Source: Escherichia coli (lineage in GTDB: Bacteria > Pseudomonadota > Gammaproteobacteria > Enterobacterales > Enterobacteriaceae). Taken from it: 64,000 nucleotides of DNA. The position numbers were made by a program, and so were the translations under genes. Below, one piece after another: positions 1-64,000 of the stretch. The stretch lies in assembly GCF_048403405.1 (NCBI RefSeq), contig NZ_CP183129.1. One strand, 5' to 3'. Under the pieces are notes generated by a model. It saw only the letters and a list, made by a program, of their open reading frames with translations, had not been told where the DNA came from and made no database searches. Positions within the stretch are counted from its first letter, which is position 1. Each line of letters begins with the position of its first letter.

Positions 1-756
1 CAACCCGGTATACATCGCCACTTTTTCGGCAAACATCCGGTGCGCCGCATCAATCCGCTGCTGCATGTCCTGGCGAACCTCTGCCGGCAACGCTTCAAAC
101 TGATTGCCATCCACCTTGTGCGCCCCGGCATAAATCAGCGTGATATCCACACCGGCCTGCGCCAGATGACCGGCATAGCTGACATGGCTCATCATCACGC
201 CAATGGAGCCGATACGGGATGTCTGGGTAACCAGCCGTCGGGAGCAGGCCGACGCCAGCAGCATGGCTGCAGAACAGGCAGTGTCATTGCACAGTGCCCA
301 GACCGGCTTCTGCTGACGGAGGCGGTAAATCATGTCAGCGCAGTCAAACGCGCCGGCGGCCTGCCCGCCCGGACTGTCAATGTCCAGCAGTACGCCCCGC
401 ACCTGGCTATCCGCCATTGCCTGCTGAAGACAGGCGACAATGCCGTCATAGCCTGTCATTCCGGAAAATGGCCGCATACCGCCCAGCCGGTGCACCAGCG
501 TGCCGGTCACCGGCAGTACAGCAATACCGTTCACCACCCGGTAAACACGGGCCGGTCGTTTACCTCCGGCCATGTACTCGTCCGTTTCAGCCAGCATTCC
601 GGGAGCATCAAGCTGTACCTGTTGTTGTGGTACCGAAAGACTTGCTGCCCCTATCTCGCGCCCGAGCGCGCAAAAGAAAACCCGCGCATAGGCGGGCTCC
701 AGAAGCAGCGGTTCATTGAATGCTGCGGCAATAATGTGTGAAAGATTACGTCTCAC
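1..756 (-). CDS. Head maturation protease/scaffold, lambda gpC-like (S49 peptidase family); 3' end cut by window edge
   Basis: Minus frame open from GTG at 756 to position 1; my translation ...NEPLLLEPAYARVFF...GIAVLPVTGTL...QRIDAAHRMFAEKVAMYTGL matches lambda C as I recall it. Confidence 0.85.
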   Translation of the reverse strand, partial: MRRNLSHIIAAAFNEPLLLEPAYARVFFCALGREIGAASLSVPQQQVQLDAPGMLAETDEYMAGGKRPARVYRVVNGIAVLPVTGTLVHRLGGMRPFSGMTGYDGIVACLQQAMADSQVRGVLLDIDSPGGQAAGAFDCADMIYRLRQQKPVWALCNDTACSAAMLLASACSRRLVTQTSRIGSIGVMMSHVSYAGHLAQAGVDITLIYAGAHKVDGNQFEALPAEVRQDMQQRIDAAHRMFAEKVAMYTGL

Positions 757-2338
757 GTGGTGTTGTCTCCTCTTCCGGCCTGCGACTCTCCGCTATCTGC
801 TGCTGATACGCCTGCGCTATCCACACCGGACGTGAGAGTCCGGCTTTTTCCCGCTCTGCAGATTCCCTGACCTGCTGGCGGAAAATGTCCTGATAATCCT
901 CGCCCATCAGCGCCAGCTCTTTCTCATACGTGCTCAGTCCGGCCTCAATGCGCATCACTGATTCCTGAACCTCCTTGAGCCCGTCAATGGCCATTCTTCC
1001 GGCTCCAATCCACTCAGCCCGTGACCAGGCTGATCGCGCCTGATAAAAATCAAAACGTGCCCGTGGCGGACGAATAATCCCCCGAAGAAGTGCCTCTTCC
1101 AGCCAGCAGGAAAACATCTGCGTGGCCAGCCGGGACGCAATAAATTTTCGCCGCCCCATAAAATAGCGCCACGACTCATTGGCGGATGCGCGGGCACTTG
1201 AATAACTGACCTTCGAGTAATCACGGGACAACTGTTCGTAGGAAACGCCAAGACCGGCGGCGATATACCGCAGCAGCGCCTGTTCAAGCGCCGAAAATCC
1301 ATTGTCTGAATCCTGCGCGGTCTGAAGTTTCAGATCATCACCGGGGAAAAGGTGCGGAATTTTGACACCGCCCAGCGTCACGCTATTCGTGTCATACCAG
1401 GTGGAGAACTTATCCAGAATATTAATAAGCGGATTATCCTTCTGCCCCTGCGGCGCACCGGCGATATATTCAAAGGCCTTTTCGGTATCAAGGTCACTTT
1501 CAATCGTCGCTGCATACATCGCCTTCACTATGGCCGACTGAAGCTGTGTTGCCTGCAGGGAATCGAGCATCTTCAGCCGTTCCATAACGCTGTAAAACTG
1601 ATTGGCTCCACGGGTCTGCCCGTCCTCCACCGGCTCGAAAATATGCAGCATGGCCGGACGCCCGGTGGGAAGTTCACGCGGGATCCGTTCCCATCGTCCA
1701 CTCCCGGAGAACGGAAAATCATCCTCACAGATATGGTACGCGACGGCACGGCCATATCGATCGACCTCCACCCCGGCCCGCAGAAAACGGTTCCCGATAC
1801 CATGTCCTGGCGTGTCCACCCGTTTCGGACTCACGGCTTTAAAACGCGTACGAAACAGTTGCGTGCTCTCCGGATCCCAGACCGGCTGCACAAAGATTTC
1901 GCCGTTAAACGCATGAACGCCCACACCTTCACGAATAAATTCTGTAAACGTGCGTTTCCCTTCCACGTCGATCTCGCCAAACACCCCTTCTGCGTATTCT
2001 GACCAGGCCGCCTCCACCTCATCGACAAAACTTTTTGTCGCGGTCTCCCGCATCCCCAACCAGCGCCAGTTCGGGCGGTAGCTGATAAGAAACATATGCC
2101 CGACAATGTGATCCTTATGCAGGGCCACCGCATTGGCCGCTATCCCGTTATTGCGCACCAGATCATCTGCCCGGGCATTCCCCAGACGCAACGCGGGCAG
2201 CAGGGCCGCATCGGCACTCTGCGCCGGTGGCAACCACTCCGCCATTTGCCCGCCAAATCCTGCGCCGCCCCCGTTGTAGCTGAGGCTCTCCCGAAGCGGA
2301 ACGCCGTTCACATCAATCAGGACAGGCGTTCGTTTCAT
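746..2338 (-). CDS. Portal protein (lambda gpB-like)
   Basis: 530-aa ORF starting MKRTPVLIDVNGVPLRESLSYNGGGAGFGGQ; position between W and C as in lambda. Confidence 0.9.
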   Translation of the reverse strand: MKRTPVLIDVNGVPLRESLSYNGGGAGFGGQMAEWLPPAQSADAALLPALRLGNARADDLVRNNGIAANAVALHKDHIVGHMFLISYRPNWRWLGMRETATKSFVDEVEAAWSEYAEGVFGEIDVEGKRTFTEFIREGVGVHAFNGEIFVQPVWDPESTQLFRTRFKAVSPKRVDTPGHGIGNRFLRAGVEVDRYGRAVAYHICEDDFPFSGSGRWERIPRELPTGRPAMLHIFEPVEDGQTRGANQFYSVMERLKMLDSLQATQLQSAIVKAMYAATIESDLDTEKAFEYIAGAPQGQKDNPLINILDKFSTWYDTNSVTLGGVKIPHLFPGDDLKLQTAQDSDNGFSALEQALLRYIAAGLGVSYEQLSRDYSKVSYSSARASANESWRYFMGRRKFIASRLATQMFSCWLEEALLRGIIRPPRARFDFYQARSAWSRAEWIGAGRMAIDGLKEVQESVMRIEAGLSTYEKELALMGEDYQDIFRQQVRESAEREKAGLSRPVWIAQAYQQQIAESRRPEEETTPRET

Positions 2339-2541
2339 AACCTCACTCCCAGCGGACGACGGCGACGGCGGGTTGTCCCCAGTACCAACTCAGCATCATT
2401 GATCGCACGGTTAAGCTCATCCAGAGAGGCCGCCGTATATTCAATTCTTCGTCCATCTTTCTGGACAGACACCACCCGTTTACCGGTTAATAAATCAAGG
2501 CGCGCCTGACGCAGCGCCTGCAGTTCAGCGACTGTAACCAT
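2335..2541 (-). CDS. Head-tail joining protein (lambda gpW-like)
   Basis: 68-aa ORF between terminase large subunit and portal, overlapping both. Confidence 0.85.
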   Translation of the reverse strand: MVTVAELQALRQARLDLLTGKRVVSVQKDGRRIEYTAASLDELNRAINDAELVLGTTRRRRRPLGVRL

Positions 2542-4453
2542 TCACTCCTCCGGACAGCTTCGCTGCCAGTTCTTTAAGGGTTGGCCGGGTCGTCTCTTCT
2601 TCCCGGGATTTTGCCAGTACAGCCAGATCAAGCTGCCAGCGTTGCACGGACACACGTAATGCCGCGTAGGCATACACCAGGCAGTCCAGCGCTTCGTTAC
2701 GCCGCTTTTTGTTATCCCACAGCAGACGCATCTTTCCTTTTTCCCACTTCTCCACAAGCTCTTCCGCGACCAGTTGCTGCGCCTCTGTCTGCGAAAAAAT
2801 CTCCGGATCATCAGGAAAACGGATGGCATACGACGTGGCTTCATCCGCAGGCGTGGGCTCGGCTTTCATACGGGCATAGAGAATTTCTTTTGCGGTGTCC
2901 GTCCCCACTTCACACAGATAAACGCCCCGCTGATTGCGGGTTTTCGGCATGGTGATCACCGGCTTGCCATAGACAGACGCGCCTTTTACCGGCAGCACAC
3001 GGAAAACACCGTGTTTTTTTGACCTCTGGTAGACGATTTCACCATCGATCCCCCCGGTGTCCCAGCAGACACGGGAAATGGTCATTTCGGTGCCATCCGC
3101 ATGGCGGTATTTTTTGTTGATCGCCGCATCCACACGTAACAGCGTCTCTTCCTCATCAGGACGCCCCATAATGATGATTTTATCCACCAGAAAAGCTTCC
3201 TCTCCCGGTGCCCATCCCCAGACATACATCTCAAAACGGTTTCGCTGCGAGTCAATGCCCGCCGTCAGATAAACCACCCGGGCAGGCACCGCCGCCGTGT
3301 AACGCACAACCTTATCCATCAGCACCTGGTGATCGAGTTTTTCGCCCACGGCCTCTTCCCAGGTCTCGCCCAGCGTGGTGTTCACAAAGGTTTTCAGGCC
3401 GTTGGGATCTTTCAGTGCATCCAGCCAGTCATAGACTATCTGTACCCAGGTGGTGAACGGACTGTACGCTGTCCAGATATGGAACGTGATGGAGCGCGGC
3501 GGCGGAATTTCATTATCCGCGGCGCTGAAAAACGTCAGACCGTCACGGGTCCACATCCCCGTGTTTTCACAGATCCACCGCCCGTTGCTCTGGTCAAGCT
3601 CAGACTGATGGATCACGCAGCCATGATGTTCACAGAGGTAGAAAACGCTTTCGGGGCTGTCCTTCTCCCATTTAAGGCCAAAAGGCGTGGATTCATCGCC
3701 AAATTTCAGATACTGCTCCTCCCCACAGTGTGGGCAGGGCACATAAAAACGCATGAAATGCGCCGACTCGTTGGCCGCTTTTTCGATCTGGCAGGTGCCT
3801 TTGATTTTAGGCGTCGAGCCGCGAATGGATTTGGGCCATACAGAGCCCTCAATACGTTTATCCCCAAGCAGGGTTGGCGAACCCTCTTTTTCGACATCCG
3901 GTTCGAACGAGGAAAGTTCGTCATAGCAGACCACGTCCACGGATTTTTCACGGTAGTTTTTGGCGGCAGCGCCGCCCAGGCACCAGAAACCCACACCCGA
4001 TGAAAAGCGTTTCAGCGTGAGGGTATTGTCACGATGTTTACGCCCCAGCCATGGAAAAAGGTCTTTCAGACATGGCACATCCCGAATCGTCGCCTCCACG
4101 TGAGACTTCATAAAATCTTCAGCGGCAGAATCCGTGGGCTGAAAAAGCAGACTGTTTCGGGATTTATGCTCAATAAAATACCCGACCACCCCCAGCAACA
4201 TCTTTGTATAGCCAACACGGGCAGATTTAATCAGATTAACAGTCCGGATCTGATCATTCCCCATGCTGTTCATGATGGCGATCTGGAACGGCAGCGTTTT
4301 CCATTCTCCCTCACCATATGAAGATTCTTTAGGCAGATAATAATTTTGATCAGCCCATTCAACTGGCGTCACCGGCAATGCCCTTATCAGGGGCTGTAAT
4401 GCTGTTGTGACAGCACTCATCATATTATTCAGTTGTTGCTCTGATATATTCAT
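2525..4453 (-). CDS. Terminase large subunit (lambda gpA-like)
   Basis: ORF track 2525..4510; start moved to ATG at 4453 (MNISEQQL...) by similarity to lambda A N-terminus; conserved WADQNYYLPKES, KSARVGYTKMLLG motifs. Confidence 0.9.
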   Translation of the reverse strand: MNISEQQLNNMMSAVTTALQPLIRALPVTPVEWADQNYYLPKESSYGEGEWKTLPFQIAIMNSMGNDQIRTVNLIKSARVGYTKMLLGVVGYFIEHKSRNSLLFQPTDSAAEDFMKSHVEATIRDVPCLKDLFPWLGRKHRDNTLTLKRFSSGVGFWCLGGAAAKNYREKSVDVVCYDELSSFEPDVEKEGSPTLLGDKRIEGSVWPKSIRGSTPKIKGTCQIEKAANESAHFMRFYVPCPHCGEEQYLKFGDESTPFGLKWEKDSPESVFYLCEHHGCVIHQSELDQSNGRWICENTGMWTRDGLTFFSAADNEIPPPRSITFHIWTAYSPFTTWVQIVYDWLDALKDPNGLKTFVNTTLGETWEEAVGEKLDHQVLMDKVVRYTAAVPARVVYLTAGIDSQRNRFEMYVWGWAPGEEAFLVDKIIIMGRPDEEETLLRVDAAINKKYRHADGTEMTISRVCWDTGGIDGEIVYQRSKKHGVFRVLPVKGASVYGKPVITMPKTRNQRGVYLCEVGTDTAKEILYARMKAEPTPADEATSYAIRFPDDPEIFSQTEAQQLVAEELVEKWEKGKMRLLWDNKKRRNEALDCLVYAYAALRVSVQRWQLDLAVLAKSREEETTRPTLKELAAKLSGGVNGYSR

Positions 4454-4934
4454 CGAGTAAATCCGGTAATTTATCCCCCGCCCGCGCACACTGATTTGCC
4501 CCCTTCGCAATAAGGGTTTTCAGATGGTCAAGATGGCGCGGTGTTAAATCAGGAAACTGTCGCTGCATGGATAAAGGGATGGAATCAAGCGTACTGGATA
4601 ACGCCATTGCCAGCTTGCTGAGGGCAAAAATACAGAACCCGGTATCAATAAGTTTTCCTTTTGACACCTCATTTTTTAACTGCTGTGTAACAGCCTGTTC
4701 TGCTGTCAGTTCCCATCTGGCAATAAGCAATTTCTCCTCATAGTCGTCTTCGCTATCGCCATCAGGCACATCGTTTTTACTTCTTCTCAGATACGATATG
4801 TAAAAATCGCGCCAGGCATCCAGATCCAGTTGCCCTCGCTTATTCGATATCGGGGCACCCGGCAATTTCTGCAATCTGCGAAGCTGGCGATCGGTCAGAC
4901 TTAAATGCCTGGCAACTTCAGTCTGCGTAGCCAC
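4425..4934 (-). CDS. Terminase small subunit (lambda Nu1-like)
   Basis: 169-aa ORF, GTG start with upstream GAGGTGAGGA; C-terminal half resembles Nu1 (…PLSMQRQFPDL…RHLDHLK…). Confidence 0.8.
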   Translation of the reverse strand: MATQTEVARHLSLTDRQLRRLQKLPGAPISNKRGQLDLDAWRDFYISYLRRSKNDVPDGDSEDDYEEKLLIARWELTAEQAVTQQLKNEVSKGKLIDTGFCIFALSKLAMALSSTLDSIPLSMQRQFPDLTPRHLDHLKTLIAKGANQCARAGDKLPDLLDEYIRATTE

Positions 4935-5129
4935 TCCTCACCTCGCAAAAACTCTCACTTCACAATCACAACAAAACCGGTCATGTCCGGCTTACATGTC
5001 TATTTTTTGTGCATGTCCGGTTCACAGAAGACCTCTTTTTTTATTTTTCATATAGTTAACTTGAAGAGAAACCGGACATGGTTCCCGGAAAATTTTCATA
5101 AATAGCGAAAACCCGCGAGGTCGCCGCCC
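4935..5129. other. cos site: cosN cohesive end at 5118..5129 (AGGTCGCCGCCC, revcomp GGGCGGCGACCT) with cosB-like region toward Nu1
   Basis: 5101..5129 is the reverse complement of the lambda left-end sequence GGGCGGCGACCTCGCGGGTTTTCGCTATT; immediately upstream of Nu1. Confidence 0.8.
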
Positions 5130-5277
5130 CGTAACCTGTTGGATCGACGGAAAGGACCCGAAAACGAGAATAATTATCACTTACAGCAAGAATCGAATCT
5201 GATCTATTATGGTGCTTGCTATTATGTGCCGGCACAAGTGCGTCGTTTACCGTCATTTCACACAGAGGCATCATCAA

Positions 5278-5529
5278 ATGAAAATCAGAAATATTCTCGC
5301 TATCTCCCTTGCAACATCATCCTTCAGTTGCCTGGCATTTAAATCCTCGCCCAATGTGCTACCAGGACCAACGAATCAACTAACTGCGGTAGAAAGTAAA
5401 ATTATCGGACATTTTTATGCCCCACACAGTGCATTACCCGGAACAACCATCACAGGGACATGTGACGCCTCCCCCGTCCCGGGATGCACCTGTCCGTTTT
5501 GTACTATGCTGCGTAGCCAAAACCGATAA
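5278..5529 (+). CDS. Hypothetical small secreted Cys-rich protein (83 aa)
   Basis: ATG at 5278 after AGAGG; N-terminal signal-like MKIRNILAISLATSSFSCLA; CDASPVPGCTCPFC cluster; AT-rich; opposite strand to late operon. Confidence 0.3.
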   Translation: MKIRNILAISLATSSFSCLAFKSSPNVLPGPTNQLTAVESKIIGHFYAPHSALPGTTITGTCDASPVPGCTCPFCTMLRSQNR

Positions 5530-5590
5530 CATCCGCATTTACCTGGTATTACATGATGAGTTCACGCAGCGACTGATAGAGGAAGGAAAG

Positions 5591-5770
5591 ATGGTTAGTA
5601 AAAGCAAGGCGCATTGCCGCCGCATGCTGCAGGCATTGCAACAGACGAGAGCAGGTATTTTTGACCAGTTGGAAAACTGCCAGCATACTTTGCCCGAGTA
5701 TATCGCCATCTCATCGGAAACCAGTGCAACTCTTATTCATCGGGTTCCACCAGAGAAAAAGAAGAAATGA
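5591..5770 (+). CDS. Hypothetical small protein (59 aa)
   Basis: ATG at 5591 preceded by GGAAGGAAAG; no recognisable homology. Confidence 0.25.
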   Translation: MVSKSKAHCRRMLQALQQTRAGIFDQLENCQHTLPEYIAISSETSATLIHRVPPEKKKK

Positions 5771-5892
5771 ACAGTGAGGCGTTGTGTGGCATACAACGCC
5801 TTCTTCCATCATTCCTCGTCAGCCATGACAAAAATATAACCGCTGGCTCTTTCATTTTTCTCCTGCGTCCAGCCCCTCTCTACCTGGAAGCA

Positions 5893-6219
5893 TCAAGGAC
5901 GTGACGGCGTAAAGATAAATTGTCTCTTCACTCCCTGACAGGGGCGATTCTTTTCAAATCGCCATTTCGCCATGGCCTTCACCACTTCATCACGAAACAA
6001 ATTATGAGGCTCTGAGCGGAGAAAAACGATCCGTGTCACAGTCCCATCAGCACCAATATCGAACTTAACCTCAACCAGCCCCTTGATATAATTTGCTGCA
6101 GCATATTCCGGATATCGTGGATACACCGTCACTAATTGCCGGGGCTCATCAGCTTTTTGCTGCGAGCATCCCACTGCCAGGACAGATAACAGAAAAAGTA
6201 GTAAAAGGCGTCTTTTCAT
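5893..6219 (-). CDS. Lipoprotein with TonB C-terminal domain
   Basis: Start ATG 6219 after AGGAAT; lipobox LAVGC; …YPRYPEYAAANYIKGLVEVKFDIGADGTVTRIVFLRSEPHNLFRDEVVKAMAKWRFE aligns with TonB C-terminal domain. Confidence 0.75.
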   Translation of the reverse strand: MKRRLLLLFLLSVLAVGCSQQKADEPRQLVTVYPRYPEYAAANYIKGLVEVKFDIGADGTVTRIVFLRSEPHNLFRDEVVKAMAKWRFEKNRPCQGVKRQFIFTPSRP

Positions 6220-6529
6220 TTTTATTCCTACGGGTCTTATTCTGACAATATATCCTGTGTTCCAGACTGCCACATCACCACATCCTGTGCCATTATCTGA
6301 CTCACATTACATACATCGCATCGGGATACAGTAGTAGCACTTTCTGTAATACAGCTTCCTGTTTCTTCCACCATCGCACCGGGATAAACCCGCGAATCAT
6401 TAACGCGGTAAAAACCCGGTGTGCATCGTTTTTAATTATCCCCGCACACTCGCGCAGAGGAGTCTCCCTGTCGGGCTGCGGTCTCTGTTAATGAGGGAAT
6501 ATAGCGACGATACGGCGCATCAACAAAAC

Positions 6530-7003
6530 TTATTTCAGGCACTGAGTGCGGATATAGTCCTGTGCCCCTTCCAGTTGCTTGTGCATCGTCATCAGCCGCT
6601 CTCTGAGGGTGAAATAATCCCGTGTAACGGTGTCTGCCAGTTGGGGGCCGGTTGCATTATCCACGCCGGAGGTGGTGGGGGCTTCACGCACGGAGCCTGG
6701 ACAGGTGGCGTTGATCCGCAGGCGCTTACGACCAGCGGCAACGTCAGCGCGAAGAGTTTCATTTTCAGCTCTCGCATCGGCTAATTCCCTCGAGTATTTT
6801 GCATCGAGCGCAGCAACATCGCGCTGGCGCACCTGCATATCAGTAATGGTTGCGTTCGCCAGCTTCAGTTCACTGGCTTTGTTATCGCGCTGCGCTTTGT
6901 AGGTAATCGCGTTATCACGGTAATGGTCTGTTGCCATCCACAGCGCACCACAGGCCACCAGCAGAATAACGATAAACGCGGAAAGCATTCGGTTTATGTT
7001 CAC
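6530..7003 (-). CDS. Rz i-spanin
   Basis: 157 aa; [14 protein letters not shown]…DYFTLRERL…QLEG matches lambda Rz. Confidence 0.9.
6592..6777 (-). CDS. Rz1 o-spanin lipoprotein, embedded in Rz in +1 frame (true start probably internal MKLFALTL)
   Basis: [10 protein letters not shown] lipobox and [14 protein letters not shown] proline-rich motif as in lambda Rz1. Confidence 0.8.
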
Positions 7004-7131
7004 CCCAGCAACCCCGACGAAGACAACATCATCCAGGCCATGGAAAGAAAAAGAGCAACCAGCATTAGTGAAAATGAAATGCCGACAATTACACAGAGGA
7101 TCTTCGCCAGCGTTATGAGTTTGTCTGACAT
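7000..7131 (-). CDS. Hypothetical single-pass membrane peptide (43 aa)
   Basis: ATG 7131 preceded by AAGGGAGGA; stop overlaps Rz start (ATGA); hydrophobic core [26 protein letters not shown]. Confidence 0.45.
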
Positions 7132-7145
7132 GCTTAATCCTCCCT

Positions 7146-7328
7146 TCACGATTTCAACGCAATGACCAGTTTTGCCAGCCCATACAGCATCGGGGACACA
7201 GCAACACCGACCGCCACCCACTTAATGGCAAAAGCCAGTGCTCTGCTGATGTCATCAGTTACAGGCGCTTTCAGTTCAAGGCCATTTTTCATAGTCAACC
7301 TCAACAGAATTCGTTTACACTTCGCCAT
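7146..7328 (-). CDS. Hypothetical small protein with C-terminal hydrophobic helix (60 aa; alternative start at 7292)
   Basis: ATG 7328 preceded by AAGGGAGA; ends 14 nt before next ORF; …[27 protein letters not shown]. Confidence 0.45.
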
Positions 7329-7484
7329 GTTCTCCCTTGCCTTACTCAAGGTCAGAAACACAAAACCTCGCTTGGTGCCAACAAACGGGGTTTTTACTTT
7401 TATTCACTTACGTTTCGCCAGTTCGCAGGATTTCGTGTTATCCGCCCGCGTGGCCATTCCTCATTTTTCAGCAAAATATTCTGC

Positions 7485-8018
7485 TTATCTGTCGATACCC
7501 CAGCACGCCAGCGCGCTCTCCTGGTCACGACGGGATACCTGACCGTAACAGTTGTTTGAACGAATACGGCAGTCTCTGCCACCGTCCTTAATCCACCAGC
7601 GAATCGCTTCGCAGGCACCTTTTCGATCACCAGCATTAATTCGTCTGTAAAACGTCGACGGGAAACACTTACCGGGATCAATGTTGTACGGACAGAATGA
7701 CGCGATCCCCGCTTTCTGGGGTTCGGTCAGCGGCACTCTGATGTTTTTCTCCACCCACGCCAGCGCTTTATCACGCTCAATGGCGTTAACCTGGTCGCAT
7801 TTTTCCTTCGACAACTTCATGCCCGGAACGACAGGTTTGCCATCCACCATGATGGCACCACGGCAGATGGTCCAGATACCTGCACCATCACGGTATGCCG
7901 TGGTGTGGTTGCCTTCCTTTTCATCCAGAAACTGGTCGAGAATGTCAGGCGCAGGCGCACCAGCGGCAATCAGCGCCAGAACGGCAGCCGACAGGCCGTA
8001 TTTGATTTTGGTGTTCAT
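7485..8018 (-). CDS. SAR endolysin (T4-lysozyme-like, phage 21 R type)
   Basis: N-terminal hydrophobic SAR segment YGLSAAVLALIAAGAPA; E-x8-D-x5-T catalytic spacing in EGNHTTAYRDGAGIWT. Confidence 0.85.
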   Translation of the reverse strand: MNTKIKYGLSAAVLALIAAGAPAPDILDQFLDEKEGNHTTAYRDGAGIWTICRGAIMVDGKPVVPGMKLSKEKCDQVNAIERDKALAWVEKNIRVPLTEPQKAGIASFCPYNIDPGKCFPSTFYRRINAGDRKGACEAIRWWIKDGGRDCRIRSNNCYGQVSRRDQESALACWGIDR

Positions 8019-8054
8019 GGATATATTAAATATTCAGCCGCTGTCCCTGGCCCA

Positions 8055-8945
8055 CTAAATACGCACTTTAAGATAAGTCAGCCCCGGATGAAGCCAGTAA
8101 GCCGGCACTTTTTTAAAGGGTGGAGTATTAAAATCACGAAGAAGAGCCTCCCGCACAATTGCATCCTTATCAGCACCACTGGCCAGCGCTTCAATCTCAG
8201 CGGCTACCTGAAGATATCCCATGCAACGGCCAACGCGCTTCATCAGCCCCTGCTTTTTATTGTTCTTCAGGTAATCAATGGCAAATTCAATGAGCTCCTC
8301 ACTGTGCTGGTGCGATGGAGGTGTTACTTTCCCATTTTCTGAGATGGTTATTTTCCCAGCATCACCGGATACAACAAAGGATGGCCGGTTACACTCCCAT
8401 TCCGGGTCACTGAAATTATCATTATGAATACTGAAACACTCTGCGAGATTTCTGCTCATCACTTTCCGACAATAATCGTCAAACGCAGCAAACTGCTTTT
8501 CATCGCCAGAAGGCACCAATATCGACCATTTCTTATTCAGCTCAACGACGTAGCTCTCCAGTTTTTCAATACGTGATTCAACATCATCTTTTTCTGACCG
8601 CAGTGTTGACGGCGGCATCTTCAGAGAACAAGTAATTCTTCCCGGTAGCTTTCCTTTGTAGGTTATCAACATATCCTGCGCCTCTAAAATTACGGGGCGC
8701 TTTTCCGGCAACGGTTCGTTCCATTCACATAACCCGGCAGCAACATCCATGAAAAACTGCTTCGCCTGCTTTTTCGCCTCAGCTTCGTAAAACTCCAGCG
8801 TGGCACCTTCAGTACGGTCAAGACTAATCGCCACATCTGGCAACAACAGCGACGCTTGCCCGTCACCTTCCGACTTCACAGTAACAGTAACCTTATCCCC
8901 GTAATTATTTATCCCCTTAACAACCAGTTCATATTTTTTATTCAT
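8055..8945 (-). CDS. Hypothetical 296-aa protein inserted between holin and endolysin
   Basis: Long ORF, ATG 8945 four nt after holin stop with GGGGAGAG upstream; ends 36 nt before endolysin; no TM segment, no motif I recognise. Confidence 0.7.
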   Translation of the reverse strand: MNKKYELVVKGINNYGDKVTVTVKSEGDGQASLLLPDVAISLDRTEGATLEFYEAEAKKQAKQFFMDVAAGLCEWNEPLPEKRPVILEAQDMLITYKGKLPGRITCSLKMPPSTLRSEKDDVESRIEKLESYVVELNKKWSILVPSGDEKQFAAFDDYCRKVMSRNLAECFSIHNDNFSDPEWECNRPSFVVSGDAGKITISENGKVTPPSHQHSEELIEFAIDYLKNNKKQGLMKRVGRCMGYLQVAAEIEALASGADKDAIVREALLRDFNTPPFKKVPAYWLHPGLTYLKVRI

Positions 8946-8949
8946 CACT

Positions 8950-9165
8950 TTACTCTCCCCGCGCCGCCTTACGCCGGTCCTCTTTGATTTTGAAATACAG
9001 GTTAGTCAGATATGTCAGCAGCCCAAACAGCAGACTCCCCAGCACGCCTATTGCCGCCCACTGAGACGGGGAAACCCTGTCCAGCAACTGCAGGAACCAG
9101 TAGCCCGTTCCCACCGCTGACGTGGTGTATGACACACCTGTTGTGATTTTTTCCATCTGGTACAT
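8950..9165 (-). CDS. Class II holin, phage 21 S21 pinholin type, dual-start motif MYQM
   Basis: [71 protein letters not shown] matches S21 as I recall it; two Met three codons apart. Confidence 0.85.
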
Positions 9166-9198
9166 ACCCCGTCTCCCGTTATCCGGAAGCTGACAACA

Positions 9199-9229
9199 AT
9201 AAAAAAGCCACCAGTTAAGTACTGATGGC
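9199..9229 (-). terminator. Hairpin plus U-run upstream of holin (Q-dependent read-through terminator candidate)
   Basis: GCCAUCAGU / ACUGGUGGC stem (one G-U) followed by UUUUUU on minus strand. Confidence 0.4.
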
Positions 9230-9472
9230 TCTGATAACTCATGCAGGCGTCTCAGACGCCCCACTGACACTACCGGTGAGTTTAACGATACCTTCCATTT
9301 GACTGGCTCACTTTTTATGATGATGCCGGTGCATTTATCTCCAGCACCAGACTTTCTATCTCAACGCCATACGTTGCATTTTTGGTAATATCCGTCAGCG
9401 TCAGTGCATTTAGTCCCACTGCCAGACCGTCTTTTATGGCCTGGAATGCCGGGCCAGTACGATGACGTAGTA

Positions 9473-9661
9473 TCACTCCGGCTCAGTTGCACCACTGACC
9501 ACCACATCACCTTCTGCTGCAATCGCCTGCATCAGGGTATAAGGGGTTATGGCCACCGGACTACCAAACGGCTGCCAGCCCTCTTTCAGTTTATGTGTCA
9601 GCTTTTCCGCAAGATCTGACGGCGACGCCGCCCTGACAACATCATAGTGTTTAAATGCCAT
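9473..9661 (-). CDS. Small conserved phage protein (possibly DUF1737-like)
   Basis: ATG 9661 preceded by GGTGGAAAG; MAFKHYDVVRAASPSDLAEKL…; family assignment from memory only. Confidence 0.5.
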   Translation of the reverse strand: MAFKHYDVVRAASPSDLAEKLTHKLKEGWQPFGSPVAITPYTLMQAIAAEGDVVVSGATEPE

Positions 9662-9921
9662 GGTTCTTTCCACCATCTGAAAAATGATTCTTTAAAATAC
9701 CTGACATGTAATACAGAAAAAACACAAAACCATACCTTAAATAAAAACCTCATCATCAAGCAGATATGCATGGATAAACTACAAGACGAGATATAAACCA
9801 CCCTGCATTTAAATAAACAATAAACAACATCAGAAAAATAATTCTGCTCTATGGTTTACAATCAAAAATATCATTTATACTTTTCAGAACATCACCAGCA
9901 AGGCATAAACAAGGAAACTAA

Positions 9922-10257
9922 ATGAAGTGGATTGTGATTGATACAGTTATCCAGCCATCATGCGGAATATCTTTTTCAGTCATATGGAGTAAAATAAAAT
10001 TAATAATCTGGTATCAATCGGATGCTTTCTTACCTCCTGAAAGTATATTTACACTGACTCACACAGGTATCATGCTCAATAACAAAGTGCTACCTGTAAC
10101 CATTTACAACGTAGTACCATTCAATAAAACATTCTGGAATTTAATCAAAAACAGCCAGGAATGCCCTACAAATACAGATAACGTATTGAATGAATGCTTT
10201 AATAACCGTTGCACTCTGCAAATATGTCCTTATGGGCTAAAACAACAAAGTCCATAA
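9922..10257 (+). CDS. Hypothetical protein (111 aa), AT-rich moron on opposite strand to late operon
   Basis: ATG preceded by AAGGAAACTAA; strongly AT-rich relative to flanks; candidate promoter TTTACA-15nt-TATACT upstream; GC hairpin downstream (10295..10316). Confidence 0.5.
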
Positions 10258-10614
10258 GGAGTTTACTCACATCTGACAAAATCAATATAAACAGCCCCTC
10301 CGGAGAGGGGCTGGAGAGTGGCGCTATGTGCCATTGCATGGTGCCGGGTGCCTCCCGGTGAATTCAGTACCAGCACCTGAATCCGCGATTATCCCATATA
10401 CCTACTCGCTGATTGCCCCTCCGCACAGGGGGATTCACCATGCCAGTTTCTTTTAACAAACTCCCCGCAAACCAGACAACAGTCAACCGCCTGAATTGTG
10501 AAGTATTTAAAAATTTCTCCCGCTAACTGATACCCGGCTAACAGTCTGGCGTTTTCTTTTTCAGCAACGGGAAAGCAACAACCACCACACCCACCAGCCG
10601 CCCATTTACCACAA

Positions 10615-10639
10615 ATAAAAAAGCCTTCAGGACTGAAGG
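10615..10639 (-). terminator. Rho-independent terminator after small HTH gene
   Basis: CCUUCAG/CUGAAGG stem followed by U-run on minus strand. Confidence 0.55.
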
Positions 10640-10824
10640 TGTCTGTAACAACCAAACTGATAGTCTGCCAGACCCGCCATAACAAGCTGGGTCAGTATTA
10701 ACTGGCAGCGTTCGCGTGAAAGGTAAGTATTCTGTGCAATCTCCCTGACTGTCGCCGGGTCGGTAACGCTTAATTCATTAAACACCACTCTGGCGGCTTC
10801 TGTCATATCCTGCTGTTTTAGCAT
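10627..10824 (-). CDS. Small putative winged-helix/HTH protein (65 aa)
   Basis: Internal ATG 10824 with GGAAAAGGGAAAAAG upstream; the ORF-track start at 10959 abuts a terminator U-run with no RBS; …TVREIAQNTYLSRERCQLILTQLVMAGL. Confidence 0.45.
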   Translation of the reverse strand: MLKQQDMTEAARVVFNELSVTDPATVREIAQNTYLSRERCQLILTQLVMAGLADYQFGCYRHLQS

Positions 10825-10947
10825 GTCTTTTTCCCTTTTCCGGTTAACGTGACATACCAATAACTCTTGTCGAAAAAGCCGGCAAGCTGAAAGACCCGTA
10901 TTCGCAACCACCAGCGCGTTTACTGTACTGACGCGATTTTCGGACAT

Positions 10948-10976
10948 AAAAAAAACCACCTGGCGGTGGTTTTTTC
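10948..10976. terminator. Bidirectional rho-independent terminator just downstream of Q (tR'-like candidate)
   Basis: AAAAAAAACCACC-TGGC-GGTGGTTTTTT: perfect stem flanked by A-run and T-run. Confidence 0.6.
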
Positions 10977-11036
10977 TTACTTTGCCATCACGTACAAAAT
11001 CGGCAAAATATCAGATTTATACGAAACATACGCGAT

Positions 11037-11726
11037 TTAATTGACTTTTGCAATATCTCGTCGTGAAAAGGTCGCTTTTTGTTGCGCTCTTATTTTCACG
11101 GAGCAAATCAAGGATTCTCTATCGAGGCGCTTAAAAATATCGCACATCTCACGCCAGTAGTTCGCATAATTATGGCTCCAGTTATCAGGCTTAACTCCAC
11201 ACAGTCTGGCAAGCTCCTGTCTCTGGTAGACCTCACACCCGGTAACCCATCCTCTGACATCCTGTGCCGCCAGCCAGATCAACTTCTTCACACGCTCCAG
11301 CGTTTTCACTGCAATTTTTCTGGAGCCGGACTGAGTTTTAAATTCACTCCACCCCCACTGCGTTATCGCGATCTGATGCTCCCAGCAAATGTTTCCGCCA
11401 TAACACCACAACAACCACGCCTTCTGATGTTCTTCCAGTTCCAGAACAGCACGCCGCCACGATGATGTTGCAAACTCAACAGGACTGACCAGCGCAATTG
11501 ATGAGCCTTTCGCCAGTGATTGTTTACCCTGGATCGGGGGATTATCCCGCGTGATCATTTTTCCGGTTACCTCATCGCGGTAACGAATTTTTTTGCGTCT
11601 GTAACGCCCTGTATCGAACAGGGCATTTTCCTGCCAGGCTTCCAGCTGGCATTTTGTCGACCCACTGAGATCTGCAGTGGCAATCATGAGTTGCTCACGA
11701 ACAAACTGTAAATACTGGTTATTCAT
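11037..11726 (-). CDS. Late-gene antiterminator Q (phage 82 / Qin quuQ type)
   Basis: ATG 11726 with GAGGTG upstream; MNNQYLQFVREQLMIATADLSG…; position between rusA and tR'-like terminator. Confidence 0.75.
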   Translation of the reverse strand: MNNQYLQFVREQLMIATADLSGSTKCQLEAWQENALFDTGRYRRKKIRYRDEVTGKMITRDNPPIQGKQSLAKGSSIALVSPVEFATSSWRRAVLELEEHQKAWLLWCYGGNICWEHQIAITQWGWSEFKTQSGSRKIAVKTLERVKKLIWLAAQDVRGWVTGCEVYQRQELARLCGVKPDNWSHNYANYWREMCDIFKRLDRESLICSVKIRAQQKATFSRRDIAKVN

Positions 11727-12087
11727 GCACACCCACCTCTGTAATTCTTATCTCCAGCCGTCCACCAGATACTGGCTGGCCACGTACAATATTGATTTCA
11801 TCAAACTGCTCATCGTCCATTAACAACCCCGCGTGCGTCAGCGCATCCAGTGGTGCTTTCAGAATATTGTCCAGGTCACGACGACGCTTATCCGGTGGCT
11901 CTGCAATAATTTTTATTGCCAGCCGTCCGGACAGGCTTAATTTCAGTCGCTGCTGGCGAACAATAAGCGCCACTGCCCGGCGATAACGCTCCCCGGCTTT
12001 TGATACAAAATATGTGCTGCCACGGCGTCGCCAGTAAGTGTTCACCGTCGGCGAGTAAGGCAAAACAAATTCTATGCGTTCGGTCAT
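11719..12087 (-). CDS. rusA: Holliday junction resolvase RusA
   Basis: 122 aa; …RRRDLDNILKAPLDALTHAGLLMDDEQ… with catalytic acidic residues as in RusA. Confidence 0.9.
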   Translation of the reverse strand: MTERIEFVLPYSPTVNTYWRRRGSTYFVSKAGERYRRAVALIVRQQRLKLSLSGRLAIKIIAEPPDKRRRDLDNILKAPLDALTHAGLLMDDEQFDEINIVRGQPVSGGRLEIRITEVGVHE

Positions 12088-13146
12088 TTATGCTTTCCAC
12101 TTCAGAACACCCGAATTTCTCGCGTGCATTAAAAAACGAATCAGCAACAACAACTGACTACCGTGTTTTTCTTCAAAATCTTTTACCCCGGCGTGTAGTT
12201 CGTTATGGCATTTACGACACAGCGGAATAACAAACAAATCGTCAGCCTTTGTTCCCATCCCTCCCAGTCCATGACCAATGATGTGATGCGGATCATCTGC
12301 CTGATTGCCACACGTCATGCATTTCTGCGTTTTTACCCAGCGCGTGTATACAGGCATCTCTTCCCGTTGTGGTTTCTGGCGCTGGAGATACTGAGCCGGA
12401 GATTCCGGATCAACGGCAATGCTGACCACCGTCTTTTCCTGTGGTGGGTTCTGTTGCTGGTGGGCGTGAGGCAGCGGCGCAAGATTTTTTGTGCGCTGTT
12501 TCAGTATGCTGGTGGCGGTCTGCTCTCCCGGTACGATGTCGCTTTCACGGTACATTGAGCGGATTTTTTCCGCACGCAACCCCAGCGAACGACGTAATAC
12601 CGCTTCCGGTAGCGCGTCCGCCACCTGATTGCGGACCGCCCACCAGGATAATTCAGCCAGCGATAATTCCCGTTCCTGCGAGCCATTCATTGCATGGCGT
12701 ATGACGTCAATCATCCATGCAGACAGGTTTTGGTGAGCAAGTTGCCCGAGTGATTCGGAGGTCTGGTCGCGCAGCTGGTTGTCGCAGTGCCAGCACAACA
12801 CCATTGCGCCGGTACCATAACGGTGAATGACGGTTTCACTGTGGTGATAATCGCCGTGTGGCCACTGGCAGGATTTAACATGGCGCAGTAACCAGTCAGA
12901 CAATGCGCCAGCGCCACCAGCAGCACGAATCACTCGTTCGTCGCTGAAAAATGGCAGTAATGATTTATCCTCCGCCAGCGGCTGGCGAACGGCAGGAACG
13001 ACCCCGGACGACAGATTACGCATGCTTTTCGGTTCCGGCTCCACCAGTACCCGGGTATTGTGGAATACCGGCATGGATTCACGGCCCGGTTTTAGCACCA
13101 CCAGCCCAAGTTCCGGTACCAGAACAGGTCGAAGTAATACCCGCAC
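12088..13146 (-). CDS. DUF968-type phage protein (YdfU-like) with C-terminal HNH-like zinc motif
   Basis: 352-aa ORF; CMTCGNQADDPHHIIGHG…CRKCHNELH; sits next to rusA/Q as ydfU does in Qin; start (GTG 13146 vs ATG 13074) uncertain. Confidence 0.7.
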   Translation of the reverse strand: MRVLLRPVLVPELGLVVLKPGRESMPVFHNTRVLVEPEPKSMRNLSSGVVPAVRQPLAEDKSLLPFFSDERVIRAAGGAGALSDWLLRHVKSCQWPHGDYHHSETVIHRYGTGAMVLCWHCDNQLRDQTSESLGQLAHQNLSAWMIDVIRHAMNGSQERELSLAELSWWAVRNQVADALPEAVLRRSLGLRAEKIRSMYRESDIVPGEQTATSILKQRTKNLAPLPHAHQQQNPPQEKTVVSIAVDPESPAQYLQRQKPQREEMPVYTRWVKTQKCMTCGNQADDPHHIIGHGLGGMGTKADDLFVIPLCRKCHNELHAGVKDFEEKHGSQLLLLIRFLMHARNSGVLKWKA

Positions 13147-13147
13147 G

Positions 13148-13426
13148 TTACCTCCAGATGCGTTGCTGGAATGTGCGGGACGGACGCGGTGGCCGTTCGG
13201 AGTAAGGGAGCCTGACGGAGATTATCCAGTGACGATAATCGAGGCTGAGGGCTTTCTTAATCTCGTATCCGTGTCTGCGGTAGCACTGAATTAGCCACTC
13301 GGCCTGTTCTTCAGTGCATGGGGGATGCTGGTACCAGTCTGACTTAAATGCATGAGAATACCGCTCGTGCGTGTGGGCAAGAACGGTCGAATTATCATGA
13401 TTGTAATATTTTGCGTTGCGTGCCAT
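13148..13426 (-). CDS. Hypothetical small phage protein (92 aa)
   Basis: ORF in operon orientation, stop abuts next gene start. Confidence 0.5.
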   Translation of the reverse strand: MARNAKYYNHDNSTVLAHTHERYSHAFKSDWYQHPPCTEEQAEWLIQCYRRHGYEIKKALSLDYRHWIISVRLPYSERPPRPSRTFQQRIWR

Positions 13427-13492
13427 CGGTTTTCTCCGGTGGCACGGTGTTACTCAGCGGGAGTTCAGCCCCGCGCAAGATTGTAGATGAGT

Positions 13493-13744
13493 TTATTCTT
13501 CTGAAAAAGCAGAAAAGCCAGCTTTTATTCCGATCTCTTTCAATGCCTGTAATGAAGTGACAAACTCACCGTCGTGCAAGATAAATCCGTCCGTCACTCG
13601 GGCATCCACAAAATTAATTAACGCAGCCCCATTTTTTTGCAAACACACAATGCGGTAATGGCTAACAATATTTCCATTTTCAACGCACACAGCATAGAGG
13701 CCATCTTCACAAAAAATTTTACGCAGTTCTTCGATGTTCATCAT
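13493..13744 (-). CDS. Hypothetical small phage protein (83 aa; same position and size as Qin rem)
   Basis: ORF immediately downstream of hok as rem is in Qin; identity not verified. Confidence 0.5.
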   Translation of the reverse strand: MMNIEELRKIFCEDGLYAVCVENGNIVSHYRIVCLQKNGAALINFVDARVTDGFILHDGEFVTSLQALKEIGIKAGFSAFSEE

Positions 13745-13860
13745 CAGAATCCTTCCGGATAATTAGCTCTCCCCTTTAAGGGACCATCCCTCTTATCCCT
13801 GCGCGCTACTTAAGTATTTTTGATTCTATTCCGGCACCGTCCAGAACTTCAAATGCGTTG

Positions 13861-13892
13861 AAAATAAAAACAAAAACCCGCCGAAGCGGGTT
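13861..13892 (-). terminator. Rho-independent terminator at 3' end of hok mRNA
   Basis: AACCCGC-CGAA-GCGGGTT stem followed by long U-rich run on minus strand. Confidence 0.6.
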
Positions 13893-13960
13893 AAGTGCGG
13901 GTGCGTTGAGGATGCCTGCCACATCAGAGGTGGCGAGGGATTTCTCCCTCGCCTGGTCTC

Positions 13961-14116
13961 TTACTCCTCAGGTTCGTAAGCTGTGAAGACAGCGACCTCC
14001 GTCTGGCCGGTTCGGATTCGTACCTCGCAGAGGTCTTTCCTCGTTACCAGTGCCGTCACTATGACGGTTAAACAGATGACGATCAGGGCGATTAACATCG
14101 CCTTTTGCTGCTTCAT
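13961..14116 (-). CDS. Hok-family type I toxin (51 aa)
   Basis: Below ORF-track length cut-off; my translation MKQQKAMLIALIVICLTVIVTALVTRKDLCEVRIRTGQTEVAVFTAYEPEE is the canonical Hok/HokD sequence. Confidence 0.85.
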   Translation of the reverse strand: MKQQKAMLIALIVICLTVIVTALVTRKDLCEVRIRTGQTEVAVFTAYEPEE

Positions 14117-14129
14117 AGCCTGCTTCTCC

Positions 14130-14235
14130 TTGACCTTTCGGTCCGTAAGAGGCTAATCTCTATGTGTCGCATAGATATGGCCTCAGATTAATGTTAAGCG
14201 TCTTGCAGGACGCGTAATGTTAACTGGGGCTTTTC
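14130..14235 (+). ncRNA. Putative Sok-like antisense RNA with its promoter, antisense to hok leader
   Basis: TTGACC-17/18nt-TAATCT promoter on plus strand overlapping hok translation start; short hairpin GCGUC…GACGC downstream; inferred from hok/sok architecture. Confidence 0.3.
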
Positions 14236-14374
14236 TCTATCTGCCTTTTGGTGTTCATGCCTGAGACAGATAGCCTCAAGCACCCGCAGTTATTCTACTT
14301 AACTAAGATTTCCCCGCAAACCGTTTTTGTCCGGCACAGTAAATATCCAACTAAACCAATGGCGTTCGCTGTAT

Positions 14375-14554
14375 TTACCGCCAGTATTCAATGCACATGA
14401 CCGCCATGAACACCCCTAAAAAAAGGGCATTTATATGTCCAAACATTAATATCAAAACATCAATTTTTTCCATATACCTTGCTGTGAAGATGATGGGCAT
14501 ACATGATGCGAACAACCAGAACGCAACAAACAAAAACTGCAATGCGTTTTTCAT
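14375..14554 (-). CDS. Hypothetical small two-helix membrane protein (59 aa)
   Basis: ATG 14554 after GGGGGAA; MKNALQFLFVAFWLFASCMPIIF…LFLGVFMAVMCIEYWR; AT-rich island between hok and nin genes. Confidence 0.45.
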   Translation of the reverse strand: MKNALQFLFVAFWLFASCMPIIFTARYMEKIDVLILMFGHINALFLGVFMAVMCIEYWR

Positions 14555-14674
14555 TATTCCCCCTACAATCAATGTGCAATAACATTTAAACACACCTCAA
14601 TTTGGCCGGACATATAAATATCTAAACCAGAAAAAATCACTTACATAGCGTTACAAACTCTTTAGTCTAAATAT

Positions 14675-15661
14675 TCATCGTAAAACATCCTCCACGCTTA
14701 TCAGTCCATTTCGTTTCAGGTAATCCATCGCCTTCTCCGGTAATTTGCAGTCCGGCTGAGCTTTTTTCAGTTGACTGACCAGTCGTTTAACCCACATTGT
14801 TAATTCGCTAACCTGGTTACCTAGCGCTGGCGACGCTACTGTCTGTTCCAGAACGTCATCAGGTACTACCGGCTCTACTGCCAACTGACTGGCATATTTG
14901 TTAATGGTAACGATAAGCTCTTGCTCGGCCTCATCCAGACAATCACCGATACCTCGCCTGTCACCGTCAAAATCATCGAAATCGGCGCGAATCCTGGCAA
15001 CCTCCCGGATTGCGGACAACACCTCACCAGGAATTACCGGAGAGTTGCCCGATAGTGCATTCTGCTCCAGTGATGCCTTTACAAACCACGCGGCCTGAAC
15101 TATTACGCCATGAATCCAGCGCAAATCAGCATCGCGATCTTTCTTTTTCATCTTTTCGCCACTTAAAGCCTGGCTTATGTGGCTACGTACAAGGTCTTCA
15201 TGTAACACCTTCGCATCCTCAATGGTGAAACCACCAGGCAGGCGAGCCGGGGTTACATGAGGGTTGCCTTCCCCCTGACTCTGAAGCATGGCGGCGCGGT
15301 AGGCATTCCAGCCTCTCACCTCTGCAATAGCGGCAACATCATCGACCGCGTACATTTTAAGAGGGTTAGGCATTGGTTTTTCTTCAGATACTACTGGCAC
15401 TGGAGGGGCGGCATAAACAGGAATAACGTCCGCTTGCTCTTTATTGCTTTCATCCGTTAAAGCCCAGAATAATTTCCCGGCCGGATGTTTGAAAATATAA
15501 GCAACTGGTTCTGCGCTATCAGCTTCGCGCCGCTTCTGTAGCTCTGCTGCCATTGCGCTCACGACTTCAACTGGTGCCCTTGCAGCAAACTCTATGTTGG
15601 TGATAAGCTCATTAAGATATTGCTCGCTGGGATACTGTTTCTTATTGGTAATAGTGGTCAT
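14675..15661 (-). CDS. Hypothetical phage protein (328 aa) sharing N-terminal module with 16025..16432
   Basis: Long ORF; contains PVYAAPPVPVVSEEK also present in upstream paralogue. Confidence 0.7.
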   Translation of the reverse strand: MTTITNKKQYPSEQYLNELITNIEFAARAPVEVVSAMAAELQKRREADSAEPVAYIFKHPAGKLFWALTDESNKEQADVIPVYAAPPVPVVSEEKPMPNPLKMYAVDDVAAIAEVRGWNAYRAAMLQSQGEGNPHVTPARLPGGFTIEDAKVLHEDLVRSHISQALSGEKMKKKDRDADLRWIHGVIVQAAWFVKASLEQNALSGNSPVIPGEVLSAIREVARIRADFDDFDGDRRGIGDCLDEAEQELIVTINKYASQLAVEPVVPDDVLEQTVASPALGNQVSELTMWVKRLVSQLKKAQPDCKLPEKAMDYLKRNGLISVEDVLR

Positions 15662-16023
15662 GCTGTAGCCCCTTCTTGATATTTTTCAAACCAGAACACA
15701 ACCGGGTCAGATTTCATTTCAACCAATCCCATACGAACCAGCGCTTTGCCTTTCCCGGACGCAAGGAATTCACGACGACCATCACTGATAATTCGCCGAT
15801 AGTCTTCCAGGCTACTGCAATGCTTGTGCAGATTGCATGGGTGGCATGCCGGAACCATGTTGGATATATCGTCACGTTCCTGGTGAAGCATATTTCCATT
15901 AAAACGAATGACCGGTTTTACATGGTCTGCATGCCACTTTTCGCCAAGTTCACAGCCGCAATAAGCACAGCGACCGCCAAACTTCATGCGCAATTCTGCA
16001 CGTTGTTTTTTCGTCAGTGCCAT
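15658..16023 (-). CDS. HNH endonuclease
   Basis: CAYCGCEL…HADHVKPV…N…CHPCNLHK HNH motif; 121 aa. Confidence 0.8.
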   Translation of the reverse strand: MALTKKQRAELRMKFGGRCAYCGCELGEKWHADHVKPVIRFNGNMLHQERDDISNMVPACHPCNLHKHCSSLEDYRRIISDGRREFLASGKGKALVRMGLVEMKSDPVVFWFEKYQEGATA

Positions 16024-16024
16024 A

Positions 16025-16432
16025 TCAGTCTCCTTTGATGCCAGTGTTTACAACCTGGCAGGCCTCTTTGAGCACCCAGTCAACAGCGTCTTTCCATGCT
16101 CCGGTTTCGACTGGCGGATTTTCACGCTTAACCTTTTCATAGAAGCGCACGGCTTTAACCAGTCCTTCAGACACAACCGGCACAGGTGGAGCTGCGAATA
16201 GTGGTTTAGGTGATATCTCCGCACGTTTTGCGTATGCTTCAACTGTGTCAGGATTAAACAGGATTATGTTTTCGCCGCATTTCCACGCTATCGGTTCCGC
16301 TTCTAGCGATGCCAGTGCAATTTTGAATAACTCACCCTCTACCCGTGCCATCCCTGAATTCGTGTGGCATTTCGCAATCGCTATTTTTAATTTGGCTTCT
16401 TCGATTAATTGCTCTTTTGTTAATTCAGTCAT
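16025..16432 (-). CDS. Hypothetical phage protein (135 aa), paralogous N-terminal module
   Basis: Contains PLFAAPPVPVVSEG; stop abuts HNH gene. Confidence 0.65.
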   Translation of the reverse strand: MTELTKEQLIEEAKLKIAIAKCHTNSGMARVEGELFKIALASLEAEPIAWKCGENIILFNPDTVEAYAKRAEISPKPLFAAPPVPVVSEGLVKAVRFYEKVKRENPPVETGAWKDAVDWVLKEACQVVNTGIKGD

Positions 16433-16527
16433 TTTTCATTACCGCCCTTTCGGGCGGCCTCCTGATGTTCTGAGGGTGCAGAAATCCCTCCGGTTAAGGA
16501 TAAAATTTTTAACAGTGCTAAATTTAA

Positions 16528-16884
16528 TTATTCAGTTCTGGATTTTGTCGCCCTGCATATCCGCGCTTTCGCGTTACGCTCAATCTGAATTAACTTTTCT
16601 ATATTTTTCCGCCTTTCCTGTTCCTCCTGGCGCAATAGCCTTACATCATCTGCCAGTCTGGTTTCTCTTTTCGCCACAGAGAGCATCCAGTCAAACGGCT
16701 CCACAACTGCACCGCAGATTTTACAGCGGACCTGACGCTCTTTTTCGTCAACCCGAACAGAGGCGTGATGACAATATGGTCTTTCCGATGACTCATAAAG
16801 AAAATTAACCTGATTACGAGGGTCATCCTCTTTTACCGGAAATAAAACGATATTGCTTAACTCATCCTCTGGTTTTATTTCCAT
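16528..16884 (-). CDS. Hypothetical protein with putative zinc ribbon (118 aa)
   Basis: CHH…CKIC motif followed by charged coiled-coil-like tail. Confidence 0.55.
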   Translation of the reverse strand: MEIKPEDELSNIVLFPVKEDDPRNQVNFLYESSERPYCHHASVRVDEKERQVRCKICGAVVEPFDWMLSVAKRETRLADDVRLLRQEEQERRKNIEKLIQIERNAKARICRATKSRTE

Positions 16885-17323
16885 GCTCCTCTCCTTTGAT
16901 GCGAATGCCAGCGACGCGTAATGCGTGTTCTAGGTCAATCAGGTAAAGCCAACTGCCATTTTCTTTAGGTATCATGACATGTCGCTCATCTGCATTTATC
17001 GGGTGTCCATATCGAAGGTCGTAGCGAGTCGGTAATTGAACTTCCCGCGCTTCCAGTTCAGCAATACGCTTACTCCCATCAGAGATAACGCCTTCGTAAT
17101 ACTCACGCTGCTCGTTGAGTTGTGATTTTGCTTCTTCCAGTCCATCCAGCAAATCAGCGATAATATCCGCTTCCCGATGACGGATGTGACGCTTAAACGC
17201 AGCAAGAGCCGCATCACAATCCCGTTCAGCATTTGGGCTGTCCGGGATAGCCTGATACCACGCCAGCGTCGACTGATAGTTTTGTGCTGCCTCACGAAGC
17301 GCCTCATAGTTAACCTCTCTCAT
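16862..17323 (-). CDS. Hypothetical phage protein (153 aa)
   Basis: ORF overlapping neighbours by a few nt in operon orientation. Confidence 0.55.
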   Translation of the reverse strand: MREVNYEALREAAQNYQSTLAWYQAIPDSPNAERDCDAALAAFKRHIRHREADIIADLLDGLEEAKSQLNEQREYYEGVISDGSKRIAELEAREVQLPTRYDLRYGHPINADERHVMIPKENGSWLYLIDLEHALRVAGIRIKGEEHGNKTRG

Positions 17324-17616
17324 TGAGCCACCTCCTGATAAATCACCGCATGCCCCAGTTTCTCCGCCAGTGCCAGCTCTGCCTTAGCGCCCGCTGACCG
17401 CTGCCAGCCATTCAGCATGTAAATCGCATCCACACAACGAATCATTGCCATGCAAATATCCATGTAGTGCGGCTGTGTCAGCCCGTCCGGAAGTACTGCC
17501 GGGTTTAAGACGGTATGCCCTTCCCGTTTCAGTTCCTCTTCCGCCTTGTGAAACGCCTCACGGTTGAAATTTTCATATCCCGTCATTGGACCGGCAATAT
17601 AAACTCTCACCCTCAC
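17320..17616 (-). CDS. Nucleoside 2-deoxyribosyltransferase-like protein (DUF4406-like)
   Basis: VRVYIAGPMTGYENFN… motif typical of the family; GTG start at 17616 overlapping upstream stop (GTGA); ORF track gives longer 17320..17685. Confidence 0.6.
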   Translation of the reverse strand: MRVRVYIAGPMTGYENFNREAFHKAEEELKREGHTVLNPAVLPDGLTQPHYMDICMAMIRCVDAIYMLNGWQRSAGAKAELALAEKLGHAVIYQEVAQ

Positions 17617-18020
17617 TCCATCACCTCCTGAAAGTTTCCCCGATAGAACGCCAGCACACGCTGCATGACTTCGCTCTGGCGGCACTCACGACAAATTATG
17701 TTCTGCCGTCTGTTGTAACGACGTATTTCTCCGTCAGGTAACTTTCGAATCAGTGTCGGGTCAGCAGCCTTCTCCGGTGTCTTACGCCATACGCGATACG
17801 CCTGCTCTGATGGAAATACCCCGCAACCAGAGAGCCAGACATCACCACTGGCCGCAAGCGCACCAGATAAACGACGAATAGCGGTCTTACTGACACCCGT
17901 TTTATCTGCCAGTTGTCGAAAAGTTTCTCGTCCGCTCAGGCGCACGAATTCCACAATGCGCGCCTTCACTTCTTCCCGCTCTTCTGGTGTAAATACTTTT
18001 GCCATAAGCGCCTCCGGCAA
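17613..18020 (-). CDS. Hypothetical HTH-containing phage protein
   Basis: 135 aa; …QLADKTGVSKTAIRRLSG… HTH-like segment. Confidence 0.55.
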   Translation of the reverse strand: MPEALMAKVFTPEEREEVKARIVEFVRLSGRETFRQLADKTGVSKTAIRRLSGALAASGDVWLSGCGVFPSEQAYRVWRKTPEKAADPTLIRKLPDGEIRRYNRRQNIICRECRQSEVMQRVLAFYRGNFQEVME

Positions 18021-18809
18021 TCACTTTTCCGATACAACACGGCGGGAAGAATCACTAATCTGTCGAACAATATCCCGGTGCTTGTTCAGCTCCCGCAGCG
18101 CGGCGCAGACTCGCTCCCACTTCTGAACATCACTTTTCGCCCTGCGCAGCGCCAGGTTTGCCCTGCGAAGGGACGGAAAAATCAGCTCATCTGCTTGCGT
18201 TTCGGTAAACGATGGCAACGGCTGCACAATGTCCGCCACAGTTTCTGTTTTAATTTCTTCCTGTGTTGCGGCTTCCCGGACTGGTAACGCAGCACCTGCT
18301 GGCTGAGGAAAGGCCTTACCATCACTTTCCGTTACCAGCGCGGCTTTCGGCTCTGCTGGTAAATTATCGCCCGGCATGCAGTAACGAAATTTACCGTTCT
18401 GATTAACGCGTGCCAGCCGCCCCGTTGCGGTTACCACCGCCAGCGTGGAGGCAACCTTGCGAGTACTGACGCCGAACTTACCCGCCAGTTCCTCACACGT
18501 TTTAGCACCATCCTGACCGATAAACTCAATCATCATGTCTGCGGTAACTTTTTGTTCGACCTCCCCGGTCAGCATATCCTGTGCTTCAGATTTTACTGGC
18601 CGCTCTTCGGTTACCCGGGATTCACCTTCGCCAGCCAGAAACCAGGTGTGACCAGTTTTATCAACGACGCCATTTCTTTTGAGTTCCCACAGCTCGTTGA
18701 GAACCTCTTCACGACTGATATCAAGTCGCGCGGCCAGTTCTACCGATGTGGCTTTTCCCATTGCTTTCAGTGCGTCAAATACGGTTTCCATTAAAATTTC
18801 CTCCGACAA
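18021..18809 (-). CDS. Hypothetical protein with two winged-helix-like segments (262 aa)
   Basis: [30 protein letters not shown] and [33 protein letters not shown]. Confidence 0.6.
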
Positions 18810-18824
18810 AATCGTTTCTCAGAT

Positions 18825-19490
18825 TCAAATAAAACCAGCTGCCTTCCGGCGTTCGTATTCCTGTTTCAGCCGTTCAATTGGCGTTGGCCCTTGCGGGTGT
18901 TTCGCCCCTTCCAGTTGTCGTCGCACTGGCGGAACACTCATCCCGTTACCAACATGCTTTGCCCATTTCGTCAGTTGCCGTTCTGCAAGTCGTTTTAACT
19001 CACCCTGCGTCATCTGGCGCTCAATCCCTCTGGTACGCATTTCGAGGCAGATGTGGTACAGCACAGGCTGAGGCCACGGATATTTGTCGCTTCCGTCATA
19101 TCGCCAGGACTCATCACGCCAGCGGCGGTACTCCTCCATCACAGCATCCACCGTCAGGCCAAATGGATTGGCCCCGCTTTCTGAAATCAGCGCCACAAAC
19201 TCAGCCAGGTCCGGAGGCCATGTTTCACCCGCCCGGCAGCGGTCCATGCACTGGCGGCAGACCTGTCGGATTTGCTGCTCAGTCATCGCGCCAATCTGTG
19301 CAATCCAGAGCTTCGAAGGTGCGGCCCCGTTCTTCTGGGTCCAGCGGTTCGAATAAACCTCCCCCATGAGTTCCCACAGCTTCCAGACCGTTTCCGTCGC
19401 TGATAAATCCGTTTTCACGTTCCCACTGCTCACGTGCTGCCCGAATTTCCTGAACTGCCCGTGATGCGGTGCCACCTGGTGCTGCTGCAT
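18825..19490 (-). CDS. Replication protein P-like (helicase loader); start uncertain
   Basis: …WPPDLAEFVAL…KYPWPQP… resembles lambda P; ORF overlaps 3' end of O by about 210 nt; internal starts at 19370 or 19286 possible. Confidence 0.65.
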   Translation of the reverse strand: MQQHQVAPHHGQFRKFGQHVSSGNVKTDLSATETVWKLWELMGEVYSNRWTQKNGAAPSKLWIAQIGAMTEQQIRQVCRQCMDRCRAGETWPPDLAEFVALISESGANPFGLTVDAVMEEYRRWRDESWRYDGSDKYPWPQPVLYHICLEMRTRGIERQMTQGELKRLAERQLTKWAKHVGNGMSVPPVRRQLEGAKHPQGPTPIERLKQEYERRKAAGFI

Positions 19491-20319
19491 GGTTTACCCC
19501 CTTGCTGACTGGTTTAACCTGCGCCCTGACGTGATTTACGTGACGGGCGAATTTCTGCTCCCACTGAATCTGCGTAAACACTTTCCCCTCCGCTGCCCAG
19601 TAGTCCCGGAAGGCGGCAAGTTCAGCAGGTGTAAATTCTGTCTCCGGCAAAGCCATCCCCCACAACGCAGCCCGTCGTCGAAAATCCCGTGACGGATACC
19701 AGCTATCGGTCATCGGAAATTTTCCGATGGGTTCGCTCAGGCCATCCAGGAATACAAGGGGTGCTGCCTGTAACGACAAAACTTCCTGCTCACTGGTCGG
19801 AGCACTCTCGCGTGCGTTATGTGTGGGGTTTAGATCTTTGGGTTCCTTTGGGTTCCGTGATCCGTTTTTGGGTGTCTTTGATGGAAAATTTGGGTGTCTT
19901 TGGTTATTTTCCATGCAGCTAAGAGTTCCGTTTTTGGGTCTGTTTTGTGCTGAAACATAACCATTTTCGGTACTGTTTTTATTAACAGCACCAATTTTAC
20001 CCACCTTTAAAGACTCCCGTTTTTGGGTGTATTCAGGCTCGGCAACACTTTCTTCTACACCGATAAGTCGGTACACCACAATTTGCTTTGTTCTGCCTTT
20101 TCTCTCACCGGTATCAACAATTAACCCAATCTCCATCAGGTGTCGTAAGCTGTCCTGCACAGTCTTTTTGTTCAGTTCCGTTACTTCTGCCAGTGCAGAT
20201 ACAGACGGGTATGCACACAAATCGGCACCGCACATATCAGCAAGCCAGGTCAATACAGACTTACTGGATGAACTGCCGGTTTTCACCTTTTTAGCCCATC
20301 GTAGTGCATCGATACTCAT
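19279..20319 (-). CDS. Replication initiator O-like protein with N-terminal HTH domain
   Basis: ATG 20319 with AGGGGT upstream (MSIDALRWAKK…); iteron repeats inside the gene. Confidence 0.75.
   Translation of the reverse strand: MSIDALRWAKKVKTGSSSSKSVLTWLADMCGADLCAYPSVSALAEVTELNKKTVQDSLRHLMEIGLIVDTGERKGRTKQIVVYRLIGVEESVAEPEYTQKRESLKVGKIGAVNKNSTENGYVSAQNRPKNGTLSCMENNQRHPNFPSKTPKNGSRNPKEPKDLNPTHNARESAPTSEQEVLSLQAAPLVFLDGLSEPIGKFPMTDSWYPSRDFRRRAALWGMALPETEFTPAELAAFRDYWAAEGKVFTQIQWEQKFARHVNHVRAQVKPVSKGVNHAAAPGGTASRAVQEIRAAREQWERENGFISDGNGLEAVGTHGGGLFEPLDPEERGRTFEALDCTDWRDD
19835..20035. repeat. Putative replication origin iterons inside O gene
   Basis: Repeated CCGTTTTTGGGTGT-like units at 19861..19876, 19926..19942, 20016..20032 plus TTTGGGTTCC/TTTGGGTGTC partial copies; adjacent A/T-rich stretch. 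Confidence 0.6.
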
Positions 20320-20842
20320 ACAAACCCCTGGCAGACATTTGTTTATCTGCAAAGTAATATTGATATTGCTGACGATACGCATGCTTGAAAGCAATAGCTT
20401 TTTCTATAAGCTCGTCAGTCTCACGTTCCACAACAGCTGGATCCGCAAAAAGCAGCCCGGACTCCACCACATCGCCATATTCTTTGTTTAATCCGGCGAT
20501 CATGTACGTAATGCTTTTTCCATCACTGATCTCACGATACAACCTGAAATCACTAATTCGGATAGCCTCCATAATTGCCGGAATCAGCGCCGTGAATTTT
20601 TTCCGCTTATCCCTGGTGTCGATAGCTTTCCAGCGTTCGAATATCTTCACCCGGTTAACGCCCAGCGCCCGTTGATCAACCTCGCCATCATTAAACGTGA
20701 CGCGTTGAACATCGATGTTCGGGCGTTCTTTCAGAGCCCAGAATGCTTCCGTGATTAATATCGTCGCTTGCTCCTGTGTCATTCCTGGTCGACATACCCA
20801 GGCATCCAGAGCCTCACAAACCTGTTCAGGGGTGATTTTCAT
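20291..20842 (-). CDS. Early regulatory protein, possibly YdaT-like
   Basis: 183 aa directly downstream of cro-like gene; …KRKKFTALIPAIMEAIR… resembles what I recall of YdaT; low certainty. Confidence 0.5.
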   Translation of the reverse strand: MKITPEQVCEALDAWVCRPGMTQEQATILITEAFWALKERPNIDVQRVTFNDGEVDQRALGVNRVKIFERWKAIDTRDKRKKFTALIPAIMEAIRISDFRLYREISDGKSITYMIAGLNKEYGDVVESGLLFADPAVVERETDELIEKAIAFKHAYRQQYQYYFADKQMSARGLYEYRCTTMG

Positions 20843-21053
20843 TGTTCAACCGCCCCGCCCGCTTTGCCTTACGATATTCGTCATAAACTTTGGGGTCGTA
20901 CTGAAGTTCCCCGCCGGATGCCTCCTGTAGACGCATCGCGCGACCTTCAGGAACCAGTTTCCCCCATGCAGCAACGCTTGCCAGCCTAACTCCTGCGGCA
21001 TTGGCAAGCTTTGTTTTGCTGCCAAAAAACGCTATAGCATCAATTTTCAACAT
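20826..21053 (-). CDS. Cro-like repressor (DicC/YdaS type)
   Basis: 75 aa MLKIDAIAFFGSKTKLANAAGV…; divergent from DicA-like repressor. Confidence 0.75.
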   Translation of the reverse strand: MLKIDAIAFFGSKTKLANAAGVRLASVAAWGKLVPEGRAMRLQEASGGELQYDPKVYDEYRKAKRAGRLNNENHP

Positions 21054-21129
21054 ATCGAACTCCTTAGATTTTCCTAAGGAAACTAGATCGTAGAGAAACC
21101 TAAGTCAAGAAAAATTAGAATTACCTAAT
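21054..21129. promoter_or_regulatory. Divergent immunity promoter/operator region
   Basis: 20-bp element TCCTTAG-ATTTTC-CTAAGGA at 21061..21080 (7-bp inverted repeats) plus further CCTAAG half-site. Confidence 0.6.
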
Positions 21130-21537
21130 ATGAAAAACGAAACCTTCGGTGCTCGCCTCTTATACAGGCGTAAAAAATTAAAACTGTCTCAGGCCGCATT
21201 AGGTAAGCTGGTCAAAGTGGCTCACGTAACAATTTCTCAATGGGAAAGAGATGAAACACAGCCAGCGGGGAAGAGATTATTCGCACTGAGCCAGGCGCTT
21301 CAGTGCTCGCCGACTTGGCTTCTTTTTGGAGATGAAGATAAGCAACCAGGCGAACCGATCCCAGATAATCAGCCAGTTAATCTGACAGAAGATCAAAAAG
21401 AGTTGCTTCAACTGTTCGACGCACTGCCTGAGTCAGAGCAAAAGGCTCTGTTGTCAGAGATGCGTGCTCGAGTTGAGAATTTCAACAAACTTTTTGAAGA
21501 ACTACTCAAAGCTCGCAAAAGAAGCGCAAATAAATAA
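21130..21537 (+). CDS. DicA-like XRE-family repressor (cI analogue)
   Basis: 135 aa; HTH KLSQAALGKLVKVAHVTISQWERDET. Confidence 0.8.
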   Translation: MKNETFGARLLYRRKKLKLSQAALGKLVKVAHVTISQWERDETQPAGKRLFALSQALQCSPTWLLFGDEDKQPGEPIPDNQPVNLTEDQKELLQLFDALPESEQKALLSEMRARVENFNKLFEELLKARKRSANK

Positions 21538-21573
21538 CCCTCCCTTTTTTTTCGCCACTCTCTGTAATAAAAA

Positions 21574-21602
21574 GCACAAACTTTCAAATGCTTGTGTTTT
21601 TT
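21574..21602 (+). terminator. Hairpin plus T-run after repressor gene
   Basis: GCACAA…TTGTGT stem (long loop) followed by TTTTTT. Confidence 0.4.
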
Positions 21603-21637
21603 ACATCAAAAAACTTAGGTTTTTCTACACAAAAAGC

Positions 21638-21667
21638 TTGACCATAATTCTTAGGTTATTCTAAATT
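21638..21667 (+). promoter_or_regulatory. pL-like early promoter with operator half-sites
   Basis: TTGACC-17nt-CTAAAT; CTTAGG at 21613..21618 and 21650..21655 matching operator half-sites of the divergent region. Confidence 0.5.
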
Positions 21668-21743
21668 CTACTCATCAAGACACCGCACGGTGTTCTCAGC
21701 AAACAGTTCCGCTACCCTGGCGTTAAGGGGAAATGAGGTCAGC

Positions 21744-21896
21744 ATGGATACTATCGATCTTGGCAACAACGAATCTCTGGTATGCGGCGTGTTTCCCAAC
21801 CAGGACGGCACGTTTACCGCGATGACGTATACCAGAAGCAAAACGTTTCAAACTGAAGCTGGCGCGCGTCGCTGGTTAACCAGAAACACTGACTGA
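21744..21896 (+). CDS. YdfA-like small protein (DUF1391-like, 50 aa)
   Basis: ATG 21744 after GAGGT; MDTIDLGNNESLVCGVFPNQDGTFTAMTYT…; first gene after DicA-like repressor as in Qin. Confidence 0.65.
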   Translation: MDTIDLGNNESLVCGVFPNQDGTFTAMTYTRSKTFQTEAGARRWLTRNTD

Positions 21897-21907
21897 TGAG
21901 GTTGACG

Positions 21908-22282
21908 ATGGAATTTAAAGATTTACCAGTACCATTCCAGGAAATGGCATCGAATGTGGTTCGCTCTCAACTGGCGACTCTTGACCTGAGTACCGTAGAA
22001 AAAGAAACCATCGATACTATATCCGGTAACGTGCGTCGTGCCTTTATCGGTCTGTACGAAGAGAAGCAGCTCTCTGATAACCAGGATTTACATGAAAAAT
22101 ACTTCCTGGAATTAATGGACATCATTAATAAAGGATTTGGCTTGTTAATGAAAAAGAAAGGGATTCGAATAGCTCCCCTTGAAAATCATTTTACAGCGAG
22201 CAGTATTAATTCCTGTGATTTAAAGCATCACACATCCGATGGGAAAGTTGAATCAAACAACAAAATATCAATTAATCATTAA
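21908..22282 (+). CDS. Hypothetical protein (124 aa)
   Basis: ATG 21908 after GAGG, 11 nt past ydfA-like stop. Confidence 0.5.
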   Translation: MEFKDLPVPFQEMASNVVRSQLATLDLSTVEKETIDTISGNVRRAFIGLYEEKQLSDNQDLHEKYFLELMDIINKGFGLLMKKKGIRIAPLENHFTASSINSCDLKHHTSDGKVESNNKISINH

Positions 22283-22581
22283 TTTATTCACAGGTGAGGT
22301 AGAGTGCGTGCGCCGGACACGGATAAGAATCCGGCACTGACAGTTTACTAAAAAGGATATATCCCTGAAAAGTCAGGGCATAACACGAAAGCGCCCGGCG
22401 AAGTTAGTCTCTCTGTATAGGTCGTCGTTAAATTTAATTCGATCGTGCGCTTCCGGTTGTGGCAATCCGCGAAATGGCGCGGCGGTAAGTATGGCTGGGG
22501 TTTCCTCCATTGCTCCAGAAAATGCACCGGGTTGTCAGGTTGACCATACGCTTAAGTGACAGCCCCGCCACAATACCCATG

Positions 22582-22633
22582 TGTAGTCTTTGGTGGCATC
22601 AGTTCTACTCCGTGACTGCTCTGCCACCCTTTT
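22582..22633 (+). ncRNA. dicF: DicF-like small RNA
   Basis: GGTGGCATCAGTTCTACTCCGTGACTGCTCTGCCACCC + TTTTT closely matches the K-12 DicF sequence as I recall it, with compensating stem changes; sits between ydfA-like genes and dicB. Confidence 0.75.
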
Positions 22634-23109
22634 TAAAGTGAATTTTGTGATGCGGTGAATGCGGCTAAGCGCACGCGGAACAGTTAAAACCAAAAACAGT
22701 GTTATGGGTGGATTCTCTGTATCCGGCGTTAATTGTTAACTGGTTAACGTCACCTGGAGGCACCAGGCACCGCATCAACAAAGTTCACTTCGGTGATGAA
22801 AGGTAAGAGAAAATGTTGAATGTAGCTATTGAAAACCAGAACGGGTGGAATTATAGTGCACCTGCACCTCATAAAACGGGTGCCGGGCGTGGAAACCCGG
22901 AATTCAATCAAGCGCATAACCGCGCTCAGGCGGTTTTTTTATGCGTCAAGCACAGCCACATTCAGATTATGGTGGGGCGTGCAGGGCAGCTGCAAGGCTG
23001 GCCGGATTCTTGGTTGACCGGTATTTCCACCCCTGTACGCCTCACCACCCTTATGGTCGTGGAAAACCTTGGTGGTGAGTTATTAATACTCAACCAAGAG
23101 GCTGCCATT

Positions 23110-23667
23110 ATGGCTACTATCCCTACCCTTTCTCACCCTGACGTAACCATCGAAAATGGTCGCGCTGTCACTACGTCTGTTGCGGTTGCAGAGTTCTTCC
23201 GCAAAATGCACAAGGACGTTCTGCGCAAAATTGAAACGCTAGAATGCTCTGAAGATTTTAACGAGCGCAATTTTACGCCCGTTACCTACACCGACGCCAA
23301 AGGCGAAAAACGCCCCATGTACCAAATCACCAAAAACGGCTTCGTTTTCCTGGTGATGGGGTTCACAGGTAAAAAAGCCGCAACTTTCAAAGAAGCCTAC
23401 ATCGCTGAGTTCGATCGCATGGAGGAAGAACTGCGCCAGAATAACGCCCCGTCTCCCGACAAAATGATTCACGGGGACGGACGCACCCTGGTTATCCGTC
23501 TCGACGAACACGGCAATATCAAATTCACTGAAACCGTTCCTGACGGCGCAATGGTCTGCACCCTGGATACCTTCCGGTTTTATCTGGAGAAACAAGGATG
23601 GACTCTTGTAAACCGGAGCGCAATTAAAAATATGACTGTGGAGCAATTGCTAAAAATTCATTGTTGA
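23110..23667 (+). CDS. Rha-family phage regulatory protein
   Basis: ATG 23110 after AAGAGG; …ENGRAVTTSVAVAEFFRKMHKDVLRKIETL… Rha domain; ORF track extends in frame to 22813 but that part contains a terminator-like hairpin. Confidence 0.8.
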   Translation: MATIPTLSHPDVTIENGRAVTTSVAVAEFFRKMHKDVLRKIETLECSEDFNERNFTPVTYTDAKGEKRPMYQITKNGFVFLVMGFTGKKAATFKEAYIAEFDRMEEELRQNNAPSPDKMIHGDGRTLVIRLDEHGNIKFTETVPDGAMVCTLDTFRFYLEKQGWTLVNRSAIKNMTVEQLLKIHC

Positions 23668-23677
23668 GGACGCGATA

Positions 23678-23866
23678 ATGGAAACGTCACTACCAAACGT
23701 TAATACGTCTGACGGGTGCTTTAATATTGGTGTTCTGCTCAGTAACAGGGATTTCACCGAGGATGCAATCAATATGAGAAAATATGAACCCTACCTGCTG
23801 AATGACAATTCCATACTCTCCAGAATTGCCCTTCTTAAACTCGGTATTTTCGGAGAGTGGCGATGA
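23678..23866 (+). CDS. dicB: Cell-division inhibitor DicB
   Basis: 62 aa METSLPNVNTSDGCFNIGVLLSN…, same length and strong similarity to K-12 DicB. Confidence 0.85.
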   Translation: METSLPNVNTSDGCFNIGVLLSNRDFTEDAINMRKYEPYLLNDNSILSRIALLKLGIFGEWR

Positions 23867-24066
23867 ACACATTATTCGTACTCATTCTGACTGTACATCT
23901 CAATACTGGTGAGTCGCTTGATGCAATCACCGGCATGTACAACTCAATGAAAGAATGCATGGCTGCCGCAGCGGAACAGAAAATTCCCGGCAACTGTTAT
24001 CCGGTCGATAAAGTTATTCACATGGACAATAACGAAATCCCGGCGGGGCTTAAAACAGCACCGTAA
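23857..24066 (+). CDS. YdfD-like small protein
   Basis: …NTLFVLILTVHLNTGE…AAAAEQKIPGNCYPVDKVIH…; directly after dicB as ydfD in Qin. Confidence 0.7.
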   Translation: MAMNTLFVLILTVHLNTGESLDAITGMYNSMKECMAAAAEQKIPGNCYPVDKVIHMDNNEIPAGLKTAP

Positions 24067-24143
24067 TTAATATCCGGTTTCATTTTTATATGCCAGCAAT
24101 GGCAGGGATTTGTTCACCCTTAAATCTGTAATGAGGTTTATCA

Positions 24144-26600
24144 ATGAGCACTGATAAAGAAGAAATTGCACTATATTACGAAGCCAAAAATGACAAAATC
24201 AGAAAACGTCTTGGAATTAAAGGCGGTTTTTACTGGCGCACAGCAAAAAAATTATCGGTTGCAATATCACGCGGTGTTGTCGCAATGGACGATGCCGGAT
24301 TTGACAAAGAGGATTTTAAAAAACCTGTTCGCGTCCATTTACCCGTTGTGAATGACCTTCCTCCGGAAGGCGTGTTTGATACCGAATTCTGCAACCGATA
24401 CGAAAAGGGCGGTGAAGATGGTATCACAATGGTACTTATCGCGCCCTCGCCCTCTGTTCAGGATAAACCAGCCAGCACTGACAATACCAACGTCAACGGC
24501 GAAGACATGGCTGAGATTGAGGAGAACATGCTCCTGCCGGTTTCAGGTCAGATTCTGCCTGTTCGATGGCTGGCACAGCACGGCAGCGAAAAACCGATCA
24601 CACACGTTTCGCGGGACGAACTGCGCACATTACATAACGCACAGGATGAAAAACTTCCCGCCGTTACCGCGCTGGCCATCTCAAATAAAGCAGCGCAACT
24701 CGAACCGCTGGAAATTCGCGATCTCCACAAACTGGTTCGTGACACGGACAAAGTTTTCCCTAATCCTGGTAATTCAGACCTGGGACTGATGACTGCTTTT
24801 TTCGAAGCATACCTGGGCGCTGACTACACCGATCGCGGTCTGCTGACAAAAGAGTGGATGAAAGGAAATCGTGTTTCACGCATCACCCGCACGGCTTCCG
24901 GTGCTAATGCCGGTGGAGGGAACAAAACCGATCGCAATCCGAATTTAGTACACACCTTCGATACGCTGGATGTGGAGATTGCAGCGGCCACACTTCCGAT
25001 GGATTTTAATATTTATGAAATTCCGGGCAGCGTTTATCGTCGCGCAAAAGAAGTCGTCCGGAAGAAAGAAAGTCCGTTCAAAGAATGGTCCGCAGCACTT
25101 CGCGCAATCCCGGGTATCCTGGATTATTCCCGCGCCGCTATTTTTGCACTTATCCGAAGCGCACACCCTGAATTTTATCACTACCCGGGACGCCTTCAGG
25201 GGTATATCAACGCCTATTTGACGGAAACTGATCACGAGAACCCTACCGAGGAAACTCTCGCTGCTGCACGACATACACCGGAAAAAGATATCCTGGAAGA
25301 AGTTAACCGCGAACTGGCTGCTGAACGCGAAACAGAAGAAGAAAAAAATAATGAGGAAAAATCACAACCGTCTGACGCAATGGCAGATGAACAGGCAACG
25401 ACTGAAGCAATGGAGCCGAATACAACTGAACATCGCCAGGACACGCAATCGCTGGATACTCAGGCACAGATAGATCCGGTTAATCAGGTAAAAGTTACCG
25501 CTGACGAAGTAAACAAAATTATGCAGGCAGCCAATATCAGCCAGCCTGACGCCGATAAGTTGCTTGCGGCCTCTCGCGGAGAATTTGTTGCAGGGATTAG
25601 CGACCCGAATGATCCGAAATGGGTCAAGGGGATGGAAACCCGCGATTCTGTGAACCAGAACCAGCAAGAAACGGAACAGAACGGCCAGAAAGCGGAACAA
25701 AACAGCCCAAATGCGTTACAAAACGAGCCAGAAACGAAACAACCTGAACCAGTAGTGCAACAGGAACCGGAAAAGATCTGCACCGCCTGCGGTCAGACCG
25801 GCGGCGGCAACTGCCCTGATTGTGGCGCGGTGATGGGCGACGCAACATACCAGGAAACATTCAATGAAGAGAATCAGGTTGAAGTTCAGGAAAATGATCC
25901 GGAGGAAATGGAAGGCACTGAACATCCACACAAGGAGAACCCTGGCGGCAATCAGCATCACGATAGCGATAGTGAAACTGGCGAGGCGACAGATCACTCA
26001 GTTAAGGTGAACGGTCATCATAAAGGCACATCCACCAGCGGGACGTGTGACCATCTAATGATCGACCTTGAAACCATGGGAAAAAATCCAGATGCCCCGA
26101 TTATCTCAATAGGTGCAATATTTTTCGATCCGCAAACCGGAGATATGGGACCGGAATTTAGTAAGACTATCGATCTGGAAACTGCTGGCGGAGTCATTGA
26201 TCGGGACACCATTAAATGGTGGCTTAAGCAATCACGCGAAGCGCAATCTGCCATTATGACCGATGAAATCCCGTTAGATGATGCACTGTTACAATTGCGG
26301 GAATTTATCGACGAAAACTCCGGCGAATTTTTTGTTCAGGTCTGGGGAAATGGAGCCAACTTCGACAACACGATTTTGCGCCGTTCATACGAACGGCAGG
26401 GGATCCCCTGCCCGTGGCGTTACTACAACGATCGCGATGTACGCACAATCGTTGAGCTGGGGAAAGCCATAGACTTCGATGCCAGAACGGCTATTCCATT
26501 CGAAGGTGAGCGCCATAATGCACTTGATGACGCCCGTTACCAGGCAAAATACGTTTCAGTTATCTGGCAAAAACTGATCCCGAGTCAGGCTGATTTTTAA
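24144..26600 (+). CDS. Large phage exonuclease: N-terminal domain, acidic/Gln-rich linker, C4 zinc ribbon, C-terminal DEDDh 3'-5' exonuclease domain
   Basis: 818 aa; MIDLETMG (Exo I), WGNGANFDNTIL (Exo II), HNALDDARYQAKY (Exo III); CTACGQTGGGNCPDCG ribbon; same position as the 'exodeoxyribonuclease VIII' genes of lambdoid prophages. Confidence 0.8.
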   Translation: MSTDKEEIALYYEAKNDKIRKRLGIKGGFYWRTAKKLSVAISRGVVAMDDAGFDKEDFKKPVRVHLPVVNDLPPEGVFDTEFCNRYEKGGEDGITMVLIAPSPSVQDKPASTDNTNVNGEDMAEIEENMLLPVSGQILPVRWLAQHGSEKPITHVSRDELRTLHNAQDEKLPAVTALAISNKAAQLEPLEIRDLHKLVRDTDKVFPNPGNSDLGLMTAFFEAYLGADYTDRGLLTKEWMKGNRVSRITRTASGANAGGGNKTDRNPNLVHTFDTLDVEIAAATLPMDFNIYEIPGSVYRRAKEVVRKKESPFKEWSAALRAIPGILDYSRAAIFALIRSAHPEFYHYPGRLQGYINAYLTETDHENPTEETLAAARHTPEKDILEEVNRELAAERETEEEKNNEEKSQPSDAMADEQATTEAMEPNTTEHRQDTQSLDTQAQIDPVNQVKVTADEVNKIMQAANISQPDADKLLAASRGEFVAGISDPNDPKWVKGMETRDSVNQNQQETEQNGQKAEQNSPNALQNEPETKQPEPVVQQEPEKICTACGQTGGGNCPDCGAVMGDATYQETFNEENQVEVQENDPEEMEGTEHPHKENPGGNQHHDSDSETGEATDHSVKVNGHHKGTSTSGTCDHLMIDLETMGKNPDAPIISIGAIFFDPQTGDMGPEFSKTIDLETAGGVIDRDTIKWWLKQSREAQSAIMTDEIPLDDALLQLREFIDENSGEFFVQVWGNGANFDNTILRRSYERQGIPCPWRYYNDRDVRTIVELGKAIDFDARTAIPFEGERHNALDDARYQAKYVSVIWQKLIPSQADF

Positions 26601-26661
26601 TGTTCAACCGTCGCCAGTTGTCGTTGATATTCTGCAACTGGCGCGTTCCGGAGTGATAGCC

Positions 26662-26931
26662 ATGAGCGAACAGTACCTGATAACGCTCGACGAGTGGAAA
26701 CCAAAACGGTTCAGTCTCCCAATAACAAACACTACCCTGGTGAAATACGGAAAACTAGGATACATCGTTCCAAGACCACAAAAAATTCGTGGGCGTTGGC
26801 TGATAGATCGCCGAGCAGTATTTGTTGGGCCTGGTGAAACGGGAATTGCGCCGGAAATTCATACTGGCGATGATGATGCACTGAAGGAGATTTTAACTCA
26901 TGTCACCGAGGCCACGAAAAAACAGCACTGA
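26662..26931 (+). CDS. xis: Excisionase (putative)
   Basis: Small ORF immediately upstream of and overlapping int by about 30 nt; ATG 26662 chosen over GTG 26653. Confidence 0.6.
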   Translation: MSEQYLITLDEWKPKRFSLPITNTTLVKYGKLGYIVPRPQKIRGRWLIDRRAVFVGPGETGIAPEIHTGDDDALKEILTHVTEATKKQH

Positions 26932-28018
26932 CGTAGCCGGTCTTTACGAAAAGTTTGATCGCAGAACTGGCAGAGTTTACTACCAGTATAAAAATCCTGT
27001 GACTGGAAAATTTCACGGACTCGGAACAGACAAAGGTAAGGCAGAAAAAATCGCTTCCACAGCCAATCAGCGAATAGCTGCAGCAGAAGCTGAATATTTC
27101 ATGCGCAAAATTGATGAAAGTCCGTCAGCAACAAAACGTCGGGGTATCAGATTAAAGGCATGGGTTGATCGATATCTGAAAATACAGGACACGCGACTGA
27201 AAAATGGAGATATTGCAGCTACAACTCACAAAGAAAAAACTCGAATGGCTGCATACCTGGTTTCCCGTCTGGGAAACCACCCATTGAAAGAACTGGAAGT
27301 AAGAGACTTTGCATTAATACTGGATGAGTGGCTGGATAAAGACATGGTCAGCACAGCGAGAGTAAATCGTGGATTATGGGTTGATATTTATAAAGAAGCA
27401 CAGCATGCAGGGGAAGTTCCTCCTGGATGGAATCCTCCGGAGGCTACCCGTAAACCGATCCCTAAAGTAACCAGAGCCAGGCTCACCATGGAAGACTGGC
27501 AAAAAATTTACAATGCAACGCCTGAAAAACACTTTATCCGTAACGCAATGCTTCTTGCGATTGTTACTGGTCAGCGCCGTGATGACATTTGCCACATGCG
27601 TTTTTCAGATGTGTGGAACGAACACTTGCATATCACCCAGGGAAAAACCGGAATGCGTCTGGCGTTACCGCTTACACTACGCTGTGATGCCATTGGGATA
27701 ACGTTAAAAGAAGTTATTGATGGGTGCCGAGACAGAATATTAAGTCCATATCTAATCCATAGTCGGCACCAGAAACAACCGAAGCCGATGAGTAAAGACA
27801 ACCTGAGCGACTACTTTGCCAAAGCACGGGATCTGGCTGGGATAATTCCACCAGCAGGAAAAACTCCGCCAACATTTCATGAACAACGCTCTCTATCAGA
27901 ACGGCTGTACCGTGCACAGGGTATCGATACAAAAACATTACTAGGACATAAAGTCCAGGCAACCACCGATCGCTATAACGATACTCGAGGTCAGGAATGG
28001 GTTAAGTTGGTTATTTGA
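26900..28018 (+). CDS. int: Tyrosine integrase (lambda Int family)
   Basis: 372 aa; C-terminal HEQRSLSERLY…LLGHK…RYNDTRGQEW resembles lambda Int catalytic region. Confidence 0.9.
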   Translation: MSPRPRKNSTDVAGLYEKFDRRTGRVYYQYKNPVTGKFHGLGTDKGKAEKIASTANQRIAAAEAEYFMRKIDESPSATKRRGIRLKAWVDRYLKIQDTRLKNGDIAATTHKEKTRMAAYLVSRLGNHPLKELEVRDFALILDEWLDKDMVSTARVNRGLWVDIYKEAQHAGEVPPGWNPPEATRKPIPKVTRARLTMEDWQKIYNATPEKHFIRNAMLLAIVTGQRRDDICHMRFSDVWNEHLHITQGKTGMRLALPLTLRCDAIGITLKEVIDGCRDRILSPYLIHSRHQKQPKPMSKDNLSDYFAKARDLAGIIPPAGKTPPTFHEQRSLSERLYRAQGIDTKTLLGHKVQATTDRYNDTRGQEWVKLVI

Positions 28019-28068
28019 CAAACACCATATGGAATATCCGTCACCATCTCAGGAAAAAAGTGTTGTAA

Positions 28069-28188
28069 AATGCGTGGCCTAGTTTTGGGGAAACGTTTTG
28101 GAGAGATTTTGGAGAAAGGAAAAAATTGAATAAATTCAAAATCCTGAAAGTGCTCCACCTTATGAATAAGAAGGTGGAACTCGAATGA
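28069..28188 (+). other. Attachment junction (attR-like) carrying a phage-supplied 3' end of potB
   Basis: Frame ending …KILKVLHLMNKKVELE-TGA with stop overlapping potC ATG (ATGA); last residues NKKVELE equal native PotB C-terminus as I recall it. Confidence 0.6.
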
Positions 28189-28979
28189 TCGGTCGACTGC
28201 TTCGCGGCGGTTTTATGACCGCTATCTACGCGTACCTGTATATTCCAATCATTATTTTGATTGTGAACTCGTTCAACAGCTCGCGCTTTGGCATCAACTG
28301 GCAGGGTTTTACCACTAAATGGTATAGCCTGCTGATGAACAACGACAGTCTGTTGCAGGCAGCTCAGCATTCATTGACGATGGCGGTGTTTTCAGCGACG
28401 TTTGCTACGCTTATCGGTTCACTGACTGCAGTTGCGCTGTACCGTTATCGCTTTCGCGGTAAACCGTTCGTTAGCGGAATGCTGTTCGTGGTGATGATGT
28501 CGCCAGATATTGTGATGGCGATTTCGCTGCTGGTGCTGTTTATGCTGCTGGGTATTCAGCTTGGCTTCTGGTCGCTGCTGTTCTCGCATATCACCTTCTG
28601 CCTGCCATTTGTGGTGGTGACAGTGTATTCGCGCCTGAAAGGTTTTGACGTGCGAATGCTGGAAGCGGCGAAAGATCTCGGTGCCAGCGAATTTACCATT
28701 CTGCGAAAAATCATTCTGCCACTGGCAATGCCAGCGGTAGCGGCGGGCTGGGTGTTAAGCTTTACCCTGTCGATGGACGATGTAGTAGTTTCTTCGTTCG
28801 TCACCGGACCAAGCTATGAAATTCTGCCGTTAAAAATTTATTCGATGGTCAAAGTCGGCGTATCGCCGGAAGTTAACGCGCTGGCAACCATATTACTGGT
28901 GCTGTCGCTGGTGATGGTAATTGCCAGCCAGCTTATTGCTCGTGATAAAACGAAAGGTAACACAGGGGACGTTAAATGA
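28185..28979 (+). CDS. potC: Spermidine/putrescine ABC transporter permease PotC
   Basis: 264 aa, full-length. Confidence 0.95.
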   Translation: MIGRLLRGGFMTAIYAYLYIPIIILIVNSFNSSRFGINWQGFTTKWYSLLMNNDSLLQAAQHSLTMAVFSATFATLIGSLTAVALYRYRFRGKPFVSGMLFVVMMSPDIVMAISLLVLFMLLGIQLGFWSLLFSHITFCLPFVVVTVYSRLKGFDVRMLEAAKDLGASEFTILRKIILPLAMPAVAAGWVLSFTLSMDDVVVSSFVTGPSYEILPLKIYSMVKVGVSPEVNALATILLVLSLVMVIASQLIARDKTKGNTGDVK

Positions 28980-30022
28980 AAAAATGGTCACGCCACCTGC
29001 TCGCGGCGGGTGCTCTGGCACTGGGCATGAGCGCCGCTCACGCCGATGACAACAACACGCTGTATTTCTACAACTGGACCGAGTACGTGCCGCCAGGACT
29101 GCTTGAGCAGTTCACCAAAGAAACCGGTATTAAGGTTATCTATTCGACTTACGAGTCGAACGAAACCATGTACGCGAAGCTGAAAACGTACAAAGACGGT
29201 GCCTATGACCTGGTGGTTCCTTCAACCTATTACGTCGATAAAATGCGTAAAGAAGGGATGATCCAGAAGATCGACAAGTCGAAGTTAAGCAACTTCAGCA
29301 ACCTCGATCCAGACATGCTCAACAAGCCGTTTGACCCGAATAACGACTACTCCATTCCGTATATCTGGGGGGCGACGGCGATTGGCGTTAACGGTGATGC
29401 GGTAGATCCGAAATCCGTTACCAGCTGGGCCGATCTGTGGAAGCCTGAGTACAAAGGCAGCCTGCTGCTGACCGACGATGCCCGTGAAGTGTTCCAGATG
29501 GCGCTGCGCAAACTGGGCTACTCCGGTAACACTACCGATCCGAAAGAGATTGAAGCTGCATATAACGAGTTGAAAAAACTGATGCCAAACGTCGCGGCGT
29601 TTAACTCCGATAACCCCGCTAACCCGTATATGGAAGGCGAAGTTAACCTCGGCATGATCTGGAACGGTTCTGCTTTCGTTGCACGCCAGGCGGGTACGCC
29701 AATTGATGTGGTGTGGCCGAAAGAAGGCGGCATTTTCTGGATGGACAGCCTGGCGATCCCGGCAAATGCCAAAAACAAAGAAGGCGCGCTGAAATTGATC
29801 AACTTCCTGCTGCGCCCGGATGTGGCAAAACAGGTTGCAGAAACTATCGGTTATCCAACGCCAAACCTTGCGGCGCGTAAGCTGTTAAGTCCGGAAGTGG
29901 CGAACGATAAAACGCTCTACCCGGATGCTGAAACCATTAAAAATGGTGAATGGCAGAATGACGTTGGCGCAGCCAGCAGCATTTATGAAGAGTATTATCA
30001 GAAGCTGAAAGCAGGACGTTAA
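28976..30022 (+). CDS. potD: Spermidine/putrescine periplasmic binding protein PotD
   Basis: 348 aa with signal peptide. Confidence 0.95.
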   Translation: MKKWSRHLLAAGALALGMSAAHADDNNTLYFYNWTEYVPPGLLEQFTKETGIKVIYSTYESNETMYAKLKTYKDGAYDLVVPSTYYVDKMRKEGMIQKIDKSKLSNFSNLDPDMLNKPFDPNNDYSIPYIWGATAIGVNGDAVDPKSVTSWADLWKPEYKGSLLLTDDAREVFQMALRKLGYSGNTTDPKEIEAAYNELKKLMPNVAAFNSDNPANPYMEGEVNLGMIWNGSAFVARQAGTPIDVVWPKEGGIFWMDSLAIPANAKNKEGALKLINFLLRPDVAKQVAETIGYPTPNLAARKLLSPEVANDKTLYPDAETIKNGEWQNDVGAASSIYEEYYQKLKAGR

Positions 30023-30030
30023 TTCAGCAA

Positions 30031-30060
30031 GCGGGCGGTGGTATTACCGCCCGTTTTTTA
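30031..30060 (+). terminator. Rho-independent terminator after potD
   Basis: GCGGGCGGT…ACCGCCCG stem followed by TTTTTT. Confidence 0.6.
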
Positions 30061-30079
30061 TTTAGCAAGGATGTGGCTA

Positions 30080-30541
30080 ATGAGTCAGGACAGTAGAGTT
30101 TTCTTTCGTATATTCCTCGGTATCGGTCTGGTACTGATCCTCATTTCTGTTGTTGTCTTTTATAACCAGTTCACCTATAGCAAAGACGCGATTCATACTG
30201 AAGGCGTCATTGTTGATACCGTCTGGCACTCCAGTCATTCTCATCGCACGGGTAAAAATGGTTCGTGGTATCCCGTCGTTGCCTTTCGTCCAACGCCAGA
30301 TTACACGCTAATTTTCAATTCGAGTATTGGCAGCGATTTTTATGAAGACAGCGAAGGCGATAAAGTTAATGTTTATTATTCTCCAGGACATCCTGAAAAG
30401 GCTGAGATAAATAACCCGTGGGTTAATTTTTTTAAATGGGGATTTATCGGCATTATGGGCGTTATTTTTATCTCCGTCGGTTTATTAATCAGTATGCCCT
30501 ACTCTAAAAAGACACGCAGGAAACGGAAGTCCCGCCCATGA
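30080..30541 (+). CDS. ymfA: Inner membrane protein YmfA
   Basis: ATG 30080 (MSQDSRVFF…) gives 153 aa. Confidence 0.8.
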
Positions 30542-31323
30542 AAAAAATCATATTATTGCTCAGTTTACTGATACTCCTGCCTCTGACGGCAACCAGTAAT
30601 CCATTGATTCCAATAATGAAGACTCTTTTTACAGATGTTACAGGTACTGTACCAGATGCTGAAGAGATCGCGCATAAAGCCGAGCTTTTTCGCCAACAAA
30701 CCGGGATTGCGCCGTTTATCGTGGTTGTACCTGGCGTTAATGAAGCAAGCTTCAGGCAAAATGGCAAAGCGATGCTGGCGCATGCGTCATCTTCATTGAG
30801 TGATGTAAAAGGCAGCGTCCTGTTACTTTTTACCACCCGCGAGCCACGGTTAATTATGATAACCAACGGCCAGGTTGAAAGCGGTCTGGACGATAAACAT
30901 CTCGGCCTTCTGGTAGAAAATCACACTCAGGCTTATTTACATGCGGACCTCTGGTATCAGGGAATCAATAATGCATTGGCTGTTTTACAAGCACAGATAT
31001 TAAAACAACCGACGCCGCCACTGACATATTATCCGCATCCCGGACAACAGCAGGAGAATGATCCTCCCGGCAGTACCACGATATTAGGTCTTTTTGCCTG
31101 GGCAGTTGCATTCATCGTCTTTACTGCATTTTTTTACTACACGACGCGCCTTAATTATGCATTAAAGTTTGCAGTGGCGATGACTATTGCCAATATGGGT
31201 TATCAGGCTTTATGCCTGTATATCGATAATAGCTTTGCGATTACCAGAATATCGCCACTCTGGGCAGGACTGATTGGTGTCTGTACGTTTATTGCCGCGT
31301 TGTTATTGACGAGTAAACGGTAA
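30538..31323 (+). CDS. ycfZ: Inner membrane protein YcfZ
   Basis: 261-aa ORF with signal peptide and C-terminal TM segments. Confidence 0.85.
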
Positions 31324-31344
31324 AAGAGGCAGTAAAGTGTGCGT

Positions 31345-31445
31345 CTATTATGCCGGAGGCGGCGTAAACGCCTTATCCGGCCCACAAACCCGCAAATTCA
31401 ATTAATTGCGTCCCCTTGTAGGCCTGATAAGCGTAGCACATCAGG
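31345..31445. repeat. REP/BIME-like palindromic elements
   Basis: GCCGGAGGCGGCGTAAACGCCTTATCCGGCC and TGTAGGCCTGATAAGCGTAGCACATCAGGCA. Confidence 0.6.
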
Positions 31446-31459
31446 CAATTCTTCCCGCT

Positions 31460-32281
31460 TTATAAGCCCTTCAGCAACTTTTCAACAAACTCTGGCACCA
31501 CCTGGCTTGCCGGGCCGTAATATTTCTCGGCAAATTCATTACCGACCTGGCTTGGTTCAAGATTCAGTTCCACGGTGTGCGCGCCATGCAGTTTCGCTTC
31601 GTGAACAAACCCAGCTGCCGGATAAACATGCCCGGAAGTACCAATGGCAATGAAAATATCGGCCATCGACAACGCCATATAAATTTCATCCATGCCGAGT
31701 GGCATTTCGCCAAACCAAACGACGTGCGGGCGCAAGGGCGCCGGGAACTGGCAACAATGGCATTTATCTTCTGGCGTAACGTCTCCGGTCCAGTCGAGAA
31801 CCTGACCACTTTGCGAACAGCGAACTTTCAGCAGTTCCCCATGCATATGAATGACATTGGTATTACCTGCGCGTTCATGCAGGTTGTCGATATTCTGCGT
31901 CACCAGCAAAAAGCGATCGCCGAGGGCGTCTTGCAGTTTAGCCAGCGCAAGATGCGCGGCGTTAGGCTGAATTTCTGGCTGCTGTAGCTGTCGACGACGG
32001 GCGTTATAAAACGCTTGCACCAGTTCAGGATCGCGATCGAAACCTTCCGGCGTTGCCACATCTTCAACCCGATGTTCTTCCCACAGGCCATCTGCGGCGC
32101 GAAAGGTACGAATACCTGATTCCGCAGAAATCCCTGCCCCTGTCAGTACGAGTACTCTTGGTTTTTCCATTGCTTCCGGCACCACTTTATCTCTGAAAAA
32201 AATACGCTGACGCAAACGCTCGCGCAGACGGCGTTTATTTTTACGAAAACGACTTAACCGATGACCCCGACGCGACAGCAT
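31460..32281 (-). CDS. cobB: NAD-dependent protein deacylase CobB (Sir2 family)
   Basis: 273-aa ORF; possible premature stop relative to 279-aa reference (see findings). Confidence 0.9.
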
Positions 32282-32296
32282 AGCAACCTCTGTTGT

Positions 32297-33208
32297 TTAA
32301 TCGGTTAGATGTAGGAAAGCCGCACCACGCATTCCTCCCGCATCACCGTGGCGCGCGCGTTCAATGCGCGGAACACGAGCTACAGGTAAGAGATGACGAG
32401 GCAGCCTGTCCGCCAGTTGCGTTGTGATTGCCGGGAAATTCGATAAGCCACCACCAATGACGACCAGGTCAGGGTCAACAATGGTCAGGATATTTCCCAG
32501 ACAAACCGCTAATAAATCCAGATAACGCTCAACGTGCGCCCTTGCCTGCTCATCGCCTTGATCATAAAGCGCAATAATTTCGGGAGCCTGCAACGGTTGA
32601 TGATAATAGTGTTGATACAGCCATGCAAAACCGCGACCAGACAGATAATTTTCAATGCAGCCATGCTGACCACAGCCGCAGCGGCGTAACGGGAAATCCA
32701 GCCCCATCATGGTTAACGCATCAACCGGCAGACGCATATGGCCAAACTCGCCGGTAATATAGCTTTTACCGGTAATTGGTTTACCGTTGAAAATCAGCCC
32801 GCCGCCAACGCCGGTGCCGAGAATCAACCCCATCACCAGTGGATATTGAGTAAATTCATCATCCCAGGCTTCTGAAAGGGCAAAACAGTTGGCATCGTTA
32901 TCAAGGCGTACATCGCGATCAAGACGTGCACTCAGGTCGGCACGGAGCGGTTTACCGCTAGCAGCGGGGACATTGGCAGCATACAGCGTACCATCTTCTG
33001 TTTCCGGCATTCCCGGAATACCGATGCCGACAGAACCTTTACAGCCAAAACGCTTATCGGCTTCAGCCACCAGCTCGCACACTGCATCTAAAAATGCGTC
33101 ATAGCTGTCACGCGGTGTCGGCACCCGCTTTTCCCACTGCAACTGCCGACCGCTATCAAACACGCCAAGCGCAATTTTCGTTCCACCAATATCAAACCCG
33201 TAATACAT
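32297..33208 (-). CDS. nagK: N-acetyl-D-glucosamine kinase
   Basis: Start at [16 protein letters not shown] (303 aa). Confidence 0.9.
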
Positions 33209-33236
33209 TGCCGCTCCTTGTTTTAATGTACTGCCT

Positions 33237-36485
<3,249 letters not shown>

Positions 36486-36635
36486 TCAATCGGCTAAAGT
36501 GCCTCATTTTATCATCGGCCATGTGGCCTGATCTTTATCTGAAAAATAACCAAATACAGACAGATACGCATTACACCTCGGGTCATAACCTGCAGGATCA
36601 ACCGCATGTAAATTAAAAAAGAGCGTGTTGTCCTG

Positions 36636-37709
36636 ATGAAACAAAAAGAGCTATGGATTAACCAGATCAAAGGGTTATGTATTTGTCTGGTGGTGATTTA
36701 TCACTCGGTCATTACCTTTTATCCGCATCTGAGCACTTTCCAGCATCCGTTATCGGAAGTCCTGAGCAAATGCTGGATCTATTTCAATCTTTACCTTGCA
36801 CCCTTTCGTATGCCGGTTTTTTTCTTTATATCCGGCTATTTGATTCGCCGCTATATCGACAGCGTACCGTGGGGAAATTGTCTCGATAAACGGATCTGGA
36901 ACATCTTCTGGGTGCTGGCGCTTTGGGGCGTGGTGCAGTGGCTGGCGTTAAGTGCGCTGAACCAGTGGCTAGCACCTGAGCGCGATTTAAGCAATGCCTC
37001 CAATGCCGCGTATGCCGATTCCACCGGTGAGTTCCTGCACGGGATGATCACCGCCAGCACCAGTTTGTGGTATCTGTATGCGTTAATTGTTTATTTCGTG
37101 GTATGTAAAATTTTTAGCCGTCTGGCGCTGCCACTATTCGCCTTGTTTGTACTGATGAGTGTGGCGGTTAATTTCGTTCCCACGCCGTGGTGGGGAATGA
37201 ACAGTGTGATCCGCAATTTGCCTTATTACAGCCTTGGCGCATGGTTTGGCGCAACATTAATGACCTACGTTAAAGAGGTGCCGTTGCGCCGCCATCTGCT
37301 GATGGCTTCTTTGCTAACCGTTCTGGCGGTCGGTGCCTGGTTGTTTACTATCTCGCTGCTGTTGTCGCTGGTATCGATTGTGGTGATCATGAAGCTGTTT
37401 TATCAATACGAGCAACGTTTCGGTATGCGCTCCACCAGCCTGCTGAATGTGATTGGCTCCAACACCATTGCTATCTACACCACCCATCGCATTCTGGTTG
37501 AAATATTCAGCTTAACTCTGCTTGCGCAAATGAACGCAGCACGCTGGTCGCCGCAAGTGGAATTGGCGCTCCTGTTGGTTTATCCCTTTGTCAGTTTGTT
37601 GATTTGTACTGTTGCGGGCTTGCTGGTAAGAAAACTTTCGCAGCGCGCATTCAGCGATCTGTTGTTCTCCCCGCCTTCTCTGCCCGCTGCCGTCAGTTAC
37701 TCCCGCTAA
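36636..37709 (+). CDS. ycfT: Inner membrane acyltransferase-family protein YcfT
   Basis: 357 aa multi-pass membrane protein. Confidence 0.85.
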   Translation: MKQKELWINQIKGLCICLVVIYHSVITFYPHLSTFQHPLSEVLSKCWIYFNLYLAPFRMPVFFFISGYLIRRYIDSVPWGNCLDKRIWNIFWVLALWGVVQWLALSALNQWLAPERDLSNASNAAYADSTGEFLHGMITASTSLWYLYALIVYFVVCKIFSRLALPLFALFVLMSVAVNFVPTPWWGMNSVIRNLPYYSLGAWFGATLMTYVKEVPLRRHLLMASLLTVLAVGAWLFTISLLLSLVSIVVIMKLFYQYEQRFGMRSTSLLNVIGSNTIAIYTTHRILVEIFSLTLLAQMNAARWSPQVELALLLVYPFVSLLICTVAGLLVRKLSQRAFSDLLFSPPSLPAAVSYSR

Positions 37710-37836
37710 GCCATCGCCCCAGCAGGGGCGATTCAATTTGCTAAACCATGTCGATTACGGATAATGAACAGCATTGCTTATCAGAGATATGCCCCCATAT
37801 GTTGAGGCATATCCTAACGAGAATCTGACAACCGTT

Positions 37837-40800
37837 ATGCCTGAACAATATCGTTATACGCTGCCCGTCAAAGCGGGTGAGCAGCGTCTGCTGGGCGAGT
37901 TAACCGGCGCTGCCTGCGCGACGCTGGTAGCGGAAATTGCCGAACGTCACGCCGGTCCGGTGGTACTTATTGCACCAGATATGCAAAATGCCCTGCGTTT
38001 GCATGATGAAATCAGCCAGTTCACCGATCAGATGGTGATGAATCTGGCGGACTGGGAAACCCTCCCTTACGACAGTTTTTCGCCTCATCAGGACATTATC
38101 TCCTCGCGTCTTTCCACCCTTTACCAGTTACCATCGATGCAGCGTGGCGTACTGATTGTTCCGGTGAATACGCTTATGCAGCGCGTTTGCCCGCACAGTT
38201 TTCTCCACGGCCATGCGCTGGTGATGAAAAAAGGTCAGCGCCTGTCACGAGATGCATTACGAACCCAACTGGACAGCGCAGGTTATCGCCATGTTGACCA
38301 GGTGATGGAGCACGGCGAATACGCCACGCGCGGCGCGTTGCTGGATCTCTTCCCGATGGGGAGTGAGCTGCCTTATCGTCTTGATTTCTTTGATGATGAA
38401 ATCGACAGCCTGCGGGTGTTTGACGTCGATAGCCAGCGCACGCTGGAGGAAGTAGAAGAGATCAATCTGCTGCCCGCGCACGAATTTCCGACCGATAAAG
38501 CGGCAATTGAACTGTTCCGCAGCCAGTGGCGTGATACCTTCGAAGTGAAGCGCGACCCGGAACATATTTATCAGCAAGTGAGTAAAGGCACATTACCTGC
38601 CGGGATCGAGTACTGGCAGCCGCTATTCTTCAGCGAACCGCTGCCGCCACTGTTCAGTTATTTCCCTGCCAATACGCTGTTGGTGAATACTGGCGATCTG
38701 GAAAACAGTGCCGAACGTTTCCAGGCTGACACGCTGGCGCGTTTTGAAAATCGCGGCGTCGATCCGATGCGTCCACTGTTGCCACCACAATCGCTCTGGC
38801 TGCGGGTAGACGAGCTCTTTTCAGAGCTGAAAAACTGGCCGCGTGTGCAGCTAAAAACTGAACATTTACCGACAAAAGCCGCGAATGCCAATTTAGGTTT
38901 CCAGAAACTGCCAGACCTGGCCGTTCAGGCACAACAAAAAGCGCCGCTGGATGCGCTGCGTAAGTTCCTCGAGTCTTTCGACGGTCCGGTGGTGTTCTCG
39001 GTAGAAAGTGAAGGTCGCCGTGAAGCGCTGGGTGAACTGCTCGCGCGAATTAAAATTGCTCCGCAACGCATTATGCGTCTTGATGAAGCCAGCGACCGTG
39101 GGCGTTATCTGATGATTGGCGCTGCCGAACATGGTTTTGTCGATACGGTACGTAATCTGGCGCTGATCTGCGAAAGCGATCTGCTCGGTGAACGTGTTGC
39201 CCGTCGTCGTCAGGACTCTCGCCGCACCATCAACCCCGATACACTGATCCGTAACCTCGCGGAGCTGCACATTGGTCAGCCGGTGGTCCATCTGGAGCAC
39301 GGCGTCGGGCGCTATGCCGGAATGACCACGCTCGAAGCTGGAGGCATTACTGGCGAGTATTTGATGCTCACCTATGCCAACGACGCCAAACTGTATGTTC
39401 CGGTGTCGTCACTGCATCTGATTAGCCGTTACGCAGGTGGCGCGGAAGAAAACGCCCCGCTGCATAAACTTGGCGGCGATGCGTGGTCACGCGCGCGGCA
39501 GAAAGCGGCGGAAAAAGTGCGTGATGTGGCGGCAGAATTACTGGATATTTACGCGCAACGCGCCGCCAAAGAGGGCTTCGCGTTTAAACACGATCGCGAG
39601 CAGTATCAGTTGTTCTGCGACAGCTTCCCGTTTGAAACCACGCCGGATCAGGCACAGGCCATTAATGCGGTACTTAGCGACATGTGTCAGCCGCTGGCAA
39701 TGGATCGTCTGGTGTGCGGCGATGTTGGCTTTGGTAAAACAGAAGTGGCGATGCGCGCCGCTTTCCTGGCAGTAGATAACCACAAGCAGGTGGCGGTGCT
39801 GGTGCCTACCACCCTTCTCGCGCAGCAGCATTACGACAACTTCCGCGACCGTTTCGCCAACTGGCCGGTACGTATCGAAATGATCTCCCGTTTCCGCAGC
39901 GCCAAAGAGCAGACGCAAATCCTTGCGGAAGTGGCGGAAGGGAAAATCGATATTCTGATCGGTACGCACAAACTGCTGCAAAGTGACGTCAAGTTTAAAG
40001 ATTTAGGCCTGCTGATTGTCGATGAAGAACACCGCTTCGGGGTGCGTCATAAAGAGCGCATTAAAGCGATGCGCGCGAACGTGGATATTCTGACGCTTAC
40101 CGCTACGCCGATCCCACGTACGCTGAATATGGCGATGAGCGGAATGCGCGATCTGTCGATTATTGCCACGCCGCCCGCCCGTCGTCTGGCGGTCAAAACG
40201 TTTGTCCGCGAGTATGACAGTCTGGTGGTCAGGGAGGCGATCCTGCGTGAAATTTTGCGCGGGGGGCAGGTTTATTATCTTTACAATGATGTGGAAAACA
40301 TCCAGAAAGCCGCCGAACGGCTGGCGGAACTGGTGCCAGAAGCGCGTATTGCTATCGGTCACGGGCAGATGCGTGAGCGCGAGCTGGAACGGGTGATGAA
40401 TGATTTCCATCATCAACGTTTCAACGTGCTGGTTTGTACCACCATTATCGAAACCGGGATCGACATCCCGACTGCCAACACCATAATCATTGAACGCGCG
40501 GATCACTTCGGTCTGGCGCAACTGCACCAGTTACGCGGTCGCGTCGGACGTTCGCATCATCAGGCATATGCATGGCTGCTGACGCCGCATCCAAAAGCGA
40601 TGACTACCGATGCGCAAAAACGTCTTGAAGCGATTGCCTCGCTGGAAGATCTCGGGGCAGGTTTTGCGCTGGCAACGCACGATCTGGAGATTCGCGGCGC
40701 GGGTGAACTGCTTGGCGAAGAACAAAGCGGCTCAATGGAAACCATCGGTTTCTCGCTGTATATGGAGTTGCTGGAAAACGCCGTCGATGCGCTGAAAGCC

Positions 40801-41283
40801 GGACGCGAGCCGTCGCTGGAAGATCTCACCAGTCAGCAAACAGAAGTCGAGCTGCGGATGCCGTCGCTGTTGCCGGATGATTTCATTCCTGACGTGAATA
40901 CGCGTTTGTCGTTCTATAAACGTATTGCCAGCGCCAAAACGGAAAACGAACTGGAAGAGATCAAAGTTGAGCTTATCGATCGCTTCGGCCTGCTGCCGGA
41001 TCCGGCGCGTACCCTGCTGGATATTGCCCGTCTGCGCCAGCAAGCGCAGAAACTGGGGATCAGGAAGCTGGAAGGTAATGAGAAAGGCGGCGTGATCGAA
41101 TTTGCCGAGAAGAATCACGTTAATCCGGCCTGGTTGATTGGTTTGCTGCAAAAACAGCCGCAGCATTACCGCCTTGATGGTCCGACGCGCCTGAAGTTTA
41201 TTCAGGATTTGAGTGAGCGGAAAACGCGTATCGAATGGGTACGCCAGTTTATGCGTGAACTGGAAGAGAACGCCATCGCTTAA
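37837..41283 (+). CDS. mfd: Transcription-repair coupling factor Mfd
   Basis: ATG 37837 (MPEQYRYTLPVKAGEQ…) gives 1148 aa; helicase motifs GFGKTEVA, DEEHRFG. Confidence 0.95.
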   Translation: MPEQYRYTLPVKAGEQRLLGELTGAACATLVAEIAERHAGPVVLIAPDMQNALRLHDEISQFTDQMVMNLADWETLPYDSFSPHQDIISSRLSTLYQLPSMQRGVLIVPVNTLMQRVCPHSFLHGHALVMKKGQRLSRDALRTQLDSAGYRHVDQVMEHGEYATRGALLDLFPMGSELPYRLDFFDDEIDSLRVFDVDSQRTLEEVEEINLLPAHEFPTDKAAIELFRSQWRDTFEVKRDPEHIYQQVSKGTLPAGIEYWQPLFFSEPLPPLFSYFPANTLLVNTGDLENSAERFQADTLARFENRGVDPMRPLLPPQSLWLRVDELFSELKNWPRVQLKTEHLPTKAANANLGFQKLPDLAVQAQQKAPLDALRKFLESFDGPVVFSVESEGRREALGELLARIKIAPQRIMRLDEASDRGRYLMIGAAEHGFVDTVRNLALICESDLLGERVARRRQDSRRTINPDTLIRNLAELHIGQPVVHLEHGVGRYAGMTTLEAGGITGEYLMLTYANDAKLYVPVSSLHLISRYAGGAEENAPLHKLGGDAWSRARQKAAEKVRDVAAELLDIYAQRAAKEGFAFKHDREQYQLFCDSFPFETTPDQAQAINAVLSDMCQPLAMDRLVCGDVGFGKTEVAMRAAFLAVDNHKQVAVLVPTTLLAQQHYDNFRDRFANWPVRIEMISRFRSAKEQTQILAEVAEGKIDILIGTHKLLQSDVKFKDLGLLIVDEEHRFGVRHKERIKAMRANVDILTLTATPIPRTLNMAMSGMRDLSIIATPPARRLAVKTFVREYDSLVVREAILREILRGGQVYYLYNDVENIQKAAERLAELVPEARIAIGHGQMRERELERVMNDFHHQRFNVLVCTTIIETGIDIPTANTIIIERADHFGLAQLHQLRGRVGRSHHQAYAWLLTPHPKAMTTDAQKRLEAIASLEDLGAGFALATHDLEIRGAGELLGEEQSGSMETIGFSLYMELLENAVDALKAGREPSLEDLTSQQTEVELRMPSLLPDDFIPDVNTRLSFYKRIASAKTENELEEIKVELIDRFGLLPDPARTLLDIARLRQQAQKLGIRKLEGNEKGGVIEFAEKNHVNPAWLIGLLQKQPQHYRLDGPTRLKFIQDLSERKTRIEWVRQFMRELEENAIA

Positions 41284-41426
41284 TGGTAAATCGGGGGCGT
41301 TTCTGCGCCCCCATCTGCAACATTTACAAATTCTTTGCACTTCCCTGCACTATCCGACACTGTCACCATCCATAATTCAGGCTTATCTGTTTATTACAAT
41401 AACCTTATATTTATTATGGATTTTTG

Positions 41427-42389
41427 GTGATGATCAAAACGCGTTTTTCTCGCTGGCTAACGTTTTTTACGTTCGCCGCTGCCGTGGCGCTGGCGCTACC
41501 GGCAAAAGCCAACACCTGGCCGCTGCCGCCAGCGGGCAGTCGTCTGGTTGGCGAAAACAAATTTCATGTGGTGGAAAATGACGGTGGTTCTCTGGAAGCC
41601 ATCGCCAAAAAATATAACGTCGGCTTTCTCGCTCTGTTACAGGCTAACCCCGGCGTTGATCCTTACGTACCGCGCGCGGGCAGCGTGTTAACGATCCCGT
41701 TGCAAACCCTACTTCCAGATGCGCCGCGCGAAGGCATTGTGATCAATATTGCGGAGCTGCGTCTCTATTACTACCCGCCGGGTAAAAATTCGGTAACCGT
41801 GTATCCAATAGGTATTGGTCAGTTGGGTGGTGACACGCTGACACCGACAATGGTGACCACCGTTTCAGACAAACGAGCAAACCCAACCTGGACGCCAACG
41901 GCAAACATCCGCGCCCGTTATAAAGCACAGGGAATTGAGTTGCCTGCGGTAGTGCCGGCTGGACCGGATAATCCAATGGGCCATCATGCGATTCGTCTGG
42001 CGGCCTATGGCGGCGTTTATTTGCTTCATGGTACGAACGCCGATTTCGGCATTGGCATGCGGGTAAGTTCTGGCTGTATTCGTCTGCGTGATGACGATAT
42101 CAAAACACTCTTTAGCCAGGTCACCCCAGGCACCAAAGTGAATATCATCAACACTCCGATAAAAGTCTCTGCCGAACCAAACGGTGCGCGTCTGGTTGAA
42201 GTACATCAGCCGCTGTCAGAGAAGATTGATGACGATCCGCAGCTGCTGCCAATTACGCTGAATAGCGCAATGCAATCATTTAAAGATGCAGCACAAACTG
42301 ACGCTGAAGTGATGCAACATGTGATGGATGTCCGTTCCGGGATGCCGGTGGATGTCCGCCGTCATCAAGTGAGCCCACAAACTCTGTAA
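41427..42389 (+). CDS. ldtC: L,D-transpeptidase LdtC (YcfS)
   Basis: LysM plus YkuD domain (…HGTN…SSGCIRL); start among TTG 41424/GTG 41427/ATG 41430. Confidence 0.9.
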   Translation: MMIKTRFSRWLTFFTFAAAVALALPAKANTWPLPPAGSRLVGENKFHVVENDGGSLEAIAKKYNVGFLALLQANPGVDPYVPRAGSVLTIPLQTLLPDAPREGIVINIAELRLYYYPPGKNSVTVYPIGIGQLGGDTLTPTMVTTVSDKRANPTWTPTANIRARYKAQGIELPAVVPAGPDNPMGHHAIRLAAYGGVYLLHGTNADFGIGMRVSSGCIRLRDDDIKTLFSQVTPGTKVNIINTPIKVSAEPNGARLVEVHQPLSEKIDDDPQLLPITLNSAMQSFKDAAQTDAEVMQHVMDVRSGMPVDVRRHQVSPQTL

Positions 42390-42398
42390 ATCCTGGAT

Positions 42399-42433
42399 AA
42401 AAAAAATCCCCGCGACACGGCATGTCGCGGGGA
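42399..42433 (-). terminator. Rho-independent terminator for bhsA
   Basis: TCCCCGCGACA…TGTCGCGGGGA stem with U-run on minus strand. Confidence 0.6.
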
Positions 42434-42471
42434 AAAAATCAGCAGTAGCAGGCATTAATGAGGGTTAATGC

Positions 42472-42729
42472 TTATTTATAAATTACTGCTGTTCCATGGA
42501 GGGTATTTGGACCGGTTACAGAAGTAATACGGAATGATTTTGCGCCCATCTCATCCGCTTTTTGCGCCAGCTGCTCTTCCAGCGATCCCAGATTTGTCCC
42601 CGCGTTAGCACTGATAGTACCGACTTTTTGTTGGCCTTCTGGCGTTGACTGAACTTCGACAGCCGCAAAGCTGGCAAATGACATTGAGCTTAAAATCGCC
42701 GCAGCGATGAGGGTTTTTACGTTTTTCAT
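42472..42729 (-). CDS. bhsA: Multiple stress resistance protein BhsA (YcfR)
   Basis: 85 aa with signal peptide. Confidence 0.9.
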   Translation of the reverse strand: MKNVKTLIAAAILSSMSFASFAAVEVQSTPEGQQKVGTISANAGTNLGSLEEQLAQKADEMGAKSFRITSVTGPNTLHGTAVIYK

Positions 42730-42989
42730 AATAGTGGCCTTATGCAGATGAATGACGTCGCAAGCAATTACTTAACGATCGATAACTAAATGATAGATGT
42801 GATCTGGATCACATACAAGATATTTTTTATAACAATCATTAATTAATTTAAAAATCTTTAAATTTCAGTTAAATAGAAAGCAATTATTTTTATGGGATCT
42901 GGACTGGTGAACGGAGGTGATTATTTTTATAATAACCTTTCATTCACAGTCACCAGGTACAACGGCATCATGGCAACTGACTCAACACA

Positions 42990-43601
42990 ATGTGTAAAAA
43001 AAGCCGTGGCCGCCCAAAAGTGTTCGACAGGGATGCCGCGCTTGATAAGGCCATGAAATTGTTCTGGCAACACGGTTATGAAGCGACTTCTCTTGCGGAC
43101 CTCGTCGAAGCGACCGGAGCCAAAGCGCCCACGCTATACGCGGAATTTACCAACAAAGAGGGGTTATTTCGCGCCGTACTCGACCGCTATATCGATCATT
43201 TTGCCGCTAAGCATGAAGCACAGCTGTTTTGTGAAGAGAAAAGCGTGGAGACTGCGCTGGCTGACTATTTTGCTGCCGTCGCCAACTGCTTTACCAGCAA
43301 AGACACCCCGGCTGGCTGCTTTATGATCAACAACTGCACCACCCTCTCCCCGGATTCCGGAGATATCGGCAATACGCTGAAATCACGCCATGCGATGCAA
43401 GAGCGCACTTTGCAGCAGTTTTTATGTCAACGACAAGCGCGCGGGGAAATCCCGACCCACTGTGACGTGACGCATCTGGCAGAATTCCTTAATTGTATTA
43501 TTCAGGGGATGTCGATCAGCGCACGCGAAGGTGCATCGCTGGAAAAACTGATGCAGATTGCCCGAACGACTTTGCGTTTATGGCCCGAACTGGTGAAATA
43601 A
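42990..43601 (+). CDS. comR: TetR-family repressor ComR (YcfQ); N-terminus possibly altered by a 1-nt deletion
   Basis: 203-aa ORF from ATG 42990; upstream ATG 42970 is out of frame by one base across an A7 run. Confidence 0.85.
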   Translation: MCKKSRGRPKVFDRDAALDKAMKLFWQHGYEATSLADLVEATGAKAPTLYAEFTNKEGLFRAVLDRYIDHFAAKHEAQLFCEEKSVETALADYFAAVANCFTSKDTPAGCFMINNCTTLSPDSGDIGNTLKSRHAMQERTLQQFLCQRQARGEIPTHCDVTHLAEFLNCIIQGMSISAREGASLEKLMQIARTTLRLWPELVK

Positions 43602-43606
43602 GGCGC

Positions 43607-43640
43607 AAAAAAAGCCCCTCAGCCTGAGCGAATGAGGGGC
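43607..43640 (-). terminator. Terminator for ycfJ
   Basis: GCCCCTC…GAGGGGC stem followed by U-run on minus strand. Confidence 0.5.
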
Positions 43641-43662
43641 TAAATTGCAGAGTACAGCCTTG

Positions 43663-44202
43663 TTATACTTTGTTATTCAAAATCAGTTGCCCGTTGCTAT
43701 CTAGCGGGATCTGCGTACCCGGATCGCGGTCCATGCGGATTTTGCCCTGCTGATCGCCAATCTTATAGGTCACATCATAACCGAGCATTTTTTCTGACTT
43801 GTCATACACCGTTTTACAACGCTGTTGCGTAGTCGTGTAAGTATCGCTTTCCTGGAGAGAGCCCTGGATCTGGTTACCGGCATAGCCACCTCCCAGCGCC
43901 CCCACAACAGTGGCGACATCTTTACCGCGACCACCGCCAAACTGATGCCCTATCACGCCGCCAGCAACAGCGCCGAGCACCGACCCGGTAATGCGATTTT
44001 CATCCTGCACCGGTCGACGATGGGTCACTGTGACGTTGCGACACTCCTGACGCGGTGTTTTAACCGTTTCCTTGATTGGGGTTGCAGAAACAACCTGAGC
44101 GTATTGCGGGCCCCGTTCAAACACGTTCAGACTGGCCACTGCCGCTACGCCCAGCGCAGCTGCGACACCAATCCCGATACCCGCCAACATTGATTTATTC
44201 AC
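43663..44202 (-). CDS. ycfJ: Glycine-zipper outer-membrane-associated protein YcfJ
   Basis: Start at MNKSMLAGIGIGVAAALG (179 aa). Confidence 0.85.
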   Translation of the reverse strand: MNKSMLAGIGIGVAAALGVAAVASLNVFERGPQYAQVVSATPIKETVKTPRQECRNVTVTHRRPVQDENRITGSVLGAVAGGVIGHQFGGGRGKDVATVVGALGGGYAGNQIQGSLQESDTYTTTQQRCKTVYDKSEKMLGYDVTYKIGDQQGKIRMDRDPGTQIPLDSNGQLILNNKV

Positions 44203-44309
44203 GGGAACACCTCCTTCTTTGCTGTTATGCCAATCATGCAAGCGAAGGAGAAAAGCAGCTATCAGACAGAAGATGAAAAGCGCGGGAATGGCTGGAAATA
44301 CTTAGGGAT

Positions 44310-44428
<119 letters not shown>

Positions 44429-44435
<7 letters not shown>

Positions 44436-45733
44436 AACTTCAAACGTGGACGGATAACGCGGTTAATACTCCCCACCAGCATCATTAATCCGGTTTTAAA
44501 GTAACCATGCAGCGCAATCTGATGCATTCTGTACAGCGAGATGTATACAAAGCGCGCAATTCGTCCTTCAATCATCATTGAGCCGCGCGTCAGGTTACCC
44601 ATCAGGCTACCGACGGTGGAGAAGTTCGACAGCGATACCAGAGAACCGTGATCTTTATACTGATAATTTTTCAGCGGCTTACCATTCATCTGCGCCAGAA
44701 TGTTGTTCATTGCGCAGGTTGCCATCTGGTGTGCGGCCTGCGCACGCGGCGGAACAAAGCCCCCTTCCGGACGCGGGCATGACGCGCAATCGCCAATAGC
44801 GTAAATGTCTGGATCGCGAGTGGTTTGCAGCGTCGGTTCCACCACCAGCTGGTTGATACGGTTGGTTTCAAGACCACCGATATCTTTCAGGAAGTCTGGC
44901 GCTTTGATCCCGGCTGCCCACACCATCAGATCAGCCTCAATATATTCGCCATCTTTAGTATGCAGGCCGCCTTCATCAGCACTGGTGACCATGGTTTGCG
45001 TCAGCACGCGAACGCCAAGTTTCGTTAACTCATTATGGGCCGCAGCAGAGATACGTGGCGGTAATGCAGGCAAAATACGTTCGCCCGCTTCTACCAGCGT
45101 TACGTTCAGGGCTTCGTTGGTCAGACCTTTATAGCCGTAGCTGTGCAGTTGCTTGACCGCGTTGTGCAATTCAGCGGAGAGTTCTACACCCGTCGCGCCG
45201 CCACCGACAATCGCAATGTTCACTTTGCCATTCGCGCCCAGGTTGGCGGAGTATTTCAGGAACAGATTCAGCATCTCCTGGTGGAAGCGACGCGCCTGGT
45301 GCGGGTTATCGAGGAAAATGCAGTTCTCTTTGACACCTGGTGTATTGAAATCGTTAGAGGTGCTACCCAGCGCCATTACCAGAGTGTCATAGGCGATTTT
45401 ACGTTCCGGAACCAGCAGTTCACCTTTCTCGTCGCGCAGTTCTGCAATAGTGATTGTTTTCGCTTCACGATCAATATCAATGACGGAACCCAGCTGGAAC
45501 TGGAAACCATGATTGCGCGCATGGGCCAGATAGCTCAACGCATCGACGCCTTCATCAAGCGAGCCAGTCGCTACTTCGTGCAGCAGCGGTTTCCACAGGT
45601 GGCTGTGGTTACGATCGACCAGCGTAATTTTGGCTTTTTTCTTGCGTCCCAGCTTATGCCCCAGCTGTGTTGCCATTTCCAGCCCACCAGCACCGCCGCC
45701 GACAATCACAATTTTTTTCAATGGCGTAGTCAA
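44429..45733 (-). CDS. ndh: NADH dehydrogenase II
   Basis: TTG start at 45733 ([17 protein letters not shown]…) gives 434 aa. Confidence 0.9.
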
Positions 45734-45994
45734 CGTGACCCCCTTAAATTTATTAACCAATTGTTAATTAATGGTTATTAGCATAGCTCTTAATTAACAA
45801 CAGGTTACAGCAATGAAAATGTTCTTCGCTAATGAGAATAACATGAATGGTGCATTGGTCATACCAAAATTGATGTTAATCAAGTTTTGTTGCTGAAAAG
45901 ATAGGCGACTTTACCGGGTGAGATCAAAAAACAGAGTTTGTTGTTTATTATTTGAGCGAATTTGTGAGAGTGATATAGAGTGAGGTGTGTATGG

Positions 45995-46125
<131 letters not shown>

Positions 46126-46132
46126 AGGGCAT

Positions 46133-46675
46133 TTACCCGAGGGTTTTGAACGCTTTAATGCGCTGCAAATGCGGGGAGATATTCTTGAATTTGTGCGTCT
46201 GCTCTTCGTCCCAGACAATCTCGTAATAATGATGCAGCTCTTCAGATGTCCGCTGGCTGTTAAGCGCTTCATCATTACGCGACAAAATCACCAGGCAACG
46301 ATCGCGATTCTTCTCACGGAAGTTGGTCACACACTTAGTGGCAATATCGGCATACTCTTCCGGGCGATCAATCTTGCCTTCCATGTTCTCATAAGGGAAC
46401 AAATTAGGGTTGAAGATCACCTGGCGGATATCGCAAAGAAAACCAATCCGTTCCGCCCAGTATCCGCCCAGACCAACGCCGCAAATCAGCGGACGCTCGT
46501 CGACGTTCAGTTGCAACATTTTGTCCACTTCTTTGAGCAGATGCTGCATATCATGTTTCGGATGCCGCGTACTGTAGCTTATCAAGCGTACATCCGGGTC
46601 AATAAACTGCAATTGTAAGACTTTCTCGTGGTTACCCGGACTGTTAGAGTCAAAACCGTGTAAATAGATAATCAT
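46133..46675 (-). CDS. ycfP: Alpha/beta hydrolase YcfP
   Basis: Start at [14 protein letters not shown] (180 aa). Confidence 0.85.
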
Positions 46676-46697
46676 CGCTTCCTCACATAAGCCAGGG

Positions 46698-48538
<1,841 letters not shown>

Positions 48539-48558
<20 letters not shown>

Positions 48559-49183
48559 CTTTACCTGACCAGATAATTTCGCCCGTCTGCACCAGCATCA
48601 GCTGCATTTGTAGGGTCGGAGCGTTAACGTTGCCAGAGGCGCTGGAGTACAGCACGTAATGAGCGCCGACATTGCGGGCAATGCCTATGGCTTTACTACG
48701 GGTGCCTAAACTGTCCTGCGGCGACAAACCTAACTGTTGCTTTGCCATCGACAGCTGCTGGGCGGAAACCAGGGTAAATTTACCGTTATTAGCCAGCGCA
48801 TTTCGCAGCGTTTCGGTCGCTTCTGCGGCATTCAGCGAACCGTTAGTACGGTTGTTAACGCTATCAACCAGCAGGACGCTACCCGCAGTCACGCCGTCAG
48901 CCCCAAGCATCTTACTGACCATCGGCTGCATTGCGCCATTCCAGTCATAATGGCGAATATGCGGCGCAGGCGGCGCCGTTTGATCTTCGTGCTCAATTGG
49001 GCCTGGCTGCTGCGGTATCGTCGGCACCGATGGCACTGTGGGGACAGGCTGTTGCGGCTCGGCTGGTTGTTCCGGCGCTGGTTTCACTTCTTCTACCGGT
49101 GCAGGTTCACGTTGCCCCACACACCCGGCGAGAAACATCGCCAGCGCGGTAATCAAGGCGTAGCGACTCATTTTTGTCATCAA
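48539..49183 (-). CDS. lpoB: PBP1b activator lipoprotein LpoB
   Basis: Lipobox LAGC; Pro-rich linker. Confidence 0.9.
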
Positions 49184-49193
49184 GATTCACCCC

Positions 49194-49571
49194 TTACAAA
49201 TATAGATAAAGTCTGACTTTGTGCGCCCCCAGAAAATTGGCGCTGCCGTACAGCGTTACCGCCGAATGTGCGGGAATGGTAACGCTGCGTGGCCTTTCCA
49301 GAGGATGCATCTCCAGCCCTCTGGCGTCATACCAGTAAAAACGATAATGAACGGTAACGGGTTCTTGCCTTTCGTTATAAAGCGTTGAGGATGCTGAAGG
49401 TTGAATATCAGACGTCGAAAGGACGGGCTTTTCTGCACTGATGCCCGCAGCCAATAAAGATGACTCCATCACCAGCGATTGCTCATCATTCACCGGAATT
49501 TCCGGATGTGAACGACAGCCCACCAGCACTAACAACGCCAGAGACACCAGCCCAAAGCATCCTTTTCTCAT
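49194..49571 (-). CDS. ycfL: Lipoprotein YcfL
   Basis: 125 aa, lipobox LVGC. Confidence 0.85.
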   Translation of the reverse strand: MRKGCFGLVSLALLVLVGCRSHPEIPVNDEQSLVMESSLLAAGISAEKPVLSTSDIQPSASSTLYNERQEPVTVHYRFYWYDARGLEMHPLERPRSVTIPAHSAVTLYGSANFLGAHKVRLYLYL

Positions 49572-49573
49572 CG

Positions 49574-49933
49574 TTACAGACCTTTATGCGCCAGCATTGG
49601 TCCCAGCGGACGGCCACCCAACAAGTGCATATGGATGTGGTAAACCTCTTGTCCGCCGTGGCGGTTGGTGTTCATGATCAGACGATAGCCATCTTCGGCA
49701 ATACCTTCTTGCTCAGCAATTTTTGCCGCTACGGTGATCATGCGTCCCAGCGCCTGCTCATGCTCAGCAGACACGTCGTTCACAGTCGGAATGAGGATAT
49801 TTGGAATGATCAGAATATGCGTTGGCGCTTGCGGCGAAATATCGCGAAACGCCGTTACCAGATCATCCTGGTAGACGATATCGGAGGGGATCTCACGACG
49901 AATAATTTTGCTAAATATAGTTTCTTCTGCCAC
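49574..49933 (-). CDS. hinT: Purine nucleoside phosphoramidase HinT (HIT family)
   Basis: GTG start 49933; [12 protein letters not shown] motif. Confidence 0.9.
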
Positions 49934-50266
49934 GACATTTTCCTTTTTCAAATAGCCATGCGTTGCGCCATGCTACGCCGCGCCACACTGCGAGTATAGA
50001 GTATGGTCGAGTTAAACCTGCTCTTTCAACCTTAACTCACGATTTCTTAAGCAAAAAATCGTTTTGCTGCCGTATATATCGCCATTATTCCCATTTCTGC
50101 CTGCGAATGCGCTGAAAAGACATTCTTTGTTTGGTTTACACGTCAAATATGAATGCGTATATTTCTCATTTGCATTTACATGCAAAATTATTCGCACACT
50201 AAATATAACCGCTCATCACCCTGCTCCGGCATGAGCCTGACGACAACATAAACCAAGAGATTTCAG

Positions 50267-52456
50267 ATGCTTTCAACACAATTTAACAGGGATAATCAAT
50301 ATCAAACCACCTCCAAGCCGTCACTGCTTGCCGCCTGCATAGCACTGGCACTCTTACCTTCCGCCGCTTTTGCTGCACCAGCCACTGAAGAAACGGTGAT
50401 TGTTGAGGGTTCAGCCACTACTCCAGTTGATGACGAAAATGATTACAGCGTAACGTCTACCTCTGCGGGTACCAAAATGCAGATGACTCAACGTGATATT
50501 CCTCAGTCGGTCACTATTGTTAGCCAGCAGCGGATGGAAGATCAGCAGTTACAAACGCTGGGCGAAGTGATGGAAAACACGCTGGGGATCAGCAAAAGTC
50601 AGGCGGATTCCGATCGTGCTCTTTATTATTCCCGCGGATTCCAGATCGATAACTATATGGTTGATGGTATCCCCACCTATTTTGAATCGCGCTGGAATCT
50701 GGGCGACGCACTTTCTGATATGGCACTGTTTGAACGCGTAGAAGTTGTGCGTGGCGCGACAGGCCTCATGACCGGGACGGGTAATCCATCTGCGGCAATT
50801 AATATGGTTCGAAAACACGCGACCAGTCGTGAATTTAAAGGCGATGTCTCGGCGGAATACGGTAGCTGGAACAAAGAACGGTATGTGGCGGATATACAAA
50901 GCCCACTCACCGAAGATGGTAAAATCCGCGCACGAATTGTCGGCGGCTACCAGAATAACGACTCATGGCTGGACCGCTACAACAGTGAAAAGACCTTCTT
51001 CTCCGGCATTGTCGATGCTGATTTAGGCGATCTTACGATGCTTTCAGCCGGTTACGAATATCAGCGTATTGATGTTAATAGCCCAACCTGGGGCGGTTTA
51101 CCGCGCTGGAATACTGATGGCAGCAGCAACAGTTACGATCGCGCACGCAGTACCGCACCTGACTGGGCGTACAACGATAAAGAGATCAACAAGGTCTTTA
51201 TGACCCTGAAGCAGCGGTTTGCTGATACCTGGCAAGCGACACTGAATGCCACCCACTCCGAAGTCGAATTTGACAGCAAAATGATGTATGTCGATGCCTA
51301 TGTAAACAAAGCGGATGGTATGCTGGTTGGGCCATACAGTAATTATGGACCTGGCTTTGATTATGTCGGCGGCACCGGTTGGAACAGCGGCAAACGTAAA
51401 GTTGATGCGCTGGATTTGTTCGCTGACGGTAGTTATGAATTGTTTGGTCGTCAGCACAATCTAATGTTTGGTGGCAGTTACAGCAAACAAAACAATCGTT
51501 ACTTCAGTTCATGGGCCAACATCTTCCCGGATGAAATTGGCAGTTTCTACAACTTTAATGGCAATTTCCCACAAACCGACTGGTCACCACAGAGTCTGGC
51601 GCAGGACGATACCACACATATGAAATCGTTATATGCTGCCACTCGTGTCACCCTTGCCGATCCGCTGCATCTGATCCTCGGCGCACGTTATACCAACTGG
51701 CGGGTTGATACGCTGACTTACAGCATGGAGAAAAACCACACCACGCCTTATGCTGGTTTGGTATTTGACATCAATGACAACTGGTCGACCTACGCCAGCT
51801 ATACCTCTATTTTCCAGCCGCAAAATGATCGTGACAGTTCAGGCAAATATCTGGCTCCAATCACCGGTAACAACTACGAGCTGGGTCTGAAATCGGACTG
51901 GATGAATAGCCGTCTGACCACCACGTTAGCCATCTTCCGTATTGAGCAGGATAATGTCGCTCAGTCCACCGGTACACCTATCCCCGGCAGCAACGGCGAA
52001 ACCGCCTATAAAGCGGTGGATGGGACAGTCAGTAAAGGTGTGGAATTTGAACTCAACGGCGCAATTACCGACAACTGGCAGCTGACGTTTGGCGCAACGC
52101 GCTATATTGCAGAGGATAACGAAGGAAACGCCGTTAATCCTAATCTGCCACGCACCACGGTTAAAATGTTCACCAGCTACCGGTTGCCTGTCATGCCAGA
52201 GTTGACGGTCGGCGGTGGTGTTAACTGGCAAAATCGCGTGTATACCGACACCGTGACACCGTATGACACCTTCCGCGCCGAGCAAGGTAGCTACGCGCTG
52301 GTGGATCTCTTCACCCGCTACCAGGTGACGAAAAACTTCTCGTTACAGGGGAACGTCAATAACCTGTTCGACAAAACCTACGATACCAACGTGGAAGGTT
52401 CTATCGTCTACGGCGCACCGCGTAATTTCAGCATTACCGGCACGTATCAATTCTGA
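50267..52456 (+). CDS. fhuE: TonB-dependent ferric-coprogen/rhodotorulic acid receptor FhuE
   Basis: 729 aa, signal peptide, TonB box region, C-terminal …TGTYQF. Confidence 0.95.
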   Translation: MLSTQFNRDNQYQTTSKPSLLAACIALALLPSAAFAAPATEETVIVEGSATTPVDDENDYSVTSTSAGTKMQMTQRDIPQSVTIVSQQRMEDQQLQTLGEVMENTLGISKSQADSDRALYYSRGFQIDNYMVDGIPTYFESRWNLGDALSDMALFERVEVVRGATGLMTGTGNPSAAINMVRKHATSREFKGDVSAEYGSWNKERYVADIQSPLTEDGKIRARIVGGYQNNDSWLDRYNSEKTFFSGIVDADLGDLTMLSAGYEYQRIDVNSPTWGGLPRWNTDGSSNSYDRARSTAPDWAYNDKEINKVFMTLKQRFADTWQATLNATHSEVEFDSKMMYVDAYVNKADGMLVGPYSNYGPGFDYVGGTGWNSGKRKVDALDLFADGSYELFGRQHNLMFGGSYSKQNNRYFSSWANIFPDEIGSFYNFNGNFPQTDWSPQSLAQDDTTHMKSLYAATRVTLADPLHLILGARYTNWRVDTLTYSMEKNHTTPYAGLVFDINDNWSTYASYTSIFQPQNDRDSSGKYLAPITGNNYELGLKSDWMNSRLTTTLAIFRIEQDNVAQSTGTPIPGSNGETAYKAVDGTVSKGVEFELNGAITDNWQLTFGATRYIAEDNEGNAVNPNLPRTTVKMFTSYRLPVMPELTVGGGVNWQNRVYTDTVTPYDTFRAEQGSYALVDLFTRYQVTKNFSLQGNVNNLFDKTYDTNVEGSIVYGAPRNFSITGTYQF

Positions 52457-52467
52457 ATAACACCTGT

Positions 52468-52491
52468 AAAAAAGGCAGCCATCCGGCTGCC
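52468..52491 (-). terminator. Terminator for ptsG
   Basis: GGCAGCC-ATCC-GGCTGCC stem with U-run on minus strand. Confidence 0.6.
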
Positions 52492-52515
52492 TTAGTCTCC
52501 CCAACGTCTTACGGA

Positions 52516-53949
52516 TTAGTGGTTACGGATGTACTCATCCATCTCGGTTTTCAGGTTATCGGATTTAGTACCGAAAATCGCCTGAACACCAGAACCAGCA
52601 ACCACTACGCCCGCTGCGCCCAGTTTCTTCAGGCCAGCCTGATCCACTTTAGACACATCAGCAACGCTGACGCGCAGACGGGTAATACATGCGTCGAGGT
52701 TAGTAATGTTTTCTTTACCACCAAATGCAGCAACCAGAGCCGGTGCCATTTCGCTGGTACCTGTCGCTTTTGCATCTTCAGTCGCATCTTCACGACCCGG
52801 CGTTTTCAGATCCAGTGCTTTAATCAGCACGCGGAAGATGGTGTAGTAAACAATCGCATAACCGATACCGACGATCGGGAACAGCCACAGTTTGCTGCTG
52901 TTACCAGACAGAACGATGAAGTCGATCAGACCGTGCGAGAACGACGTACCGTCACGCATCCCCAGAAGAATACAGATTGGGAATGCCAGGCCTGCCAGAA
53001 TCGCGTGGATGATGTACAGGATCGGCGCAACGAACATGAAGGAGAACTCGATCGGCTCGGTGATACCGGTCAGGAACGAGGTCAGCGCCGCGGAGATCAT
53101 AATACCGCCCACTTTCGCGCGGTTTTCTGGTTTAGCAGAGTGCCAGATAGCAATTGCGGCAGCTGGCAGACCGTACATTTTGAACAGGAAGCCACCAGAC
53201 AGTTTACCCGCAGTCGGGTCACCCGCCATATAACGCGGAATGTCGCCGTGGAAAACCTGACCTGCTGCGTTGGTGTATTCACCAATTTGCATCTGGAAAG
53301 GTACGTTCCAGATGTGGTGCAGACCAAACGGTACCAGGCAACGTTCGATGAAACCGTAAATGCCAAACGCAACTACCGGGTTCTGGTAAGCAGCCCACTG
53401 AGAGAAGGTCTGGATTGCAGAACCAATCGGCGGCCAAATGAAGGACAGCACAACGCCAGTAAAGATGGCAGCCAGGCCAGAAATGATCGGCACAAAGCGT
53501 TTACCGGCAAAGAAGCCAAGATACTCAGGCAGCTTAATACGGTAGAAACGGTTAAACATGTACGCTGCGATCGCACCGGAGATAATCCCTCCGAGTACGC
53601 CAGTATCCGCCAGGTGTTTAGAGGCGATTTCTTCAGCAGGTAAATGCAGTACCAGTGGCGCAACCACGGCCATGGTTTTAACCATGATGCCATAGGCAAC
53701 AACTGCGGCCAGCGCGGATACGCCATCGTTATTGGTAAAGCCGAGGGCGACACCGATCGCAAAAATCAGTGGCATGTTTGCAAAGACGGAACCGCCTGCT
53801 TCTGCCATAACATGCGATACAACGGCGGGCAGCCAGCTGAAATTCGCGGAACCGACGCCCAGCAGAATACCTGCGATAGGCAGTACGGATACCGGCAGCA
53901 TCAGCGATTTACCGACCTTTTGCAGGTTAGCAAATGCATTCTTAAACAT
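52516..53949 (-). CDS. ptsG: Glucose-specific PTS enzyme IICB
   Basis: 477 aa. Confidence 0.95.
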
Positions 53950-54241
53950 AATTGAGAGTGCTCCTGAGTATGGGTGCTTTTTTACGTTCTCACGCGTGGC
54001 AAGGGGGAGAGCCTCGCCGTGTACAGGGCATCTAAGCGCCCTTTATTTATTACACAGAGTAAAATAATTCAGTGCCGATTTGTTTGACGGCTATCACGTT
54101 TCAACTTCAGATCATTGGAGAAGTTGCACATTTTGACAAAACATATGTCACAATATTTCAAACGTGGTTATTCACCGCCCAATTTTCGGCGGTGAACTTT
54201 ACTCGTTTTAGCCATTAATTACGAGCTTTAAAAAAACTCAT

Positions 54242-55039
54242 TCAACGGATGGATTGAAGGCGGGAAGCGTCGATGTGAAACAGACGGGCGAAGTTATCGG
54301 TGGTTACCTGCGCCAGTTCTTCAACGGCAACACCTTTCAACACAGCCATGTATTCTGCAACGTCACGAACCATCGCAGGTTGATTCTCTTTTCCTCGATG
54401 CGGCACCGGTGCAAGGTAAGGTGAGTCAGTTTCTACCAGTAACCGATCCAGGGGGACATAACGCGCAGCATCGCGCAGTTGCTCCGCATTACGGAAGGTC
54501 ACAATGCCGGAAAAGGAGATGTAAAATCCGAGATCCAGTAATTTACCCGCCGTTTCTCTGTCCTCTGTAAAACAGTGTAGTACGCCACCGCAATCCGTCA
54601 CTTTTTCTTCGCGCAGAATTGCCAGCGTATCGGCGCGGGCGTCACGGGTATGGACGATAACCGGCTTGTTCAGTTCACGACCAATCTGGATATGATGGAT
54701 GAAGGACTCTTGCTGCCGTACTTTAGTTTCCGGCGTGTAATAATAATCCAACCCGGTTTCACCCAGCGCAACAACGCCCTCTTCTGCCGCCAGACGGCGT
54801 AAATCTTCTACATCGTAGGGATCATTCTGGTTGAGTGGATGCACGCCACAAGAAAATACGACGTTGTCACGTTCGCCTACCAGATCCCGCATGTGTAAAT
54901 AACCCGGTAATGTTGTGGCGACTGCCAGACAAAATTTCACATCGCGTGCGGCGGCTTTCGCCAGAACGTCATCCACGTCCTTATGCAAAGATTCATAATC
55001 CAGACCATCGAGATGGCAGTGTGAGTCGACTAAAAACAT
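54242..55039 (-). CDS. ycfH: TatD-family metal-dependent hydrolase YcfH
   Basis: Start at [11 protein letters not shown] (265 aa). Confidence 0.9.
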
Positions 55040-55049
55040 GATGTCTCTC

Positions 55050-56054
55050 TTAAAGATGAGGAACCGGTAGCACAACGCCCGGTTGCAGGTAATGCTCAAT
55101 ACGCAGTAAAAGATCGGTGATGAGAAGCTCGCGGTTGATGCCTGTGACAGACATTAACTGTTCACGAATGTGGCAAACATCCCCCAGTATAGCCTGCAGG
55201 CGCGAGGGAGAAAGATGGTTTGCCAGTTCGACGACCAGTCCCGGCACATCAACATTGGTCACCTGCGCAGCGCCATGATGGCGTTTTAGCGCATCCATCA
55301 GCAACGTTGCCAGCCAGTGTAAACGCGCCGGAGCTTGTTCATGATTAAGGGCCGCTAGCAGCGAATACCAGTCGCCCGATGGCACGCTATATGCCAACGC
55401 CTGACACAATGTTTCACGAGCCTGCCAGTTATCTCCCTGAAACAACGCCAGTGCCGCGCCAGGCGAACCGGCGCTTAAGCGCAATGCGGCAAGTAATGCA
55501 TCCTGTGACATTGTCACTTCGCGTGAAAGCCAGGTCACGGCGTACTGTTCCGGCGGCGGCGCAAGGTAATGTAACCGACAACGACTACGTAATGTTGCCA
55601 GTAAACGTTCAGGCTCGCGGGTAGCCAGGAAAAACCAGGTTTCTGCTGGTGGCTCTTCAAGCGTTTTCAGCAATGCGTTAGCCGCGGCGTCGGTCAGTAA
55701 GGCAGCATCGGTTACCCAGACAACTTTCGCACCACCTAAGCGGGCGTGCTCATTCAGTTTTTCAGTGACCTCACGTACCGCATCAATGCCCAGCGTATTT
55801 TTCCCTTTTTCGGGAGCCAGGGTGTAATAATCGGGATGCGTGCCAGCCTGCATCAACTGACATCCACGACAGTGACCGCAACTTTTGTGGCCCTGCGGTT
55901 GTTGGCAGAGTAAATAACGGCTCAGGGCGTAGATTAAAGCATCATCGCCCATGCCCGGTAACGCCTGAATGAGCAGCGCATGGTGACCTCTTCCGGCCTG
56001 ATAGCTGGCTACCAGTTTTTCGAAATCAGGTCGTAACCATGGATACCATCTCAT
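55050..56054 (-). CDS. holB: DNA polymerase III delta-prime subunit
   Basis: Start at [14 protein letters not shown] (334 aa); zinc module C…C..C. Confidence 0.9.
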
Positions 56055-56692
56055 GCGTCCAACTCCTTCACCCAATTGGTCACGGTAGTGCGGATTGCAT
56101 CCATCACGGACTCCAGCGGCTGGGTGGCATCAATGGTATGAATGCTTTTATCTTGTGCTGCCAGTTCCAGATAGCGGGCGCGGGTGCGATTAAAGAAATC
56201 GAAAGACTCTTGCTCAATACGATCCAGCTCGCCGCGCGCACGCGCGCGTTTTAAGCCAACTTCCGGGGTAACATCGAGATAGAGCGTTAAGTCGGGGCGA
56301 AAATCCCCGAGAACAGCATCACGCAATGTTGCCAGCATATGTTGGTCAATACCACGTCCGCCGCCCTGATACGCCTGAGTGGAGAGATCGTGGCGATCGC
56401 CAATCACCCAGGTGCCGTTAGCCAGCGCAGGTTTGATGACCGTTTCTACCAGTTGAACGCGCGCGGCATAAAACATCAGAACTTCGGCTTTATCGGTAAT
56501 GACTTCATCGCCTACCGATTTGATATCCAGTACCAGGCTTCTTAACTTTTCGGCAAGTTGCGTACCGCCAGGTTCCCGAGTGAAAACCATGTCGCGGATA
56601 CCCAGTTGCTCGAGCGTCTCAACCACCACGTTACGCGCGGTAGTTTTGCCTGCGCCTTCCAGCCCCTCAATGACGATATACTTACTGCGCAT
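56051..56692 (-). CDS. tmk: Thymidylate kinase
   Basis: 213 aa; P-loop GLEGAGKTT. Confidence 0.95.
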
Positions 56693-57704
56693 TTTTTTCC
56701 TTAAGCACTTTCAGATAATCCTGCACAGACTTGTTATGACTGGCAAGATTGGTATTAAACGTGTGACCACCTTTACCATCGGCCACAAAATAGAGATACG
56801 GCGTTTTTGCCGGATGCGCAGCAGCCTTCAGCGAATCCGCCCCCGGCGTAGCTATTGCACCTGGCGGCAAACCGGTAATGGTATAGGTGTTATACGCTGT
56901 CGGCGTTTCCAGGTCTGCACGAGAAAGTTTGCCATTATAACGCTCTCCCATCCCGTAAATCACGGTCGGGTCGGTCTGCAGGCGCATACCAATGCGTAAC
57001 CGGTTGATAAATACCGAGGCAACCTGATCGCGTTCACTGGCAACGGCGGTTTCTTTTTCGATAATTGATGCCATCGTCACCAGCTGGTTTTTATCTTTAT
57101 AGGGCAGACCGTCCGCACGCCCTTCCCAGGCGCTATCGACCGCTTTCACCATTTTCTTGTGCGCTCGCTTGAGTAACGCGACATCGGTGGTATTGGCGGT
57201 ATACATCCAGGTGTCTGGCCAGAACCAACCTTCAATCCACTCTGGGTTTTCCAGTTCAAGTGCCTGCGCTACGGTGGCGTACTTATCGTCGCTCAGCGTA
57301 TGCTTGATATACGGGGCCTCACGCAATTGCTTGAGGTAATCGCTTAAACGCATCCCTTCTACCAGTCGCAGAGGGAACTGTGCTTCTTTACCGCTTTCCA
57401 GCAATTTCAGCATCTCACGTACGGTCATCTGCGGTGTAAAGCGGTAAGTCCCGGCTTTAAAGTGAGAAAGATCCGGTTCGATACGCAGCAGCCATTGGAA
57501 AACCCGTGGGCGATTGATGATCTTATCGGCATAAAGCTGTTCACCGAGCGCCAGACGTCCGGTCCCTGGCTTTAGGGTAAATATCGTCTCTTCTTTGATA
57601 AGCAATTTGCTGTCGGCAAGATGGCGAACCTTCCAGACGCCCACACCAGCGGCGATACCCAGTACCACCAGCAATAACAAGATAATCAATAACACTTTTT
57701 TCAT
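56682..57704 (-). CDS. mltG: Endolytic murein transglycosylase MltG (YceG)
   Basis: 340 aa with N-terminal TM anchor. Confidence 0.9.
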
Positions 57705-57706
57705 GA

Positions 57707-58516
57707 CTAATTCGGGCGCTCACAAAGTGGGGCTAAATATTCATATAACGTTGCTGACGAAAAGGAGACATCGCCACAGGCACGTACGGGCATCACTGGC
57801 ATTAACGCATTACAAATAACCATCTCATCTGCCTGCAACGCCTCCTCCAGCGAGGCTTGCACTTCGACAAGCTGATAAGAGGATTGTGCCAGTAAACGGA
57901 TACAGAATTGTCGCATAATGCCGTTAACACCTGCCTGATCCAGTCGCGGCGTATAAACTACGTTGCCCTTCCGCCAGAACAAATTAGCCGCACAGCATTC
58001 CGTAACCCACCCTTCGCTGTCAAGGACCAGCGCCTCATCAGCGTTTGTCTGCTCAAGATGAGAGCGGATCAATACTTGCTCAAGCCGATTAAGATGTTTA
58101 ATACCTGCAAGATGAGGATTGCGCCCCAGCCGCACCGGGCTTAGCGCCAACGTCATCCCCTCGTTACGCAAACGGTCGTAATGTGCGGGATAAACCGTAA
58201 CGGAGAGAATCCGCGTTGCCGGTCCGCTGTTCAATGTGCTGTATCCTCGCCCGCCACTACCGCGACTGATCACCACTTTCAGCACACCATTTTGCTGTTC
58301 TGCTGCCAGCGTTTTCATCTCTAGTTCAAGCTGAGGCCAGAAGTCACAGGAAATCATCAACCGCTGACAAGCATCCTGTAGTCGCTGGATATGCGCCGAT
58401 AACAAACTGACTTTACCGTCGATAACTCTGGCGGTGGTAAAACAACCATCACCAAACTGCGTTGCCCGATCGCTTACTGCCAGCGATTCCTGCTTATGAC
58501 CGTTAATTAAGAACAT
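57707..58516 (-). CDS. pabC: Aminodeoxychorismate lyase
   Basis: 269 aa. Confidence 0.9.
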
Positions 58517-58635
58517 ACCGGCTCCTTATCAGAGAATTGTTAGTGTGGCAGCATGTTCACTACGGAACAAGTCAGAATAAAAGCTAAGAAAAAAGGCCCG
58601 CAAGCGGACCTTTTATAAGGGTGGGAAATGACAAC

Positions 58636-59907
<1,272 letters not shown>

Positions 59908-59964
59908 CTAGTGGGACAAAAAGATAAAACTCAGGCGGTCGAACGACCGCCTGGAGATGTTCAC

Positions 59965-60201
59965 TTACGCCTGGTGGCCGTTGATGTAATCAATGGCAGC
60001 CTGAACGGTGGTGATTTTCTCAGCTTCTTCGTCCGGAATCTCAGTATCAAACTCTTCTTCCAGAGCCATTACCAGCTCAACGGTGTCAAGAGAATCCGCG
60101 CCCAGGTCTTCAACGAAAGAAGCATTGTTGGTAACTTCTTCCTGCTTAACGCCCAGCTGTTCGCCGATAATTTTCTTAACGCGTTCTTCGATAGTGCTCA
60201 T
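59965..60201 (-). CDS. acpP: Acyl carrier protein
   Basis: 78 aa; [20 protein letters not shown]. Confidence 0.95.
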
Positions 60202-60411
60202 ACTCTTAAATTTCCTATCAAAACTCGCTTTCGCGATGGTTTTCGTAGTGTATAAAATGTTGAAAAATTTGCAACTAAATCCCGGCAGGTCTTACCACGA
60301 TTTTACGTTATTTTGAGGCCTTACCCCCCAATAACGCAAATCATTTTGCACTAATTATTACTCATAACCACGCAGACTGCGCGCAACATGAGCATTTTGT
60401 GCAAATCGCGG

Positions 60412-61146
60412 TCAGACCATGTACATCCCGCCGTTCACATGCAAAGTTTCACCCGTGATGTAAGCTGCTTCGTCGGATGCCAGGAATGCAACCGCGTTGG
60501 CGATTTCCTGTGCGCCGCCGAGGCGACCCGCAGGAACCTGCGCCAGGATACCCGCACGCTGGTCATCGCTCAGCGCACGTGTCATGTCCGTTTCAATAAA
60601 GCCCGGAGCAACAACGTTTACAGTAATACCGCGTGACGCAACTTCGCGCGCCAGTGATTTACTGAAGCCGATCAAGCCCGCTTTCGCCGCAGCGTAGTTG
60701 GCCTGACCGCCATTTCCCATGGTACCAACCACAGAACCGATAGTGATAATACGACCATGACGCTTTTTCATCATAGCGCGCATTACCGCTTTTGACAGAC
60801 GGAAAACAGATGAAAGGTTGGTTTCGATAATATCGTTCCACTCTTCATCTTTCATTCGCATTAACAGGTTATCACGAGTGATACCGGCATTATTGACCAG
60901 GATATCCACTTCACCAAATTCTGCGCGAATTTTTTCCAGAACAGATTCGATAGATGCCGGGTCGGTCACATTCAACATCAGACCTTTGCCGTTGGCACCT
61001 AAATAATCACTGATCGCCTGAGCGCCATTTTCACTGGTCGCAGTGCCAATAACTTTCGCGCCACGGGCTGCGAGCGTTTCAGCAATTGCGCGACCAATTC
61101 CGCGGCTTGCACCGGTTACCAGTGCGATTTTTCCTTCAAAATTCAT
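60412..61146 (-). CDS. fabG: 3-oxoacyl-ACP reductase
   Basis: 244 aa; TGASRGIG Rossmann motif. Confidence 0.95.
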   Translation of the reverse strand: MNFEGKIALVTGASRGIGRAIAETLAARGAKVIGTATSENGAQAISDYLGANGKGLMLNVTDPASIESVLEKIRAEFGEVDILVNNAGITRDNLLMRMKDEEWNDIIETNLSSVFRLSKAVMRAMMKKRHGRIITIGSVVGTMGNGGQANYAAAKAGLIGFSKSLAREVASRGITVNVVAPGFIETDMTRALSDDQRAGILAQVPAGRLGGAQEIANAVAFLASDEAAYITGETLHVNGGMYMV

Positions 61147-61158
61147 GATTTTCCTCTT

Positions 61159-62088
61159 TTAAAGCTCGAGCGCCGCTGCCATCGCTGAAGGTTCGTTCAG
61201 CGCCGAGGCGGTCAGGGTGTCGACAATGCGTTTCGTCAGGCCAGTAAGCACTTTGCCCGGGCCGACTTCATAGAGATGTTCTACGCCTTGCGCTGCCATG
61301 TATTCAACAGACTTCGTCCACTGAACCGGGTTATACAACTGACGTACCAGTGCGTCACGGATGGCATCACCATTGGTTTCGCATTTCACATCAACGTTAT
61401 TCACAACAGGTACTGTTGGTGCGTTAAAGGTGATTTTCGCTAATTCTACTGCCAGTTTGTCGGCTGCTGGTTTCATCAGCGCACAGTGAGACGGTACGCT
61501 CACTGGTAACGGCAGAGCGCGTTTTGCGCCCGCAGCTTTACAGGCAGCGCCAGCACGCTCAACTGCTTCTTTATGACCGGCAATAACCACCTGTCCCGGA
61601 GAGTTAAAGTTTACCGGAGAAACGACCTGACCTTCTGCAGCTTCTTCACACGCTTTCGCAATAGACGCATCATCCAGACCGATGATTGCCGCCATAGCGC
61701 CCGTGCCTTCCGGTACGGCTTCTTGCATAAACTTACCGCGCATCTCAACCAGACGCACCGCATCAGCGAAATCAATCACACCAGCGCAAACCAGCGCGGA
61801 GTATTCCCCCAGGCTGTGACCGGCCATCAATGCCGGTGCTTTACCGCCCTGCTGCTGCCATGCGCGGTACAGCGCAACAGATGCAGTCAACAGCGCTGGC
61901 TGGGTTTGCCAGGTTTTATTCAGTTCTTCAGCTGGCCCCTGCTGGGTCAGCGCCCACAGGTCGTAGCCCAGCGCCGCAGAAGCTTCAGCAAACGTTTCTT
62001 CGACAATTGGATAGCTCGCCGCCATATCAGCCAGCATTCCAACGGTTTGAGAACCCTGTCCAGGGAACACAAATGCAAATTGCGTCAT
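61159..62088 (-). CDS. fabD: Malonyl-CoA:ACP transacylase
   Basis: 309 aa; GHSLGE active site. Confidence 0.95.
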   Translation of the reverse strand: MTQFAFVFPGQGSQTVGMLADMAASYPIVEETFAEASAALGYDLWALTQQGPAEELNKTWQTQPALLTASVALYRAWQQQGGKAPALMAGHSLGEYSALVCAGVIDFADAVRLVEMRGKFMQEAVPEGTGAMAAIIGLDDASIAKACEEAAEGQVVSPVNFNSPGQVVIAGHKEAVERAGAACKAAGAKRALPLPVSVPSHCALMKPAADKLAVELAKITFNAPTVPVVNNVDVKCETNGDAIRDALVRQLYNPVQWTKSVEYMAAQGVEHLYEVGPGKVLTGLTKRIVDTLTASALNEPSAMAAALEL

Positions 62089-62103
62089 GTTTTAATCCTT
62101 ATC

Positions 62104-63057
62104 CTAGAAACGAACCAGCGCGGAGCCCCAGGTGAATCCACCGCCAAAGGCTTCAAGCAGAACCAACTGCCCCGGCTTAATGCGCCCGTCGCGTACAGCT
62201 TCATCCAGCGCGCACGGGACAGAGGCCGCAGAGGTATTACCGTGGCGATCCAGCGTCACCACGACATTGTCCATCGACATACCGAGTTTTTTCGCCGTTG
62301 CACTGATAATACGCAGGTTAGCCTGATGCGGAACCAGCCAGTCCAGTTGAGAACGGTCAAGATTATTCGCCGCCAGCGTCTCATCAACGATGTGCGCCAG
62401 TTCCGTTACCGCAACCTTGAAGACTTCGTTGCCCGCCATCGTCAGATGAATTGAATTCTCTGGATTCACGCGGTCAGCATTAGGCAGCGTCAGCAATTCA
62501 CCATAGCTACCGTCGGCATGTAGATGGGTGGAGATGATTCCCGGCTCTTCAGAGGCAGCCAGCACCGCAGCGCCCGCGCCATCGCCAAAAATAATAATAG
62601 TCCCACGGTCTGTTGGATCGCAGGTGCGCGCCAGTACATCGGAACCGACGACCAGAGCATACTTCACCGCCCCAGATTTCACGTATTGATCGGCTACGCT
62701 TAATGCATAGGTGAAACCTGCGCAGGCTGCTGCAACGTCAAATGCCGGGCAACCTTTAATGCCCAGCATGCTTTGAATCTGACAAGCTGCGCTCGGGAAA
62801 GCGTGCGTAGCAGAAGTCGTTGCCACAACGATCAGGCCAATCTGGTCTTTCTCAATGCCCGCCATCTCAATTGCGCGTGTCGCCGCTTCAAAGCCCATGG
62901 TTGAAACGGTTTCGTTTGGCGCGGCAATGTGGCGTTCGCGGATACCGGTACGAGTGACAATCCACTCGTCAGAGGTGTCCACCATTTTTTCCAAATCGGC
63001 GTTTGTCCGCACTTGTTCGGGCAGATAGCTGCCAGTACCAATAATCTTCGTATACAT
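62104..63057 (-). CDS. fabH: 3-oxoacyl-ACP synthase III
   Basis: 317 aa. Confidence 0.95.
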
Positions 63058-63124
63058 GTACGCTCAGTCACTTTTCGGTTATATACCGTCACTTGCAAAC
63101 TGCGAGTTCGCTGGCAGCGTCCTG

Positions 63125-64000
63125 CTACCGCAGAGTTCCGCTTTTGCCACCGTCCAGCAGCTCAAAACCAGCTGGGTATACAGATTCCAGGCGAGCGGCA
63201 ATTCGCTGAGGAACTTGTCGCTGCACCGCCTGCACTGCCTGTTCAATCGCGACCGCAAAAGCTCGCTGATTGGCTGCACCATGACTTTTTATCACCGTGC
63301 CGCGCAATCCTAACAGACAGGCGCCGTTATACTGGTCGGGGTTGAGGTGACTGAATCGCCTCGTCAGGCTCTTTTGTAGCCAACGCTTTAATAACAGTAG
63401 CCACCACGACCGTTTTTTCCCTTCACCCTGAGATTTCAGCAGAGAAAGGAACATCCTGACAACACCTTCCATCGTCTTTAATGTGACATTTCCTGTAAAG
63501 CCGTCACAAACCAGCACATCTGTCTTGCCAGTTAACAACTCATTGGCTTCAAGATAGCCGATATAATTGATAGAAGGGATTGTTTTAAGCACCGCTGAGG
63601 CATCCCGAATACTGTCGAGACCCTTTACTTCTTCTTCACCAATATTGAGCAACGCCACGCGAGGATTGGGAATTTCCACCACCTCTTCAGCCAGAACTGA
63701 GCCCATAATGGCAAATTGCACCAACATTGTGCTGTCACAATCGACGTTGGCCCCTAAATCGAGGACCACCGTTTTGCCCTTTTGCTGATGCGGTAATACC
63801 GTCACCAGCGCCGGACGCTCAATCCCCTCCAGGGGCTTGAGTAATAATTTTGCCAGCCCCATCAGCGCCCCGGTATTACCGGCACTGACACAGGCTTGCG
63901 CTCGACCTTCTTTCACCAGCTCCAGGGCCACGCGCATTGAACTCCCACGACTGGCGCGGATAGCTTGCGAAGGCCGGGCATCACTGGCGATAACTGACTG
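63125..64000 (-). CDS. plsX: Phosphate acyltransferase PlsX, 5' end beyond window
   Basis: ORF track gives C-terminal 270 aa from an internal Met; gene expected to continue past 64000. Confidence 0.9.

Follow-up and report, generated by a model that had tools for sequence, protein, structure and literature searches.

The window analysed here, a 64,000-nt stretch of an Escherichia coli genome (GCF_048403405.1, NZ_CP183129.1), contains at 2525–8018 the late region of a lambdoid prophage, which is encoded on the minus strand and includes the genes for terminase A, Nu1, a TonB_C-domain lipoprotein, Rz/Rz1 and endolysin (Table 1). The end of the phage genome is marked by the cosN cohesive-end sequence, where the record of phage 21, a classical lambdoid phage, stops. 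The segment next to it (5130–5890) matches the right end of phage 21 (OL657228) at 99.7% identity, and the prophage is of the phage 21 type. The cosQ subsite, which is highly conserved (PMC4669245), occupies the position homologous to the annotated cosQ in the phage 21 record. Just past cosN and cosQ, on the strand opposite to the late operon, lie two ORFs encoding 83 and 59 amino acids, hereafter ORF83 and ORF59. Both had been described in an earlier note on this DNA, and both exist as described, each behind a plausible ribosome-binding site (RBS); their start coordinates were corrected to 5278 and 5591, respectively. The same note called the region AT-rich, which applies only mildly: the GC content is 0.42 at 5000–5450, 0.42–0.50 across the region and 0.48–0.50 over most of both ORFs, compared with 0.45–0.57 in the neighbouring genes. 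The right-end segment is common, being present at a coverage of at least 80% in 1,222 of 5,426 complete E. coli genomes (approximately 22%), and it is also found in seven phage records, among them phage 21, ev017, Perceval and three PhiR phages.

Table 1. Features of the cos-proximal region and the adjoining late genes, with positions in the window
Feature	Position	Strand	Remarks
Terminase A	2525–4510	minus	
Nu1	4425–4934	minus	
cosN cohesive-end sequence AGGTCGCCGCCC	5118–5129		Reverse complement of GGGCGGCGACCT
cosQ, AGGACCC	5153–5159		Packaging-termination subsite
Fur-box-like palindrome CGAGAATAATTATCA	5165–5179		12/14 to TGATAATnATTATCA; 15/19 on the 19-mer at 5160–5179
Putative −10 hexamer of ORF83, TATTAT	5220–5225	plus	Weak candidate, from the alignment of mobile-element upstream regions
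RBS of ORF83, GAGG	5265–5268	plus	9 nt before the ATG
ORF83, precursor of a small four-Cys protein, predicted to be exported	5278–5529	plus	83 aa
Signal-peptide codons 1–20, MKIRNILAISLATSSFSCLA, then FK	5278–5337	plus	Predicted SPase I cut A20/F21
Codons 62–79, C-x7-C-x-C-x2-C-x2-LR	5461–5514	plus	
RBS of ORF59, AGGAAGGA	5580–5587	plus	
ORF59, doubtful ORF	5591–5770	plus	59 aa
Stable hairpin, candidate bidirectional terminator	5776–5802		Weak U-tracts; lies where the plus-strand unit and the minus-strand TonB_C gene converge
TonB_C-domain lipoprotein gene	5893–6219	minus	Pfam PF03544, E 7e-13
Rz/Rz1	6530–7003	minus	
Endolysin	7485–8018	minus	

ORF83 is a genuine, conserved and mostly unannotated gene. 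A homolog search of 5.8 billion proteins, to which a separate genome scan added Buttiauxella, yielded full-length homologs of 82–84 aa with 54–72% identity in five genera, the hosts being E. coli TA464, Klebsiella, Salmonella enterica (subspecies salamae, indica, arizonae and diarizonae), Citrobacter and Buttiauxella. Ten orthologs spanning this range of identity are all intact at 83–84 aa. Codon alignment of the ten gave NG86 dN/dS values of 0.09–0.39 where these could be estimated, synonymous sites being largely saturated (pS 0.15–0.89, mostly 0.5–0.9), and the variable columns fell 45/40/79 on codon positions 1/2/3. The out-of-frame controls had median pN/pS values of 1.1–1.7, except for one antisense frame (0.36) that shares its wobble position with the ORF83 sense frame. 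In all ten orthologs the sense frame is open throughout, whereas each of the other frames has at least one stop in every ortholog. Furthermore, blastn comparison of the window with ten diverged loci produced alignments at 5270–5531 only, which corresponds to ORF83 and its RBS. Within E. coli, the 83-aa frame was intact in all 16 haplotypes sampled from 41 loci; the 13 polymorphic sites split 5/1/7 by codon position, which is a weak bias only. Because of this deep conservation and purifying selection, ORF83 lies far beyond what chance would produce.

Some of the material was set aside. Two Logan contigs of 85–88% identity (L055 and L056) were discarded because indels pervade them, reaching even the ORF83 start codon, and are probably long-read errors, and three frameshifted fusion proteins (P0030, P0004 and P0038) were left out because their breaks fall at homopolymer runs. 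We also rejected a 106-aa extended form of ORF83 (ATG at 5209), since the extension is not conserved whereas the RBS and ATG at 5278 are; the RBS and the start context (A)TCATCA(A/G)ATG are kept in the orthologs.

Inspection of eight records, those of phage 21, PhiR47_2 and six RefSeq E. coli genomes, showed the gene to be annotated in none of them. Its absence from the RefSeq/PGAP annotation of these genomes, together with its atypical codon usage, could be taken to mean that neither ORF is functional and that the region is non-coding filler beside cos. The codon-usage log-likelihood proved uninformative, at −0.045 per codon for ORF83 and 0.08–0.23 for doubtful ORFs, and for ORF83 the filler reading is contradicted by conservation across genera in unrelated contexts, by the low dN/dS and by a similarity that is bounded by the ORF, so that we give it next to no credence.

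The second ORF fared differently under the homology and frame-conservation checks that had been proposed for both: ORF83 passed in ten orthologs and in every E. coli haplotype, whereas ORF59 is broken in haplotypes 12–14, where a 1-nt insertion after codon 5 cuts it to 24 aa. At least 23 complete E. coli genomes carry a member of this frameshifted group, as does a metagenome viral contig. The only homologs of ORF59 found were near-identical E. coli copies, with no diverged homologs among them, and matches to the 117/59-aa frame were either such copies or frame-broken products of noisy contigs. Its ten substitutions split 4/3/3 on codon positions 1/2/3, without a third-position excess, and in haplotype 15 its changes comprise three synonymous and three non-synonymous ones. 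ORF59 matched no Pfam family at E ≤ 1. The ORFs that annotators have placed in this region are different, mutually exclusive and on both strands: the CPT annotation of phage 21 has two minus-strand ORFs (window 5504–5686 and 5733–5855); PGAP calls ORF59 (WP_000253883.1) in some genomes and elsewhere a 60-aa minus-strand ORF, or a 48-aa plus-strand ORF together with a 40-aa minus-strand one; and the PhiR47_2 annotation has 5226–5342 and a 117-aa plus-strand ORF. The minus-strand ORFs called by PGAP are themselves broken in places, the 60-aa one by a premature stop at 5551 in the window itself and the 40-aa one by loss of its start codon in haplotype 15, and neither has a third-position bias.

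ORF59 could nevertheless be a real gene that is co-transcribed with ORF83, ends at the hairpin and encodes a small basic cytoplasmic protein specific to phage-21-type phages. Its RBS is strong, its stop codon lies 6 nt before the stable hairpin, it has been called by PGAP and matches a PHROG of its own (4843, function unknown), and it is intact in 13 of the 16 haplotypes with a site diversity of 6.1%, as low as that of ORF83. The folding energy of the hairpin is −18.5 kcal/mol on the plus strand and −19.5 kcal/mol on the minus strand, with z values of −2.9 and −3.1, respectively; the hairpin was not called by the consensus terminator scan, and the sole match in an Rfam scan of 4800–6400 was a chance match of mir-483 to it (E 0.88). 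The RBS and the position of the hairpin leave ORF59 some chance of being a young, dispensable gene, but the frameshift, the even spread of substitutions, the restriction to near-identical copies and the overlapping ORFs called on the other strand make this unlikely. ORF59 is indistinguishable from a chance ORF. We conclude that it is unlikely to be a conserved gene. It could represent either a young gene restricted to this lineage or an untranslated 3′ part of the ORF83 transcript, and we prefer to regard 5530–5802 as lineage-specific sequence that ends with a hairpin terminator.

A separate curiosity of the locus is the Fur-box-like palindrome beside cosQ, for which shuffling gave p values of about 0.001–0.004. 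The corresponding site is a perfect 14/14 match to TGATAATnATTATCA in lambda (48452–48466), in DLP12 and in the TA464-type prophage. Lambda and DLP12 carry the perfect palindrome but not ORF83; the element therefore belongs to conserved cos-proximal DNA, and the idea of a Fur box that specifically regulates ORF83 was dropped.

The product of ORF83 belongs to an uncharacterized Enterobacterales protein family for which, as judged from sequence, there is no curated description. The family grew to more than 100 clusters when 1.84 billion cluster representatives were searched with a profile and the results of a metagenome scan and of another profile search were added. Its members are approximately 80–85 aa long, and all named ones come from Enterobacterales (Citrobacter, Salmonella, Klebsiella, Serratia, Erwinia, Pantoea, Rahnella, Phytobacter, Superficieibacter, Dryocola and Buttiauxella). 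They are labelled 'hypothetical', 'uncharacterised' or 'secreted protein', with one UniRef entry named 'Lipoprotein'. ORF83 itself had no Pfam match at E ≤ 1, no NCBIfam match and no PHROG; 30 family members compared with Pfam gave no family and a single chance-level HMBD match (E 0.5); the sole match in a PDB profile search was a chance one to a streptavidin signal peptide; and a literature search found no description of ORF83 or its family.

The signal-peptide-like N terminus and the cysteine cluster noted earlier in ORF83 were both borne out, and the signal features are conserved throughout the family. The N terminus has a basic MK(I)R start, a hydrophobic ILAISLATSSF stretch and then C-L-A/F, in agreement with the Sec/SPase I rule applied by inspection. 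The cysteines at residues 62, 70, 72 and 75 form a C-x7-C-x-C-x2-C pattern and are invariant in the family, and A20, F21, Y47, G60, P66, G69, L78 and R79 are near-invariant. In a 30-sequence family alignment, at least 90% of the members keep A20 and F21, and Phe is invariant as the predicted first mature residue in 38 sequences. The signal ends in A-x-A/F(Q/K), with A-x-A/FQ in most of the 30 members, and the −3 position is Ala in the wider family and Cys (C18) in the enteric/phage branch (SFSCLA/FK). AlphaFold2 models of the full-length and mature protein, built from 30- and 38-sequence alignments, were of low confidence (pLDDT 58 and 62), with only a helix at residues 32–47 and a short C-terminal helix, and because of this low confidence they lend no structural support to a metal site.

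The C18 residue raises the question of whether the enteric/phage-branch product could instead be an outer-membrane lipoprotein acylated at this cysteine, that is, a Bor-like surface factor with a part in serum resistance, exclusion or adhesion. The sequence LATSSFSC fits a PROSITE-style lipobox, in which positions −4 to −1 hold small or hydrophobic residues and position −1 is S/G; in the enteric branch C18 reaches at least 90% conservation, and S17G substitutions there keep to the rule; and both Bor and the adjacent TonB_C protein are lipoproteins. The fit of C18 to the loose lipobox rule also explains why one UniRef entry bears the name 'Lipoprotein'. Against this, there is no Leu at −3 and no homology to Bor, the wider family has Ala at position 18 and thus a classic A-x-A/F SPase I site, and it is A20 and F21 that are conserved. 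Because of this family-wide conservation we favour SPase I cleavage before F21 and consider acylation at C18 quite improbable.

The genomic contexts of the family reveal that the gene is a stand-alone mobile unit. It adjoins cos in two prophage types, that of the window and the TA464 type (L010), in which a 72%-identical allele occupies the same place among different neighbours, and lambda and DLP12 share the first approximately 56 nt past cos yet lack ORF83. The gene thus sits between conserved phage modules, with cos on one side and the lysis and accessory genes on the other, and is variably present, as is characteristic of a phage moron. Homologs are also found on conjugative Klebsiella plasmids, where 66 records carry one together with decayed cos and cosQ sequences; the set includes pINF237_01-VP, which is named as a virulence plasmid, and the plasmid copy adjoins genes for a Fur-family repressor and CobW. 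The homolog in an islet of Salmonella salamae is flanked on one side by genes for a SPATE autotransporter and a PPC protein and on the other by bor and the genes for an omptin and a NEL effector, the bor homolog being directly adjacent, and a further copy lies in a mobile-element-like region of S. enterica subsp. enterica. The remaining homologs occupy ordinary chromosomal sites in Citrobacter, Buttiauxella, Serratia and others. Owing to the moron position, the conserved Sec-type signal and four-Cys pattern, and the company that homologs keep with virulence and conversion genes, the suggestion in the earlier note of a secreted or periplasmic conversion factor is a reasonable label for ORF83, but not for ORF59.

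Upstream of the chromosomal homologs we found Zur boxes. A core TGTTAT-N3-ATAACA, matched at 10–12 of 12 positions, is present within 150 nt upstream of the gene in 13 of 14 chromosomal lineage representatives (shuffle p from <0.0002 to 0.036; examples are ggAATGTTATTTTATAACAgt, ATAATGTTATTATATAACAat and ttATGTTATTTTATAACAtc). Beyond this box the chromosomal upstream regions are unrelated, and at most loci the box is not shared with a divergent gene. Experimental work in Yersinia pestis (PMC2706843) has documented both the gamma-proteobacterial Zur consensus AATGTTATAWTATAACATT and the way in which it overlaps the −10 element. Two of the chromosomal lineages also have zinc genes as neighbours. 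In the one that matches C. koseri (L110), the gene is accompanied by those for AztD (PDB 6cmk, E 1e-286) and a ZnuA-family protein, and in the other (L131) a FUR-family gene lies divergently upstream and AztD and AztC homologs lie downstream. According to the neighbourhood passages of PMC6689063, aztD is typically surrounded by Fur, ZnuA and CobW genes; these passages name the ZnuA, ABC-transporter, Fur and CobW families only and make no mention of a small gene.

The mobile copies are different. The upstream region of the window copy scores 7 of 12 on the Zur core (p 0.94) and has no Zur box, and the same is true of every mobile-element copy examined (7–8 of 12, p > 0.5), namely the copy in the window, two of the TA464 type, that of the Klebsiella plasmid, two Salmonella islet representatives and the one in the S. 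enterica mobile region. Alignment of the mobile upstream regions indicates that the left half of the box has been kept (cTATTATgtg in the window, cGTTATgtg in Klebsiella) and the right half is gone; in the window, TATTAT at 5220–5225 aligns with the left half of the ancestral box. A consensus promoter scan returned nothing convincing for ORF83: it found no good −35 element and did not call TATTAT at 5220–5225. From the upstream alignment we infer that the mobile copies have retained the −10 element and lost repression.

The explanation that we favour overall, with some reservation, is that ORF83 is a phage moron encoding an exported Cys4 protein of a zinc-starvation-linked family, and that ORF59 is not conserved. 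The gene would be read away from cos, opposite to the late operon, and its precursor would be directed by a Sec signal peptide and cut by signal peptidase I after A20. The resulting 63-aa mature product would be periplasmic or secreted; one amphipathic helix is predicted in it, and the four invariant cysteines would make up a knot at its C terminus. These cysteines could act as ligands of zinc or another thiophilic metal, or be paired in two disulfides. Given the Zur operator and the zur, aztD and aztC neighbours, the chromosomal family would most likely serve as a zinc-starvation-induced periplasmic accessory protein. In the branch found on phages, plasmids and islands the right operator half has been lost, and its members would therefore be expressed independently of Zur, in the prophage as a conversion or fitness factor. 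Export, cleavage at A20/F21, a metal or disulfide role, the promoter and the benefit to lysogens are each what we infer for ORF83 from these comparisons.

Handling of zinc or another thiophilic metal in the periplasm through the Cys4 cluster is plausible, but somewhat short of an even bet. Cysteines in the periplasm are usually oxidized to disulfides, which argues against a Cys4 zinc site, and four invariant cysteines in an exported protein are most simply explained as two disulfides. The product could accordingly be a secreted disulfide-knotted effector peptide (a toxin, an antimicrobial, a signalling peptide or a factor of host interaction) that has no role with metals, in which case the Zur boxes would use zinc starvation as a cue for the host environment. 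The layout of signal peptide, variable linker and Cys-rich C terminus recalls the precursors of heat-stable enterotoxins, and the gene is found with virulence genes in Salmonella and on Klebsiella plasmids, including one that bears the name of a virulence plasmid. However, comparison with Pfam and NCBIfam revealed no similarity to a toxin or bacteriocin family, the cysteine spacing is unlike that of STa, STb and EAST1, no processing, export or immunity genes travel with the ORF83 homologs, and in two lineages the gene has zur and aztD/aztC as neighbours, which points to zinc physiology itself. We therefore regard an effector without a metal role as a serious but rather unlikely alternative to the zinc-starvation-linked accessory protein.

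Taking the zinc-linked reading further, we tentatively suggest that the family may consist of Zur-controlled exported Cys4 mini-proteins that take part in the capture or hand-over of periplasmic zinc or another thiophilic metal, with AztD/AztC or ZnuA as conceivable recipients. The gene would have been captured repeatedly by mobile elements and stripped of its Zur operator, such that approximately 22% of complete E. coli genomes, as well as Klebsiella plasmids, might express it constitutively as a conversion factor against nutritional immunity. This extended proposal is speculative, and we hold it with distinctly less conviction than the overall explanation from which it departs. If the product does help lysogens under zinc withholding by the host, a common conversion factor of E. 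coli and of Klebsiella plasmids would have been overlooked. The Zur boxes of the family, together with the aztD and zur neighbours, provide a concrete and testable hypothesis of a new small player in zinc starvation, and the loss of the operator in every mobile copy examined offers an example of a moron rewired after capture. For the annotation of a common segment, the right end of phage 21, the case also matters in that its sole well-supported gene is missing from the RefSeq annotations inspected, where weaker ORFs are called instead.

Several known systems resemble ORF83 in part. Like lambda bor and other phage morons, it occupies the niche between the lysis genes and cos, opposite to the late operon, its product is small and predicted to be exported, and it is variably present among related phages. 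The likeness to bor is one of position and behaviour, and the assignment of the ORFs as bor-type genes did not survive as a statement of homology: ORF83 has no sequence relationship to Bor/Iss and no match to PF06291 (Lambda_Bor) or any other Pfam family, it is probably not a lipoprotein, and the bor gene, which phage 21 has, is absent from this prophage. With the precursors of the heat-stable enterotoxins STa, STb and EAST1, ORF83 shares a short precursor, a signal peptide, a variable middle part, a Cys-rich C terminus and an occurrence on enteric mobile elements. The cysteine spacing of these toxins differs from that of the ORF83 family, STa having six cysteines as opposed to the C-x7-C-x-C-x2-C pattern. 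The conserved helix and LR tail of ORF83 have no counterpart in them, neither ORF83 nor the 30 family members matched them in Pfam or NCBIfam, and the family has chromosomal housekeeping-type members behind Zur boxes. MerP-type proteins offer an analogy only: ORF83 lacks the HMA fold and the GMTCxxC motif, but its product is likewise small and predicted to be exported, and its cysteines could stay reduced and bind a thiophilic metal. Compared with the zinc proteins ZinT, AztD and Zcp/DUF4198, the ORF83 product is much smaller (63 aa when mature) and without sequence or confident structural similarity, its candidate ligands are four cysteines rather than the His/Asp/Glu sites of ZinT and AztD, and the phage copy has no Zur box. 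What the chromosomal relatives of ORF83 have in common with these proteins is a Zur box followed by a gene for a protein with a signal peptide, which in two lineages stands beside aztD/aztC and a gene for a Fur-family regulator.

An allele of ORF83, the gene for the 83-aa precursor of a probably exported four-Cys protein, is carried by 66 Klebsiella plasmids (64% identity; loci L004 and L149), which are mostly conjugative and one of which is named as a virulence plasmid. On these plasmids the remains of a decayed cos/cosQ stand ahead of the allele; the allele adjoins genes for a Fur-family repressor and a CobW-type protein, and is without annotation in most records. A homolog of ORF83 is housed in an islet of Salmonella enterica subsp. 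salamae (L007, 1-10252) together with a SPATE autotransporter, a PPC-domain protein, bor, an omptin and a NEL-type E3-ligase effector. In front of the islet's bor gene lies a Fur-type palindrome that is close to perfect (TGATAAAAATTATCA).

The conserved ORF83 is absent from the PGAP annotation in all copies compared (window-homologous RefSeq loci L002 and L060-L063). At 5530-5890 of the window, PGAP called mutually exclusive opposite-strand ORFs in these near-identical copies: the 59-aa plus-strand ORF, a 60-aa minus-strand ORF, or a 48-aa plus-strand and a 40-aa minus-strand ORF. Two Logan contigs (L055 and L056) are 85-88% identical to the window yet contain dozens of scattered 1-3-nt indels, also at the ORF83 start codon; these indels are most likely long-read assembly errors, and the proteins called from the contigs (P0043 and P0044) are artefacts.

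The G-C-x-C-P-x-C-x-x-L-R motif of the ORF83 C-terminus recurs in P0095, P0097 and P0104, long, low-complexity, eukaryote-like proteins containing 4-5 repeats of P[IL]PGCNCPKCT[NE]LR. This match suggests that the motif is an autonomous mini-module.

Upstream of ORF83, 42-53 nt from its start, lies a perfect 12-bp palindrome (TGTGCCGGCACA), unchanged across all 16 haplotypes; the TA464-type allele carries another palindrome at the equivalent place, of 7-4-7 form (GTTACGTgttaACGTAAC). The two may be replacement operators, or nothing. Nearer to cos, 5-6 bp beyond cosQ, a further palindrome fits the Fur-box 7-1-7 consensus TGATAATnATTATCA; in the cos papers that we consulted we saw no mention of it. 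This palindrome may be a Fur site or an element related to packaging, or it may reflect chance conservation in cos-proximal DNA.

Coordinates of the ORF83 plasmid allele, the palindromes and the TonB_C lipoprotein gene
Feature	Location	Strand	Remark
ORF83 allele	CP032834 (pINF237_01-VP) 107717-107968		example of Klebsiella plasmid copy
12-bp palindrome	window 5225-5236		perfect
Fur-box-like palindrome	window 5165-5179		12/14 to consensus
Fur-box-like palindrome	lambda NC_001416 48452-48466		perfect, 14/14
Fur-box-like palindrome	DLP12 (L068) about 1537-1551		perfect, 14/14
Fur-box-like palindrome	TA464-type prophage (L010) about 4866-4880		perfect, 14/14
TonB_C lipoprotein gene	window 5893-6219	minus	PF03544, E 7e-13

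Between Rz and cos, on the late-operon strand, lies a gene for a 108-aa lipoprotein with a TonB C-terminal domain and the signal ...LAVGC. Labelled elsewhere as 'partial tonB-like protein of CP-933N', this gene is common to the window prophage and phage 21.

Follow-up and report, generated by a model that had tools for sequence, protein, structure and literature searches.

A gene on the minus strand at positions 5893-6219 of the window (the stretch of 64,000 nucleotides of Escherichia coli contig NZ_CP183129.1 analyzed here) encodes a protein which, as judged from its sequence and from a structural model, is a lipoprotein-type, periplasm-facing, stand-alone TonB C-terminal domain (CTD). The protein is tentatively regarded, with a confidence somewhat short of an even chance, as the receptor-docking domain of TonB in a copy anchored to the outer membrane and uncoupled from energy, which would compete with TonB and damp TonB-dependent translocation.

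Gene product and signal peptide

The coding sequence runs from ATG to TGA (108 codons; the stop is included in the coordinates), the place and the length of 108 aa being those assigned to it in an earlier note on this DNA. Its product is 100% identical to CPT_21_73 of phage 21 and to the RefSeq protein WP_000830178.1. No functional study of the protein was found in the literature searched, RefSeq providing only the name 'TonB family protein'. A ribosome-binding site (AGGA) lies at 6226-6229 on the minus strand, 7-10 nt 5' of the start codon, and an RBS is annotated in the identical phage 21 sequence.

A signal peptide (residues 1-17) and the lipobox Cys18 were read from the sequence at 6166-6219 (minus strand). 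The N-terminus, MKRRLLLLFLLSVLAVG|C18-S19, features a basic n-region, a hydrophobic core of 12 residues and the lipobox A-V-G-C; the string LAVGC reported in the earlier note is correct, its Cys being residue 18. The n-region, the core and the lipobox [LVI/A][ASTV][GAS]C typical of SPase II lipoproteins are all recognized, in the arrangement MKRR-LLLLFLLSVL-AVG-C18. Cys18 is invariant in an alignment of 13 sequences of the lipoprotein subfamily; the distant relatives P0059, P0085 and P0097 feature Sec-type signals devoid of the lipobox Cys. Asp at position +2 acts as a retention signal in lipoproteins, while Ser at the same position leads to Lol export to the outer membrane. Asp at +2 is absent in every lipoprotein member of the family, and the protein under study is predicted to be acylated and sorted to the outer membrane, since its +2 residue is Ser19 and no Asp retention signal is present.

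The TonB C-terminal domain

The TonB CTD spans residues 24-103 (5911-6150, minus strand) and has a beta-alpha-beta-beta-alpha-beta organization, supported by profile, PDB and model matches. Residues 33-99 match the Pfam family TonB_C PF03544 (E 9.1e-13), the match to the NCBIfam model TIGR01352 (tonB_Cterm), at 47.4 bits, exceeds the cut-off of 27.1, and residues 24-103 match the E. coli TonB CTD 1u07 (E 1.4e-14). Short tails apart (residues 18-23 and 104-108), the domain match corresponds to the whole mature protein. The alignment with TonB along the length of the protein, claimed in the earlier note, is thus backed by Pfam, NCBIfam and PDB matches far above chance. Identity to E. coli TonB (P02929; CTD residues ~150-239) is 38-40%. 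The VKFDI..DG.V pattern is likewise real in the direct comparison, in which VKFDIGADGTV and FRDEVVKAMAKWRFE of the prophage protein pair with VKFDVTPDGRV and FEREVKNAMRRWRYE of TonB.

The domain was modelled by MSA-based AlphaFold2, used after single-sequence AlphaFold2 had given a pLDDT of 51, and the model has a pLDDT of 86-92 over the domain. The structure comparison proposed earlier returned the TonB-CTD fold: in Foldseek searches, the model matches 1u07_A, 2gsk_B and 2grx_C with target-normalised TM scores of 0.90-0.93, RMSD of 0.8-0.9 Å and a probability of 1.00. Of these entries, 2gsk_B and 2grx_C are receptor-bound forms of the TonB CTD. Alignment with the TonB CTD indicates that the functionally important TonB aromatics Y163, F180, F202, W213 and F230 are kept, Y215 being replaced by F. 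Residues of TonB implicated by genetics and structures in receptor contact are substituted, R158 by T, Q160 by Y and R166 by Y. Tyr at the R166 position is common among the closest relatives, and most of the closest short relatives carry Lys or Arg in beta3 at the position of TonB V226. The edge of beta3 is free, because the protein ends just 5 residues after this strand. When the mature domain was fused, through a 25-residue Gly/Ser linker, to FhuA residues 1-20, which include the TonB box, and modelled by AlphaFold2, in a run set up without a TonB positive or a scrambled control, the domain was folded and the TonB-box peptide had a pLDDT of 52-58 and formed no strand.

Assignment to the energy transducer TonB was rejected. 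The NCBIfam equivalogs NF008080-NF008084 give 45-69 bits against cut-offs of 265-448, the match being confined to the last ~85 positions of the profiles. At the N-terminus lies a cleavable lipoprotein signal; both a membrane anchor and a proline-rich rod are missing, and energy transduction is therefore impossible.

Position in the prophage

The gene resides in an accessory (moron) island of ~1.2 kb (5160-6381), delimited by the blastn breakpoints 6381 and 5160 in the comparison with Lambda_4C10, which shares the flanks and has ~96 nt in place of the island. Phage 21 and the prophage of strain SK1144 carry the island at 98.7% identity. The island also hosts a small upstream ORF of 45 aa (6237-6374, minus strand; CPT_21_72 in phage 21), for which no family match was found, and a convergent unit of two genes on the plus strand. 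The first (5278-5529) is an unannotated 83-aa ORF with a signal-peptide-like N-terminus, which belongs to a conserved family of hypothetical proteins, 55-77% identical in Citrobacter, Klebsiella and Salmonella; the second (5591-5770) encodes the 59-aa protein WP_000253883.1 (phrog_4843, unknown function).

On one side of the island, translations identify the Rz i-spanin (6530-7003, minus strand; RefSeq 'lysis protein') with the embedded Rz1 o-spanin (6592-6777), which features a VSAC lipobox and a PPPPP motif. On the other side, the terminase small subunit (4425-4934, minus strand; from translation and RefSeq) is the first packaging gene downstream. The location between lysis cassette and terminase genes, in the same orientation, recurs in six prophage backbones, the lambda/phage-21 type of the window plus five more, hosted by E. 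coli, Salmonella, Klebsiella, Rahnella and Pantoea. A moron is a unit inserted in a phage genome and transcribed independently (PMC3594210), and the comparison with Lambda_4C10 reveals a discrete insertion between conserved phage genes. These data support the view that the gene is prophage cargo in a bor-type moron position between Rz/Rz1 and cos/terminase. The moron-type place recognized in the earlier note is supported. The description 'at the far end of the late operon' is accurate for the linear virion map only; once integrated, the late transcription unit encloses the gene, which follows the lysis genes, precedes the terminase genes and is co-oriented with them. The J protein of phage 21 is 83% identical to lambda J and homologous to it through the C-terminus, which is diverged. 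Self-exclusion is therefore unlikely, and any exclusion would be aimed at other phages or at colicins.

The search of PHROG returned meaningful E-values for two TonB-like families only, phrog_1267 and phrog_34172, and revealed no homologue among Cor and Llp; none of the PADLOC defence models matched. The match to phrog_1267 (E 5e-43) carries the label 'Rz-like spanin'. Together with the constant location of the gene just 3' of the lysis cassette, in the same orientation, and with a standard promoter scan in which no sigma-70 promoter was found, this label would fit a product of the late transcript which, as an accessory of late lysis or in the manner of a spanin, helps to disrupt or detach the outer membrane when the cell lyses. 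Such a role is very improbable. The spanin pair is already complete in the phage, because Rz and the embedded Rz1 are both present; the product has a folded domain of 85 residues, unlike the short, proline-rich o-spanins; bor/iss separates the gene from Rz in phage 21 and strain SK1144; homologues are found on chromosomes and on a plasmid-like contig without lysis genes; and Fur boxes and own-promoter motifs (see below) point to expression independent of lysis. The o-spanin assignment was rejected on account of the folded domain, of the genuine Rz1 in the same phage and of the homologues outside phages, and the PHROG label looks like a positional mis-annotation.

Spread and selection

The gene was found in 1224 of 5426 complete E. 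coli genomes (~23%), in 1202 of them at an identity of at least 99%. The dN/dS ratio, calculated against a 72% identical variant with synonymous sites near saturation, is 0.12: the gene is under purifying selection, and is not decaying. Related phage sequences have been annotated as 'partial tonB-like membrane protein' or 'TonB fragment' (ev017, CP-933N, Perceval), as expected of an inert remnant of a captured tonB gene. The chance that this is the case is close to nil. Besides the low dN/dS ratio, a purpose-built lipoprotein signal peptide, an identity to E. coli TonB of only 38-40%, and a length and architecture conserved across genera all speak against it; selection analysis effectively refutes the remnant.

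Among the best 80 matches to viral contigs, only close E. coli variants were found. Homologues reside in chromosomes outside prophages in Gibbsiella and Erwinia/Pantoea, and one homologue, on a plasmid-like contig, adjoins Qat defence genes. In a Pantoea prophage, the homologue lies directly 3' of a DNase bacteriocin gene and of its immunity gene. The N-terminus of the bacteriocin is Gly-rich and colicin-E-like, and no clear TonB box was found in it. Gly-rich, colicin-E-like N-termini are typical of Tol-dependent colicins; the N-terminus being of this type, the Pantoea bacteriocin gives the idea of a TonB decoy no support.

The vicinity of bacteriocin, immunity and Qat genes is what might be seen if the TonB-CTD fold had been kept and re-targeted to a partner other than the TonB boxes of transporters. 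Candidate partners include a bacteriocin or phage protein entering the cell, a substrate in the periplasm (as is ferredoxin for FusB), peptidoglycan and Lpp/OmpA. The substitutions at R158, Q160 and R166, the Tyr shared by the closest relatives at R166 and the Lys/Arg found in most closest short relatives at V226 are in line with re-targeting, as is the presence among PDB neighbours of the FusB CTD (9hi3), which binds a protein substrate. However, beta-augmentation involves main-chain contacts, so that side-chain changes need not abolish the binding of TonB boxes, and no candidate partner is consistently encoded beside the gene. Re-targeting is deemed distinctly unlikely.

Transcription signals and Fur boxes

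A standard sigma-70 (-35/-10) scan detected no minus-strand promoter upstream of the gene. A candidate extended -10 element, TGTCAGAAT (6239-6247, minus strand), aligns with TGTTAGAAT in JLK-2012 and TGTTAGTAT in a Salmonella phage, and motifs of this class occur within 90 nt upstream of the gene in 8 of 11 family members, 0.096 being expected per region. A 140-nt leader block with nested hairpins is conserved; the Rfam search of the interval 4700-7300, which includes this block, gave no match. Between the convergent units, the hairpin GGCGTTGT-n7-ACAACGCC (5778-5800) is a possible bidirectional terminator, whose U-tract is better on the plus strand than on the minus strand, where it is weak. 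A simple terminator scan did not list it, and the surrounding 156 nt form structures no more stable than those of shuffled sequence (z -1.17).

Sequences matching the Fur 7-1-7 motif were found upstream of several relatives. The match is 14/14 at -29 in the Salmonella phage, 13/14 at -30 in P0040 and at -31 in the Erwinia chromosome, 11/14 at -31 in Gibbsiella and at -58 in P0050. As a background, four sites scoring at least 13/14 were counted in 70.7 kb of the same loci, two of the four being the upstream sites themselves. A 12/14 Fur-like site near fhuE, considered as a positive control, was discarded, as it sits within fhuE codons 8-12. No Fur box was found near the candidate promoter of the window copy, the best match (11/19) lying ~185-220 nt upstream. 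Relative to the JLK-2012 type, a 13-nt deletion removes the right Fur half-site, and by this alignment the window copy has lost the Fur operator. A Fur-box-like palindrome is found at the island edge (5160-5184), 5' of the convergent plus-strand unit; it scores 15/19, the joint top score of the window, and 12/14 against the 7-1-7 motif. Altogether, the family exhibits signs of autonomous, often Fur-controlled transcription, which supports, at the level of sequence motifs, an independently transcribed moron tied to iron/TonB biology.

The Fur boxes, found in both chromosomal and phage members, could also denote an accessory of the TonB system devoted to iron homeostasis rather than to exclusion, that is, a Fur-regulated outer-membrane TonB CTD serving host physiology. 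The protein might be a brake or buffer that keeps TonB from engaging futilely or iron from accumulating to excess, or it might retain transporters or TonB at the outer membrane, and phages would carry the gene as fitness-conversion cargo alongside other iron cargo. The homologues of Gibbsiella and Erwinia/Pantoea located outside prophages are consistent with this role, as are the best Fur-like box of the window, found at the convergent neighbour in the same island, and the presence of sitABCD, a TonB-independent Fe/Mn importer, in all six distinct phages (seven records) carrying the identical gene. Yet the association with sit possibly reflects shared ancestry, 20 further sit records lack the gene, and the sitA matches do not include the Stx1a/JLK-2012 phages, which carry the 72% variant. 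Moreover, the Fur box is lost in the window copy, and it is difficult to see how a protein with no energy coupling would promote transport. A function in iron homeostasis is considered rather unlikely.

A TonB decoy as proposed mechanism

Competition with TonB is the mechanism favoured here. Once sorted by the Lol system, the domain would be tethered by ~5-8 residues to the outer membrane, on its inner leaflet, and would thus be level with the exposed TonB boxes of TonB-dependent transporters and of imported colicins. The domain could occupy the boxes by beta-strand augmentation on the free beta3 edge, the mode by which the TonB box binds beta3 of TonB (PMC11658791), or, alternatively, pair with the C-terminal domain of TonB itself. 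Either route would lead to competition with TonB and damped TonB-dependent translocation. Tolerance to T1/phi80-type phages, group B colicins and siderophore-microcins would be expected, at some cost in siderophore uptake. In the relatives, Fur control would restrict expression to periods of iron shortage, in which these receptors peak in abundance; the window copy may be transcribed from the extended -10 element and/or by read-through from the late operon.

The decoy mechanism is plausible. According to PMC9841981, an overexpressed periplasmic TonB domain inhibits iron import mediated by TonB-dependent transporters in E. coli (citing Howard 2001), and colicin killing and phi80 infection decrease in the presence of TonB-box peptides (citing Tuckman & Osburne 1992). 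Several observations speak against it. A constitutive TonB blocker should be costly in 23% of E. coli, siderophore-dependent pathogens included, and it would be a paradox for Fur to induce an inhibitor just when the cell needs to take up iron. The homologues on chromosomes, outside phages, suggest a housekeeping role, not exclusion. In the window copy the Fur box is absent, the standard scan yields no sigma-70 promoter, and no PADLOC model matches. Target specificity may also be other than for TonB boxes, because the receptor-contact residues R158, Q160 and R166 of TonB are substituted.

Implications

More broadly, enterobacteria and temperate phages could share an uncharacterised family of Fur-controlled 'anti-TonB' proteins, periplasmic and mostly outer-membrane-tethered TonB mimics capping TonB boxes or trapping TonB, a generalization which is possible but, on balance, doubtful. 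If correct, one protein would be enough to shield the cell, whatever the receptor, from all TonB-dependent phages, group B colicins and siderophore-microcins. Phages would have captured it as a moron, which about one in four E. coli genomes now carries; in phages of the phage 21 type it is accompanied by SitABCD, which could make up for the cost in iron. Many coliphages, colicins, microcins and siderophore-antibiotic conjugates (cefiderocol-type 'Trojan horses') enter through TonB-dependent transporters. Were TonB coupling damped, the host range of phages in therapy cocktails could shift, the outcome of bacteriocin competition in the gut could change, and susceptibility to siderophore-drug conjugates could be affected. 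The protein would also be a natural counterpart of the decades-old experiments with engineered TonB fragments, and a simple tool to titrate TonB function. The Fur boxes make the family a new, concrete candidate for the enterobacterial iron regulon.

Comparison with known systems

The prophage protein shares with the CTD of TonB (P02929) the fold, the YP motif, the core aromatics and beta3. It differs in lacking the N-terminal TM anchor, through which TonB couples to ExbB/ExbD, and the Pro-rich spacer, in being predicted to sit on the opposite membrane via a lipid, in the substitutions at R158/Q160/R166, and in ending 5 residues past beta3. HasB and FusB also are diverged TonB CTDs with altered partner specificity, but they keep the membrane anchor and transduce energy.

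Bor/Iss of lambda is an outer-membrane lipoprotein encoded in the same slot between Rz and cos, and resides alongside the gene in phage 21 and SK1144; it has another fold and another function (serum resistance), both unrelated to those of the prophage protein, and bor is encoded on the other strand. The o-spanins of the Rz1 type are outer-membrane lipoproteins encoded beside Rz, whereas the prophage protein has a folded TonB_C domain and belongs to a family with non-phage homologues and Fur boxes.

Cor (phi80/N15/HK022/T1) is a small superinfection-exclusion lipoprotein of the outer membrane which acts on FhuA from the periplasmic side. Llp of T5 is similarly described as a small phage lipoprotein of the outer membrane blocking other phages at the TonB-dependent receptor FhuA from the periplasmic side. 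No sequence or fold relationship to Cor or Llp was detected; both are receptor-specific, whereas a TonB mimic could in principle be active on all TonB-box proteins. The engineered periplasmic TonB fragments of Howard, Herrmann, Stratilo & Braun (2001, J Bacteriol 183:5885), as cited in PMC9841981, likewise place an energy-uncoupled TonB domain in the periplasm. Those fragments are artificial, soluble, overexpressed parts of TonB of E. coli itself, whereas the prophage protein is natural, diverged, predicted to be lipid-anchored, and putatively under its own control.

Sequence and fold of the lipoprotein

The 108-codon ORF at 5893-6219 on the minus strand, running from ATG to TGA and preceded by an AGGA ribosome-binding site, encodes a lipoprotein with a TonB C-terminal domain (CTD), an observation of the earlier note which is confirmed here. 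Read from the sequence, the N-terminus (MKRRLLLLFLLSVLAVG, then C18) is a textbook lipoprotein signal, with basic n-region, hydrophobic core and lipobox A-V-G-C at C18; residue +2 is Ser19, hence there is no inner-membrane retention signal. The domain match spans residues 24-103, and is found with Pfam PF03544 (E 9.1e-13), NCBIfam TIGR01352 (47.4 bits vs. a cut-off of 27.1) and the E. coli TonB CTD structure 1u07 (E 1.4e-14); the residue pattern quoted for the alignment is real. Structure prediction, proposed as a check, supports the TonB-C fold. The AlphaFold model built with a 57-sequence alignment has pLDDT 86-92 across the domain (a single-sequence run reached only 51), and Foldseek matches it to E. 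coli TonB CTDs, BtuB- and FhuA-bound forms included, with target-normalized TM 0.90-0.93 and RMSD 0.8-0.9 Å. In the 1u07 alignment the TonB core aromatics Y163, F180, F202, W213 and F230 are kept, and Y215 is changed to F. Three further TonB residues are changed in the lipoprotein (R158 to T, Q160 to Y, R166 to Y), a caveat to a decoy of TonB; that the binding domain has been re-targeted is a rather unlikely reading.

Full-length TonB was rejected, as its equivalog models reach just 45-69 bits where 265-448 are required, and align over their last ~85 positions alone. Membrane anchor, proline-rich rod and energy-coupling parts are all missing. Older records name the gene 'partial tonB-like' or 'TonB fragment'. 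A decaying TonB fragment was rejected on a dN/dS of 0.12 relative to the JLK-2012 phage variant (72% identical), a comparison in which synonymous sites are near saturation, and an inert remnant is the least credible of the readings. A spanin was rejected because the prophage has its own Rz (6530-7003) with embedded Rz1 (6592-6777), the protein is a folded domain, and homologues are found outside phages too. PHROG family phrog_1267, labeled 'Rz-like spanin', matches the lipoprotein end to end (E 5e-43), and the label seems to be a mis-annotation of TonB_C lipoproteins by position; an accessory part in lysis is highly improbable.

Genomic context and distribution

Rz/Rz1, the TonB-CTD gene and, downstream, the terminase small subunit gene (4425-4934) follow each other in the same orientation. 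On the linear virion map the gene is at the right end, adjoining cos, the slot occupied by bor in lambda. Placing it at the late operon's far end is thus only half right, as it holds on the virion map, whereas in the prophage the gene lies inside the late transcription unit. Comparison with Lambda_4C10, a lambdoid phage without the gene, sets breakpoints at ~6381 and ~5160, ~96 nt replacing an island of ~1.2 kb. Phage 21 and a DLP12-like prophage of strain SK1144 have the island at 98.7% identity on different backbones, as expected of a moron (as defined in PMC3594210); the location class proposed earlier holds. Just 3' of Rz, a ~140-nt block (6381-6520, minus strand) shows 87-88% conservation among lambdoid phages, whether or not they carry the island (Lambda_4C10, JLK-2012); it features nested hairpins (CACCGGG...CCCGGTG around CCGCG...CGCGG), with loops varying among phages, and has no Rfam match.

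Relatives lie on the same strand between lysis cassette and terminase genes in five further backbones (six with the window type): JLK-2012, a Salmonella HK97-like phage, a Klebsiella phage, a Rahnella lambdoid prophage and a Pantoea prophage. In a Pantoea agglomerans prophage (L101, 1278-4324) the lysis cassette is separated from the TonB_C homologue by genes for a Pyocin_S/colicin-DNase bacteriocin of 769 aa and for its immunity protein; inspection of the Gly-rich, colicin-E-like N-terminus of this bacteriocin showed no clear TonB box. Chromosomal relatives reside in Gibbsiella, beside ahpCF, and in Erwinia. A plasmid-like contig (L103, 4001-8390) carries a 129-aa homologue (P0071) after ParM/StbB partition genes, followed 3' by DUF6694, a KAP NTPase and QatB, of the Qat anti-phage system. 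Upstream of P0071 there is, instead of a Fur box, a perfect inverted repeat of 10 nt (ATCCTGTAAA...TTTACAGGAT).

Identical genes are carried by phage 21 (CPT_21_73, annotated 'TonB C-terminal domain protein'), ev017, Perceval and three PhiR phages. Among 5426 complete E. coli genomes, 1224 have the gene, 1202 of them at 99% identity or more, and its annotation is 'TonB family protein' throughout. Strain EC147566 has only its first 107 nt (NZ_CP139360.1, 3496364-3496470), under a 'phage tail tip protein' feature, probably a recombination junction or truncation. The 72% variant is carried by Stx1a-converting and JLK-2012-type phages. An exhaustive search that used no profile also turned up short relatives of 98-133 aa, 31-46% identical, which have either lipoboxes or Sec signals; cluster names assign them to Salmonella and Klebsiella prophages, Gibbsiella, Rahnella, Erwinia and Pantoea.

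Candidate promoter and Fur operators

Scanning for -35/-10 boxes upstream of the gene revealed no promoter. Aligned upstream regions share a conserved candidate extended -10 element, TGTCAGAAT in the window (6239-6247), TGTTAGAAT in JLK-2012 and TGTTAGTAT in the Salmonella phage. If the class is defined as TG followed by a hexamer that has A2 and T6, with 6 or more of 8 positions matching, 8 of the 11 family members have such a motif in the 90 nt before the start, 0.096 being expected per region. In many relatives a match to the Fur 7-1-7 motif (TGATAATnATTATCA) follows directly 3': 14/14 at -29 from the start in the Salmonella phage (P0037), 13/14 at -30 in P0040 and at -31 in the Erwinia chromosomal copy (P0217), 11/14 (15/19 to the 19-mer) at -31 in Gibbsiella (P0041), 11/14 at -58 in P0050 and at -89 in the Pantoea phage (P0059). 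Only four sites in the 70.7 kb of those loci reach 13/14, and two are these family-member sites. Two more Fur-like sites at 13/14, in the Salmonella phage (L003, ~1475) and the Klebsiella phage (L016, ~7560), lie between HNH endonuclease and terminase small-subunit genes; they could be AT-rich matches by chance, or a regulatory feature common to both.

The conserved extended -10 and the Fur operators suggest that the family was under iron regulation ancestrally and is independently transcribed, and would tie it to TonB/iron biology independently of domain homology. The operator has degenerated in E. coli copies: the JLK-2012 type keeps a 13/19 palindrome, and in the window type a 13-nt deletion removes its right half. 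Fur probably no longer controls the window copy, which may be expressed from the extended -10 and/or by late read-through. Fur induction of a TonB inhibitor would be paradoxical unless inhibition were partial or selective, and chromosomal homologues hint at a physiological role; an accessory role in iron homeostasis is a minority reading, ahead of re-targeting.

Other iron-linked sequences

Region 5160-5529 holds a joint-best Fur-box-like site of the window (15/19, and 12/14 when scored on the 7-1-7 motif), which precedes by ~95 nt a plus-strand ORF of 83 aa, unannotated in the RefSeq record checked, with a signal-peptide-like N-terminus and four C-terminal Cys. Its family is a conserved 'hypothetical protein', 55-77% identical in Citrobacter, Klebsiella and Salmonella. 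On a Klebsiella plasmid the homologue adjoins a FUR-family regulator and a CobW GTPase, with a 13/19 box at similar distance; in Salmonella salamae it shares a virulence islet with bor and the genes of an omptin and a SPATE autotransporter. The only other Fur-like 12/14 site of the window lies within codons 8-12, not the promoter, of chromosomal fhuE (50267-52456, plus strand; 1537 bits to NF007447), encoding a TonB-dependent coprogen/rhodotorulate receptor with TonB box ETVIV near 50388.

All six distinct phages (seven records) with the identical gene carry, 3' of the side tail fiber, sitABCD, a TonB-independent Fe/Mn ABC importer (12968-16417 in phage 21, L012). Sit is found also in 20 records lacking the gene, and 72%-variant phages are absent from sitA matches; the link may reflect common ancestry rather than function.

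A possible decoy of TonB

The domain would be tethered ~5-8 residues under the outer membrane, where the TonB boxes of transporters emerge. Just five residues follow beta3, leaving the beta3 edge free. As TonB boxes dock on beta3 of TonB through beta-augmentation (PMC11658791), an energy-uncoupled CTD copy would compete with TonB; alternatively, the lipoprotein would heterodimerize with TonB's own CTD, titrating the scarcer partner. There is a precedent: according to PMC9841981, summarizing Howard 2001 and Tuckman & Osburne 1992, the overexpressed periplasmic TonB domain inhibits iron import by TonB-dependent transporters, and TonB-box peptides lower colicin killing and phi80 infection. Against this, a constitutive TonB blocker should be costly. 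The J protein of phage 21 is lambda-J-like along its whole length, so any exclusion would target other phages or colicins and spare the carrier. A decoy acting in exclusion is the leading but tentative reading, falling somewhat short of probable; the earlier interpretation is partly supported, in that identity, location class and plausibility hold.

Domain and gene are annotated everywhere, and the lipobox-plus-TonB_C-only architecture is on record. No functional study of such a protein was found in full-text literature, mostly outside subscription journals, an absence which is not proof. The present analysis adds the test for selection, the limits of the island, a slot shared by six backbones, the upstream promoter-like motif, and Fur boxes found in relatives. 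Testing the hypothesis would be cheap, and the gene is very common.

Cor and Llp are phage lipoproteins that block FhuA from the periplasmic side. PHROG and PADLOC searches found no homology of the lipoprotein to either. Functionally they are the nearest systems; whereas both block FhuA, a TonB mimic would be receptor-agnostic.

Follow-up and report, generated by a model that had tools for sequence, protein, structure and literature searches.

The lysis of Gram-negative cells is usually described in terms of three components, namely the holin, the endolysin and the spanin. The releasin of Mu (2022) and Lcc6 of LambdaSo (2024) show that lysis can also depend on additional small membrane proteins that are indispensable to it. 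The Mu releasin gp25 (DUF2730) is a membrane-anchored protein encoded near the gene of a SAR endolysin, and it aids the release of SAR endolysins, including that of 933W (PMC9239132). Lcc6 (SO_4795) from the Shewanella phage LambdaSo is a 65-aa protein with a single transmembrane (TM) segment and formerly without an assigned function that is required for lysis; LambdaSo lyses its host by means of a pinholin, a SAR endolysin and Rz-Rz1, and the question of comparable factors in other lambda-like phages is raised by the authors (bioRxiv 10.1101/2024.01.23.576932). Lcc6 and the Mu releasin provide a precedent for small TM proteins that assist lysis in systems with a pinholin or a SAR endolysin. 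Another relevant class is that of the morons, which, as reportedly defined by Juhala et al. 2000, are small additional genes separating two genes that lie side by side in related phages (e.g. bor and lom of lambda).

Two small genes between endolysin and spanin

The window analysed here, a stretch of 64,000 nucleotides of Escherichia coli DNA (contig NZ_CP183129.1), carries a lysis cassette with an S21-like holin, a SAR-type endolysin and the spanins Rz and Rz1 (Table 1). The holin, labelled class II holin family protein in RefSeq, has its own dual start in the classic form (MYQM), and the endolysin begins with a weakly hydrophobic Gly/Ala-rich segment; the related R protein of 933W is employed as a SAR endolysin (PMC9239132). 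Two minus-strand ORFs, pep60 and pep43, lie between the endolysin and Rz. Their positions, the strong Shine-Dalgarno (SD) sequence of each (AAGGGAGA and AAGGGAGGA) and the single hydrophobic segment of each product are as described in the first-pass annotation of the locus. The latter also regarded the gap of some 480 bp as unusual by comparison with lambda and 21, in which R abuts Rz. The comparison is sound, the overlap being 4 nt both for R/Rz of lambda and for rrrD/rzpD of DLP12 (21-like), and the size is right, the stop codon of R being 481 nt from the start of Rz. However, the arrangement is not unusual among E. coli prophages: of 5426 complete genomes of the species, 2134 match the region in part and 988 over at least 80% of its length. 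The cassette is also found in the plaque-forming phage PhiR5_2. Qin of K-12 has the same endolysin type, but there rrrQ overlaps rzpQ and pep60- or pep43-like ORFs are lacking. Since phages of the same endolysin type can thus be devoid of them, pep60 and pep43 are accessory. The names given to small proteins of K-12 (ynfP-ynfU and similar) were ruled out for them, as Qin does not have such ORFs.

Table 1. Features of the lysis region of the window
Feature	Position	Strand	Remarks
i-spanin Rz	6530..7003	minus	phrog_13 Rz-like spanin, E 1.6e-73
o-spanin Rz1	6592-6777		embedded in Rz
GTGA junction	7000..7003	minus	pep43 stop TGA (7002..7000) overlaps candidate Rz GTG (7003..7001)
pep43, 43 aa + TGA, single TM	7131..7000	minus	ORF + SD; RefSeq WP_001280932.1 hypothetical protein
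SD AAGGGAGGA of pep43	7146..7138	minus	GGAGG 7 nt ahead of ATG
pep60 long form, 60 aa + TGA	7328..7146	minus	ORF + SD; RefSeq WP_001446668.1 hypothetical protein
pep60 putative short form, 48 aa	7146..7292	minus	internal ATG (Met13, 7292..7290)
SD-like GAGG of pep60 short form	7302..7299	minus	
SD AAGGGAGA of pep60 long form	7331..7338	minus	precedes pep60 ATG
GC-rich hairpin then T-run (terminator-like)	7356..7395	minus	between endolysin stop and pep60
SAR-type endolysin (rrrQ/933W R type)	7485..8018	minus	upstream neighbour; phrog_7 endolysin
S21-like class II holin (pinholin type)	8950..9165	minus	phrog_9876 + phrog_20 holin

Both genes are already known as RefSeq hypothetical proteins and as members of PHROG families of unknown function: pep60 matches phrog_1115 (E 3.7e-42), phrog_4493 (1.9e-28) and phrog_3246 (4.3e-19), and pep43 matches phrog_4906 (E 2.1e-23). 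Small genes of the pep60/pep43 type are treated inconsistently by annotation pipelines.

ORF length alone is weak evidence that pep60 and pep43 are genes, a stop-free run having a chance probability of about 0.06 for 60 random codons and 0.13 for 43. The comparative evidence is stronger, and the analysis of conservation and synonymous constraint proposed in the first-pass annotation bears out both frames. The frame of pep60 is open in 21/21 distinct alleles, with a dN/dS of 0.18 (CI 0.07-0.32) that falls to 0.06 in its core, and that of pep43 is open in 33/33, with a dN/dS of 0.45 (CI 0.23-0.74); the other same-strand frames of these loci score at least 0.77. The mirror antisense frames are likewise open in all alleles and score about as low as the sense frames (0.21 for pep60 and 0.54 for pep43). 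Such a signal is expected because sense and mirror frames share their third codon positions, and dN/dS was consequently rejected as a means of telling the strands apart; the genes are assigned to the minus strand on the basis of the SDs, the translational coupling, the hydrophobicity and a Ribo-seq entry. This entry concerns XECs191, a homologue of pep43 in E. coli O157:H7 Sakai, which belongs to a set of 465 'novel intergenic genes' supported by Ribo-seq, is listed as translated (translatome RPKM 12.6, RCV 0.43, coverage 0.55, in LB) and has a product predicted to reside in the inner membrane with a single TM helix (Huecker et al. 2017, PMC5597208). The cultures were not induced and the signal of XECs191 is low, so that its support for the pep43 family is weak. 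As a whole, these data establish pep60 and pep43 as genuine, conserved genes that are under purifying selection and have hydrophobic products.

The pep60 protein begins with a short helix of basic character, continues through the conserved turn MKNGLE..AP and has a single TM helix at its C-terminus; its hydrophobicity peaks at 1.88 over residues 38-56 (best 19-aa Kyte-Doolittle window), and its AlphaFold2 model has helices at 2-14 and 22-59 (mean pLDDT 75). In pep43, the peak is 2.89 over residues 11-29. The taxonomic range of pep43 is limited to Escherichia, where 276 phage records, chiefly of Stx phages, carry it in full length at 65-100% identity; K4, L5, I6, K10, C13, V25 and W33, all outside the segment used as search pattern, are invariant. 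The gene directly 3' of it is always either Rz or a pep60-core gene, and its start, SD and stop positions, those of pep43, are kept across three differing upstream contexts. After pep60 or pep31, the SD lies in or over the upstream stop codon (in the window, AAGGGAGGA shares its first base with the last position of the pep60 stop codon), and after ant the ATG overlaps the upstream stop. An origin of pep43 as a duplicated TM segment of Rz was rejected, as comparisons with four Rz N-termini gave inconsistent registers and shuffle p values from 0.001 to 0.6, and matches at the DNA level are only 9-11 nt long and lie elsewhere in Rz.

The junction of pep43 with Rz differs from its first description, according to which the pep43 stop overlaps an ATG. 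The overlapping codon is a GTG (GGG-GTG-A), and the first ATG in the Rz frame, used as start by RefSeq/PGAP, is at 6988..6986, 12 nt past the pep43 stop; sister alleles have an Rz ATG 8 nt past that stop, where the aligned codon of the window is ATA. In a census of 76 E. coli loci selected by their endolysin alone, 75 have an ORF of 28-49 aa with a single TM domain whose end lies no more than a few nt from the start of Rz. This small single-helix ORF set against the start of Rz is a new and nearly constant feature of related E. coli loci.

The pep60 family, its two starts and its hairpin

Members of the pep60 family were recognized by a motif (x-Y-K-R-h-h-L-R-L-x-M-K-N-G-L-E-h-D-A-P ... A-F-A-I-R/K ... 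TM helix), one C-terminal TM helix, an internal Met preceded by GAGR and an upstream GC-rich hairpin. The pep60 of the window has all four, its sole departure being a K for D in the stretch E-L-K-A-P. It thus belongs to a newly described mobile family, whose members occur in Enterobacterales and Achromobacter phages and prophages. A scan of genome contigs with a degenerate DNA pattern (~35 bits) gave 36 matches in unrelated taxa, all of which proved on translation to be due to chance.

In five lysis cassettes, whose endolysins are unrelated and whose i-spanins are of at least three kinds, the family sits between the genes for these two proteins. The endolysins are an rrrQ-type SAR endolysin in E. 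coli, an R21-type SAR endolysin in Salmonella, GH19-like and GH108-like enzymes devoid of a SAR segment at loci L223 and L226 respectively (labels that come from reading the sequences by eye, not from a profile search) and a fifth type at L228. Given the endolysins of L223 and L226, specificity of the family for pinholin/SAR systems was rejected. Other members adjoin Rz in a Yersinia prophage remnant, immediately precede a lysozyme gene (L220) or lie within an array of small TM ORFs 5' of a SAR endolysin (L210). Members also occur after tail fibre genes (L212), ahead of sheath-initiator/baseplate genes (L216-218 and L230), near Dit (L219) and ahead of a terminator and two small ORFs (L222). 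About 8 of the 12 distinct contexts adjoin lysis genes, far above the share of such genes in a phage genome; the family is nevertheless not strictly tied to the spanin, since it is also found in tail, baseplate and post-tail-fibre positions, and the protein is conserved even where no Rz follows.

Two in-frame starts, each with its own SD, are a conserved and new characteristic of this family. Three codons 5' of Met13, the Arg codon is AGG or AGA in all of the 15 distinct contexts, and the preceding codon ends in TG, which places TGAGR 6-7 nt ahead of the internal ATG. This combination of TGAGR and ATG is kept in 15/15 contexts despite synonymous drift elsewhere; the other Arg codon, in the YKR motif, is mostly CGA. 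The N-terminal extension is itself conserved at the protein level among members that differ in DNA, and its basic residues K3, K5, R6 and R10 lie between M1 and M13, as in a dual-start gene. Many gene callers choose the Met13 start, as indicated by 48-aa database entries. The AAGGGAGA element of the long form is also retained in Salmonella, whose homologues use it for a mini-ORF of 8 codons overlapping the GTG start of the long form. As each of the two in-frame starts has an SD, a 60-aa form with 4 to 5 additional N-terminal positive charges and a 48-aa form are predicted, and both isoforms are probably produced.

The hairpin that precedes pep60 has a fold energy of -19.4 kcal/mol and includes a match of the terminator scan (7387..7369). 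A hairpin is found ~35-60 nt 5' of the gene in 16 divergent members of the family, with pairing in 92% of cells and 21 double-change cells against 5.5 in shuffles, 0/500 of which reached the observed value. This conserved, covarying GC-rich hairpin is a new and constant upstream companion of the family. Several hairpins of non-lambdoid members have weak U-tracts, and the reading of the hairpin as a terminator gate may therefore not be general.

Candidate roles of pep60 and pep43

Neither pep60 nor pep43 matches a family in Pfam, NCBIfam or PADLOC, and holin, antiholin, releasin, spanin, toxin and defence families are among those without a match; the hit of pep43 to DUF3930 (E 0.095) is not significant. 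The region has no match in Rfam, antisense and antitoxin RNAs included, and a simple consensus scan of the upstream sequence revealed no sigma-70-like promoter on the coding strand. Two features of holins are absent, as no holin family of Pfam, NCBIfam or PHROGs is matched and the C-termini (VIALKS in pep60, SSSGLLG in pep43) form no charged hydrophilic domain. Releasins were rejected in the absence of a Pfam match to DUF2730 and of a cytoplasmic domain of ~70 aa in these 43- and 60-aa peptides, and spanins because there are at most ~14 residues past the TM helix, there is no lipobox, and the genes that follow are those of Rz and Rz1. Neither lysis nor prophages are mentioned in 'The Cryptic Bacterial Microproteome' (PMC11188072).

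The likeliest role of pep60 and pep43 appears to be that of late-expressed accessory membrane proteins of lysis. The explanation that we favour, though only tentatively, is that these two genes of the late operon encode tiny inner-membrane proteins that modulate the membrane steps of lysis. Their mode of action might be as follows: pep60 and pep43 would be made late only, from the Q-antiterminated transcript reading through the hairpin, the start of pep43 being coupled to the preceding gene and its stop abutting the next start; both proteins would be inserted N-in into the inner membrane, where they would tune the timing of the pinholin and SAR endolysin or the readiness of the spanin, probably without lysing the cell by themselves. 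Late-only expression, this topology and any effect on lysis are what we infer from the arrangement of the locus. A modulating role had been put forward in the first-pass annotation, and the conserved single-helix genes within a lysis cassette, the dual start and the recurrent position between endolysin and spanin speak for it; the absence of any match to a known lysis, toxin or defence family, the occurrence of the pep60 family in tail modules as well and the exchange of unrelated peptides in the slot, which may reflect recombination history instead of function, do not. In addition, the two genes are missing from Qin of K-12, lambda and DLP12, whose endolysin is the same or whose Rz is related.

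A more specific version of this lysis reading is unlikely as it stands. The pep60 family would be an unrecognised fourth lysis component, mobile and preceded by its hairpin, whose cationic long form would act as inhibitor and whose short form would be active, the two jointly gating the spanin or the pinholin/SAR endolysin; on this view, pep43, pep28 and pep32 would play a comparable partner role in the slot next to Rz.

It is equally doubtful that pep60 and pep43 are moron-like mobile late cassettes acting outside lysis, the endolysin-spanin junction being merely tolerant of insertions. Superinfection exclusion, prevention of the re-adsorption of progeny to debris or another change of the host membrane are possible roles of this kind. 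The pep60 family moves with its own hairpin and leader, also into tail and baseplate positions, and the slot between R and Rz is insertion-like and highly mosaic, taking up an antirepressor in Stx phages or a methylase-like ORF (L057) as well. However, the lack of a promoter in the above scan, the location of the hairpin 5' of the gene, where classic morons have a downstream one, the packing of the genes against Rz at the level of translation and the prevalence of lysis-gene neighbours among the contexts argue against a function outside lysis.

Alternatively, the short ORFs could be adaptors that bring ribosomes to the Rz start after the hairpin or the cassette has split R from Rz, so that the peptides themselves matter little. 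On this view, Rz is normally translated by ribosomes that finish the upstream gene, as at the ATGA overlap of lambda. All variants in the slot end 0-12 nt from the Rz start, and the only SD-like bases for Rz come from the 3' codons of the peptide (GGGGTGA, or TGGTGGTGA in peptides ending in RWW); moreover, unrelated peptides replace each other in the slot, and the constraint on pep43 is moderate. Coupling by itself would not need the full TM helix that all slot peptides retain, nor would it account for the strong constraint on pep60 and its core, for the conservation of pep60 where Rz is missing or for the invariant residues of pep43, which makes this explanation improbable.

That the two genes encode small prophage-borne membrane toxins of the type I or abortive-infection kind, a reading also offered in the first-pass annotation, is very improbable. 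Their size and hydrophobicity resemble those of Hok, Ldr and TisB-like peptides, but toxin or defence membership was rejected on the basis of the searches and the promoter scan described above, their strong, exposed SDs coupled to late genes are just the reverse of what type I toxins show, whose translation is tightly repressed, and the cassette is carried by a phage that forms plaques. Hardly any credence can be given to the idea that they are not minus-strand genes, being either chance ORFs in a mosaic junction or shadows of the plus-strand ORFs 6923-7165 and 7162-7542: chance ORFs of 43-60 codons are not uncommon and the mirror frames are as open and as constrained, but the plus-strand ORFs lack an SD and a conserved start and vary in extent between loci, whereas in the sense frames the SDs, starts, stops and coupling are conserved, a TM helix is clear, the direction is that of the operon and a homologue is listed as translated.

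If the favoured lysis role is correct, a conserved dual-start membrane protein recurring between endolysin and spanin would be a simple candidate for a regulator of the last steps of lysis. The cassette is present, at least in part, in prophages of ~40% of complete E. coli genomes, and pep43 also occurs in Stx-converting phages, whose lysis releases Shiga toxin. Even if irrelevant to lysis, the two genes would exemplify a mobile cassette of small genes that carries a conserved RNA hairpin of its own.

Comparison with described systems

Among described genes, pep43 compares most closely with XECs191 of Sakai, a direct homologue that represents the 49-aa form of Stx phages (~67-74% identical) and follows an antirepressor gene, whereas pep43 of the window follows pep60. 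Morons, as autonomous units expressed in the lysogen from their own promoter and closed by a downstream terminator, share with pep60 and pep43 a mosaic distribution and a terminator-like hairpin. For the present genes, however, the consensus scan found no promoter, the hairpin lies on the upstream side and translational coupling ties them into the late operon.

Both accessory lysis factors differ from pep60 and pep43 in architecture. Mu gp25 has 99 aa, an N-out/C-in topology and an acidic cytoplasmic domain of 73 aa, and DUF2730 is found in neither peptide. Lcc6 has an N-terminal TM helix followed by a cytoplasmic tail of 43 aa; compared by layout only, pep60 is the reverse and pep43 has almost no tail. 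Lcc6 is encoded far from the lysis genes, whereas pep60 and pep43 are inside the lysis cassette.

The dual-start holin/antiholin genes, exemplified by S107/S105 of lambda and S71/S68 of phage 21, precede the endolysin gene, whereas pep60 follows it; their starts are 2-3 codons apart against 12 in pep60, which has one TM helix, no charged C-terminal tail and no match to a holin model, and pep43 is without a second in-frame start. By analogy, the dual start of pep60 can be considered a hallmark of holin/antiholin genes: like their products, pep60 is a small inner-membrane protein of a lysis cassette, and its longer form would likewise gain N-terminal positive charge.

A pair of small ORFs between the endolysin and Rz genes

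The minus strand of the window carries a lambdoid lysis cassette in which the genes of the endolysin and of the i-spanin Rz are separated by 481 nt. The first-pass annotation had placed two tandem membrane-peptide ORFs in this interval, which was essentially correct except for one sequence detail. pep60 and pep43 are both present as its sole ORF pair, each encoding a single hydrophobic helix (Kyte-Doolittle 1.88 for pep60 and 2.89 for pep43). Strong Shine-Dalgarno (SD) sequences serve both: AAGGGAGA precedes the pep60 ATG, and AAGGGAGGA overlaps the pep60 TGA and places GGAGG 7 nt 5' of the pep43 ATG. R does abut Rz in lambda and 21-type cassettes, as lambda R/Rz and DLP12 rrrD/rzpD overlap by 4 nt.

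Features of the lysis region in the window and of the fetched comparison loci (L-numbers)
Feature	Sequence	Position	Strand	Remark
S21-like class II holin	window	8950-9165	-	first of the cassette
YdfR-like ORF, 297 aa	window	8055-8948	-	phrog_1085, a family of unknown function; between holin and endolysin
SAR-type endolysin, rrrQ/933W-R kind	window	7485-8018	-	
Hairpin	window	7356-7395	-	
pep60	window	7328..7146	-	
pep43	window	7131..7000	-	
Rz	window	6530-7003	-	start ambiguous (6986-7003)
Rz1 (o-spanin)	window	6592-6777	-	embedded in Rz
Lipoprotein with TonB C-terminal domain	window	5893-6219	-	downstream of Rz, lambda's bor position
Antisense ORFs, 80 and 126 aa	window	6923-7165 and 7162-7542	+	opposite pep43, pep60 and hairpin
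Hairpin	L206, L212	~2905-2945, ~2440-2480		also L216, L219, L220, L210, L211
pep31	L003	3211-3306		second single-helix family
pep32	L020	3733-3831		second single-helix family
Further members	L219, L230, L210	~732-827, ~10183-10268, 3305-3403		second single-helix family
pep31-pep43-pep60core	L003	3287-3559		P0214, P0220
8-codon mini-ORF	L206	2967-3003		also L221, L224, L225, L227, L228, L043
34-codon hydrophobic ORF	L206	2708-2812		overlaps lysozyme 3' end, upstream of hairpin

The detail to be corrected is the ATGA thought to join the pep43 stop to the Rz start: the overlapped codon is GTG (GGG-GTG-A, 7003..7000). Rz could start at this GTG or at an ATG 15 nt further (MLSAF...); the latter, the first ATG of the frame (6988, 12 nt 3' of the pep43 stop), is used by RefSeq (PGAP). 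In the alignment of sister alleles, an ATA of the window stands at the position of their Rz ATG, which makes GTGA a plausible but unproven candidate start. Elsewhere in the cassette, the YdfR-like frame is intact, and an otherwise identical RefSeq genome has only its first part annotated, as an incomplete 'YdfR family' pseudogene. The lipoprotein matches TIGR01352 (E 1.8e-12), and the 'Rz-like spanin' label that PHROGs gives its family, phrog_1267, looks mis-annotated.

ORF length by itself is little proof of coding. The conservation and synonymous-constraint check proposed in the first-pass annotation supports both frames. That of pep60 is open in all 21 distinct alleles with a dN/dS of 0.18 (CI 0.07-0.32), the remaining two same-strand frames giving 1.1 and 4.8. 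That of pep43 is open in all 33 distinct alleles with a dN/dS of 0.45 (CI 0.23-0.74), or 0.51 without codons 14-21, which were fixed by the search pattern; the remaining frames give 0.77 and 1.14. The mirror antisense frame, with third codon positions in common, is also open and yields 0.21 (pep60) and 0.54 (pep43), so that the codon test cannot fix the strand. The plus-strand ORFs, open in all alleles, most likely arise as a by-product of sense codon content. The genes were assigned to the minus strand because starts, SDs and stops are conserved in the sense frames, which are co-directional with the operon and encode clear hydrophobic helices, because the antisense ORFs have neither SD nor conserved start, and because translation of a pep43 homologue has been called in published data. 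This homologue, XECs191 from O157 Sakai (49 aa, MMGWLMISDKLITLVK...), is a 'novel intergenic gene' predicted to encode an inner-membrane protein with one helix, with a Ribo-seq signal, albeit weak, in uninduced LB (translatome RPKM 12.6, RCV 0.43, coverage 0.55; PMC5597208). Furthermore, the pep43 start is retained in three distinct upstream contexts: after pep60 or pep31, its SD lies in or over the upstream stop, and downstream of ant, the pep43 ATG overlaps the stop of that gene. Taken as a whole, pep60 is almost certainly, and pep43 very probably, a real gene for a small inner-membrane protein; that they are not genes is unlikely.

Both are 'hypothetical protein' in RefSeq (WP_001446668.1 for pep60 and WP_001280932.1 for pep43; WP_001303555.1 and WP_001280929.1 in O157 EDL933) and belong to PHROG families of unknown function; Pfam, NCBIfam and PADLOC searches gave no match. 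A megablast search of 5426 complete E. coli genomes matched part of the region in 2134; in 988, the match covered at least 80%. K-12 lacks it. pep43 is confined to Escherichia. It occurs in 276 phage records, in many of them without annotation; most are of Stx-converting phages, where the order is antirepressor gene, pep43, Rz.

The pep60 family, its two starts and its hairpin

pep60 has homologues in Salmonella (65-80% identity). Searching 1.84 billion representatives with a profile matched 28 clusters; from their sequences and a further profile search, a family was defined that spans Escherichia, Salmonella, Klebsiella, Serratia, Enterobacter, Yersinia and Achromobacter, all members being annotated 'hypothetical'. 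Among 50,697 deposited phage genomes, only 9-14 carry it, plaque-forming phages of E. coli (PhiR5_2, for example) being among these. A species census by degenerate DNA pattern returned chance matches only.

The consensus (x-Y-K-R-h-h-L-R-L-[ST]-M-K-N-G-L-E-h-D-A-P ... A-F-A-I-[RK]) is followed by a transmembrane helix and ends in ...RWW or ...ALKS. In the AlphaFold2 model of the window protein (mean pLDDT 75), a loop joins helix 2-14 to helix 22-59. In each lineage examined, the cationic N-terminal extension is kept as protein despite differing DNA, and an internal Met (Met13 in the window) is present. In all 15 distinct contexts, the Arg three codons 5' of this Met is AGG or AGA and the preceding codon ends in TG, giving TGAGR 6-7 nt 5' of the internal ATG; the other conserved Arg is mostly CGA. 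This pattern would be expected of selection for an internal ribosome-binding site. Two products are therefore predicted, of 60 and 48 aa in the window, 4-5 positive charges apart. In Salmonella-type copies and some of the E. coli ones, an 8-codon mini-ORF (MCREVCSL or similar) is served by the strong SD. Its TGA overlaps the GTG at which the long form begins, which suggests regulated translation of this form; the window copy is without these 24 nt and begins directly at ATG. The 34-codon ORF of the Salmonella locus (MYMAAMICFVAAFMLACDGRSGWGWFLLVGLIVM) may be due to chance.

Every lineage examined has a GC-rich hairpin ~35-60 nt 5' of the gene. Among 16 divergent copies, 92% of cells pair, and 21 double-change cells are observed vs 5.5 in shuffles (0 of 500 as high); shifting the partners by one column lowers pairing to ~60%. 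Lambdoid copies have a good 3' T-run and are detected by a terminator scan; some non-lambdoid ones have weak U-tracts. With its A-tract, T-run, compensatory changes and recurrent GGCA/GCAAG loop, the hairpin accompanies the gene into very different genomic contexts. An Rfam scan of the region gave no match; the hairpin might terminate transcription, affect RNA stability or serve as a recombination site.

The slot next to Rz

Eighty loci were fetched on the endolysin alone; R and Rz are both present in 76, and in 75 of that set a single-helix ORF of 28-49 aa terminates only a few nt from the Rz start: pep43-type in 33 loci, pep28/pep50 in 24 and pep32 in 19. The sole exception is a 254-aa methylase-like ORF. 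The architectures are mosaic (pep60-pep43-Rz, pep31-pep43-pep60core-pep28-Rz, Ant-pep43-Rz, pep60-pep28-Rz, pep50-Rz and pep32-Rz). pep60, pep50 and pep28, the last being the core of a pep60 paralogue, are homologous (z-scores 17.2 and 14.7) and pep31 and pep32 are related (z 4.9); the same comparison relates pep43 to no other slot peptide. Its derivation from the Rz transmembrane segment was also considered, and the comparison led nowhere.

pep31 and pep32 exemplify a second single-helix family (..W-K/R-F-L-L-x-W.., C-terminal ..RWW), often in tandem with pep60-family genes, also outside lysis cassettes. Many unrelated-looking peptides have R-W-W-stop directly 5' of the next start (TGGTGGTGA). 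In pep31-pep43-pep60core, the +1 frame over pep43 is open into the pep60 core, giving annotations of 83-90 aa (phrog_3246) and natural pep43::pep60core fusions, which may reflect faulty annotation, indel variation or frameshifting.

Whereas the genes themselves were already known to annotation, the near-universal small-helix ORF abutting Rz is new for this prophage group, as are, for the pep60 family, the two conserved starts, the companion hairpin and the recurrence between endolysin and spanin genes.

Possible roles and known systems

The function first proposed, as antiholin-like or spanin-modulating factors, is a plausible hypothesis. pep60 and pep43 might be accessory membrane proteins of the late lysis cassette, the best functional reading, which we put forward tentatively because their position beside spanin and endolysin genes recurs, their coupling to Rz is tight, the dual-start design is common to holin/antiholin genes, and Mu releasin (PMC9239132) and LambdaSo Lcc6 provide precedents. 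Of the 12 distinct contexts of the pep60 family, about 8 adjoin lysis genes. It separates the endolysin gene from that of the i-spanin in five cassettes, whose endolysins are unrelated and whose i-spanins are of at least three kinds: E. coli (rrrQ-type SAR), Salmonella (R21-type SAR), L223 (GH19-like) and L226 (GH108-like), both labelled by eye and not by profile search, and L228 (a fifth type). It is also immediately 5' of Rz in a Yersinia prophage remnant, immediately 5' of a lysozyme gene (L220) and, in a high-GC phage (L210), in an array of small transmembrane ORFs, one pinholin-like, upstream of a SAR endolysin.

The main rival, which we find rather doubtful, is a mobile late-region cassette with a non-lysis role that merely uses a permissive junction. 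Family members do lie 5' of sheath-initiator/baseplate genes (L216-218, L230), near Dit (L219), after tail fibres (L212) and, in L222, before a terminator and two small ORFs; all contexts appear to be among late-type (structural or lysis) genes. A 'coupling adaptor' role in cis, mainly for pep43, is improbable, and the toxin proposed in the first-pass annotation is unlikely.

As accessory lysis proteins, pep60 and pep43 would differ from the precedents. Their layout is unlike that of Mu releasin, neither being a member (no match to its domain, DUF2730), and layout also sets them apart from Lcc6, the small transmembrane lysis factor of LambdaSo.

Follow-up and report, generated by a model that had tools for sequence, protein, structure and literature searches.

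The window (the whole 64,000-nucleotide stretch of Escherichia coli DNA that was analysed) contains the lysis cassette of a lambdoid prophage, and between the holin and endolysin genes of this cassette lies an intact open reading frame (ORF) of 296 codons on the minus strand (Table 1). The ORF opens with an ATG (8943-8945), has an alternative GTG start one codon upstream that would give a 297-aa product, and closes with a TAG (8055-8057). The holin is 80% identical to K-12 EssQ, and the MYQMEK dual-start motif is present in it. Four nucleotides (AGTG) separate the holin stop codon from the ATG of the ORF, whose Shine-Dalgarno sequence, GGGGAGAG, is located inside the last holin codons. At the other end, 36 nt separate the stop codon of the ORF from the ATG of the endolysin gene (at 8018). 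The endolysin shares 89% identity with K-12 RrrQ, and its N-terminus is rich in Gly/Ala and SAR-like. A preliminary description of the locus had given the intact ORF and both spacers correctly, leaving the strand unstated.

The same description had presented the product as a soluble, cytoplasmic-looking protein next to the lysis genes, with neither a transmembrane segment nor a Walker motif, and in this it holds up. The product has a GRAVY of -0.42 and a pI of 5.95; no transmembrane segment is found (the highest 19-residue Kyte-Doolittle mean is 0.75), and reading the sequence reveals no Walker A motif. A membrane protein or antiholin is thus excluded by the lack of a transmembrane segment, and an NTPase by the lack of a Walker A motif. 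At 46%, the GC content of the ORF is below the 54% of the neighbouring holin and endolysin genes, a moron-like composition.

Upstream of the cassette lie the gene for the antiterminator Q and an element matching the STnc100 sRNA family, which we read as the pR' leader. A strong terminator hairpin (stem 10313-10292) closes the element and places tR' at about 10292. We infer that the Q-dependent late transcript, with the ORF on it, would begin at this element. No promoter-like site was found on the coding strand between STnc100/tR' and the ORF, and the only hairpin downstream of the ORF, at 8096-8079, has no T-tract. Given the leader upstream and the lack of a promoter-like site in between, the simplest reading of the layout would be that the ORF is expressed late together with the lysis genes, as the preliminary description had supposed. 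Expression in a lysogen is unlikely, given the same lack of a promoter-like site and a gap of only 4 nt after the holin stop codon. Lambdoid morons have a promoter of their own upstream, a terminator downstream and a composition unlike that of their neighbours; the ORF has the moron-like GC content, with no promoter-like site on its strand and no T-tract at its downstream hairpin. The K-12 gene ydfR attracts almost no RNA-seq reads without induction (PMC13232886).

Several further features of the region deserve mention in their own right. The STnc100 element is probably a terminated pR' leader, comparable in kind to the StxS sRNA of Stx phages (PMC7547250). Between Q/pR' and the holin gene, antisense to the late operon, is a 111-aa ORF (9922..10257, plus strand) that RefSeq names anti-adapter protein IraM; it resembles a moron whose expression is separate from that of the late operon. 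Upstream of the holin gene, where Stx phages have a full 650-aa DUF1737-SASA gene (NanS-p-type esterase), the window retains a truncated DUF1737 remnant (about 9476..9661, minus strand), which carries a pseudogene annotation. Two small minus-strand ORFs, of 43 aa (7000..7131) and 60 aa (7146..7328), lie between the endolysin and Rz genes and belong to PHROGs 4906 and 1115, both labelled 'unknown function'; the first is hydrophobic. This endolysin-Rz gap is a second variable slot of the cassette, occupied in related Stx prophages by an ANT-domain protein or an N6/N4 methyltransferase. Rz/Rz1 is closely followed, ahead of the terminase genes, by a 108-aa 'TonB family protein' ORF (5893..6219, minus strand) with a lipoprotein-like N-terminus.

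Table 1. Features of the late operon and parts of the 296-aa ORF in the window
Feature	Position	Strand	Basis
Antiterminator Q gene, upstream of the late operon	11037..11726	-	annotation
STnc100-family sRNA, read as pR' leader ending at tR'	10283..10472	-	Rfam match (132 bits)
S21/EssQ-type class II holin (pinholin type), 71 aa	8950..9165	-	PHROG, K-12 comparison
Long-form YdfR/DUF1327-family ORF, PHROG 1085, intact, 296 aa	8055..8945 (stop included)	-	ORF call, PHROG, Pfam, homologues
N-terminal DUF1327 domain, aa 1-76, three beta-strands and a long helix	8718..8945	-	Pfam, model
Linker, aa 77-112 (PEKRP...KGKLPGRIT...)	8610..8717	-	alignment, model
Helical middle region, aa 113-178, a/d heptad	8412..8609	-	alignment, model
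C-terminal domain, aa 179-296 (118 aa), three-strand beta-meander and four helices	8058..8411	-	alignment, model
R21/RrrQ-type lysozyme (endolysin), SAR-like N-terminus, 177 aa	7485..8018	-	PHROG, K-12 comparison
Rz-like spanin with embedded Rz1 (6592..6777), end of lysis cassette	6530..7003	-	PHROG, annotation

Family, annotation and domain architecture

The preliminary description found no similarity to any family it could name. Such similarity is in fact strong: Pfam DUF1327 (PF07041) matches aa 1-100 on model positions 1-88 of 93 (E 2.1e-40, 137 bits), and PHROG 1085, labelled 'unknown function', matches the ORF from end to end (positions 1-296 of 296, E 1.2e-189). RefSeq names relatives 'YdfR family protein', and full-length intact homologues are 85-97% identical to the window protein. 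NCBIfam has no family that matches the ORF. It is thus near certain that the product is a long-form member of the YdfR/DUF1327 family, a soluble accessory protein encoded beside the holin gene in the Q-dependent late operon of enterobacterial lambdoid prophages. The existence of the family and its slot are already catalogued in Pfam, PHROGs and RefSeq, and K-12 has a member in the same slot. The possibility, raised in the preliminary description, that this is a common lysis-cassette component already on record is therefore largely borne out for its existence and position, though not for its function. Indeed, the literature search found DUF1327 mentioned in a single comparative-genomics paper, a 2024 y-ome paper still counts ydfR as uncharacterised, and a literature search for ORFs between holin and endolysin genes in Stx phages returned nothing relevant. 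A sigma-S run-off array that includes a CFT073 ydfR probe is uninformative, and 'ydfR' in the literature is mostly an unrelated melanoma cell line.

RefSeq/PGAP annotates only codons 1-112 of the ORF (8610..8945) and treats them as part of a broken gene ('YdfR family protein, missing C-terminus'; partial pseudogene). The same 112-codon call is made at three further loci (L001, 11111..11446; L095 and L096, both 701..1036). The frame of 296 codons is unbroken there, and in each of the three genomes checked codons 113-296 have no annotation. The exact protein sequence of the ORF is absent from the protein collection that was searched, probably as a result of the PGAP pseudogene call, although a different choice of start codon would also fit. 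The consequence of this mis-annotation is that the C-terminal module is hidden from protein databases.

The protein is made up of four parts, an architecture that is new here: the DUF1327 domain, a linker, a heptad coiled coil and a conserved C-terminal domain. The N-terminal domain is modelled with a pLDDT of 62-86. The linker is conserved among E. coli alleles and is of low model confidence, and the PGAP pseudogene ends exactly at its last codon, 112. In the middle region the a and d positions of the heptad are occupied by V122, I126, L129, V133, L136, W140 and L143; L136 is the sole invariant internal column in the family alignment, and the length of the region differs between alleles. Invariant or near-invariant positions of the C-terminal domain are H214, G239-R240, L245-Q246, A248-A249-E250, P276, K278, W284, P287-G288 and Y291-L292.

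Modelling of the full-length protein is poor (mean pLDDT 51), and a Foldseek search of that poor model against the PDB returned nothing at an E-value below 0.1. The C-terminal domain modelled alone, from a 15-sequence alignment that includes relatives of 30-40% identity, reaches a pLDDT of 89 and a pTM of 0.82. Pfam finds no family in the alignment of this domain, and a sequence profile search of the PDB gave a best E-value of 0.08. Foldseek against AFDB50 returned 19 matches at E-values up to 1e-3, all of them E. coli, Shigella or Salmonella members of the family; the match at rank 20 (E 6e-3) is also a member, and the next, from outside the family, has an E-value of 0.85. The C-terminal domain thus appears to be a confidently modelled orphan fold, new here, with no relative in the PDB, AFDB or Pfam outside its own family. 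The profile and structure searches that the preliminary description had called for have identified the family through Pfam and PHROGs, and no fold relative of the C-terminal domain beyond it.

Pairwise dN/dS values are 0.19-0.38 for the C-terminal domain, 0.2-0.5 for the middle region and 0.45-1.0 for the N-terminal domain, where counts are small for close pairs and two allele classes are found. These values show that the C-terminal domain is under purifying selection. From the dN/dS values, the N-domain allele classes and the difference in GC content, we conclude that the gene is a real, constrained coding sequence of mosaic origin. Conservation and dN/dS argue against a chance ORF, and the intact, conserved state of the ORF against a true pseudogene.

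Distribution of the family and content of the slot

Parts of the ORF are found by megablast in 2701 of 5426 complete E. coli genomes, at up to 8 places per genome, and 495 genomes carry at least 80% of its length; 327 records match the ORF at 99% identity or more. The family is narrow, since a profile search of 1.84 billion representatives recovered only 107 proteins; the sources of its named members are E. coli, Shigella and Salmonella. In distant full-length members (266-314 aa) the order of N-terminal domain, coil and C-terminal domain is preserved at 30-40% identity, and their N-terminal domains are homologous to DUF1327 (hhalign probability 90%, E 1.5e-6). Relatives carried by a Salmonella diarizonae genome, and by contigs from metagenomes and read archives, are placed between the genes for the Q antiterminator and the holin, often after a DUF4406 gene and beside a holin of the Phage_holin_2_3 family; the Salmonella copy is a 165-aa form consisting of the C-terminal domain only. 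As these distant relatives are upstream of the holin gene and beside a different holin family, the holin-endolysin junction does not define the family, yet a holin gene is always found no more than about 1 kb away.

The preliminary description took it that holin and endolysin genes are normally adjacent, and that an insert between them is unusual. To judge by 80 IMG/VR contigs with a holin 99-100% identical to that of the window, 69 of which also contain the endolysin, neither holds for this type of holin, with the qualification that the sample is biased toward this holin allele. The two genes abut (gap of 3-4 nt) in only 9 of the 69 contigs. In the other 60 they are separated by an insert of 374-1445 nt, with YdfR-type modules in all 60, and in K-12 the Qin prophage has ydfR in this place. 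Across the 69, the DUF1327 N-module is present in 51, the C-module in 20 and the exact arrangement of the window in 7. At least 25 different arrangements of the slot occur among 64 contigs with near-identical holin. Since nine contigs have a 99-100% identical holin and no insert, the survey shows the gene to be dispensable for the lysis cassette.

The modules occur in various combinations: fused forms with N-terminal domain, coil and C-terminal domain (268-341 aa), genes for the N-module only (103-116 aa), and genes for coil and C-terminal domain only, of 213 aa or of 185 aa, the latter directly between holin and lysozyme. Both modules exist as separate genes and are fused in the ORF, so the N-module and the coil with its C-terminal domain could presumably work apart. 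Among sequenced phages, long forms are carried by the Stx2a-converting phage Stx2_95 (329 aa) and by PhiR5_1, whose host is E. coli C (a 211-aa DUF1327 protein). PHROG scans of the distant relatives and of the alternative architectures gave 'unknown function' throughout.

Two side observations concern the variability of the slot. A 305-aa variant (P0057), found on 275 contigs, agrees with the long forms from aa 1 to about 210 and continues after 'AECF' with a different 95-aa C-terminus that has no Pfam or PHROG annotation; in the variant as a whole Pfam finds DUF1327 and nothing more. The divergence may represent a recombination junction or an alternative module. In Stx prophages and PhiR5_1, an opposite-strand ORF of 86-95 aa is present between the YdfR-type gene and the lysozyme gene (4902..5189, minus strand, in L003-L006; 3084..3344, minus strand, in L093; labelled 'DUF1823 containing protein' in PhiR5_1). 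It is absent from the window.

Possible functions of the long form

The sole experimental lead to function comes from a study of K-12 YdfR (PMC13232886, RNA Biol 2026). A two-hybrid screen that used RNase G as bait yielded YdfR three times, in the form of its first 72 codons; the full-length protein interacts with Rne 1-597 in the two-hybrid assay; and Strep-YdfR co-purifies Rne 1-598-FLAG and DNase-resistant nucleic acid, for which the authors leave carry-over of RNA by a contaminant possible. The interacting part of YdfR is aa 1-72. Overproduction of YdfR leaves the transcriptome almost unchanged and causes no growth defect. In separate work, combined deficiency of RNases E and G was found to delay lysis and to lower the yield of Stx2 phage (PMC8443680).

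We tentatively propose, as a reading that is possible rather than probable, that the ORF encodes a dispensable late protein that modulates host RNA decay rather than lysis. The product would be made late, together with the lysis proteins, yet stand outside the lysis machinery. The beta3-alpha domain at its N-terminus would attach to host RNase E at the catalytic N-terminal half (and to RNase G), and/or to RNA; the coiled coil, of three heptads, would oligomerise the protein; and the orphan-fold C-terminal domain would bind a second partner. Acting in this way, the protein would be a modulator or adaptor of host RNA decay late in lytic growth, and one effect might be to shield the long late transcript or to redirect RNase E. 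The link to RNase E would extend to the window protein from a single paper on a 103-aa homologue that is 47% identical in the shared domain. The nearly unchanged transcriptome and unaffected growth on YdfR overproduction count against the proposal, as does the poor full-length model. Of the roles suggested in the preliminary description, an accessory late or host-takeover function is the one that fits binding of K-12 YdfR to the catalytic half of RNase E (PMC13232886). A toxin, suggested alongside it, is unlikely for the N-terminal domain, given the lack of a growth defect on YdfR overproduction.

The mosaic alleles and the dN/dS of 0.45-1.0 in the N-terminal domain would fit an arms-race protein equally well: a late anti-defence factor or decoy, or a moron for superinfection exclusion or defence, in each case with partners that have no connection with RNA decay. 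The extreme mosaicism of the slot, the two N-domain allele classes and the moron-like GC content all point in this direction, as do the up to eight copies per genome, a number consistent with one per prophage. Nevertheless, we consider such a role unlikely. PADLOC-DB 2.0 gives a sole match, to PbeC (E 0.018, 11 bits, over the coiled-coil stretch), which is not significant, so that the defence protein envisaged in the preliminary description has no match among PADLOC models, and NCBIfam gives none either. Known anti-defence genes are, moreover, usually early and not late. A moron acting in the lysogen sits poorly with the lack of a coding-strand promoter-like site, with the 4-nt gap after the holin gene, and with the near absence of K-12 ydfR reads without induction (PMC13232886).

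Since the distance from the family gene to a holin gene never exceeds about 1 kb, a role linked to lysis is still conceivable, and the preliminary description had suggested a regulator of lysis timing. Such a protein would bind the cytoplasmic tail of the pinholin or the SAR endolysin and so tune the time of triggering. The tight 4-nt junction suggests translational coupling to the holin, and ydfR is among the envelope-integrity mutants picked out by a screen of the Keio collection (Paradis-Bleau 2014, as cited in PMC13232886), although the knockout phenotype could be a polar effect on rrrQ. The survey speaks against such a regulator, as nine contigs combine a 99-100% identical holin and a tblastn-matching endolysin with no insert at all, and so do the distant relatives that lie upstream of the holin gene and accompany a Phage_holin_2_3 holin. 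S21-type holins carry their own antiholin by way of the dual-start motif, and this motif is present in the holin of the window. Given also that the protein is soluble and has no membrane anchor, we regard a timing regulator as improbable. Less probable still is the reading implied by the PGAP call, namely that the ORF is recombination debris or a decaying gene with no selected function as a fused protein. The annotation of codons 1-112 alone as 'missing C-terminus', the many truncated or split versions, and the absence of the exact sequence from the protein collection would all agree with decay. Against this, the ORF is unbroken both in the window and in three further genomes inspected directly, has the 327 records noted above at 99% identity or more, is found in the same intact arrangement in 7 viral contigs, and has counterparts in the long forms of Stx2_95 and PhiR5_1. 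Its C-terminal domain combines a dN/dS of 0.19-0.38 with a confident fold, and the order of N-terminal domain, coil and C-terminal domain is kept in relatives at only 30-40% identity, which makes decay very improbable.

To return to the RNA-decay proposal, a more specific form of it is that the long form is a phage-encoded RNase E adaptor, in which DUF1327 would sit on the catalytic half of RNase E/G, the coil would dimerise the protein, and the orphan-fold C-terminal domain would bring in a particular RNA or protein. We think this version doubtful. If true, it would mean that temperate lambdoid phages, Stx phages included, reprogram host RNA decay in the late phase, and the protein would stand beside T4 Srd or RapZ as their temperate-phage equivalent, built on a fold not described before. 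More generally, a very common late gene of E. coli prophages, including Stx-converting phages, now has a concrete lead in RNase E binding. As K-12 YdfR looks truncated, experiments on YdfR alone may miss a function carried by the conserved C-terminal domain.

Comparison with known systems

The closest well-known counterpart of the window protein is YdfR of the K-12 Qin prophage (P76160), to which its N-terminus is 47% identical over aa 1-74 (BLASTP, E 6e-21). Qin has the gene in the same late operon and the same slot with the same 4-nt junction, in the order essQ, 4 nt, ydfR, rrrQ, rzpQ/rzoQ. The two proteins differ in that K-12 YdfR has 103 aa, comprising the N-terminal domain and a short helix, and its stop codon overlaps the start of rrrQ, whereas the window protein adds the conserved linker, the coiled coil and the 118-aa C-terminal domain. 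Because more distant relatives carry linker, coil and C-terminal domain, the short K-12 form is probably a truncated derivative, and the long form probably the architecture shared by the family.

Among Stx phages, the 329-aa protein of Stx2_95 (BCI50300.1, PHROG 1085) agrees with the window protein in full-length architecture and in slot, down to the 36-nt spacer ahead of the endolysin gene. The window allele differs from proteins of this type in lacking a 33-aa segment of the middle region. In other Stx phages the modules are instead split into two ORFs and reversed, in the order holin, 213-aa coil and C-terminal domain, 75-aa DUF1327, lysozyme.

With T4 Srd, the likeness is a functional analogy only, that of a phage protein on the catalytic half of RNase E, which for the window protein would follow from K-12 YdfR. 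Host mRNA decay is stimulated by Srd, which binds RNase E at its N-terminal half (Qi et al. 2015, PMC4649665, as cited in PMC13232886). Srd is an early gene of a virulent phage, whereas the ORF is a late gene of temperate phages. Sequence similarity to Srd is not indicated. A tblastn search of 50,697 phage records matched 106, with names of Stx-converting, Escherichia or Enterobacteria phages; judged by record count alone, this is too few to include T4-like phages, for which far more matches would be expected. The best 40 of the 106, those listed, are Stx-converting or other temperate-type E. coli phages.

The remaining comparison is with RapZ, a family for which Pfam gives no match in the ORF. 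In the study of K-12 YdfR, RapZ served as a positive control and fell into the same class of interaction pattern as YdfR (PMC13232886). RapZ is an adaptor that presents GlmZ to RNase E, and a comparable pairing of an RNase E-binding module with a second module is conceivable in the window protein.

Follow-up and report, generated by a model that had tools for sequence, protein, structure and literature searches.

What fills the interval between the antiterminator gene Q and the holin gene of this Escherichia coli prophage, and what does its AT-rich 111-aa open reading frame encode? The window, i.e., the whole 64,000-nt stretch of DNA that was analyzed, carries a lambdoid prophage that adjoins potC/potB and has a minus-strand late operon. 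The gap on the late strand, which an earlier sequence-only reading had put at 1.8 kb, measures 1,871 bp between Q (11037–11732) and an S21-type holin gene (8950–9165), both on the minus strand. We read this gap as a mosaic of modules in which the 111-aa frame corresponds to iraL and is a moron for lysogenic conversion whose function is known, and give this reading a probability of about 0.88. In the direction of late transcription, the proposed order would be a candidate late promoter, followed by a short leader that is conserved and by a terminator of the tR' type; a late gene for a 65-aa, possibly winged-helix protein; a small RNA of the STnc100 family that ends in a strong terminator of its own; a 630-bp AT-rich iraL cassette with the opposite reading direction; both ends of a deleted nanS-p esterase gene; and one more hairpin, followed by the holin gene.

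The 111-aa frame lies opposite the late strand, as previously described (9922–10257, plus strand), in a tract of 30–35% GC compared to about 48–55% in the flanks, and 111 stop-free codons would arise from base composition alone with a probability of about 2.5e-4. Its product shows 100% amino acid identity to IraL of strain CFT073 (WP_000871291.1); at the DNA level, the two genes differ at two synonymous positions, without any amino acid change. The protein exceeds the cut-off of the NCBIfam model for IraM, NF007393 (162 bits versus 121; residues 1–110 of 111), and has a structural homolog in PDB entry 8TWD (IraM; E 9e-32), whereas a search of Pfam-A returned no family. Identity to K-12 IraM is 62% (66/107 residues), which agrees with the ClustalW value of 58.9% for IraL and IraM in the IraL paper (PMC4045071). 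The complete identity to CFT073 IraL, set against 62% for K-12 IraM, places the protein on the IraL branch, and the published iraL 5'-RACE sequence, which is also present in the promoter/5' UTR of the window, points to the same branch. Thus, judged by its sequence, the gene is iraL, an already characterized gene. RefSeq labels the gene of the window as IraM, although the allele is that of IraL, which is regulated differently. The sequence-only reading had instead suggested a new stx-like lysogenic-conversion factor of unknown function. The gene does sit in the slot that holds stx in Stx phages and has no Pfam-A model, but its product is identical to a characterized RssB anti-adaptor, passes a curated NCBIfam model and has a solved structural homolog, so that a new factor is almost certainly not what is encoded here.

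According to the IraL paper (Hryckowian et al. [quoted passage not shown] IraL of the window would be expected to bind RssB and to protect RpoS from ClpXP in the same manner: bound at its N-terminal receiver domain, RssB could not hand RpoS over to the ClpXP protease, and RpoS would build up even in log phase.

The iraL promoter (9855–9889, plus strand) comprises TTTACA at 9855–9860, a −10 element TATACT at 9876–9881 and a start at 9889, to which the published 5'-RACE sequence ACATCACCAGCAAGGCATAAACAAGGAAAC maps (PMC4045071); TATACT thereby spans −13 to −8. This plus-strand start was mapped in the lysogen CFT073, and the iraL deletion can be complemented with a fragment that spans −100 to +33 (PMC4045071). 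The own promoter proposed for the 111-aa gene thus has an experimentally mapped counterpart and a plus-strand transcript in a lysogen. Between the window and CFT073, the promoter region differs by SNPs at −28 (A in the window, T in CFT073; adjoining TTTACA), −1 (A and G, respectively) and +31; none of these changes affects the −10 element, the start site or the ribosome-binding site. In this strain, iraL is probably expressed, and a sigma-70-type promoter of its own would drive its transcription during prophage repression. A PhoP-box-like repeat in reverse orientation (9810–9826) matches at 11/12 positions; we treat it as no more than a lead, since DNA this rich in A/T should contain such sites anyway (14 at ≥10/12 in the window).

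The moron cassette itself spans 630 bp (9663–10292) from the STnc100 terminator to the nanS-p start, and its G/C content of 32.5% contrasts with 48–55% in the neighboring genes. Comparison with related phages defines its boundaries. PhiR5_1 aligns to 10973–10293 and then to 9662–9504, and JLK-2012 to 10604–10327 and then to 9654–9442; both share the two flanks and, in place of the cassette, have an unrelated spacer of about 170–230 bp. The cassette is found in 1,445 of 5,426 complete E. coli genomes, 1,427 of which hold at least 80% of it, and among the carriers the junction is intact in 1,418 genomes on the STnc100 side and in 1,384 on the esterase side. The junctions, and hence the antisense orientation within the late operon, are the same in roughly 97–99% of the carriers. 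In prophage PP5 of EPEC E2348/69, the same iraL adjoins an intact esterase gene. The frame is thus conserved in roughly 1,430 genomes, in addition to the 62% amino acid identity of K-12 iraM. With the plus-strand start mapped in the lysogen CFT073, neither of the two outcomes that would have counted against the earlier reading, absence of such a transcript and lack of conservation, applies. The start mapped in CFT073 falls on nearly identical sequence here (three SNPs) and would supply the cassette with a promoter of its own. A factor-independent terminator of its own on the iraL plus strand was not found: the only hairpin downstream of iraL is the STnc100 terminator at 10292–10313, which on the plus strand is followed by GAGAGTGG and no T-run. 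Because related phages with the same flanks lack the cassette and carriers nearly always share its junctions, the cassette, by the comparison of these sequences, behaves as a moron, in agreement with the earlier view of the AT-rich gene as an inserted unit of deviant composition. That stx or tRNAs occupy this slot in other lambdoid phages is seen in relatives; the tRNAs are present there only in relatives, and a tRNA search detected no tRNA genes in the window.

On the late strand, the cassette is preceded by a predicted small RNA of the STnc100 family, which is PasD-related (10283–10472, minus strand; Rfam RF02076, 132.4 bits versus a gathering score of 47). It is matched over the whole model (positions 1–206), and its 3' end coincides with the hairpin at 10292–10313, which is the most stable of the gap (dG −20.3). 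Neither this hairpin nor the small RNA appeared in the sequence-only reading. CFT073, PhiR5_1, JLK-2012 and 640R1 each carry this element at the corresponding place. Related STnc100 copies have been detected by qPCR in outer-membrane vesicles of STEC, and both STnc_100 primers of that study match the window in a by-eye comparison (PMC12370729). PasD2 of E2348/69 has no BLAST match in the window. iraL and STnc100 are convergent and have one terminator hairpin in common.

On its other side, the cassette is followed by the remains of a nanS-p/SASA-family sialate esterase gene. A 5' remnant with the DUF1737 domain (9476–9661, minus strand; Pfam E 4e-17) covers positions 1–58 of the 634 of PHROG 143, is annotated by RefSeq as "incomplete, missing C-terminus" and shares 97% identity with the 5' end of yjhS in JLK-2012; a 53-aa ORF (9315–9476, minus strand) covers positions 582–632 of the same family and forms the 3' remnant. 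By this comparison, the two ORFs are the two ends of one deleted nanS-p gene. Window positions 9457–8947 align to 6146–6656 of JLK-2012 L004, and the deletion within the gene is therefore about 1.5 kb. Similarity of E2348/69 to the window ends at 9312. Downstream follows a terminator-like hairpin with a T6 run, 39 nt before the start of the holin gene (9204–9232, minus strand; 12-bp stem, dG −18.6, z −4.2), which is kept in CFT073, JLK-2012 and PhiR5_1. A PasA/PasC-type sRNA was considered for this hairpin and rejected, since PasA, PasC and PasD2, cut from E2348/69 by the coordinates of Table S6 of PMC8550237, have no BLAST match in the window. The holin, named "class II holin family protein" by RefSeq, is the first gene of the lysis cassette (Pfam PF04971, E 7e-33).

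A second remnant lies on the far side of STnc100, where RefSeq annotates a 15-aa CDS of a DUF3927 small membrane peptide gene (10538–10585, minus strand); the full gene is annotated by RefSeq in CFT073 and other records. Since neighbors of iraL have decayed, by internal deletion of nanS-p and truncation of DUF3927, selection on the region is not uniform. Such decay, together with the promoter SNPs at −28, −1 and +31, could also indicate that the gene is iraL by sequence but a silent or decaying passenger that adds nothing to host RpoS control; the second iraL copy of JJ1886 (iraL2) carries a −35 point mutation, the effect of which is not known according to the IraL paper (PMC4045071). However, the coding sequence is intact and free of amino acid changes relative to the functional CFT073 allele, the −10 element, start site and ribosome-binding site are unaltered, and 1,418 of the 1,445 carrier genomes have the cassette with an identity of ≥95%. 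We therefore consider a silent passenger very improbable and retain iraL as a gene that is probably active in the lysogen.

At the upstream end of the gap, Q (Pfam PF06323, E 2e-82; RefSeq start at 11726) is immediately upstream of the putative late control unit. The identical RefSeq record names its product "bacteriophage antitermination protein Q", and a search of solved structures gave no homolog at E≤0.01. A candidate late promoter PR' (11025–11053, minus strand), overlapping the Q stop codon, consists of a −35 element TTGCAA (11053–11048), a 17-nt spacer and a −10 element TATGTT (11030–11025). In two phages with a Q about 77% identical, TTGCAA is invariant and the −10 element reads TATATT. 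The promoter matches the consensus at 8/12 positions and, owing to this score, was not listed by the terminator/promoter scan; its assignment and its function as PR' are suggested by this match together with its conservation. It is followed by the conserved leader of a predicted PR'-tR' transcript (10976–11018, minus strand), which is 95% identical to PPompW_132418 and holds a 35-nt identical run, the longest of that alignment, compared to 77.5% identity of the Q coding sequences. The predicted transcript of about 73 nt (11018 to about 10945) would end at a tR'-like intrinsic terminator (10945–10975, minus strand) with an 11–13 bp stem and T8, whose hairpin at 10950–10975 has a dG of −16.7 (z −5.4). 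A terminator at this position is kept directly 3' of three unrelated Q modules, and the two differing positions of the stems both preserve pairing (CCACC/GGTGG versus CCCGC/GCGGG). Hence, the hairpin at 10950–10975 is likely the tR' terminator. After induction, Q-modified polymerase would presumably read through all four hairpins of the gap.

Rfam matches over PR'-tR' (isrK 19, Phe_leader 28 and STnc370 36 bits) are far below the gathering scores and were taken as chance. StxS-like pairing of the predicted RNA with the rpoS leader was rejected as well, as the best duplex (−78 to −45), although matched by only about 4% of shuffles, lies outside the DsrA/RprA/ArcZ site, which we take to be at roughly −119 to −97. 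Qin of K-12 (ydfT/quuQ) also has a PF06323-type prophage Q and a similar gene order; no DNA similarity to the Q region of the window was detectable.

Next on the late strand is the 65-aa gene (10627–10824, minus strand; PHROG 331, E 5e-36), which had been noted as a small HTH-like ORF. The gene is well supported, while the HTH character of its product is only weakly indicated: many of the 304 homologs are called "TrmB family" in their source records, but the match to Pfam TrmB PF01978 reaches 19.4 bits versus a gathering score of 25.6, and the AlphaFold model (pLDDT 62, three helices) is too poor for a fold search. The protein may thus be a small winged-helix protein. A homolog is located directly after Q in a Stx2a phage. 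Conservation begins at MLKQQDM and does not include the upstream extension; a 106-aa ORF extended to a start right after tR' was discarded accordingly, as its N-terminal 40 residues are unconserved among homologs. At the stop codon, a hairpin with a T6 run (10624–10639, minus strand; dG −6.8, z −0.9) is matched by 36 of 200 shuffles and is thus no more stable than shuffled sequence. It lies at a mosaic joint, where similarity to CFT073, JLK-2012 and 640R1 begins at about 10596–10604.

Are these hairpins brackets that insulate autonomous moron cassettes, as the sequence-only reading proposed? Terminator-like sites are enriched between 8000 and 12500 (14 versus 4.1 ± 1.8 in shuffles), and hairpins fall on the mosaic joints at about 10975, about 10600 and 10292. 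However, the first is directly 3' of a conserved promoter and leader beside Q, which is the standard position of tR', the second is as stable as shuffled sequence, and the third is the 3' end of the STnc100 model. Moreover, iraL has no upstream hairpin on its own strand, and the downstream one that it shares with STnc100 lacks a T-run in this direction. Two of the three terminators originally listed are clearly stable (10950–10975 and 9204–9232) and the one at 10624–10639 is not; bracketing of each cassette fails for iraL. We regard a terminator pair around each cassette as unlikely and consider that the hairpins are better read singly, as a probable tR', one hairpin at shuffle level, the terminator of an sRNA and one more hairpin before the holin gene.

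Within the mosaic with iraL as its moron, an apparent unknown conversion factor becomes a named gene, a result that is chiefly of value for annotation; in growing cells, IraL increases the level of RpoS. The IraL paper describes iraL as less common in commensals than in uropathogenic, prostatitis and Shigella isolates and places it only on a "potB genomic island" (PMC4045071). The prophage of the window uses the same potB/potC attachment site as this island of CFT073. Beyond what is described in the available text of that paper (PMC4045071), we find that the mobile unit is a 630-bp cassette, that it is fixed between the STnc100 sRNA and nanS-p in the late region of lambdoid prophages, and that it is present in about one complete E. 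coli genome in four. As the gene itself was already known, this is an incremental refinement and not a discovery. One could speculate, with considerable doubt, that the constant antisense orientation within the late operon, together with the hairpin shared with the convergent STnc100, makes iraL output a read-out of the prophage state. IraL would then be made only while Q is absent, and induction would bring Q-modified late transcription through the cassette and shut off iraL by collision or antisense, lowering RpoS protection of the host. Separately, and just as doubtfully, the 35-nt invariant leader of this Q family might act as a StxS-like trans-acting sRNA and not only as a Q-loading site.

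The closest known system is CFT073, where the IraL protein is identical and the promoter/5' UTR nearly so (three differences from −120 to +36). The neighbors of iraL are also the same, namely STnc100 to one side and, to the other, the DUF1737 remnant and the holin. The modules upstream are not shared: CFT073 combines another Q with an IS200 element and three tRNA genes, and the window has the PF06323-type Q and the 65-aa gene. K-12 IraM (YcgW) resembles IraL in length and in fitting NF007393, and its gene is likewise AT-rich (34% GC). However, IraM is a PhoP-induced anti-adaptor for Mg2+ starvation and makes contact with both domains of RssB, of which IraL touches the N-terminal one only (PMC4045071, PMC10844676). 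The genes are alignable over the coding region only (71% nucleotide identity) with unrelated promoters and flanks, and iraM is located beside e14 and not in a Q-holin slot. Evidence for a relic of the same slot around K-12 iraM was not found: outside the coding sequence, the flanks of iraM have neither similarity to the window nor an Rfam match.

STnc100 of the window, to which the PasD sRNAs of EPEC/EHEC prophages are related, has the position known from Stx phages, downstream of the stx slot. In Stx phages it is immediately upstream of nanS-p, while in the window iraL is inserted between the sRNA and the esterase gene. The putative late control unit would follow the layout of lambdoid PR'-tR' transcripts, with a promoter over the end of Q and a strong terminator about 70 nt further on; the short PR'-tR' transcript of lambda is 6S RNA. 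The length of about 73 nt predicted here is close to the 74 nt of processed StxS (PMC7547250); StxS, however, goes with a 144-aa Q, whereas the RNA of the window is a prediction and goes with a PF06323-type Q of about 230 aa, and the sequences are unrelated. With regard to the late region as a whole, iraL differs from classical morons in being antisense to the late operon and in lacking a clear terminator of its own. Classical late-region phage morons include bor and lom of lambda. Like these and stx, iraL is an extra unit of deviant G/C content between conserved phage genes, with a probable promoter of its own, predicted expression in the lysogen (as mapped in CFT073) and absence from close relatives.

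The AT-rich 111-aa ORF on the plus strand opposite the late genes (9922-10257) is real, as a run of 111 stop-free codons has P ~2.5e-4 given the base composition of the cassette around it. Its product belongs to the IraM anti-adaptor family, with 162 bits in NCBIfam NF007393 (cut-off 121). It shares 62% identity with K-12 IraM, and a structure search hits the solved IraM chain 8TWD (E 9e-32). Several RefSeq E. coli chromosomes carry 100% identical DNA annotated as "anti-adapter protein IraM" (WP_000871291.1), an accession also assigned to the protein of uropathogenic strain CFT073; direct comparison with CFT073 showed an identical protein and two synonymous differences in the DNA. Hryckowian et al. 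2014 (PMC4045071) characterised the CFT073 gene as iraL: its deletion lowers log-phase sigma-S and halves the sigma-S half-life, IraL co-purifies with RssB, contact is limited to the RssB N-terminal domain, and the authors report 58.9% identity between IraL and IraM. Thus, the gene which the sequence-only reading had proposed as a conversion factor of unknown function is the known gene iraL, and its mechanism is known as well.

The iraL 5′-RACE sequence published for CFT073, ACATCACCAGCAAGGCATAAACAAGGAAAC (PMC4045071), occurs once in the window and places the start site at 9889, 33 nt before the ATG; TATACT occupies 9876-9881. Relative to CFT073, promoter and 5′ UTR carry changes at −28, −1 and +31 (9861, 9888 and 9919); the −28 change, A for T, adjoins a TTTACA element. 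A PhoP-box-like direct repeat in reverse orientation (TGTTTA-N5-TATTTA, 11/12; 9810-9826, minus strand) lies 63-79 bp upstream of the start and could be a chance match in AT-rich DNA. K-12 iraM is PhoP-induced, whereas PhoP control of iraL is not among the reports.

Pairwise comparison with related phages set the limits of the iraL cassette at 9663-10292 (630 bp, 32.5% GC), comprising promoter, coding sequence and 34 nt of tail up to the terminator hairpin of the small RNA STnc100. GC content is 30-35% over ~9650-10300 compared to 48-55% on both sides. Phage PhiR5_1 aligns to 10973-10293 and again to 9662-9504, and phage JLK-2012 to 10604-10327 and again to 9654-9442; in both, an unrelated spacer of ~170-230 bp replaces 9663-10292, and the sialate esterase gene nanS-p comes straight after STnc100. 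In the window nanS-p (9315-9661, minus strand) survives as two remnants, its 5′ end as a DUF1737 ORF (9476-9661) and its 3′ end as a 53-aa ORF (9315-9476), with ~1.5 kb of this SASA-family gene deleted between them; other strains, e.g., EPEC E2348/69 (PP5), have an intact esterase gene beside iraL. K-12 iraM is alignable in its coding region alone (71% nucleotide identity), and its flanks are different. Insertion between genes adjacent in relatives and deviant composition both mark the cassette as a moron; a promoter of its own is supported by the start site mapped in CFT073, where expression in the lysogen has also been shown (PMC4045071). The moron interpretation thus holds.

In a set of 5,426 complete E. 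coli genomes, the cassette is found in 1,445, and 1,427 have at least 80% of it. The STnc100 junction (201-bp probe) was covered in 1,418 and the esterase junction in 1,384 of the 5,426 genomes, and on these counts the cassette site and antisense orientation are therefore essentially fixed.

STnc100 itself (RF02076; 10283-10472, minus strand) is a full-length match with 132 bits (gathering score 47). CFT073 and phage vB_EcoS-640R1 likewise have it ahead of iraL; the phage (our L005; 3124-3317 and 3593-3781) carries two tandem copies upstream of iraL, with 138 and 132 bits. In Stx2 phages STnc100 follows stx2B at a distance of 75 nt (PMC12370729), and a preprint from 2026 links it to the PasD sRNAs. 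CFT073 has another Q module, and the stretch upstream of its STnc100 is taken up by an IS200 element and three tRNA genes. The partial pseudogene that RefSeq lists at 10328-10456 (plus strand; "hypothetical protein") lies wholly antisense to STnc100 and is probably a spurious call.

The prophage is lambdoid, occupies about the first 28 kb and has its late genes on the minus strand, in the order RusA (11719-12087), Q (11037-11732; PF06323, E 2e-82), a gap of 1,871 bp, an S21-type holin (8950-9165), a DUF1327/YdfR-like ORF and lysozyme. Its integrase adjoins potC, the same attachment site as that of the iraL-bearing "potB island" of CFT073, and ~28100-64000 is core chromosome (potC, potD, cobB, nagK, lolCDE, mfd, ndh and others). 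NZ_OX030728.1 is 99.99% identical to the window across the 48 kb of the comparison. The 297-aa ORF between holin and lysozyme genes (8055-8948, minus strand), labelled a truncated YdfR pseudogene in RefSeq, aligns with PHROG 1085 over its full length (E 1e-189, positions 1-296 of 296) and could be a complete phage gene of unknown function. In the early region, DicF (61 bits), an isrK-like RNA (69 bits) and a C4 antisense RNA (78 bits) follow each other at 22578-23052 (plus strand), all above Rfam gathering thresholds. A sok antitoxin RNA (14114-14285, minus strand; 107 bits) adjoins hokD, with rem and a DUF968/YdfU gene close by; this gene order is similar to K-12 Qin, but the two Q regions share no DNA similarity.

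Within the gap, the small late-strand ORF described as HTH-like is a real 65-aa gene (10627-10824, minus strand; PHROG 331), although its HTH character is weakly supported. Conservation among homologs starts at MLKQQDM, and the longer reading frame was therefore rejected as coding. In an Stx2a phage the homolog sits directly behind Q, before a methylase gene, tRNAs and stx2.

Terminator-like sites are frequent in 8000-12500 (14 versus 4.1 ± 1.8 in shuffles). The bracketing by terminators proposed from sequence was only partly right. Two of the three named minus-strand hairpins are clearly stable, 10950-10975 (dG −16.7, z −5.4) and 9204-9232 (dG −18.6, z −4.2), but 10624-10639 (dG −6.8, z −0.9) is no more stable than shuffled sequence despite its following T6 run. 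The most stable hairpin of the gap, the STnc100 terminator (10292-10313, minus strand; dG −20.3), had been missed, and no terminator private to iraL is evident, the plus strand after the shared hairpin reading GAGAGTGG. Transcription of iraL that passed this hairpin would run antisense across 10328-10456. Between the 9204-9232 hairpin, which is kept in relatives, and the holin start there are 39 nt. This hairpin is neither PasA nor PasC, whose E2348/69 sequences give no blast hit in the window.

In the lysogen, transcription from the late promoter PR′ presumably ends at its terminator tR′, and STnc100 and iraL would be driven by their own promoters; as a hypothesis, transcripts arising within the slot may be kept off the lysis genes by the 9204-9232 hairpin together with the STnc100 terminator. 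IraL would tie up RssB via the receiver domain, and growing cells would thereby have their RpoS shielded from ClpXP. Once the prophage is induced, Q-modified polymerase can be expected to pass all four hairpins and to run antisense through iraL and on into the lysis genes. Experiments have established only the biochemistry of IraL and its start site in CFT073 (PMC4045071); the other steps follow general knowledge of lambdoid late control.

Downstream of Q we compared two phages, PPompW_132418 and vB_EcoM-606R7, whose Q genes are 77.5% identical to that of the window. TTGCAA (11053-11048, minus strand) is invariant in all three; 17 nt further on, the window has TATGTT and both phages TATATT. 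The leader that comes next (43 nt, 11018-10976) is 95% identical and includes a 35-nt identical run (11018-10984), which is the longest in the alignment. The hairpin after the leader differs in sequence between phages, with two changes that preserve pairing, and a tR′-like hairpin occupies the same position behind three unrelated Q modules. From this conservation we infer that 10976-11053 and the hairpin constitute PR′, a short leader of ~73 nt and tR′. The region (minus strand) is a candidate for a ~73-nt PR′-tR′ RNA or for a Q-loading site of the PF06323 Q family, which is without a solved structure.

Overall, the finding is real but ordinary: the gene is already known, and the remaining gap elements belong to described families. 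Its least ordinary features appear to be the fixed antisense iraL converging on STnc100 and the invariant leader downstream of a PF06323 Q; the proposed PR′-leader-tR′ unit would be the analogue of the StxS-producing unit in Stx phages (PMC7547250).
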